Below, one piece after another: positions 1 to 45,557 of a stretch of DNA of 45,557 nucleotides. Position 1 is the stretch's first letter; each line of letters opens with the position of its first letter. The position numbers and the translations under genes were made by a program. This DNA is from Catajapyx aquilonaris. Taxonomy: Eukaryota. Location: positions 1 through 45,557 of the forward strand of contig JYFJ02003165.1 in the NCBI GenBank assembly GCA_000934665.2, in the 5' to 3' direction. The notes under the pieces are model-generated. The model worked only from the letters and a program-made list of their open reading frames with translations. It did not search any database and was not told where the DNA came from.

Positions 1-785
1 CTGTACCATTAAATAAGGTAAATTTATGCATTACATAACAGCGTGTTCTTCCAAAAGCATGTGTTTAAAATTTCATGTTGGTTTTCAGAACAGTTCCCGA
101 GATATACTCATTGAAAGCAATGGAAAAAGTGCACCTTCCCGTGAAGGTTATTTTGGTACCCCTTGAAAGAAATATTTATATCTCGATAACTAAATTTAAT
201 CTCGTAAAACTGGTTGCTCCATAAGGGTTCAATTGGATGTGGGTTTCACATATATATGTTTTTTAAAAATCGAAGACCATGACTGGGCACCCTCGGTCTG
301 GATTGAAATGAAACCAGCCAGTAATGAGTTTTGAATGCAATAAGGTCCTGCCATAAGTTGAAAGTTTCCATTGAGCTCATATTGCAACAATTGCATGTAC
401 TGTATGTGTGTGTAGTTAAAAGTATGATTTATTCAGAAGACCTCGCAATATCCTTCATGTATGTCTTTCTGAATCGCTCCAGATGCATCTTATAGTGCTT
501 TTTTCACTGATTTAATGTTGATTTGTGATTGCGGAGCATTGGTATTCCAACCGAATGGATTTGGCCATCATGTACTTTTCAATTTTTTTGAAAATCGACA
601 ACTGGTGGTTAGAAATTTCGGCTGTCCGTAGTCAGTACATGATTGTAGAAGAATGCCTTTGGAACACTGTGCTATACTGTATGTTTTGAAATTCTTTTGT
701 GTGTGACCTGGGTTCTGGGACAATGTAGCTCCCACAATGCAACACAACGAATATGCTTTTCCCCCTCCCCCTGCTCTATGGATAG

Positions 786-987
786 GATTGAGCCACCCCC
801 GGTGTCGTCCATGAGCAGGTACTATGAGGATCGCTACCGAGAGAGGGACCGAGAGAGAGAGCGGGAGAGGGAGCCGACCAGGAGAGAGCCAGAGCGAGAG
901 CGGGAGAGAGATAGGGAGCGAGACCGTGAGAGAGAGCGGCGGGAGAGGGAGGAGAGGGAGCCGTCACACAGAAGTGCACGACATTAA
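786..987 (+). CDS. Terminal coding exon of an RE/RD/RS-rich RNA-processing factor, most resembling the C-terminus of arthropod CPSF6 (CFIm68); upstream exons lie outside the window
   Basis: Polypyrimidine tract (755-778) then TAG acceptor at 783-785, with an alternative in-frame CAG acceptor at 816-818. Reads ...SRYYEDRYRERDREREREREPTRREPERERERDRERDRERERREREEREPSHRSARH-stop (TAA 985-987). The CPSF6 likeness is recalled, not searched, and other RE-rich splicing factors are possible. Confidence 0.6.
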
Positions 988-1043
988 GTTTCTTCCTTAT
1001 TTACTAAAGGATAAGGAGTAACAAGAGCTCCGAATACATAGAA

Positions 1044-1192
1044 GCCTGTTGTGCACTGCCCCCTCCTTTTTTTTAAATGTTTCTAGCTGAGGGCTAATGT
1101 TACATTTTGTCACGAGGATTATGTCGTCTGATTACAAATTAGCACGGCAGTAACTAATCAACGGAAATCGATCAGGGCAGTGCACAACAGGC
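1044..1192 (+). repeat. Perfect 18-bp inverted repeat in the proximal 3' UTR
   Basis: GCCTGTTGTGCACTGCCC (1044-1061) and GGGCAGTGCACAACAGGC (1175-1192) are exact reverse complements, 113-nt spacer. Confidence 0.85.
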
Positions 1193-2138
1193 GTTATCCT
1201 GCGTGGATATCCTTTTAATTTTCTATTTCCACATTGAATCATTGATTAGAACTGTTTATCTGAATATGAGATGACCTCCATTTTTTTTTTCTTTTTCATA
1301 CAACAATTTAAAGTTGCTCACTTTAGAATCCAAAGTATTTCAACCTAGGCTCTGGCTTTACATTCCTCTCAGTCTGGAAAATAACCTGGTGTTGAAATAA
1401 GTGATTGTCTTGTATTTGGGTAAATCCGCCTTTATTATTTTGAGTTGTTTTTTTTTTTAAGTGTGGCCTTTTACGGCATTTCTCTTTTTTTTTTCATTAG
1501 TATGTTAGGCAAAAAATCATTTCTGTTTTTTACTTCTTTACTAGTTGATGTGGGTGTATTTTGTGGGGGGGTTGGAAATGTCAATTCTTCATTATTTTTG
1601 AAGAAGTTGCTGGAGGATTTGAAGAGCTGCGTGGTGGAAGAGGAAAGTTGTCATTCACCAAATATGGGATGATGGGAAAAGAAGAAGGAAAGGAAATGGA
1701 AGTATACAAATGAACAGGAACATCATTGGATCGAACGAGAGAGAAGCAACGGAGAAAATCATGATAACTAGTAGTAGATCTTTTTTTTTTGCCAATATCG
1801 GGCATGGTATTTATTGTCTGTGCCACTGTTTACATTTACAGTAGTTTTTTTCTAGCTAACGACTTATTTTTTGTGTGTCATATAGTGCGCCTTTCGCTAT
1901 ACCTTCACGTCAATGTAGTAGTGATCATGTCGAGCTATTTCACGAGAGCACAAATTTTTTTTGTGGGTAGGTTAGGGAAATTGAAGTACGTCCATGTATG
2001 TAGTGCGGCTACATTATGGGCTATTCGCTTATTGATGTTCGTCTCCCTAACTAATTAACAACAGTTTGTGACATAGTGATTCTTTCCATATGCCGAAAGA
2101 CAAGAAGAATGTGAAGTTTTGTAACCCTAGCAATTGTC

Positions 2139-2144
2139 ATTAAA
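2139..2144 (+). terminator. Candidate polyadenylation signal (ATTAAA) of the RE-rich gene
   Basis: ATTAAA followed about 20-35 nt later by GU/U-rich sequence (gtgtgtattttgt). Confidence 0.35.
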
Positions 2145-2498
2145 GTGTTGGAAAATTTTGTGGCAGTGTGTATTTTGTAATGTTATAATTTTTTCGAGGT
2201 TCTGTTTGTACAACAGAGTTTGGTACTGTGTTAATGCAATCATGTGATCAAGCTGTGCTGTGAAGGTGGAGCAACAAGTGAGTAATCATATCCAGTGCTA
2301 GTATACAGAGTGGCCTTTAGAATCCATGGGTTACATATCGGTTACCAGGGTGGAAACTGAAATATATATACGTACATGGTTCTGGATGTGGTTACCATCT
2401 TGTAACATGAGCTGTCGAAAAATCAAGCTCAAAACCAAATGATATCCATGGCACATGAGCCAGCTGCAATTAATCTTGCAAATTAATGTCAATGTGTG

Positions 2499-2596
2499 GA
2501 ATTTTCATCCCACTGCTAGATACTGCTAACTTAGCAGTACTGGTGTTGGCACTGGTACTGGTAAGTTAGCAGTATTTAGCAGTGGGACGAAAATTC
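2499..2596. mobile_element. Palindromic MITE, family A
   Basis: Arms GAATTTTCATCCCACTGCTAGATACTGCTAACTTA... and ...TAAGTTAGCAGTATTTAGCAGTGGGACGAAAATTC are near-perfect inverted repeats; homologous copies at 9663-9737 and 9801-9927. Confidence 0.75.
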
Positions 2597-4734
2597 GGTG
2601 CAAAAAACTTTTTGCATACTGTCGTCAATATGTTGGCGTTTGTCAGTATGTATTCCTTTTTTACTGCATGTTGTGTCTCGACAAGTTTTTGTGGTGGAAA
2701 AATACTGGAGGAACTTACTCCTTCAATCCAGACTGATTCCTAGTTCATTTTGTCAGCATATTCTTTTAGGAGGCTGTTAGTAAATTGCATGCGATAATGA
2801 GCAAAAGGCTCGGCAAAAGGTCTACGCATAGTCATGCGTATACCTTTGATTTGATTCTGAAATCAATTGCCAATCTTGTTTATTACTGTTCACGTGTCAC
2901 TTGCAAATTTCTGTCCCTTACTCTCGCCCCTGTCCACTGATGTGCAGATGTTAACCTCCCACAACGACTTATGATAACGACAATCCTTCACCCTCAATCT
3001 TTGCAGAATTCATGAGTGGTCCCTAGGATGGTTTTCAGCAATATCTCGTCACTGCCTTTTGAACTGAGCAATTTTTTTGCACTCAGCATTATGTTTAGTA
3101 CAAGACTGAGGAAGATCTCTGAACATAATTGTTTTTGCAATTACTAAGGCAGAGAATAGGTATGGTTGTAACCTACCCTGCGAAGTTGGTGATAAATGGT
3201 GTGTTGGATTTGCCCCTGTGCAAGAGCCATGTATAAATGATGAGCACAGGACGTTACAGGATAATGTTGTTCACCTGCAGGTAGGTGATTCTCATATTAT
3301 GTGGTCTCTATTTTTTTTATGTTGTGTAGGTTCAGTGAACCATGTGTTGATCATTATAAGGACATTTCACTATGAGTGAGTGTTACAATAATGTTTTGAA
3401 CCGGTCCATGTCACAATTGTTGCGAACATTTTGGTGCAGTAGTATAATGTTTTTTTTTTTTTGTGGTTGTGATCATGTTTGTATGGAGTATTAACTACAC
3501 TTTTTTTTCCGATATACAGGGGTAATCGCTTGGGACTGTGATTCTAAAAATCGCATCTATGGTACAGCCGATGTGATGCTGTTGGATATTAGTTTTTTGC
3601 TTCTCAAAGCTGTAAAGTGTGCATTGTATGCAATGTTGACACCTGACTCTACCATGTGAATTTTAATTTGCATACATATTAGTGATCAGGAGTCATGGAT
3701 TCATGCAATAACAGCATAATGTCAATTCTGAAACACATGAGACGCACACTGAAAAATGGTTTTTTATGAAGCATTTAGGGCATGATGTTTTCTATAAAAT
3801 TCAGTATGTACCTGATGCTTTTTTACATTGTACAGAATTGGTTTCTGCACTTGCCATTTGTACTGCATTTTTACCAGGGGATCCAAATATTTGGATTTAA
3901 AGGTGTAATTTGCACCTGCAAAAAAAATTTAAAGAATTGACCTTAACCTTTTATGGGAGGGGGAAATAAGTGATTTTTATGAAATGAGTTATTTTATCAA
4001 TTGGAATAATTTATTCACATATAAGTTGACAGATCTTTTTATAGATAGACAATCAATTTGATATTTGTAAGTTCTTCCTAAACTACTGTCAACATAGTCA
4101 CAGCCTACCCCTAATTAAATGGAGTAGTCTGTGGCGTCAAGGGTTGTGCTTGTGTTCACCCATACAAATGTTGGACCTTGTCTAATATGTATTGATGTCA
4201 GCAAGAAGTAGGTACAGAGAACAGAAAGTGAAGAAAAGCCGGGGAAAAAAAAATCCCAAGTACGACTTGGATGCGACTTTTGTATTTACTTGGCTACTAT
4301 AATCCCTACTTTTTGCTCAGGTTAGTGCAGTGGAACGTATCTATAAAAGATCATGAACAATTATAAGATACCTGCCCAATCACAAAAACTTTTGTCCTGC
4401 TACCATGATTTTCAGTGTATTTCTGTCATGTGTTCAATTTTCGGGGGAACAGTGCAACTTCATTATAGATATGTTTCACTATGCGTGATGACTCGAAATG
4501 GTGCTTTATTAGACCGATGTATTATTAAGGTTCTTTCATGCCTGTCACTTTCCTTGTGAACATATGAAAACCTTGCAGGATGATCAGAGTCACATTTTGG
4601 TCGAAATGGAGTTTGGCATTTCTGTTGGTCAATCAGTTCTGCTCGAGCTATGTGAAACGATGTATCACATTGATTATGTAAACTTCAAGTTGTCAAGTCT
4701 GCTCTGATTGTCCTCTCTATCAGGTCTTCATATA

Positions 4735-4791
4735 CAGTTGACTCTGGATATAACACTGATTCCCTTGATGTCTTACATCCAGAGTCGACTG
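4735..4791. mobile_element. Ultra-short Tc1/mariner-pogo-type MITE
   Basis: 19-bp TIRs CAGTTGACTCTGGATATAA / TTACATCCAGAGTCGACTG (2 mismatches), flanked by TA at 4733-4734 and 4792-4793. Confidence 0.65.
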
Positions 4792-6878
4792 TAATTTGGT
4801 AATAGGAAACATTGACTATAACGCTAACTATAAGCCACCTAATAGTTCACTTTTAGTAAGGCTGTGAGTAAAAACCCTGGAATTATGCATGTTGCATGAT
4901 TCAAGCAGTAAACAGACTTGAGTTGAATATCTCAAAGAGTAATATAAAAATTGGGTATTGCACTGTCATTGCTAAAGCACTTGGCATGTTAGCAAGTGAA
5001 CTTTGTCCATTGCACAGGTTCCATCATCGAGGGAGGGGAATATAACACATTTTTGTGCCTTTCCAGTGTGCCGATACGGAGATAATGTAAAGCCAAAGGT
5101 AAAAATGGCAGAATTCAGAAAGTTGTCTTAACTTTTCATGCGCGGCTTAAATCCAGTGATGTCAGCAAATCATAACACAACAGGTTAAACTGATATCACC
5201 TTACTGAAATGGCACATGTCAAGTTAGATGCCTCCGAATTCTTCCACAAGAAATTAGAAGTAGGTCAACTCCTATGCCACAAATAATATCATGCAAACAG
5301 GAAACAGAAAGCCTCTTCAATATGTTGTGCAGCATAATGTTGCTCTCGGGGATTGACCTGCTGTCATGTAATATTCAAAAACCTGACGATCTGTGCAATA
5401 GAAAATATCCAGGGAGAATGCTGTCACAAGCTGTTGCGTTCATTTTACAGAGATAGTCATGTTGACGGTAGAACTGGGCCGTCAGAGCACAAGGAATCAC
5501 TTTGTCTCTGCCCCATGAAAATGTATGGGGGCATCATTTTGCAAATCGTCACATAGCGGTAAGGTAATGATGTGTCCAGGTGGGTTACTTAGAAACTTGA
5601 CCTTATCGCAAACATGCAGATGTCACATTACAAGTGTTAGTCGTGGCCATTAATATGGGCAGTTCTTGGATTGATTATTTTCCGGCATGTATTAATTTAG
5701 AGAGTACGGTATCATTATATTAGTGTTTAAAGTGAATGTATAATAATGCGCAGGGTTCTGGAAAAGTTTGTCAAGAGCAATAGGTGTAAGTAACAACAAA
5801 TAAGGTTTGAATCTAGTCCGTACGTACCTGAAATGACTGCAGATATTACAGTACTAGGTAGTTAACTCTGAATTATCCAACTGCAGTATAATGCTTATGA
5901 ATATAGTATATTTAATTGCGATTTACGTACATCCAGTGGGTGCAAGTTACTGAATTCATGGGTGTTTCATGAAGCCAATTAGTGAAACTTTCCATAATGA
6001 ACAGTATTCACAATACATATTTCTTCCTGAATTTGAATTAATGTAACAGTCACATAAGTTAATGAGAATATGATTGGAAGAAAATAGGATGTAACCAGTG
6101 TAGGAGTCATGCTCTTCAAAAATTAGGAGGGAGGTAATGTAGCATGAAGGTCAAACGTAGGTGTTAATATTCTGAATTGTAATGCTTTCTTTACTGTAAC
6201 ACAGCTTACAGCATGAGAACCACAGAGGATAGCCAAGAGTACGTTTTTGTCATTCTTCCAAGTGCACTTTGTTCATATTGCACTTCTATAAATGTCGGTA
6301 ATGTGCATGTCAGTCTTTTCCCCACCAGCCATGTGAGAGAACTAATATTTAAGTCACTTCCAGGAATTTATTTCTATGTGAGCAAACAAATGTCACCAAG
6401 CGGCAACCCTTGCGTCTTGGTGACATTTGTTTTGCTCACTCTTCTTTTGTGTGAAAAAGACTTACTTCAATGATTTTTTAACGAAGCTCATTTCCCTTAC
6501 AGCTTGAACGGGGCAGAGAATGATGACAACTTCCATTGAGGTTTTACCTAATGCAAACTCTTATGCGTTTGCACCGTAATAATTAAGTGGATGTTCAAGA
6601 CTGCAAGCAAATTGGCTAAGACAATTGCTCGACCAAATTGCTTTATTATCCTCGTAGTTTGGTGGACTTGTGACATATTTTACTGCATGTGCGTGAGATC
6701 TGCAACTCAATTCTTGCAGAACCAAGGCCAGCCTTGGGGCTGATTCTACATGTATTTACACACCCAGAAGCTGGTTCCTTGCATCTGATATTATCATGGG
6801 GACAGATCAATTATTGCAGTACCCTGACAATTTCAACTGAATCAAGACTATGAAATGTACAAAATACTCATTGCCAGT

Positions 6879-6989
6879 ACATGGCTGGACGTAATAGCAG
6901 TCCCTTGGATATTTTCGGGTGTGAGCTGCGCAACCACTTGCGCCGCTCATGTCAGGAAATTTCCAAGGAACTATTACTTCCAGCTGTGT
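6879..6989 (+). other. About 110-nt imperfect hairpin (foldback element or structured RNA)
   Basis: Left arm acatggctggacgtaatagcagtcccttggatattttcgggtgtgagctgcgcaa pairs with right arm ttgcgccgctcatgtcaggaaatttccaaggaactattacttccagctgtgt around a 4-nt loop (ccac). Confidence 0.7.
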
Positions 6990-7140
6990 TCAATATTTAA
7001 TTCTGAAAATATACTAGGCTGTGTCTAATTAAATCCATCAAGTCCTATCATTTGCCCCTCCCATCTGAAAATTTCTTTTCTTTTCAGTCAAGTGTACCTT
7101 CCACAGGAGAAATAATAAAGATTGAATGGAATGTCACACG

Positions 7141-7146
7141 TTTATT
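7141..7146 (-). terminator. AATAAA polyadenylation signal of FKBP4
   Basis: tttatt on the plus strand, 30 nt downstream of the TGA stop. Confidence 0.7.
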
Positions 7147-7176
7147 GAACCACATCAAAACGAAAACTTGAATTGT

Positions 7177-7350
7177 TCAATCCGAGACACATCCATAGTA
7201 CTTGCTAGTGTCGATGATCGTGGGCCCGTCTGTGTTGAATGCCTCCTCTTCGTGTCCATGGGTATGTTCCCCCTCGCAGTTCCCATCCCCCCACTCTCCT
7301 AACGTCCCTGATAACACGTCTGGCTGGTTCTTCCTTGCATCGTCCTCCTT
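7177..7350 (-). CDS. FKBP4: FKBP4 coding exon 5
   Basis: Acceptor gtgtgtag|, KEDDARKNQPDVLSGTLGEWGDG...YYGCVSD-stop. Confidence 0.8.
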   Translation of the reverse strand, partial: KEDDARKNQPDVLSGTLGEWGDGNCEGEHTHGHEEEAFNTDGPTIIDTSKYYGCVSD

Positions 7351-8937
7351 CTACACACACCACATATCAAAAAGAACCACATTGAAAAGCCATTGCACCA
7401 TGCCAAAGAAATTGCCTCGCATCCCCCCAAAATGGTTCTAGAAAAAGAAAGGCTACACACATACTCACATTGGCTCACCTTCTGATCAATCCGGGCGAAC
7501 TTGTCAAACATGTTAGCGTAAATCTTCTTTTCCTTATCAGTCTGCTCCTTGATCTTTGCGCAGCAGGCCTGCATCTGGACTGGGACAGCCTTGTTCCCAG
7601 GCTCCAGCTTCTGGACCGCCTTTGAATACATATATTGATTAGCATCCAGCTTATTAACCCTCGAGGCAACACTTTCCGTGATATTTACATCATCCTTATT
7701 AATAAAATATTTTAAGACACCCTGACATGTACTGATGACGAAATGCGGAGCTGGCTCACCTTGAAGTCCTCCATAGCTTGCCTTGGTTCCCCAAATCCTA
7801 AGTACGCCTGCCCTCTCCTGAAAAGGCCTTTGGCATTGTCTGGTTCTATGTCCAGCGCTTTGGTGCATTCGTCCCTTGCAAGCATCCAGTCGCCCATCTT
7901 CAGGTAGCACAGGGCTTGGTTCAGATGCCCTGCAACGACCAGCGTCTTCTGTTCTGAGACACCCTCACCCTCTCCACCCTTGATTTCCGAATCTAGGAGC
8001 GACACCACCTTCTGATAGCTCTTCAATGCCAGCGCATACCTAAAGAAAACCAAGATCAATTATTATAAGCTCAATTATGAAACGCATGGTGCCATACCGC
8101 TCCTTCTGGAAGAACTTGGTTCCCTTTTCCTTGCTGATCTTAGCCTGTTGAGTCTTCTCCTCCGAGTCCATCTGCCACGTCTCCCTTGCTAGCTCAAAGT
8201 TCAACAGCTCCACCTCGTACTTCCCGTTTCCTTGCTTCCCAGTAAGAGTCAGCACTGATTTCTCCCCACGCTTGAATTTCTCAAGGGCCACCTCCACTCC
8301 AGGCGGGATACTATGCTCGGAGCCTTCTCCAAGAGCAAACTCAAACTCCTGGGACTTGCACTCAGAGTCTCCTAAGGGACCCTCCATGCGGATCTTGACA
8401 GAAGCTCCCTCGTTAGGACAGCTGTAGCCTGTCCCTTCAACCACCTGCTGGCGGAAAATGGATCCATCCTTGTCGGGACTGAGATCCTCCGGCTTCCAAT
8501 CTAGCAGCTCCACTTCAAACACCAGGGTGGCATTGGGCGGTATCTTCGGGGAAGACCCGACCTCCCCATAGGCATACTCCGAACCGCAGGTCAGAACCGC
8601 CAACTCGCCTCGACGCATCGTAGCCACTCCCATATCCCATGCCTTTATCACATTGCCTGAAATGTTTTGGTTGTCAGTATGCGCAACCTTCCTTCTGTTG
8701 TAACGTACCTCTTCCGAGCTGGAATTCGAATGGTGTGCCCCTATCCCGGCTGGAGTCAAACACCGTCCCGTTGGTCAGTGTTCCGACGTAGTGGACAAAC
8801 ACGGTGTCTCCCTCTCCGGGACGCTCCTCTCCCTCCCCTTCCCTCTTCACCAGTTTGAGCACCCCTCCGTCCTTGGTCGGAGTCACATCCACCTGCTGTC
8901 CCTCCTCCTGTTCCTTCACCTCGGTCTCAGACGTCAT
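7177..8937 (-). CDS. FKBP4: Peptidyl-prolyl cis-trans isomerase FKBP4/FKBP52 (FKBP59-like Hsp90 co-chaperone), 5 coding exons: join complement(8709-8937, 8098-8656, 7760-8039, 7479-7619, 7177-7350), 460 aa
   Basis: FK1 domain (DGGVLK, VHYVGTL, FDSSRDR, VIKAWDMGVATM, YAYG, KIPPNATLVFEVEL), FK2 domain, three TPRs (KEKGT, HLNQALC, KGLFRRG), EKKIYANMFDKFA motif and arthropod-type tail PDVLSGTLGEWG. All four GT-AG introns (52, 58, 140, 128 nt) keep frame; total 1383 nt. Confidence 0.95.
7479..7619 (-). CDS. FKBP4: FKBP4 coding exon 4
   Basis: Acceptor ttcaaag| (AAG type), AVQKLEPGNKA...FARIDQK, donor AAG|gtgagc. Confidence 0.85.
7760..8039 (-). CDS. FKBP4: FKBP4 coding exon 3 (TPR)
   Basis: Acceptor ttttctttag|, YALALKSY...AMEDFK, donor AAG|gtgagc. 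Confidence 0.92.
8098..8656 (-). CDS. FKBP4: FKBP4 coding exon 2
   Basis: Acceptor tttcag|, GNVIKAWD...KFFQKE, donor CG|gtatgg, phase 2. Confidence 0.92.
8709..8937 (-). CDS. FKBP4: FKBP4 coding exon 1
   Basis: ATG 8937-8935, MTSETEVK...FEFQLGR, donor AG|gtacgt, phase 1. Confidence 0.9.
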
Positions 8938-8938
8938 T

Positions 8939-9018
8939 CTGGAATAAACCTGGACATATCAGGAGGATCATGTTTTTTGAGGGGAGATTCACAATGGGTT
9001 CTCTCTGGGCAAACTCAC
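8939..9018 (-). other. Probable 5' UTR intron of FKBP4
   Basis: Donor GAG|gtgagt at 9018; acceptor tttattccag at 8939 (alternatively gtccag at 8950), just before the ATG. Confidence 0.6.
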
Positions 9019-9162
9019 CTCCTGCGTGTCTCTCCTCCACACCCTCTTTTTCCAGCAGCCCTTTGGTGAAACACCCGAGTCCTGTTCCTCCCACAAGAAA
9101 CACCCGAACGGACGAAACGAAGAGGGGAAAAAGCCGGCCGGCCTAAGAAAGAGGGAACAACA

Positions 9163-9177
9163 GTTCCAGAACCTTCC
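9163..9177. promoter_or_regulatory. Heat-shock element (HSF site) upstream of FKBP4
   Basis: gTTCcaGAAccTTCc = three perfect alternating nGAAn pentamers; FKBP4 is a known HSF1 target in vertebrates. Confidence 0.75.
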
Positions 9178-9290
9178 CAAAGAAAAAGAAACAAAAACGC
9201 TGGGCCGAATATCGCCGTCGCCGCTTCTTGGGGGGGCGGAAATAGCCGCTACTCGTAACATATTAGCAGTGGAAATAACGGCTACATGCG

Positions 9291-9342
9291 AATGGCGCCG
9301 GATTTGATACTTCACGTGTCCAATATTGTAAGGCGCATGCGC
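9291..9342. promoter_or_regulatory. Housekeeping promoter motif cluster: YY1-like AATGGCG, E-box CACGTG, NRF1/Ewg palindrome GCGCATGCGC
   Basis: Motifs at 9291-9297, 9313-9318 and 9333-9342 in a CpG-rich patch. Confidence 0.55.
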
Positions 9343-9469
9343 AGATTGTAAGGGCGTGAAGGGTCAAATGTTGCTGTACCTTCAGGAGAGTACGGGTAGG
9401 GGGCAGAAGTATGCAGATGTTTACAAAAAGTGCCGGTAAAATATGGATCCATTGATTGGGTTTTCACAC

Positions 9470-9638
<169 letters not shown>

Positions 9639-9662
9639 CGTGAAAATTAATCATAAACACAA

Positions 9663-9991
9663 TGGGTGGAATTTTCGTCCCACTGCTATAGTTATACTGC
9701 TAATTTAGCAGTAGGCCTACTATTGCCAACACTGGTAGGCTTGACTTTTATTACAGTTACACTTCATTGACTCGATGGGCATGTGAAAATAGCAAAACTA
9801 TGGGATGAAATTTTCGTCCCACTGCTATATAGTTAACTGCTAACTTAGCAGAGCCAGTGTTGGCAATGGTACTGCTAAGTTAGCAGTAACTAGCAGCAAG
9901 CTAGCAGTAGGACGAAAATTCCACCCAATGTTATATGCTATTTTCACATGACCATTGAGTCGCAATGAAGTATGCTGCAATAAAAGTCAGC
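9663..9991. mobile_element. Nested palindromic MITE cluster: half copy of family A (9663-9737), then family B arms (9739-9798, 9930-9991) enclosing a full family A copy (9801-9927)
   Basis: B arms gcttgacttttattacag...catgtgaaaatagca and tgctattttcacatg...ctgcaataaaagtcagc are inverted; A copies match 2499-2596. Confidence 0.75.
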
Positions 9992-12900
9992 TTTCCTGCC
10001 ATATAATATCTCTATTGTCTTTTAATTTAGTGCATATAAGCTCAGGCAACTAACGCCACGAGGAATACAAACCCTGCCAATATTAGCATAACAATGACGT
10101 CCACCATCAGGCAACAAACCGGGTCAGGGAATCAAGCAACACACGTGTAATCTCTCCGGCAGCAATTATTGCAATTTCTGCCCTACGGACACAGAGGGGT
10201 TGCTGCTGGGGCTGTGCGTCCCATTGACTGGCAGTTAAACATCAGTGGGACATTGTGTCGACAAAAGGTTGGAACTACACAACAGGAGCTCTATTTCCGA
10301 CTCTGTCTGAGCTGGAGGTAGACTGGGGGGTGTGTATGTAACTCTGTGTGCTTTTAGGTAACTAAAGCGAACGGAGTTTCCCCCGATGCAGCATCTCGTA
10401 TTGATTCTGGACCAGCCCGGCGCCAACCACCCTCCCCCGAAAATACCATCAGTTGGCGACTCAGGCCTTCGACACCGGGGCATAGCCCACTTCCTCCAAA
10501 CACCCCCTCTAAAAACATACCCCACAAACTTATCCATAGTGTAAAAAAAAAGAAAAAAGTGCAGGTCCAGTTGACATCGCAGGGACATACTCATCCTGAG
10601 AGGTAGGCAACCCAACTCTCACTTAAGTGTGACCTACTGTCGGCCTATTATATTTGGGGAAGCCTGCAGGAGGCCTATTGTGAGCCTGCTGGGTAGATCA
10701 ATAGGCACTGTTGTGTAATGCGAGATGGCATCAATGGGACGGGGCTCTATGAAAAGATGTGAATGACCTAGTATATGTGATACTGGGGATTGTAACTCCA
10801 TATGTCCGACACTGGTGTTATTTTACAGCATTTGCACTGTGTAATTATCCTGTTTGTATACATTAGATGTACACCATGTGTATAAAATGTTCTGTCCGGT
10901 TATCAGAAAACAGATCAGTAGGCAACATATTTCCTTGTTGGTGTACCCTGTACCCGATATGTTTACTTTTATTACTGTACACTCCTTGCACGCTTTCTCC
11001 CGTACAAATGAAGCCCGATTCTTTCATTCATTAGGAAGTGAAAATAATGGATTGGTAATAATGCGTATCACACCATATAAAGTTTTATTGCCAACTAGAT
11101 CTAGCCAATAAACCAAGTGGCAGTAGCAATCGTGTAAAAAGTAAGGCAGCAGCAGCCATCGACTTCTGCTTTATTGACCTATTCATTGCATAAATTATGT
11201 TTGGATTTTTTTTTTCATATAGGAATTATAGGCAGCCATTTCCCCCCCTCTAGCTTCCCTCCCCTCCCATGTTTTCCGGTTGCCCAGATCCGGAGTATAT
11301 AACTGAACCGATGGAAGCGTCGGGTGCGTTGTCCTGCAATATATAGTCCATCTCGGTGGTACAAACTGTACTTTTAATCTGCATCCAAAATCACCTAATT
11401 GTTCTTAGTCATAAAAGTGGACACCATTTTTCATTATAATATGCAGTGACTATCAAAAAATATTATCTGCTAATATGAAGAATTTTAAGTGCAAAAATTA
11501 ATGCAATGGTTTAGGGCACTTGTCACTTGGCGTGATTATAATTAAGCGGGAAATTAATACTGGATTTGAGTGTGTTTGGCGCTGTTGGTGTCAGTGACAG
11601 AATAATTATGACATACAGTACACCTCGATGGGTATGAGCACTGGTTACTGTACAGGCCGACTGTCAGTGTACTGTCATGAAATGCAATGTTATTATTTAT
11701 GTTCCGGATTGTAATTTATACCTGCAGGATTGCAGTGGCTGGCTCCCTCAAAATCAACCCCGTTTGCAAAACAGTGAAAACATCATGATTATGATCCAGA
11801 TCGAAAATGAAGTATATCGAACACAAATAAGCACTCAGCTTTGGATATATGAGCAATTTGGCATGCCCGCAAGGTTGTTTGCTGTGCCAAATTTCGCTCA
11901 TCACCCGTGTTGAAAAGTGAACTTGACACTTCATGTTACTGAATCCGACGCACAGTAAGGAAGAGACCACACGTAATAAATAAAATTATTGACCGAATAA
12001 GTAAGTTGCTAAAAATAGTAGTGCGGTCATAGTGAAGCCAAAAACGAGAAAAAAAAATCATCAGCATTTCTTTGGAAAGGCTGTTATTTTAAGTACAGAG
12101 AGCAGAAAGGAAATAAATTTCATTGAGTAGAAAATATCAAAAATTATTTAGACACTATAGCAGCCTATTGTAATTAATATAAAGTTATATGCCTATAAAT
12201 AACGTTTCTCATTTGATGTGATTCTGGATAGTAATATGAAACTGTGAAATTGGCGAACAGCTTGCTGCATGATGGCCATAATAATATTCCAAATATGTCG
12301 AACATAATAAACGTTTTAATGCATAATTATTGCCTGGGCTAATGAGGATCGCAATCAGGATCGATCGCTTTTGAGCCCCAGTATCTTTAGGTTCCTTATA
12401 CAGATTTTTTTTTTTAATTAGTCACCTTGTGCAAGTTACGTGCCGGTACAGAGCTGGAACCGCCCATACCATGAACAATGAAATTTCGGTTCATTTGGGC
12501 ACGTCAGGGGGGGCGGGGGGGAAAGGAGAGTGCACTTCCGGGCTTCTGCATCAAAACGGGTCAGAAAATGTCATGTTCATTCACGGTCTTGACACATTTG
12601 CGTAATGGAGTAAGCAAAGTGCTAGGGAGGATGTCATGAGTCATAAGTCGCGACATAATGTGTCAACTCGCATATTTTTTGTTGTACAATATTTTCAGCA
12701 GCTGACAATATTGCTTAACGTAATTTTGGGAGAAGCTCTAAATTGCCTAATGAAGTACTATCGGTGCCCAACATCTAGAATCTCACCGTGTAGTTTACCG
12801 AGTTGTTTTACAAGCTCCTCGTGGACTGAGAATCTTCTCACGAATGCTCTTGAGAGAGAGATTCTTCTGGACACAAAAATTAATGTGTTGTTCATAATAA

Positions 12901-15137
12901 TTGACGTCATTTTTTTCTTGCTTTGGCCCACTTTTATGTAATAAGTGTGATGCCACGGTTTCTTCCGGCCATCCTTTCTCTCCATTTTGTTTTTTTTTTT
13001 TTATTATCGAAGTGTTGTAAGCACATTGCTAAATTTTCGTGCACTTGTGCGTTGCTGTCTCAATGTTGGTTGTGCCACATATATTTTGCTGTATGACTAT
13101 TTTATGTCTCCCCATTGCAATAATGTGCTTTATTGAGTAAATACACGCTGCGGTGGGTTCAATAATGTGTATAATGCTAACATATTCAGCCCATAATAAT
13201 AGTGGGAAAAAGATGTAAATATTATTGATCGATTTTTATTGTTTGAAATTGGGTAGTTTATTTGTAATTTATTTACAACACTAACCATGCCAACTATCAT
13301 AATAGGCCATCATTGTGTTTCGCGTTCCAACGTTCAATGGGTATCAGTGGGCAAGTGTGTGCAAGCACTTTTGGACCAATAAACTGCAATCAATGAATCA
13401 GTCGGGGGTCCTATAATAGTACTTCAAGCAGCATTGTGTTGGAAAAACCTGATTTTGCCTTAGTAAGCTGCAACGTTATCTCATTTCCACTCGGATTTTC
13501 TTTAAAAGGGCTTTTTGCCCTATTTAAAGTGCATTTATGCCTGGTTGTGGCCGGTCCTTTGTTGCTATCAGGTGAAGACCAGTAGTAGCCAAGGTCCCTC
13601 TTTTACTTCCAAATTAGAACAAGCACATGGGGGCGGGGTTGGGGGGACGTCAAAATGCAGATCCGGAATCCCCTGTAGCTTACAAAATCCAGTTTTCAAG
13701 GCCAGAAAGAGACGCCAGGAAGGATGTGAAGGAAGTGAACCTTTAAAATATGCTTATTACTTTTGGTAATTTCTACTGTAAGTTATATCGTCATTTTAGT
13801 ACTAACTTGCAGCATCAATCATCTGGCCAGATATGACATAATAATTATTCTAAAATATAAAAATATATGGAAGTAGCCAGGTGGTCTAGCTGAGTCAAAG
13901 TGCCAGAAGGGGTGGTGAAATAATTCCTTTGTAGACAAGGAATGTCGAATGTGTCTCAAGGTCGAGTGTGAGTCTCAAAATGGTCTATATATACACTTAT
14001 CAGGGCTTCCTGAAACAGGTTAAGCTCACGCCTGAAGTGGGTCTTGAAATATTTGGGGCGATTGTGCAAAGTATTTTTGGAGCAGACATTTTGGACAGTG
14101 CTGAGTTGAAGGTGAGCAGGAAATCCTCTTTTTGTTCCTGGTGAATATATGAGCGCTGGACATTTCTGGTAGAAATTTCACAATGCCTTCCTGGCACAAG
14201 AAAAAAAAATGCATATTCATATGGCATTAATATAAGATCTGAAAAATATTTAAATGGGGTTACGTGAAAGAAGGAGGAAAAGTTCTGCACAAAGTTTAAT
14301 TTAAAATTTTAAAATTATTTCATTCCGTATACTGCCAGCCGTGTAGATTTAAGATAATTATTGGTTATTAAAAACGATCGTGAATTTGCCAAGAAAAATC
14401 AAATTTCAAAAATTTTAAATCACATACATCGAGAACATTTCCCCTGCCATATTATAAAATTTACATCTATTGCTGTTGTTGGATACGACCAATACCACAT
14501 TGTATAAAGCAATGTGTTCTCAAATTCCAAACTAATTTAAGCTTGTAAATACCCAACGGTTATTGAAAATATCCCAAAGGTAACTGCGGCTCAATATATT
14601 ATAAACTTATGCTAATTATTCGGAATGTCTTACAAAATATTCGTGAATAATTTATTGGACGGCGTATTAACGCAACCTTATTTTTTTATAACACGCAATA
14701 AAAAGGCCAGCGCGTAGAAGATAATCAGGTGAAATAATTGGATCGCAGTTGTAAGAACGTGGAATAATTAGTACGACTTCAAGGAAATTTCCCGTATCAC
14801 CTGCTCTCCACACAACCATAATTTTGTGAATGACCTAATGAATACAGTTTTCTGATTATATGGACTTTGACCTCTATCAGGAAACGGAACCACCATAATC
14901 AGTATATGACGTCAAGCACGTGCATAACCCATTTTTTTATTGCCATATTCATTCCCTCCCCCTCCCCCCCCCTTCAAATTCGATGCATTCAATCCGTTGC
15001 AGAAAATGGATGGAAAGGCGGAAATTGTCCATACCTGTCAATAAAACTTTCCCTATCAATTCGACGACCTATAAGGACCAATACGCACATTTTTCTGGTA
15101 GTACTCTTTCTTCACATTTTTCATATGTTTCATATTA

Positions 15138-15245
15138 CAATTGAATCCGGCTATAACAGACTCGAAAGGCCGGCCTGGCGATTATATGGTTTGTGTATTC
15201 GGCTATAAGAGGCTGATCCCTCGAAGTCTGTTATATCCGGACTCA
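15138..15245. mobile_element. Short pogo/Tc1-like MITE remnant related to 4735-4791
   Basis: TA-CAATTGAATCCGGCTATAACAGACT ... AGTCTGTTATATCCGGACTCA, 21-bp inverted match with 2 mismatches; right terminus degraded. Confidence 0.5.
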
Positions 15246-15461
15246 CAAGCTGACAGAAGAGTATGATAATGATGTTGTCAGCAACTTCGAAGGTTTTTGA
15301 CTACCAGGCTGTTCCGGGATTTTCAGGCGCAGCTCCCATCTTCAGCAACCCCCAGCATCTCTTGTACTGCAACAAGCAAAAGTGCAAAACTGCAAAGTGC
15401 AATCATCGAGTGCTAGTTTGTTCTTCGCGTCGCGAGGGGGACTTGGCTTCTCCCAACGAAG

Positions 15462-15868
15462 TCAGTCGCGATCGAGCCGCCGACCAAGCAGGACGTACCA
15501 CTTCTCGACTCTTCAACAGTGCGTGTGTGTGTGTTGGGTATCCCCCCCACAGGAGCCTGCTATAGGGAAAGGGTGCGTGCAGGGCTTTTGCAGGGGCTGC
15601 GCATCATCCGGATACTTGCAGAGGAGTAGCGCCGGCTCAGATTTTGTGACACGCCCAGAGGGGAACGGCCTGGGTGTGGTGCTGGGAGCCAGGATTTTTT
15701 GACAAGGGGCAAGGACCGGATCCTGTCTTCTTTTTCTTTTTAACTCGACTTCTTCCCCCCCATCTCCAACACCTCGAGACTTTGCTCAGTGCTATCCTTA
15801 TTGGAGTGTGAATCCAACCCACCCTGAAGCTGAGGACACTGCTCCTGAGAAGATCCCACACGATTTTG
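15462..15868 (+). other. Candidate promoter and non-coding first exon of a long plus-strand gene
   Basis: CpG/GC-rich patch, initiator-like TCAGTC at 15462, consensus donor TG|GTAAGT at 15869; no convincing ORF. Confidence 0.45.
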
Positions 15869-18800
15869 GTAAGTACATTATGACACACTCCCGTCAGTTT
15901 TAAAAAAATATGTAAGATATATTTATAATATTAAAAAAGTGCAAATTCGGTTGATCTGTTGAGGACAGATTGTTTGGAAGTTATTAGGGTGCGGAAATGG
16001 GTCGTTTGGGGTGGCTGTGGGACGTGATGAGCTGGGATCTGATCACTTTCACTGCATTTTAATGATTAGGACCAGTTTTTTTTTAAAGTTTTGGGAGGCG
16101 GCTGCTTTTTTTTTATTGGGTGTTTTGACTGACAGGTTGGGGATGAAATGGGGGGTTAAGCCGGAATCCTTTTGTGACTTTATGGAGGGGGCGATATGCC
16201 GAACTGTGATGACCCTCTTAATAATGTTGGTGCCACTGATTCAAGCAGCTGTAATTGATGATTAATAAATTGTTTTAACTGTTCTAATGCTCAAGTTGTG
16301 CACTGTGGTGAAAGCATATAGTTGGGCTGGGCAGAAGTGCGTCACTATTGACATTCCTGTCGCTTAATGCATTTCGGGATAAAATAGCATAGATAAACGG
16401 GGCCGCCTTTGATGGATTATATTGCGGGACATGTTTTTCAAAAAAAATAAAAAATCAATGCGGCCGGGGTGTATTGGTTGATTAGAATCTCTTCAAAAAG
16501 CGCAAGTGGTACAGGATAATTCTAGCGGGATAATTGTAGCATTTGATCCGTCTCTCGTGATGAAATATACCTTTTTTTTGCACACGTGTAAGCAGTGAAT
16601 GTGCTGATAACGAATATATTATATGGTCAATTTAACACATGCAGAAAGTATGTAATATGCAGAAAGCTCGTGTTAGCTTATAGGGGGACGGCATACATTT
16701 TTTTTTTTTCATCTGCTATGAATAATGCAAATTTCCCGAGTTTTCAGCTTCACTCGCTTTTTCTCAGCATTAAAACGTTCCTCCCTCTATTAAACATGCA
16801 CATATGCATTATGTTTTTTTTAAAGTAGGGGGGGCCATGTAAAATTCGCTGATGAGGTACATAACTGCTACAACTGTATGAATGCCGTTAAGGACACAAC
16901 AGATGGTGTTTGGTAGACGCTCGACAACAAGTGATACAAAACATGCCTCACTCGATAATGAGGACAGTGTGCGCTTATTAATTATTAGCCAATTATTACA
17001 AAGCGTTAAAATAATTAGACACATCATCTGTGAATGTTGCTGATGTATATGTTCGTCTCATTAGTTGTTTTTTTTTCGCTGACAAAACCATGCACACGAA
17101 CACGAGCTGCGTGACATCTCCGCTCAATAACAGTGCAGTGTTGTAAAACTGCGTAACAAAGTAGGCCTACCGCAGTCATTAAGTTATGCTGATGAGTTTT
17201 ATGGTTAGCCTCAACCGCAGGACTGGGGGCATTGTACACAGGATGTGAGGCAATCAGATATTTAGAATAACCCACTCAAGATTAATAAAAAGAGTGACAA
17301 TTTATCAAGTCGCGACCAGGGGGGTTACGCCCTGTTGTCATTCTGGTCGTATCTCACGGTCATTTAATTAATTACATTATGCTATAAAAATAATTTTTAC
17401 TGCATCAACAATGGATGTGACAAATTGCAGAAGTTTGAACCTGCAAGGAATGCAAACTAATTTGGGTTTGTGACTCACATTCGACATCATGCTTTGCCAA
17501 TTTGATAGGCTGAGGAAATGAACTCTGTAGAATGATGCCTGTGGGTGATGCAGGTGCAGGTCTTAAGATGAATCACGCCCCTCGATTCCTATCTATAATA
17601 CTTGCACCCAATTGAAACGGGGCGGGGGGGATTTCTTATAGTACAAAAAAGTCTCGAAAAAAAGGTGTAGTTACTGCGAATTGTTCATTTTCATGCGCAC
17701 GTCGCTTCAGAGAATTGCTGTGAGGTGACTAGAAAAGGGTTGGTACATTTGGCAGTTTGATCACAGTATCTAACCAAGCAGTGACCAGTAATAACTATAC
17801 CTGATGTGCAAGGTGGAAAAAAATATTAAATTACAGGTTTACACAGATGCGCAGAATTCAGCCTTCACCCATAACCACTGACATTTTTAAAATGACACTA
17901 ACGGGGTTAATGCCAGTTGGTTTTTAAAAATCCGGTCACATTCATGTGAGTGATGTCATGGAGCGAGAAAGTGCTCATAAACTCAATATGGCTAATTATT
18001 GCCACCAGCTGGTGATGTAATTTGTTATCCCCGCACCAGAGTATTCACCTTGAAAAGGGCTTGGGAGGAAAGGCATACTTCGTGCAGTGTACTGTCCAAA
18101 TAGTTCAAAATAGTGGCCGTTGTAGGTAACAATTATGAATATTGTATCGTGTAATTTTTTGGCCATTTTATTGCATATTCATATATGGTTACAGACGTAA
18201 TTATAAGGAAACAATAATATATCACATGATGGGGGCACACCTGTGTAAATGGAATGTAGTTCTTTCTCCATAAGGAATCCCGCCATCATTTGGATTCGAG
18301 GTGGAAAAAAATTGTATTCGGTGACATTCAATTAATTTTTTGGCGAACCCGCAGTGAAGGCTCCTACATGGTAGGTCCCAAGGATTGTGAGGAGAAATGT
18401 TAAAAAGGCCGCTGCTTCAAGGACCCCTCAGTCCAGCACTTGAAACCTTCCAAGGCATTAGTCACGCCAACCTGGTTATCACCTTGCCCTGTACGCCGCC
18501 TCGATTTTGTTTTCATTTGGACCTGGCAATAAAAGCTCAGATTCAATTAGCCTCAAAATTTCATTACAAAATGGTCTTAGCAGCTAATGTGCACTTAGGT
18601 GTGTAAGTTATATGTTTTTTTTTAATATTTTCATTTGAATACTAATGCCGTCTAAGTAAATAAACAGGCAAAGTACGAATCATGCTGGTTTCAAAATGTA
18701 ATCAGGTCAAGCATTTTGGCGTGGTTTGATTTCGCCCACGCCAACACCCTTTCTAGTCGAGGAGGCGAAAAATCCTAGTGAATATTTTGTCACTCTCACT

Positions 18801-19301
18801 TGTTACGTGACCACAGGGGCAGCAATTTAAATCCAACCCAAACAAAACTGGTGTTGCTGACCTAGGTCCAATCGAAAAACATCCCAATAAATTAAGTTCT
18901 CAGCTCGTATTTTTTATGGGTCGTGTGAGGTTCAAAAGGTGCGGTCAGAGGTGACTCCTTTTGGGCAGTTCGAACGTGACCAGTAAAAATGTGTGGATTT
19001 CCAGCTGGGTAAGCAGCTATTTTCTTTTTTTTTTTTTTTTTACTTCTTCCACCTTCTGATGCCGGCAGATTTATGTGTAAAGCATGAGGCTGCCCCACAC
19101 GATCTGTGCACCTCCTCTCCGATTAGAATCGGCAAACGGTTTTCAGGGCGATTGGTACCTGATGGCTTCTGCCACGTGACTTAACGGGCCAATATGGCCC
19201 CGGAAATGACTGCTTATCCCGCGTGACATAACCCCGAGCGGATTTACCCTGCATTGTACGCCATTACCCCAAGATGTTTGCCCAAATAATCGAAATGGTC
19301 A

Positions 19302-19973
19302 GAAAAAATAGCAAATTGCGCTCGCTGCGGCTCAAAATAGCATATCGTTATCGCTGCGACTTGAAATAGCATTTTGTGATCGCTGCTATTTTACACATCG
19401 CGTCGCCGCTACCTAAATAGCAAATTGAGCTCAAAATAGCGTATTTGGTCGCTGCTACTTGAAACATCATTTTGTGATTTCTGCTATCTAAATCACAGCC
19501 ATTGTTGCTGCTACTTAAAATAGCATATTGCGCTCGCTGCGGCTTAAAATAGCGTATTTGGTCACCGCTACTTAGAATAGCATTTTGTGATAGCAGCTAT
19601 TCTTGAAAATGACAGCTATTGTCGCTGCTACTTCAAATAGCGCCGTGTGGTCGCTGCTACTCACGAGTTACTCGTAAATAGCAAATTGTACTCGCTGATA
19701 TTTTTCAAAAATCACAGCCGTTGTTGCTGCTACTTAAAATAGCATATTGCGCTCGCTGCTACTTGGAGTAGTATTTTGCAATCGCAGCTATTTTTAAAAA
19801 TCGCAGCTATTGTCGCTGCTACTTGAAATAGCGCATTGTGGTCGCTGCTACTCATTTAAATAGCAAATTGCTCTCGCTGATATTTTTCAAAAATCGCAGT
19901 CTATTCCTGCTTAAAATAGCATATTGCGCTCGCTGCGTCTTAAAATAGCGTTTTGTGATCGCTGCTATTTTTC
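19302..19973. repeat. Minisatellite of about 22 diverged 29-bp self-complementary units (AAATAGC-N-GCTGCTACTT)
   Basis: Units such as aaatagcatattgcgctcgctgctacttg; array starts gaaaaaatagc and ends gctatttttc. Confidence 0.9.
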
Positions 19974-22900
19974 GCATATTCCCCGTAATCTGCTCCGTTG
20001 TCTCGCAAAATTGTCACGTCCGCGATGAGCTGGAAAGTGGAATGATATGCGGATAGATAGATTAGGTTGCTCGGCCTGTCCTTGGCCAGGCCCCGATCTT
20101 GGGACGCGGTTTTCCAGTCTTCTCATGGCAGGCAATGAAAGTGGATCCCCCACTCCCAATGATGCGGATTAACTGGTTTTTTAAGATGTTATTTTTCTTT
20201 TTTGGCGTGGTCTTTTTTTTTCTGATCGCGTGCGTGGCTCCCGACTGGTTATGGTCATGGATTTGGGCCGTGTCACCAGGGCTCCAGGGTGTCATCCTTT
20301 TTTTTTTTCCAGGCCGCACCAAAAGTTTTTGAAATGTGGGTAGGCGGAAACCTGTGTACGACAAGCCATCAAGTGGGCGGGGAAGAATATTTATTCAAGC
20401 TTCCATTACAAAAGTCCAGGAGAACTTCAGAGATTCTAAAGGTGTTTTCTAGTGAACAAAATCGTGCGGATATATTTTTTTTGTGTAGTACAGTACGCCT
20501 AACGGTTCAGGTAAAAGTGTACACAAGTATTAGTCGTCGTCATTTATTTTAGGTGTACATAACACAAGCTCATTAAGTGGCACACCACACACCGTACTTC
20601 ATTTTTTTTTTTTTGTAGGTTCAGGCTCCTCCCTACCGTTGGCAACATTTTAATTAGTGTTCGTGCTGCTCTTATCTCATTTGTTGTTAGGGAGAAAACC
20701 ACTGTCACTTGAGAAGATAAGCTGTTGGCAATTACACCGTGGGAAAAGCCATCTATTCACCTTTTGCTGAAGGATTTCGTTGCAAATTGACACTTCCTAA
20801 GACCCCCGTCAGCAGGTACGCACCTCTTATAATTTATGCTGCTCTTAAGACGAACTGGTTCGGTACCGTTTTTTTTCCAAGTGACATACGGCAGATGCAC
20901 TAACTGTAAGTTGCAACCCGCATTGCAGTTTTTGAACTCCAGCCCAGAACGTGGCGGTAAATCAGTACGAAACTGACATTGCACACTAGTTGATAGGGAT
21001 TTCTGGGACACCCCACAGATCGACCGATTAAGACTGTCACCATTGGTATAAGAAAAAAAAAGGCTTACGAATTTCGAAAGGCAAAATGACTAATGGCTGC
21101 ACGTATACCGGTAAGTAACAATAGGTGAAAATGAAAAATGACTTGCACCTGAAATGTGCGAATCTTGCCTGGAATGTTGGTGCGTTTGGTCAGCGAGGCC
21201 AATGAGCTTCTCTGTCCAGCTTAGCGGTTTTCAAGTCCTTTCTTGCGTGACGTAAACACCTTCGTCCATTTAAACCCCGCCTCATAAACTCGGGCTTCAT
21301 TTTTTTTTGTGTATGTGTGTTCATGGTATACCCCCTCTAGAAGAGGAAGCCAAGCACGAAAACAGCTGCGTTGTTCCCAGTTTGCGGTACACCTGTATAG
21401 TTTGTGTGAATGACTGCCTATAACCTTATGGATTAGCGGAATTTGCAGATGACACCCGGAAAAGATTTGGCACAAAATTAGAAGACGATACGGTTATATG
21501 TACGGTTGCATTGTCCATCTGTTAATTTGAGTCCAATGTTGCACCATTGCAGGTCATTCGAAGTGTGACTGGTCGTGTGTACGACGGGGAATAAATTAGG
21601 TTTTATTACGACGCAGTTGCATTGCGTAACATTGGTCGTTAATTTAGCGGATTACTTGATGGTAATGGGAGCGATGGGAATTAGCCTCAAGGCCAGACAT
21701 GTGTAAGTGCAGGACCGGATGGGAAATGCTTTTTATCAAGACCTAGTGGGTAGCAATAGTATCTATGTGACGTCGAGCATTATCATGTAGTAGGCCACTG
21801 AATGACATTTGGCGCAGACGTCGGCGCATGGGGCTGCGCAGAACGCCTGCGCATGACTTATCCGTAACCTTCTCAAGAAGTGTAGTTTGAATCGCATGTA
21901 AATATAATTTGGGACTGGACCCACCCCTCTAACGTGGGGTCCCAAAGTAATGAAGTCCTTGCCAATGGGCGTCCAGTCGAGTTGGCCGTCAGTTGTCGGA
22001 GGCACGCGGCTTTTGTGATGCAAATCCTTGAATTCCATGGCTGATTAAGTGGCCACGTTGAATATTGAACTGCGCAGGGCCGATCCTCTGTCTACCCACT
22101 CCGAGGACTCACTAATGAATCTCCCTGGTTCATCAAGGGAGCATACCCCCGCCAGAGAGCGGAGTTGATGACTGGGCAAAGAGATGAGGTAGGTAGGTAC
22201 ATCCATCCTTGACCGTGAGTACCTGTCCCTTGCACAGCACCAAGAGTAGTTTCAAGGCTCCTTTTTACTGCCATGAAAATTCTCCCAACCTTTTGGTCGA
22301 GTCAGGCAAACCGCCAAAGTAATTATTCCGCACTCAAGTTCCATTCAAGTTGCGCATACCGTATTTCCTTTTTTGGGACACACCTGCTGCGGCTTCATCT
22401 TTTATTGTTAAAAAATTTGAAATTCCATTAGTCGGTCTCATTGGTTATGACCTTGATATGCCGGCATTATTCAAGACGGTTTTTGCAGGAGAAGGTGGTG
22501 TCAAGGTGAAAATGCCTGCAACGTGTGCATCTGAAGTATTTTTAGGGGAAGTCGTATTGATCACACTAAAGCTTGGGTCGGACACTACATGGCAACGGTA
22601 TATAAAAGGAGCGGTACTTGGCTCTAGGTGATAATGTTGGTCACATAACCTATACAATATTGTGCAGGCCCACGAAAACTTGTAGAAAGCTATATACATG
22701 TAATCAATCTTCTCCATTGAATTCGTGGCCTGGGAGTGACGGAACACGCCGATCAGGATAAACTGGCAGGGTGATGAACTTTTTCGGGTTTTGCTGCTGC
22801 AACATCAGCATCTCATCATCATCTCACATGTCTCTTCCTCGCAGGATACTTTCATCCTTGCCTAACAATACTAGTTTATCAACAACAACAAAAAATTACA

Positions 22901-25900
22901 TAAACAAAATTAAGTGAACATGCACATTCCAAGACGATTAAACATGTAAGGGTCCGATTTTATTAACTAAGTGAGCTCCATAAAACCGGTCCTCGAATGA
23001 GATTTTCCCAAAGGAGGGCAGAATTGTGGCACGCCACAATGCGCAGGAACTATCCCGAAAAATGAGGATGCGTCGCACGTACTGCGCAGCCTCAATTAGG
23101 AAATAATCTGCGCAATACTGCAGTAAAATGTAATGAATATTTTTTATTTATTCGATAAGCGCATAATATTCAACGGGAAATTTTGTAAGGAGTTGTCTTC
23201 ACGTCTTTGAGAGGAAAGTAGGAGAGGCGAAACTAGTCACCCATCACCGTGACGTTAAGTATGAACCTAAATCACCATCTTCCTGCCTTCAATAGACATC
23301 TTGTTACGTCACGGCCGCATTATCCTGTAATTTGCCTGAAATTGAATAGCCTTGAAGGAGCGGTGGGAGATCTATCATTATTTGTCTCGTTATTTGGCTT
23401 AATTGTTGTTGAACTTATAAGTAAGGGTTAAAGTCGAATTATCTTCCCAAAGTTTTAGTGTATAGCCTTCAACTATCTTTTTAACAGTGCCGTAAATAAC
23501 TGGCAGGCTTTTGGCCTCATTTGTTCCTCACGAAAACAATATAATGACAGGTGGAAAGAACAAAAAAAAAAAAAAGTCATTTAAGCTTATCTATGAACAC
23601 CTTGAAACCTGTAGGGGGAAAATTGGTTTTTGCCTTTTTCTGTACATTCAAGGTGCTCACTTTGCATTTGACGTAATGTTGTAGTACCAATGTTAGTAAA
23701 CCGTGTGGAAAGCGCTAAATTCTTGTTTGTGTGGGAATGAGAACGAGTTATACGTACATTAAAAAAAAAGTGTATAAGGAAGTCATCCGCATGTATATTC
23801 ATTTTGCGCAAGTCGAGACATTGAGGTCATTGAAAGTGAGTGCGGCCTTGAAGGAATAAATTGAGCTCGAAGCTATCTGTTAACGATGGTCACCGCTTTT
23901 TTTTCATTTTCAGATTATTATTAGAGAGTGATCTAGCAGTATATGGATATTGTATAGATAAAAGCGAGAAAAGTGAATTGCTTTAGGGGTGGTCCTAACA
24001 GCTCCCATGTCTCGGTGTGGTCGTGTACTCTGGTTGGACATACCAGTCGTGCCAATACGATACAGTATAGGAAAATGGGGCCACGGCCGCAACTGGAGGC
24101 ATGAATTGTAAATCGGCCTTTTTGCAAATACTTAAAGAATGTGACATGTGTGAAAATATAGAGGTCAATGCTGGTCAAGCATTTTTGCAGAGATTTAAAT
24201 GTGATTTGGTTACAGCAGGTGGGAAATATTCCCAGATTTTATTAGCAGCTTATGGACCGTGGGATTTATTCCCATTATATTCAATCAAAATTAGGTCTAC
24301 CAAATAGAAATTAGCTCTACATTTCATTTATTAGCTTCAACCTTGAGTTCCGTAATTTATACACGGTACTCTCATGACGTGGGGTATCATCTTGCAGGCG
24401 GGTTGATGATGATGAGAAGAGAAAGTACACTGTGCATTATATCCAATGGTCATCTAACAGGAACATATGACCGCACAATACCGGTGCTGGGTATAAATAG
24501 CGCTTCCGTAGCATCGAAAGCAGTTACATGTGTATTCCTCAACATGTCCGCTGGAAAAATTTCATTGAAATTTTTTTTTGGTGTGAATATAGCGGTGCGT
24601 AATGCGTAACAGTACCGCACCACCCTTTTATGTAATGGGGTCGATTACTTAGGGCGGCCTGGTGTAATGCGGCTTGTTTTCTAGGGCGTGAGAAGAAACC
24701 TAAGGAGAGTGTTGCACTTTTTTTTTGTGTGTGGTGTTGGTTAGTTGCAGCGGATGCATCGTGTTGCACCAGCCAGTTTGAGGCCATCAATTATAACGTC
24801 TCGGTGTTTTGGACCCATTTTTTGACTAGTCGTGATTTTCTTCATATAAACTAAAGAGACAACGCCCCCACCAGTTTGCTCATTACAAGTTTTCACTGCG
24901 GGGTATTGGACTGGATGCGGTAACGGGTTTGCTTGCACCCATCCCATCCCCGACTAATTATGCATCATTACGGACACGAACTATGCGGCTGGTGTCCTGG
25001 GTGTTTTTGGTATGACCCCCGCAGGGTGTGTATTTACACCTGCGAGTATCAGCCGTCGGATTTATTACGCGAGGTTGTGAAATGTGATACGTTTCTTTCA
25101 TGCCCCACGGCCGGTGTTTGATACTGATATGTAAGGTGTCTGTTTTCATTCAGACGGTTATTTTTTCACTAGCAGGTAACCCGTTCTTCCTAGTTGAATA
25201 AAATGGACACGAAATTGGCATTAAATGAGTATAAGATGGGAAAACAAGCAAACAATACCCAACCATTAGTTCAACACCAACCTGGACAAACAAACAAACA
25301 TTGCCTTTTATACAATTATTTTGTTTTAAAAAAATTTGCTCAGTAAGTGAACCGGATTTGATATATGCAATTGGAGCATTTCCTCAGGATGTAGGAGGGT
25401 CAAGGAAATGGGTTTTGGGTGACAGTAGTTGTCAGCAACATGCCGAATCAAAAGCTGATCGTGCGATACGGCCTGGTCTGACCGGGCGTTACTATCCGAT
25501 CAGCTTGAAAGTGAGAGTTCAGGATTCCGCGCTGCCATTTTTATTGCTCCAGACTGTAGCCTGTGGGGCCCTTCCCATTGTGTATGGTCCTGGAGTCTGG
25601 CTGATTTTTAAAAGGAGTGACTAACCTGTACATACAGGGTGGTACACTTCTTCAGACACTCCCAAATTCAACTTGAAGCATGATTTTAATGAGAAAATTA
25701 GTGCGCGGGAAGTAGTGTACCACCCTGTATGTTACTCCCGGGTCTATGAACGGTTGTCGGCATCGATTGGGAAGCAAAAGCAGGTCCCCTGTTTTCATCT
25801 CCTGCTGCCAGGTGGGATGAGCACTGGCAGGGCCTGGGAGCCCAGAAGAGAAAGAGGGGGCGGGGGTGGTGGGAATTGAGTGGGGGGGGGCAGGTGAGGG

Positions 25901-27045
25901 GCAAAGTCCGCGCGCGCATGGACATGGGCTGGTGCCATCGGCCCCGGACTCTTCTATGGCTCCCCCAGCCAGCTTTTGATACTTTGCTATACCACCATTA
26001 GGCTGGAAGTGCACTCGACCTCTTTGGAGGAAAATTTTGCAAACAAAAAATTCTGCGAATTTTTTGGGGGCCGAATACCATATAGTATGTAGTCACGAGT
26101 GCCTGTTCCTTTTTGCCTTTTATGTCACTATCTCATACGGGGGTTTGGCAAGGACGTTCAGGACAACTGTAGCGCATAATAGGAGTTTGCATGATCTGAG
26201 AAGGTTGATGTAGGGACAAGATATCGCGTGTTCATGGCTTGGCTCTATGTGAATTCCAGTGACACCTGGTTAACAGTCATGTGTGGTAATCATGGACACA
26301 AAAAAATGCTCCCACAACCCATGAATACAATAACGCACATAAATAAGCAGATGGCGGTGATATGAAAGAACTATTTACCATTAATGTTATACATTTGCTT
26401 GTGCATTAACGGTATTTCAACGGGAAGTTAAGGAGATGATTTCTGTCAGTCTTGCCAAGCCACAATTTAGTAGCCGGCAGGAACATTTTTTTTTTGTTTA
26501 CAAGAATTTGTGAGTGCGTGTTGATGCCTGGTTTGTTTCCGTTGAAATACAGACGCGGAAAAAACTTTAAGCACCTCCCGGATAAAGGATGAAGCAATAC
26601 GGTGCAACGACACCAGGAAAGTGTCAACTGACTCACCTTGCAGGTGTTGAAAACCGTTTTTTTTTCACAGGGTGTTCCGCCTTGCTCTAAACTGCGAAAC
26701 CAATCGTCGTGACAGATATTCAGATACCGGTATTGCCCTAACATTTTTGTGGCTTTCCCGATGGCCTTAAACAAGAAACGTCATATAGATAACGTAATCA
26801 TGATATCAAGGTTTCTATATAATAAAATTTTTAGTATATTATGTTAGATGTTTTATCTCATGACCAATGTTACACCGCGCATGTGAACGAACCTGTAAAT
26901 TTTTTTTTTCCCCCCTCATGCTTTTCTTCTTTTTCAACCTTGCCATCTCCAGAAGAGATCTAATCAACGTCGGAACAGTGTAAGAGACACGAAACATAGG
27001 AAGTCAGTTTTGAAGTTTACAGCAGTAAGCTTAAGCAGTGAAAGT

Positions 27046-27134
27046 ATGTGCAGAACAGAAATGGCCGCTGGAGGGGCAAGGTTGAGGCTGGCCGTTGGCT
27101 TGACAAGGGGCCACCACCGCCAGAAGGGGGGTGG
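27046..27134 (+). CDS. Candidate alternative first coding exon (MCRTEMAAGGARLRLAVGLTRGHHRQKGG), phase 2
   Basis: Initiator TCAGTT at 27004, ATG 27046, donor GG|GTAGGT at 27135; no homology recognised. Confidence 0.3.
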
Positions 27135-30100
27135 GTAGGTGGTAAAGAGAAGAGGGGTGGTTGGACCACGGCCGCTGACCCCTACTCTTCTGCTGCTTCT
27201 TCGTCTTCGGCTACTCCTCATAGGTGTAGGTAGGTTAGAGGGTTGGGCTCCATCACCACTGCAACCCACGCCAGCCACACATTGATGGGAGCTCGGGCCC
27301 ATTGAACCCTCACCATGGTAAAAAGAAAGAGGAATAACAACCACAAAAAAAATGATATATAGAAGAGAGTATGGAGCATATAGGGATGAATTGGTGACGC
27401 GATCCAGGCCTCCCTCGGCAGGTATTTGCATACAATCGAGGGGGCCAGCAGCCAAGGACACCTGTAGGGTGGGACGTGATGAAAATGGGTTACTTACGCA
27501 CTTGCTACATGTCAGTTGTGGCAATGCCAGCTAGGAATTGAAGCAAGGTGCCAATAGGTGAGGGCCAATCAAAAAGTCTGACACCTTAATTTTTTCATAC
27601 CATTCATAGTCGGTTAGCCAACTGCATAACCAGAACTTGATTCATATTAATTAATTCATATTTAAAAACATATGTTTGGAAAGTGTATGATTTTCGTGGG
27701 GCTTTCTGCACATATGAATGTTTCTCAAGTGTATAGTCTGCACGAGCCAGGGATATATGTGGCCATCAGATTGACTTAAATTGTGCGTTAAGTAGACAGT
27801 TACCTGGCAGGTATGGCGTGGTTTGCTCTGCCTAAATGAGCCGTTGCCCAAGAGCGGCTAAAATATAATTGCTGTTTATTTGACATTTTGCAGTTGGTAT
27901 TATTATTAGGGGGAATGAAAGGAGGAAGTGTAGTGTCAGCTGGATGAGTGACACAAATAGGTGCGATAAAAGGCGGTCGGATGACAAACAAAAGTGACAT
28001 ATCGTGCTTGGATGACCGTCAGTTGCAATGGACCTGTTATGTAATATTGGTGATTGGACACCGGAAGTAATGGCGCCATGTCACGATAATAATATTCTGG
28101 CAATAAGCCGCTCAAATTTTTTGGAAAATCACTTTAACCTACCTATGCTAATTTCAATAAATTTAGTTGAACAGAAGTGATTCAGGGCTGGTTTTTTTTT
28201 ACATTTTAAAAAGTGATAGACGTATCTGCCATTATTTTAATTCAGAAAAAAATGGGAGATGTAACCTGTTGAAACTATCACTTTTACTGCCACTGGATGT
28301 CTTGTATGTAATGGCTTAAAATCCTTCCGACATGCGGCGGATTCACATTCTTCGATAAAAGATAGGCTACTGGGCTTCAATCCTGTTTCATTTTTTTGTT
28401 GTTGTATATATTCCCCCTCCGCATTTTTAAACCCCCCCCCCCCTTTTTTTTCTCTACCTCCAACGTATTACCGGTATTAAGAATATCTAGAGGCCAGGGC
28501 CCCATGGCTGTAAAATACCGGTCATCATTACCAACTTCCTCGTTGGTAAACACATCGTGTGGTCAAGTCAATGCTCTATTACGTCACAACTTCCCCAGCT
28601 TACAAACAGTTTGAAAAAGAAGAAGAATTTTTTTTATTCCCATTCTTTTTTTTCTTTGCATGTCTTATAAGTTGGCGGGAATAAAATAGTGGGGTCCTGA
28701 GCACGTTCTTTTCCCTCCAGAATTGGCCTGTCCTGCGACTTTGACAAGAGGTTCTCAAATGCAAGACAAGCCTGACTGGTCCGAGCAAAGTAACGATTTC
28801 GTTCGAGAAGAAGATTGCTCATGGTCCACTTAGGATTCTTGCCCAACAGGACCATATACTGTAGGTGTCGTCTTGGGGGCTCAAGATACGCCTTTTTTTT
28901 GGTGGTCGGCATATATTTTGCGATGGTAAATGTGCGTAGGGGGGGCTTTCCCCAGAATAAAAAGGATATTGCCACAATGAACATGTTGTACATGCGAAAT
29001 AGCCTTTTTATGTGTGAAGCCAGCGTGTGGTGTAATTTGCTCATAGGTCGCGACAATAATATTTTCTGCAAATTTGCATGCCGGAACTCACTCTGTACAG
29101 ACCAGTCTTTGTATGTGGGCGAATTACCAATATTGTTCATGTGACTTATGACTAACCGTCGATATAAAGGCGTGCATTGTGCAAAAACTAATGGAATGAA
29201 GGAGGTGGCCTCGTCCTTGCGTGGCCCCACCTATAAATTAGCAGGCTATTCATTAGCAGGTGTGCAACTGGACAAACAATGCTACTCAAAAAGCCCGGTC
29301 CTTTAATTGTCTTGAGAGCCTGGGACAAAAAGGGGGAGCTTAAGACAACGTGAATCGGCACAGTCTGCACTTCACATGCTGATACTGTAGTTGGTGTAGT
29401 GTACTGAAGCAATATTCTATACGAATAATTGCGAATTAATTTGCAAAAATATAACTTGCAATGTTTAGCTTATGACAGTTTGTAATGTCACATTTTGTCG
29501 ATTTAAAGCTAGAAAATTACTAGACGAATGTGTAAAAATTTTAAACGAGTTTGTGATCGGATGTTTTCGAATGTAGCAAGAGTATAAATTGCTGAAACTG
29601 GCACTGAAATTAATTACGGGAGCATTTCGAGTCACTAATTAAGCGAAATAATTTTTTCCCTTCACGTTAGTTACCTCTTTAACAAACAAGTCAGAGATCC
29701 GCTACCTTTTGTAACAAAAAAAATTTTCAGAGCTGGAATTTGGCAAAACAATCGTGGGCTTCGCTCGGTTTTTCTAGAGCACCGCACGCGATATTTAAAT
29801 GTATGACGTGCACTGACCAATCGAAATCTCTGCGCATTCCGGGTAATTATAAGTGCACTTTTTTCCCCCCTTAACCCCCTCCAACTCATTCTATGTACAG
29901 TTAGATTCCGTGATAACGGCCTCGTTTTATGAATCTAGCTGAAGGTAAAAGAAAAAGAGGAATGGGGCGACTTTATGGTCTGAATGTATGGAGCCCTATA
30001 GTCGTGATCTCATGAAATGATTGCAGGCTCACGTAAGATTTAAAAAAAGCAAGTATCTCCTTTCCTCGAAACGAAAGTGAAAACACCTCAAGGAATTTCC

Positions 30101-33100
30101 TGCAGTGTTATACACACACACTTTGGATCGATTGATCACCTTACGTGCTAACCACGTCGATATCCCCCATTTTTATCGGTTTCATGCTGGGTACATACAC
30201 CTCGCCTGCCAAACATTTGACCAATGAACTTCCAACAGAATGAAAATTGCTACCTAGGCTTACATCCTGTTTTTTTTGTATGTCGTAAGATGAGTTTTCA
30301 CAGAGGGTATTCCCCTGCTCAATTAAAAATCCGGTGGGGGTGTTGATTATACGTTCGGTGTGATCCATGTTTATTAGGGTTCGATTGTGGCAAGGACAGT
30401 ATGATCCTTTCTGTTGATTAAGGTTTCATTTTAGCCGAAGGATGCGGAGTAAATCAGCGAAACAAAACGCATGGGCAAGTTATGTGGCATCGAAAAAATA
30501 TGATGTATTATAATAGGAGTAATAAATTATCGATACGTGACTGTAGATATCAGTTTAGATAATTATAATGTGGTATATCGAATTCAGTGTTCAACTCCAT
30601 GGTCAAACACTGAGCTACCTGTTATTTTTGAATGTTTTTTATATTATGGGTCTTTTGCTCTAAAAATCGAATTGAATGATTTTAAAGAAATATATTAATC
30701 CAATGGTGCCATGAAACTCAAAAATTATTTGTAGCAATTACATTTTCTCTCCCTGAAAAAGGGCCACCAGGCATGTGCCCTTTGAGGATCATATTCTTCG
30801 CTCAATTTTGACCATCTGGGCCTTTGGCTCCAAGAATCGACGAGTAATTTTAAAGAGAAATATTAATTTAAAAATTAAGGAAATTAAGCCAAATTTAGAA
30901 TTTCAGAATGTATGGCAGTGATTATTATCTATCTGAAAACTGGTCACCCATTGAGTATAATATTAATGCTTAGCTCAATTTTGACCAAAATTTTGTTCAG
31001 CATTTTAGATGTACATATGAGAGAGAGAAAACTGATCAAAAAAATATGAATAAATTCGAACGTGTTGATCAGAACTCGATCGTCCCACGTCCTCTGGAAC
31101 ATCATTACCTCCCGGAGCTCTTTCGCAAGTTCCATAATAACCAAAGTTATAATCAGTTTGCAGAACTCAATTTTTAACACATTAAAGGCCCTGGTAACAA
31201 ATATTCACTACACGACCTACGCTCTGTATATAAACTTTTGCCAATATTTTTTAAACCCATGGTCCCTGTTAACTGTGAACAGTTTTCAATAACTTCCAAA
31301 ACTTTCGGGGACCTGGTAGGATTTAAGTTAATTTAGGAAAGTCCCCCCCCCCCCCNCCCCACTGTTTTAGGTGGAGGTGACCACTCTTCTTTACCATTCC
31401 CGAGTTTGTGCCACGAATATTTTCGTTCTTTTTTGGAGTCTCCTGGACCCCAAGGGAGAAGCAAGCCACGGGGTCTTTCCAACCCCCAATTGGGGCATAA
31501 ATTTTGCAGCGGAAGCTTTTGATAAAGCCCCGCTTCATTTCCCGGTTTGCATACCGAAAATTGCGTGGATGATGGAGGCAGGGACATAGAGGTGGTGGGG
31601 GAGGTTTGCAAAAAAAAATGTAGAATGGAAAAAGTGTATATTCCAACTGCTAGTTTTTGGACGTTAAATTTTACTTGCTCTGCCATTTTTTTATACTCTG
31701 GGGCTTGCAAACTCGGTTATCGTTTGTTAGAGGCTCAGGAGAGTCATGCATAATTGTGTTATTGGCCAGGAATATGGCGTACAAAATGAGGTAGCTACAG
31801 TAGAAAGCATACCTCGGGAGTAAATTAAATATAAATAAATAAACACTGCATTTTGCGAATGGTATTTTAATAACATATTGTATTCTAATTCTGGGCAAAC
31901 TTCCAAGCGAATCCAGCCAGGATCATTTAACATCATGAGAAACACTTGTCTGGTTCTAATAAATTACCTGGTTGCACAACATGATGGATGCCGCCGCATG
32001 CCGAATTCCCCACGTAGCTTTTTCTTATCTACACTTGCGATCCTGTAGGTCTGACAAGACCAGTGTCCTTGCATCTTCTTAGAGAATAAAAAAAAGGCCA
32101 AAAGAAAAGGAGAGTGCGTAAGATGAGAGATGGAAATTACACCCAATTTATTCACGCCACGCTTCTCGAATTGCTGTGCTATCAAGTTTTTTTTTGCGTG
32201 GTTGTTAAGATGGGCAGGTTTTCTTAGTAATGTGATAAGTCGGTTATGCATGTCGATATGTGATACTGATCTGAAACTAAACCCCCTTTTTTTGCGCTCG
32301 GTCAAGTAGACAATGCGTTTTAGCTTGCTACACAGATCTCAATCGTTGCCCCCCGAAGGAATCGTAAAGCCTCGAGGGGCTTAACATGAATTGTTTCATG
32401 CATGAAAGCGAAGAGTTGAAGTGAGAGTGCATGTAAGTATTGTGCAACCTGATTTACGCCCAAGTGGCGTGCATATTTTTGAGTCATAAAAAGTCAAATG
32501 ACGACTTAAGGAGCAAATATTCGTAATTGGGCACTAAGTGGGCGGTTCCAAGTTCATTTTTTTAAACACTTATGCTAGAAACGGATGTTGAAGATTAGAC
32601 ATGCGCACGATAGCTGAATAGTGACATAATTAGCTGAGGGTAATAAAAAGTGGGAAGTTTCATATAAGATCGATTAATTTTTGTATCAATTTATTGGCGT
32701 GAAAAATAATCACACTCTGAAAGTATATGCACGTGCCATTAGCTTATTAGGGTCACACTTTATAATACCAATGTCTTAATTTATGACTATTAGTCACGTT
32801 TATTGTTGTATAACCCTGCTCTACTGTGCAGCATACAAAAAATGGACAATTTTGTTTTTATCTCTACATGAAATGTAAAGAAAATTGTGCACTTCCTCCG
32901 CCATATTTGTAGGGCATTATTCAGATATTTATTCCCTCTAAAAGTCAAAATGGTGTGTAAGGCGTCAAATACTGTAAATAAACGAACAGCATGTTCAGAC
33001 ACATTTCTCCTCAAAAGGAGCCATGTTGAGTCCGATTCCAACAAGTGGTGTTTCCAAGTGCGTGACGGTGTCGAGTGTGTGTGTGTGTGAGAAAAAAACA

Positions 33101-33970
33101 CATCTAGAGAAAAAAAAAAGTCCTAGAGGGTTGGTTGGTCTGGCCCCATGAGTGTGGGTGGTCATCAGCATTCGAGCTGCGTTTGGACCACTCCCTTTAC
33201 GTCTTGGACTACTGAACTGGCTCCTGAAGCCTCCCAAACATAGAGGCCGGACCACGGAGGCGTTGCACGTCGACCGAATTAGTAAGGCGAGAAGCATAGT
33301 AATGAAACCATTATACACCTGCTGGACTGGAGAAGACCATAAATTTCATTTTTTATATATATTCAAAAGTACTATATATGGATATTGAATAAGAAACGAA
33401 CGGTGCTCTCCCCGGAAGTGTTTTCCACATCAGTAGTTTTACCAAATTATTACTCCCCCCATTTAAATAACGGATTATTATTGATGTACTTAGGCAACAA
33501 TGGCGGTTCAACTTTTGTTGTGCGGTGAGAGATCTTTTGTACAAGCCTCGTTCCGTTATTAAAGCTGATGTCGGCTGATAACATGAACTTTCGGGTATGC
33601 CAGTGAAAGTATACAGATTGTTTTAGGCATTGCACAGCATGACGCTAAAACCACGTGGGTGACGCCATTTTTGTTCGGCTCACTGGTTAAAACTGGACAC
33701 ATCGCCCCCATCATGGATAATTACTGGACAATAAGTTTGCGTGGTGCCCAACATGTGGGGCGGGGAGCAAGCCAGTTGTCTGATTAGCATGCGGAAGGGG
33801 AAGGTGGAGAGGAGGGGGGGGGGNGGTAAAAAGATCTTAAGAAAAAAGGGGGCTGGCCGCTCTTACATCTCTCTGCTCTTTTCATTTTTTCTTTTCTTTT
33901 CTTGTATATAACCCTCCTTTTAACCCGAGTCCCGCGTGGGCTTTGTAGATTGAGAAGGGCGGGCCGGGAA

Positions 33971-34221
33971 ATGATAGGTGAGACGGGGCTTTTGGGACCC
34001 AAGGTTGGTGTTTTTCCCAGGGATGGACCAGCCCTCCTAAGTAGTCGGCGGAGGGTCAGCGCTCCGGAAACTATCCAGGCGTTATTTGCATACGTGGCAC
34101 CTTCAGGCGGGGGAAGGTTTGGTTACGATATTCAGGATAGAAGAGGCGCATATTTCTCCGGGAAGAAAAACCAGACTGGAGAGACCCCAGCAATTTGCGA
34201 GCCATTCCTTGGTGTTTTGGT
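33971..34221 (+). CDS. Candidate alternative first coding exon (MIGETG...RRRVSAPET...FLGVL), phase 2
   Basis: GC-rich 83-codon open frame ending at donor GT|GTGAGT (34222); contains an RRxS motif. Confidence 0.3.
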
Positions 34222-35385
34222 GTGAGTTTTTTTTTGGAGGAGGAGGGGTGGCGATGGGTCCATTTCACACTTTTACATGTGTCAAGTACCTGTTTTTGGG
34301 GTTCGTTGGATGATGCAGGGCCTTGAGGGCGTGTTGCATAATAGGTTGTTGAATGGAGCTGGATTTTAAATATACACCTGGAATTTAGTCGTAGAAGGTC
34401 AAGAGTGCAATATTAAGTCTTCATACATTAATTGGACGCTGTTATGCAATAATGAGTCAACCCACATGAGAACAGATGAATGTCACACCTGGGAAGTTAA
34501 TTCAGTGTCCTTTTCGGTCATGTATGGCTGAAGTATGCAGATTTCCCCAGATGGATTTTAACTGAATGAAGTACGATGGGCTTAACTGATTTTTTGACAA
34601 GTTTGTGAGTTGACACATTATTGCACAACGCCGTCCGATTTCTGTACGTTCCACGTGTGAAACTATAATGTCTCAATTTTTCAAAGGATTAAACGCTAAT
34701 TACTGGCCATTTGCTTTTACGTCCTTGCACCTGACCTTTTGCGCTTGCTGTGCGCAGCAGTGATAATTATAACGTAAATTATTATGGGAGTCTTGACAAG
34801 GTCGGTTTTGTGTTAATGTCTTTAAATTGTAACCTCCCATAATTCATTTAGGAGCTCGTTAAGAGCCGGGCCTCCAAAAATAACAAGCAAGGCGCCATAA
34901 TGTTAACTTATTATTTCAGTAAATCTTGTGGCAGTACATGTGCAATAATATGTAAGTGAGTGCTTTGTGTCCTTCGTGATTCATAACTTAGGATTAACTC
35001 ATAAGTAAGTAACTTATGTCTTCTGATAGCCAAACCAGACATACCGGTTGGTTGGTGGGTGCACACACACACAAAAAAAGCAAGTAATATTGACTAGCAC
35101 AGATGAGCAGCTATTCCACTTGCAATTTCTACGATAACGTATACCTATAACACTGTAGAAGCTAATAATATTGCTGTAGCTGCGACAATTAATAAAAAGT
35201 TGTAGCTACATCGGTGTCTTCTAATGTAATTTAACACTTCTTCGATTTTTTCCCAACAATACAACACTTGAACCGTATTGCCAAAAACCTCACCCATTTG
35301 GCCACACCTCAAGAGACAACCGTGGTGTATACACGTGTGAGGTAACAGTTTAGCTGGAACCGCGCAGTCTGGCCTAGCAGTACAT

Positions 35386-35594
35386 ATGTTGGCAGCATCC
35401 CCATACCAGGACCCCCCGAAAAGTGTGGACCCAAACTGTTGTGTCGAGGGTGGGGGTACCGGTACCTTGAAAAGAATCCGCTACAAGCTTGGGAAGAATC
35501 CAAAGCATCCCTCCCTTCGACCCCGCAAGCTGGCAGGAAGTTGCAGAAGGCAGAAATTCGGGCGAAGAGATATTTTTAATCCTCAGGAAGTGTG
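35386..35594 (+). CDS. Candidate alternative first coding exon (MLAASPYQDPP...GTLKRIRYKLGK...NPQEV), phase 2
   Basis: GC-rich basic 69-codon ORF, initiator-like GCAGTC about 20 nt upstream, weak donor TG|GTAGCT at 35595. Confidence 0.25.
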
Positions 35595-36209
35595 GTAGCT
35601 TGGGTCCACACCATCCGAGTAAAAAATAGGCATAAGAAGGGTGAGAATACTGAAGGAAGAAGGTGGTGGAGAAGAAGAAAAAAAAGTTGAACATTTTTTG
35701 GAAGGAGGCTGTATCATGAGATTGTCACGGCCTTGTGATTCCTGGCGTTGTTGAGAAGGTCAGCCATTGAAACGAGACTTCCTCCGCCCATTTCCGTCTC
35801 CATTTTACAGCTTCCTTGCAATATTTGCTGTCAACTGAGACGGAACTTCAATAACGCGACAATCGGAAAAATATGTCACCTGACAGAATTTTTCATCCAC
35901 TGGACATCATTGACTTTCTGAGCTATATATTCGTGACAAGTTTGTCCTCTTCGTATGCATCACCAATTTCCACGAAACTTCAATTTGCCCTTATATGACA
36001 TATGGACCTTCGTTTTAAAGACCAATTTCACGCACTCTTTATATAGGGGGAAGGAATTGATTCTCCCTCCTTCTCTATACCTTCCCTACAGATATATGCT
36101 GGAGGGGGTTCAATAACACAACTCTAATTACTGGAAAACAGGTTGATTGCCCAGTCTAAAAGGATTGATAGGCGGGGAAGGGGGATGGTCATTGCTGGGG
36201 CTGACAAAT

Positions 36210-36412
36210 ATGGAGGTAAGTGACCCTCAGATCTCGTGAAGGGCGACCGGTAGGATTATATACCGCATTAACAAGCTGAGCAAGCAAGTCTCCCGATCCG
36301 CATCCCAAATTCAAATTTTCTCTCTCTAGTCGAGGGATGCTGGAGTTGGGTACACACACATGCCATCTGGATGCATGACCAGCTCAGGTGTGAAGGTCTT
36401 CCTGGTTGTCAG
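36210..36412 (+). CDS. Candidate two-exon alternative N-terminus join(36210-36215, 36330-36412): MESRDAGVGYTHMPSGCMTSSGVKVFLVV, phase 2
   Basis: Consensus donor GAG|GTAAGT (36216), acceptor ttttctctctctag (36329), donor CAG|GTGAGC (36413); frame stays open. Confidence 0.4.
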
Positions 36413-39400
36413 GTGAGCTCAGCGGGAGGGAAGGTGGAGAGACCTGGAGGAATTTCACTAACTAGTTGCCTGTGGTGCATGTATTTTCTTTTTTTGGTAT
36501 GGTGATGCTGGGCTCTATGGTGTTGCATAATTGTTGGGAGCTCGTGAGTTTGAAGTCCCAATTGTGTAAGCGTTCACAGTTAGAGAGAAGGGAGTATAGC
36601 TTAGAAGATTGCAGGGTTCGTATGTATATTTATCTGAACGTGAGAATGAAAGGAATGCACACATAAGTAGAATGAGAGACCAATATTTTGGGTGTCAGGG
36701 TGGTTCAAACACATTTTTGGTGCAAGATGAGTCGAATCCGCTTAATTGCATAGTCCTCCGCTTAATCGCATAATCCTGCCAAAAAATGCGTTTATCCGGA
36801 TTTTCCCGTGTGCACTTATAGTGATGCCCAATAATTAGAATAAGCTAAAACTAGTCAGATATCCCCTCTTGGATGTTGGTCTCGTAATTACTGACACATA
36901 ATTTTAACAAAGTTCAATGATTTGTTGCTGTGGAATTTTTGCATAATTTCGTGCACTCATTCTGTGCATGTAACATGCAATGTAACTACCGCCTTGCACC
37001 TTACCAGCCGTTTGGAGCGCCCTTCCATGAGAAATTAGCATACTGGCTGCTAATAACACTTTATCGCATTTTAGTCAAAATGCCTCGGGGTCGCATGAAA
37101 ATGCAACCTAAAAGAGAAACATGCATAGCTAAAAAGGCAGGCAAAATGCAGTTATGCAAATGTTGTGTACAGCCCAAAAAATGTTTTACCTGATAGAATC
37201 CTGCAAGGTTTGAAGTTTCAGATAACGATGATTCTATTGCTGACATTGTTCCCAAAGTTGCTTTGTTGGAAGCTTGCCACGAGTTATGACGTGAGAGTTA
37301 TAGCAGAAAAATTGGCCCCTCTGTTGCACGTGCGACCTCGTATTGCGAAAAAAAATGTGCGAAATTTTGAAACTCTGCCAGAGGAAAAATGTCAGATGAA
37401 ATGCATTTCGAAGTATTTATCCAATCGTGACATGCCCATGTGTAGATCACGACGAAAGAGGAGAGAACACGCATGTCTTCATTTTCTCACCAAGAGAGGA
37501 GGCAAAAAAACCAACGATAAGAAAGGTCACTCGCTTTAACCCTAAAAGGTGTAGAGGCAATAAATCATCGGAAACATACCTTTAAGAAAGTAAAATACTG
37601 GACTTCAGCAACCTTCAACTCACCCTGACATAACCTCGTTTATATTATGAAATTGCTCCCAACCTAATACCATAAAAGTGTTGTAATAATTTTTCCTCAA
37701 CTCGTTTGTTTTGATTTTGCTACTACTTAGCAGTAGCAAAAACCTATCATAAAACCCACTGCCCTTTGCCATCACAAAAGCGAGGGCAAATGAAGGTTAC
37801 GCCCCTTCTGTATTATTTTCATAAGTTTCAGGGATGAATTGGATGGTTAAAATGACATAGCTAGAGCCTTGTGCTCACAATGCTGCTGATTACAATCTTG
37901 AAGCAGTTTGTATTCTATTCAGCGATAGAACAAGGAGCGTCCGCTTCCCTGGTAATCAATTTGCTCTCATAATAGCCAATTAGGTAATAAAACGAGGTCA
38001 GTAATTTGAAGATGCTCATCATGGTAGTCTTTAGCTTCTGTAGACAGGCACTCGCTCAGAAAATGTCAAAATTTTTGAACGGCCAACTTGTTATCTTCAT
38101 TAGCCAGAGCTGGTAATATATAGGCTGTCGTCAGGCTCTTTTTTTAAAAAGGGTTAATGCCTAAGGGTGGTTTAAGCCAAAGTAAATTTTTTATCAACTG
38201 TAACCTGTATGGATTTTTGATACTATGATGTGCCTGGAGCCTGCTGAAAAATTGTAGGGTTGAGCCTAATTGTTTTACTGAACAATGTATGTAACCTGCT
38301 GTATGGAGTTTTGCCCTGATTGTTGCTTTAGGCGTGTAAAATATTTGATCAAATTATCTCCAGGTTCAGAGCTTCTGGGCTAACATTTAATCACGCAACC
38401 TGTGAGAAGTTTATACAGTAGTTAGCCATTTTTCAAATCCATCATTTTTACACCCTTCCGCGGCTGTAGCAGGATGAGATCATCGTTAAGGGAAACTAAT
38501 TATCCTTGTCCACCAATTGATACGGCGAAGGTCGAAAAGAAAAAGTGTTGTGATGATGCGATCAAGGGTATTTCCTTCTCTTCTTATTGTGGGTCATTCG
38601 TTAAGGTTGCGAGTGACAAGTAGCCAGGTGTGATGGCGGTAGTGGAGCATGCACAGATTTTCTTTTGAGGAGATGCAGAATGAGAAAGCGTTTTTAATGG
38701 TATGGCCAACAGTCACGACTTGTGTCGCGACAACTGGTGGCTGTTTTCGTTTGTCGCGATTGTTCACAATAGACGTTACAAAGTGGGGAGAAAAAAAATC
38801 ACTGAATTATTAAAATCGCATGTTGCATTCACTGCATTGTGACAAGTCACATCCCAGAAAGGTGAAGGCTGAAATTATAGGGCTGAATCTGAAAATATTA
38901 TGTCGAATGCAGCAGTGATTTTTTTTTAAACTGCTACTGCTAGTCACTGCTATTTTGAGCAGTGGTCAGTCGCAGTTTATTTATGGAAACTGTGGTTGGC
39001 CACTTTGTTTTCTACCAGCCATTGCTTAATTGCTTCTGGTTAATTCCAACTACAATGCCATATCCGTTGCGAAATGATTTTGGTCCGAAATACGAAGTTG
39101 TGCGCGTCTGGTCCGGAGGCATAATTTCCCATCACGAGCCCATAATTTAAGTGCTGGCTGGCTTCCTCTTTCAACGTGGCATTTAGCAGTAAGCCTCCAA
39201 CCTTGAGCTGTAATAACAGGTGGAGGAAAATACAAAAATAGGGATTGGAGAGAAGCAGGCAGAGGCCCCCCCCTCGAGCAGCTAACTCTACTTTGGGGAA
39301 GGTTTTGTGAGACAACAACAACTGATGCCGTGAGAGGAAATGAATGGTAGCGGAACAATGCTCGTTTGCATAATGGGTCTGACTTAAGCTGATTTTGTGC

Positions 39401-42400
39401 AGAACTCAAGCTTTTTCCCCCCACAAATATTTGTTTATAAAAATTATGAACTGGTGTAGTATGAGTTATTGCTACTGTCACATTCCTGCATTAATTTTTC
39501 GCACGTAGCCTTTTTCCTGAAGCCTCGCCAAAATGCGTGTGTTTTATCCTCGATTGTTATCAACTCATGTCAGGTGCGTAGATGGTGTGCGTGAAATCGG
39601 CAGAATCGGGTGTAAGTTATGCTCGAATAGTCAAAATCGGAGAAAGGGGTGTCCCCCCAGCATGGTTTCCTTCAAAAAGAAAGAAAAAAAAAACTCGTAG
39701 CGTGACGAAACTCCTTACGTGATGTAATGCCTGACAAACTTGTTATAAAACAAGCGAAGCTTGTTGACCCACATGATTATTACATATATCCCCCCACACA
39801 TACGATCGTGTGGTGTTCATTCTCTTTGATTATATTTTCTACCTTCCTGTGCTGCAGCATAAGTTCTCGCTGGTAAATAATTATGTATGCATGAGCCTGC
39901 AAAATTAAAGTGATGCAAAAGAGGGGACGAAAATGAAAGTTGCATGTTCATGACCCCTATACATGTCAGAGAGCACAAAACAAGTACAATTTGGTGCATG
40001 TTTGCCATTATTTTTGCGGAATTGCTGAGCTGTGCGTAAGTGACTTTACAAATTGAGTTTTGTAAACAAGGAAAAATATATTGCTTACACTTAGCACGCA
40101 GTCGTTCGGTGTAGCACTTAAAAAGGTTGGCAGGATGTAATGACCGGTGTTATTGCAAGTACCTATTTTTTTTCCTCATGCTCTCTTGGCAAGCACTGAG
40201 TCGTCAACTTGCTTTTTAGTGGCCGACACTCATAAGCCGTTCAAGAATTTCAAATTAAGTTTTCGGCCACTTATGTAGGCATGACAAGAATTCACACCCT
40301 GTACAAGTTGGCGCAAAATTGTGGATTGTTAAAGCACATATTGGACATGCCGTCAACACATCGAAAATATTAGGGCTGAAAATTTTTGCTCAAACTTAAC
40401 ATCCGTAAAATTACACGGTGTGACTTTTTTCACGATGGGCCTACTAAAAAATTTACACGAATTATGTTCATTCATATTTTTATGAAAATGTTCGCTCAAT
40501 TATTGTACGCAACGTACAGTTCTACTTTGTAGTCATAGACACGTTTACTCCTTGGCTCATTACAAAAACATCGTGACTCTAGGTGTGATATTTACTATTT
40601 ACATGCAGCTTCTTGCACTGACATGAAAACGCACTACAACAATGCCTAAACCTGTGCACTAAAAATCGGAAGGGACCTTGGATGGTTTTTCCATCGAAAC
40701 GATTTATCTAAGCCTTGAAAAAGAGGCCTCCAGGAAGGACGCTTGAAGGCTCTCCTTAGTACAGAATATTGTGAAGAACGTTCCTAGTTTTTTTTGCGTG
40801 CAAAAATAATTATTAATAACGACACCTTTCCACCCTCCCAGCAGTCAATAATCATCCAAGCGTCACAAAACAATAATAAACATGTCTTTGAAGGCTATTC
40901 GGCTTTTGTTTACAACCAGCCAGTTTCATTCATATTCCAGTTTTTTACTAATAAATTCGTTGATCTCGCAGCGTTACACAACAGTTTGCCATTTAAGTTT
41001 TCACTTTGGCCTAATCAAGCCCATGTGATTAGTTCAGCAGGGGTTCTTTTATACATGCAGCACATCAAACATCCTGCACAGTAGGTGGACTAATTTGAAT
41101 TTCCTTGATGGTGTTTGCATCATCGTTGTCGAGATATCTGCATTTTTCACGTCAATGATTCAAGCCAGTCTCTAGCTGAAGAAAAAAAAATCAGGTGCTT
41201 GTTTTTATAACAGTGTGAACACCTCCCATGTAATTTTGATGCTGAGGACGAGAGCATATGAAATGGGGGGAATGGGTTAGTGACTTGGCTTTTGTGGGCT
41301 CCGCATATATTGTTATGCAGTGCAGCTTCCTTGCTTCGTAACTGGATTTGTTGCATGCGCTGATACGGTCTTCGCAGACTAATGAGACCAATCGTATGCT
41401 TCAACTTTCACTCTCCATGCAGCATATGTAGTCAAAAGTCCGGACCTAATGGAGCAAACTACGATAAGGTATGAAACAACAGGGTGTCTGTTAGATAATC
41501 GGGTGTGCCTAAGTGCAATGCACTACAATCATTTGAGTTACTGAATTGAAACGTTGACAGATTCAGGACTGTTCAGTAATGCTCAATATATGAAAAATCG
41601 ACAGTAATACAAAAAATATATATCTATTGCCATGTTCATATCAATATTTCGTTTTCCCCCAAAAATATTGCCGACATGATTATGTCGCAGGCCTGGTCTG
41701 GTCACAATGATCAATGTATGAAAAATCGGTCTTGCAGTCAAATATATTGCAAATACCGAATTTCAGGCTATACATATCGATATACTAAAAAAAACACTGA
41801 ATATAAATTTTTCAAAAAAAAATCATTGCTGTCACCATCTATCGCAAAATGTGTGCAGTAGACGGAAAGAGAATCCAGTCTCCTGCACCTATCATCATCA
41901 TCTTGCCAAAGTCTAAGTGGGCGGAGGATATGGCAACGCCTCTCATTGTTGGTTTTTACCCCTAGCTTGCAACCGGAGGAAAAAATAATGTCAGATATGA
42001 TATATTGCGGGTAATAATTTTTTGGGACTCCTCCACCTCCTCGAAGAATCACGACCATTTTTGTGGTCACATACCAATGCCCTTGTGCAAATAAGTTCAT
42101 CCCCCAACATCAATAAGGAAGGGCAAACACTGTCCTGGAATTTAGGTGTGTGCCCGCATGCTGAAAGGCCTGCTGAAGGCCACACGTTTTGTTTTTCTCC
42201 CTGAAGTAATCAAGCTGTGCTTAAGACATGTGAAAATGTGCCATGTGTTAGCCCCCGAATTCGCGGTCATGTGGAAGAAGTCCCATTTGGCAGGGGGGGG
42301 GGGGNGGGGGGGTTCTTTTTGAAGGCCGACTTCACATGTGGCGTAACCAAAACTGTTTTGAATGGGAGCTTGTTTTTGTTGGGCTCATATGAACGGAAGC

Positions 42401-42649
42401 TCCTCTACACGCGTCGTTTCAATGAATAATGTGGTTCACACTATGCGCAAAAAAAAACTATTATATGAAATGGCTTTCATTTCTTATTGTGCATGAATCA
42501 CGTTGAATTCAAACGTGATCGAGGCCAAGGTGTCGGTACCATGCTGGTATAAGATGCGTTTGTCAGTCTATTGAGAATGCATAATCACGGAGACACGGAG
42601 AGTGGACACCAATAATGAACAATGATATTTAAATATGGTGTACTTATCA

Positions 42650-42714
42650 TCCCTTTTCTCTCTCTTTCTAGGTAAGTGACATCATCCTAAAAATTGGTGG
42701 AAAAAAAGGTAGGC
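42650..42714 (+). promoter_or_regulatory. Recursive splice site (ratchet point) with cryptic 37-nt RP-exon
   Basis: tcccttttctctctctttctAG|GTAAGT (AG 42670-42671), second donor AAG|GTAGGC at 42709. Confidence 0.65.
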
Positions 42715-44151
42715 TGTCTTCTTGGTATTCACTGGGAAAGCTGAGTATTTGGGACAGGATGTTTTCACCCATTGGAAACTACAGAGCTACAGAAACTAGC
42801 AGTTATCTTTGATTTTTTAAAAAACGTGCTAGTATTATCTTGTTTGTTGTTGTGCTTTTGCTGAGCACCCCCTGGGATGGTCGATCTTGGATTTATTTGG
42901 CCTCGGGGCAGAAACGTGAGATCTTCCGAAGAGACGGCCACGTCACAGGATGCCAACCCTTTTTGTTGCAGCCTGAGGGGGTCTCCTTGGCGGCACCAAT
43001 TGAATCAGATATTTTCTTCTCCCAGGAGTGGTCACAATTCTAGCTGCTGCATTATTGGATTTCTAGTGTGTAGATCAGTATTCATCTAGCGTACCCAGCA
43101 AAATCACAATGCATTCTAAAGCTATATCTGGCTTATAGTGTGCTACTTTTTTATGACAAGTTGGCTTATGGAAACTAGAGAGTTTGGATTGCAAAGCCTG
43201 AGATTAATGTCCGTATGATGATGTAGGCAAACTTGCAAAATAGAGTCATTAAATTTGTAATGGAACCGATGGTTTTTCTGGCCATAAGTCAAGGCGACAG
43301 CGGATTCGAATTATAGCTGTGTATGTAACCAGTTGAAAAATTGCGAAAATTAAAGTACGACGTTGCATTGACGTCATTTGGCCTCATCAAAAAATATTGA
43401 TCTGCCAACCATAACAATGGAGCTTTGCACTACAGGGGTTAGTATTACACTGCAGGCTACACAATCGGCTAGTAATGTACACAACCCTGAGTGACGGCCT
43501 TTTTTATCCCATGAACTTGAAATTGACAGTAATTGACGGGGGCCGGACGGGTTAATCACGAATAGCTCGAAATAATTGTTATTGAACCAACCTACGGCCC
43601 TGGCTCGTTTCATCCAAACACTAGTAGCACCCCATGTAAGCACCCCCAAAATTTTTGAAAACATACAACTGGAGGCCTCCGTTTAGTCCGTCTGTCAGAC
43701 AAGCCTCACGAAACACATGGCTGTCATCGAGTTGAGTTATGGACGCCGTTAGGCGCCACTTTCACCTCAGTCACCACTCAATTTTTTATTACTTTTTTTT
43801 AAAAGTTCCTTTGGAGCCCACCCGACTAAGGTCCCCATTTTGAGAACGCCTTTTACGTAATCTCCTCCCAGTGTATCTGATGTCAGTGGGAGGACCCAGG
43901 CGACACACACGCCATGTGTGTGTGCATGAACGCACGAGACTTTCACTAGGTGTAATCAACGCGAAATAGGACGCGCGACCAGTGTATTTTGATGCCCCTG
44001 GACATTAGTATGATCGGACAGGTGACATGACCGGATACTGCACTATCATTGTAGTGAACGGTATAAATTGTGCCACATACTGATATGAAGGTGCACGTAT
44101 TTGTCCGGATTTTCCTATAGAGTTAAGTCGCACTCCATCATTCTGTACTTT

Positions 44152-44233
44152 TCAGTCCGGATAATCGCTACTAAAAACAAGTGCGCTAGTGAGATAGCCT
44201 CAGGCTAGTCTTCTTCTTCCATCATTCGCTCGG
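44152..44233 (+). other. Candidate short non-coding first exon
   Basis: TCAGTC at 44152, donor CGG|GTGAGT at 44234, GC-rich downstream patch; no ATG. Confidence 0.25.
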
Positions 44234-44689
44234 GTGAGTGCTCCCTTTGGAAGCTGCCACTAAAAGGATGATGATCCTAATAGTTGGCAGAGCAGAAGCA
44301 GCCCCAGCTTCAGAGACTTTGCTTCGGAGGGGGAGAGAGAGAGTGTGTCGGCGAACTCGGGAGTTGGCACAGGGGCCTGGGGTCGATATTGCAGCACCAT
44401 ATTACAAGTTAGAGGGCGTAGTGGCGTCTGCCCACACGCCACGCCTACTCCTGGTGCTCTCAGAGCTCGATCACTTTTCCCCTTTTCCAACCTTTTTCAC
44501 CTCCGTGGGGTTCACCGAGAACGAGCTCTTAGTTGCCTGGGGGACATCTGAGGTTGAAAATCGCGGTTTCTGATGGAAATAGCAGTTTAGTATTAATTCC
44601 GCGATAAAAATAACCGTTATTAATAGCAGCTATTTTGTTCAAATCACCGCAATTTTTGAACTTTTTCCTACTTTTGCAGGCAGATCACA

Positions 44690-45557
44690 GTTATTTTTAA
44701 AAGCAGTACCAATGATAGCTGTGGGTCGAATATCACTTTTTGTCCACCTTTAACGGCTACTTTTTCATACCAATCGCAATTATTTAAAAAAGCAGTAGCG
44801 ATGATAGCTGTGGGTGGAAAGCAAAGTCACTTTTTGTCCACCCTTAACCGCTACTTTTGTATACAAATGAAGTTATTTTAAAAAGCAGTAGCAATGTTAG
44901 CTGTGGGTCGAAAATAACTTTTTGTCCACTTTAACCGCTACTTTTTATACCAATCGCAGTTATTGTTAAAAGCAGTAGCAATGATAGCTGTGGGTCGAAA
45001 ATCACTTTTTGTCCACCTTTAACGGCTACTTTTTCATACCAATCGCAATTATTTTTAAAAAGCAGTAGCAATGATAGCGGTGGGTGGAAAGTCACTGTTT
45101 GTCTACCCCTGACCGCTAGTTTTGCATACAAACCGCAGTTATTTTTAAAAGCAGTAGCAATGATAGCTGTGGGTCGAAAATCACTTTTTATCCACCCTTA
45201 ACCGCTCCTTTTGTATACAAATAGCAGTTATTTTAAAAAGCAGTAGCAATGATAGCTGTGGGTCGAATATCACTTTTTGTCCACCTTTAACGGCTACTTT
45301 TTCATACCAATCGCAATTATTTAAAAAAGCAGTAGCAATGATAGCTGTGGGTGGAAAGCAAAGTCACTTTTTGTCCACCCTTAACCGCTACTTTTGTATA
45401 CAAATGAAGTTATTTTAAAAAGCAGTAGCAATGTTAGCTGTGGGTCGAAAATAACTTTTTGTCCACTTTAACCGCTACTTTTTCATACCAATCGCAGTTA
45501 TTTTTAAAAGCAGTAGCAATGATAGCTGTGGGTCGAAAATCACTTTTTGTCCACCTT
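44690..45557. repeat. Tandem satellite, about 89-bp monomer (87-93), more than 9 copies, running off the window end
   Basis: AGCAGT anchors at 44702, 44791, 44884, 44971, 45061, 45150, 45239, 45328, 45421, 45509. Confidence 0.97.

Follow-up and report, generated by a model that had tools for sequence, protein, structure and literature searches.

The plus strand of the window, by which we mean the whole 45,557-nt stretch of DNA analysed here, carries at 42650-42714 a motif with the layout of a recursive splice site. Our best explanation is that 42671|42672 may be a used Drosophila-type recursive splice site within a long intron of an arthropod-like gene on the plus strand. We hold this reading tentatively, at a little short of an even chance, with accidental resemblance as its main competitor.

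Architecture of the candidate site

On direct reading of the plus strand, a tract of 20 pyrimidines out of 20 (tcccttttctctctctttct, 42650..42669) runs into the core AG|GTAAGT (42670..42677), in which the AG at 42670-71 is a putative recursive acceptor and the GTAAGT at 42672-77 the donor that splicing would recreate. The junction lies at 42671|42672, in the context ...tttctAG|GTAAGT, and T occupies 42666 and 42667, positions -6 and -5 of the candidate acceptor. Just upstream is a candidate branch-point region, gtACTTATca (42640..42649), whose A at 42646 within ACTTATC stands at -26 to the acceptor junction; this assignment is by motif only. Downstream on the same strand, a putative RS-exon donor, AAG|GTAGGC (42706..42714, GT at 42709-10), would close a putative cryptic RS-exon of 37 nt (42672..42708), whose length is not a multiple of three and which has stops in two of its three frames. 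Under a heuristic, approximate matrix this downstream donor is the weaker of the two, scoring 8.0 bits against 11.1 bits for the ratchet GTAAGT, and its GT at 42709 is the sole GT above 3 bits within 230 nt downstream.

The features on which the sequence-only reading was built are all present: the 20-nt pyrimidine tract, the TAG and the GTAAGT directly after it, and the second donor AAG|GTAGGC 37 nt further on. At the level of motifs that reading appears sound, with its juxtaposed acceptor and donor, TT at -5/-6, branch-point candidate and short RS-exon ended by a downstream donor, and the label of a "textbook" recursive site seems fair for the sequence as such.

ACTTAT(C) comes close to being the reverse complement of GTAAGT. 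The predicted fold pairs the two and loops out the pyrimidine tract (42640-42680), and in that fold removal of the upstream intron would free the paired GTAAGT donor. The pairing is probably a coincidence, since the local fold is no stabler than those of shuffled sequences.

The candidate resembles fly ratchet points

Fly ratchet points are described by Duff et al. as AG|GT sites with a pyrimidine tract stronger than usual and high conservation; TT occupies -5/-6 in 196 of 197 of them, and their branch points fall mostly at -36 to -21. The candidate is like them in its strong AG|GT acceptor/donor, its TT at -5/-6 and its GTAAGT donor, and its A at -26, identified by motif only, falls in the same range. 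Host introns in that study span 11-133 kb and the removed segments 2.6-63.6 kb, and only 6% of fly introns longer than 11 kb are recursive. The segments of 6-27 kb that would run from the hypothetical upstream donors to the candidate lie inside the fly range of removed segments.

The resemblance extends to the downstream exon. In the consulted parts of Joseph & Lai (2021), the cryptic RS-exon is short (~50 nt) and is ended by a downstream donor, which loses out to the ratchet donor so that the exon is skipped; the number of intronic ratchet points is put at more than 500 per fly genome. The consulted part of Blazquez (2018) places an additional 5' splice site fewer than 100 nt downstream of most RS sites in flies. 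Set against these accounts, the candidate is like fly RS-exons in its out-of-frame 37 nt and in its weaker donor less than 100 nt downstream (8.0 against 11.1 bits), but its 37 nt fall short of the quoted ~50 nt. In Table S1 of Pai et al. (2018), which covers verified fly recursive sites, AGGTAAGT appears in 37 motif cells, TAGGTAAGT in 8 and TTCTAGGTAAGT in 2; the rows inspected closely resemble the 42671|42672 site, and look-alikes among them have scores of ~0.90-0.95. The setting differs from that of Drosophila ratchet points, as the host is arthropod-like but not a fly and shows gene-body CpG depletion. Work by Burnette in 2005 and by Joseph in 2018 is said to have described Drosophila intronic ratchet points with cryptic RS-exons.

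In the paper library searched, recursive splicing is not documented for the likely clade of the host: of the papers listed for recursive splicing together with Daphnia or Anopheles, none names the process or the animal in its title or abstract, and in PMC7793246 the phrase "recursive splicing" occurs in the reference list only.

The motif is an outlier within the window

All AG|GT sites were scored with acceptor-plus-donor log-odds matrices made from approximate splice-site frequencies that are not species-specific. The 42671|42672 site tops the 332 AG|GT sites on both strands at 22.5 bits, with the runner-up at 14.7, a lead of 7.8 bits in summed acceptor and donor log-odds. In the chance model, acceptor scores were taken from the real distribution over all AGs of the window, and the six bases after each AG were described by a first-order Markov model; it predicts about 0.003 (0.0034) sites of at least 22.5 bits for the window, a density over both strands of 0.075 per Mb. 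The score outlier and the low chance expectation together place the motif far beyond chance for this window. Only 5.7% of random plus-strand positions are followed at 25-100 nt by a donor of at least 8 bits, a figure that is somewhat generous because threshold and range were chosen with the observed values in view.

Simpler counts were also made. The pattern Y12-N-Y-AG-GTRAG has one exact match in the window, and 20 of 20 upstream pyrimidines are found at 0.044% of plus-strand positions. The heuristic acceptor score of the candidate, 11.4, ranks third among all plus-strand AG sites. Pyrimidine runs of at least 15 nt number 20 on the plus and 17 on the minus strand of the 45.6 kb. No second copy of the surrounding 1.8 kb was found within the window, and a reading of the site as part of a repeat or transposon copy was dropped for want of one. 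The exact 28-mer around the site had no match in metagenome contigs.

The plus strand of the window has two copies of AGGTAAGT, at 36214 and 42670, and the minus strand none. The two sites, 36214-36224 and 42670-42680, have the 11-mer AGGTAAGTGAC in common. The copy at 36214 is preceded by ATGGAG, has no pyrimidine tract and is a plain strong donor. It lies 200 nt upstream of the donor CAG|GTGAGC at 36413, which closes a possible 81-nt exon whose acceptor is ttttctctctctag| at 36331|36332.

Gene context of the candidate

The only recognised gene in the window is an FKBP4/FKBP59-like gene on the minus strand (7479..8937), with two FKBP_C domains and TPR. Its exons gave the only credible matches when all 148 stop-to-stop ORFs of at least 70 aa were compared with Pfam. 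The introns of this gene are short, 43-130 nt (about 43, 50 and 130 nt, placed by tblastn with two homologues), and a further donor at 7480 points to one or more additional exons downstream. Its best FKBP4/FKBP59 matches are from arthropods (barnacles, branchiopods, decapods and insects) at 50-57% identity. By these matches the host is judged arthropod-like, and at identities of only 50-57% none of the proteins in the database comes from a close relative.

Just upstream of the FKBP gene, at 9471-9629, is a perfect compound microsatellite, (TCA)19 (TAT)21 (TTG)13. It gave rise to spurious poly-His/poly-Ile ORF matches in Pfam, and the matches at 9400-9705, which are translated poly-His/Ile microsatellite, were accordingly taken as chance. 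Beyond it, stop-to-stop ORFs of at least 70 aa between 9.7 and 45.5 kb matched no Pfam family save for one weak, chance-level match to TackOD1 (24071-24304), which was set aside. The longest minus-strand ORF in 9.5-45.5 kb, of 198 aa (28637-29230), had no homologue at E<=0.001 among 1.84 billion representatives and was dropped as a gene.

By Pfam, then, no coding sequence is recognised anywhere in the 36 kb between 9.5 and 45.5 kb. A developmental gene with a long regulatory intron would account for this stretch, and intergenic DNA would do so equally well. If the stretch is intronic, then together with the short introns of the FKBP gene it would match the mixture of short and long introns seen in flies. 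The CpG observed/expected ratio is 0.45-0.56 over 1.5-9 kb, which takes in the FKBP gene body, against 0.62-0.93 over 10-45 kb. That the ratio changes near the FKBP promoter suggests a mosaic pattern of gene-body methylation, with the FKBP gene methylated and the following 36 kb less so.

The sequence-only reading had named four upstream donors, at 15869, 27135, 34222 and 36413, that might be joined to 42672. All four are real motif matches, but the ORFs that go with them belong to no recognised Pfam family. Plus-strand transcription, the long intron and the use of these four donors by exons are conjecture. One hypothetical first exon can be drawn on the plus strand at 15462..15868, from an Inr+DPE-like match (15462-15495) to the donor TTG|GTAAGT at 15869, 405 nt downstream of that match. 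The Inr+DPE pattern has three matches in the window against 3.1 expected, which is statistically unremarkable.

A possible further plus-strand first exon, at motif level, lies downstream of the candidate site (44060-44240), where GGTATAAATTG, a TATA-like sequence, precedes the donor CGG|GTGAGT at 44235 by ~170 nt. The final 870 bases of the window are filled by a satellite (44684-45557) that runs off its end, with an 89-bp unit, higher-order periods of 359 and 448 bp and about 85% matches. A separate 29-bp tandem repeat forms three blocks at 19305-19967 (19.3-20.0 kb). Single Ns at 31356, 33824 and 42305 stand inside G/C homopolymer runs and are probably assembly or polishing uncertainties.

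Strand asymmetry

Across most of 10-39 kb the plus strand has an excess of G over C and a slight excess of T over A. In mammalian introns, the sense strand is skewed in the same two directions. Donor-like motifs are also unevenly distributed: in 9.5-44.7 kb (9500-44680) the plus-to-minus counts are 15:1 for GTAAGT and 38:11 for GTAAG. For GTAAGT, dinucleotide shuffles predict 9.2 on the plus and 6.1 on the minus strand, against the 15 and 1 observed. The flanks of the GTAAGT copies in this interval all differ, and the copies form no repeat family. AATAAA is symmetric (35:35) and uninformative on strand.

The GTAAGT asymmetry was at one point counted in support of plus-strand transcription. This was withdrawn, as Farlow et al. 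(2011) found consensus 5' splice motifs to be depleted on the sense strand of introns, which points the opposite way; read literally, the asymmetry then speaks against the plus-strand model. The depletion reported by Farlow et al. (2011) was mainly in short introns, and long introns showed little asymmetry of these motifs. The strand signals are thus ambiguous: they conflict with one another and settle nothing. Separately, a strong excess of G over C and of T over A on the plus strand at 1-6 kb may belong to another transcription unit.

A proposed mechanism and the competition between donors

In the mechanism we propose, every step of which we infer, the host gene would have its downstream exons beyond the window. 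The strong acceptor (branch point near 42646, 20-nt tract and TAG) and the 42709 donor would together specify a 37-nt cryptic exon by exon definition, and an upstream exon would be joined to 42672. Joining would recreate a strong donor, xxx|GTAAGT, able to outcompete the weaker donor at 42709. The next step would then remove the 37 nt together with the remaining intron and leave no trace in the mRNA. If the recreated donor were weak, the 37-nt exon would be retained and would bring a frame shift or a stop.

The frame check agrees with the earlier suggestion that inclusion after a phase-2 upstream exon would produce an immediate stop, the junction reading xxG-TAA. After a phase-1 exon the reading is K and then TGA; in phase 0 the 37 nt are open, but the frame is shifted. 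The immediate phase-2 stop is not specific to this locus, since any exon that starts with GTAAGT shares it. The poison-exon property thus appears to be partly generic to the motif, and the idea of a promoter filter follows the published model of recursive splicing. On our analysis, the promoter-dependent filter would amount to a restatement of the splice-donor competition model. Both that competition and the frame-breaking inclusion of cryptic RS-exons are presented as established in the consulted parts of Joseph & Lai (2021) and Blazquez (2018).

We scored the donor that each candidate upstream end would recreate, using the heuristic matrix and treating the exons as hypothetical. Ends at 15868, 27134 and 34221 give 9.3, 9.1 and 6.7 bits, and ends at 36215 and 36412 give 11.6 and 12.8 bits. 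For four of the five ends (9.1-12.8 bits) the reconstituted donor exceeds the 8.0 bits of the RS-exon donor. The sole loser is the end at 34221 (GGT|GTAAGT, 6.7 bits), where inclusion is favoured. ATG-started ORFs that are open to the donors at 27135 and 34222 end in phase 2, with 29 and 83 codons respectively, and no Pfam family was found for either.

A model by Sibley from 2015 reportedly links RS-exon inclusion to alternative or cryptic promoters, and the promoter-dependent filter of the sequence-only reading would be much the same model. Our search for literature joining recursive splicing with cryptic promoters found no paper. The most elaborate form of the idea would have fly-type recursive splicing act as a promoter-selective switch in a non-drosophilid, probably crustacean-like arthropod with methylated gene bodies: the 37-nt exon would be kept, and read as G-TAA, in transcripts that begin with the hypothetical first exon whose end is GGT at 34221, and skipped in those from other starts. 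Taken jointly, we regard this combination as very unlikely.

Alternative explanations

The most serious alternative is chance, in which AGGTAAGT has come by accident to stand next to a common kind of low-complexity CT-rich run, the DNA being either not transcribed at all or transcribed on the minus strand only, and the motif playing no part in splicing. We judge this a substantial possibility, if also one that falls clearly short of even. Pyrimidine runs of at least 15 nt are frequent on both strands, and at 0.075 per Mb a gigabase would still contain tens of accidental sites with an equal score; the candidate was picked by eye out of a very large scan. Pfam recognised no plus-strand gene in the window, and the CpG ratio of 0.62-0.93 over 10-45 kb, set against 0.45-0.56 in the FKBP body, is compatible with intergenic DNA. 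The depletion of GTAAGT and GTAAG on the minus strand would also fit sense-strand purging on that strand, as described by Farlow et al. (2011). Chance sits less easily with the 7.8-bit lead within the window, with the further presence of TT at -5/-6 and a branch-point-like A at -26, and with a downstream donor at a distance typical of published sites, which has a probability of ~0.06. The density of real sites in flies (more than 500 per genome, from the part of the literature consulted) is likewise many-fold above the chance density. A different account is that 42672 begins an ordinary or alternative exon, whether a 37-nt micro-exon, a 5'UTR exon or an expressed RS-exon like Ubx mI/mII. The strong acceptor with a donor 37 nt on makes a complete exon-definition unit, and frame 0 is open across the 37 nt. 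In the consulted parts of Blazquez (2018), exons are said to start with GT more often than with any other dinucleotide, and RS-exon features are credited to thousands of annotated exons in vertebrates; those of Joseph & Lai (2021) count fewer than 50 expressed RS-exons in flies. Such an exon is nevertheless unlikely here: 37 nt is not a multiple of three, two of three frames hold stops, no protein family is attached to the region by Pfam, and the ratchet donor beats the exon's own donor for four of the five candidate upstream ends, so that skipping is predicted under the competition model.

We give very little credence to another kind of RNA element, either a small RNA gene of spliced-leader or snRNA-like type or a decoy pseudo-exon that delays splicing of the host intron. 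The donor is followed ~20 nt on by AAAAATTGG, which, compared with the Sm-site consensus, is faintly like an Sm-site arrangement, and the predicted fold allows ACTTAT to base-pair with the GTAAGT donor. Against this, an Rfam scan of the whole window at gathering thresholds returned no matches, the fold of 42630-42760 is no stabler than shuffles (z = -0.05; 90 of 200 fold as well), and the element is single-copy within the window. With no Rfam match and that z value, the structured-RNA reading was rejected.

Discussion

How far a used recursive splice site should be preferred to chance turns on how common such sites are in the host. The fly genome is about 140 Mb. With more than 500 sites in that ~140 Mb, the fly density of ratchet points would be a few per Mb. 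Perhaps a third to half of the fly sites have motifs as good as the candidate, judging by the scores of look-alike rows in the fly table. The chance density falls several-fold below 0.075 per Mb once the downstream donor is counted. If the host has a fly-like density of recursive splicing, the odds favour a real site; if it has a large genome and vertebrate-like sparsity (about 10 definitive sites, in the part of the literature consulted), chance wins. The strand signals conflict and plus-strand transcription is conjectural. We keep the used site as a tentative first choice, and chance as the rather less probable explanation.

The proposed behaviour also has parallels outside flies. In the consulted parts of Joseph & Lai (2021) and Blazquez (2018), vertebrate RS-sites use exon definition in their first step, as proposed for the candidate, and in vertebrate RS-exons the reconstituted RS-5'ss competes with the RS-exon 5'ss and inclusion breaks the frame, again as proposed here. 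The same parts put definitive, fully suppressed intronic sites in vertebrates at few (about 9-10), most vertebrate RS-exons being annotated and EJC-protected. The Ubx micro-exons mI and mII are short exons that start with a functional donor inside a very long intron, and the candidate is similar to them in motif only. They are 51 nt long, frame-preserving, coding and deeply conserved, whereas the candidate has 37 nt and is out of frame.

If true, the finding would be an incremental result and no surprise, the mechanism being known already in flies and vertebrates. Use of the 42671|42672 site would extend fly-type zero-nucleotide recursive splicing with a cryptic RS-exon to an arthropod lineage far from Drosophila. 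It would also imply that the motif rules, namely TT at -5/-6, GTAAGT and a downstream decoy donor, are old, portable and predictive from sequence alone.
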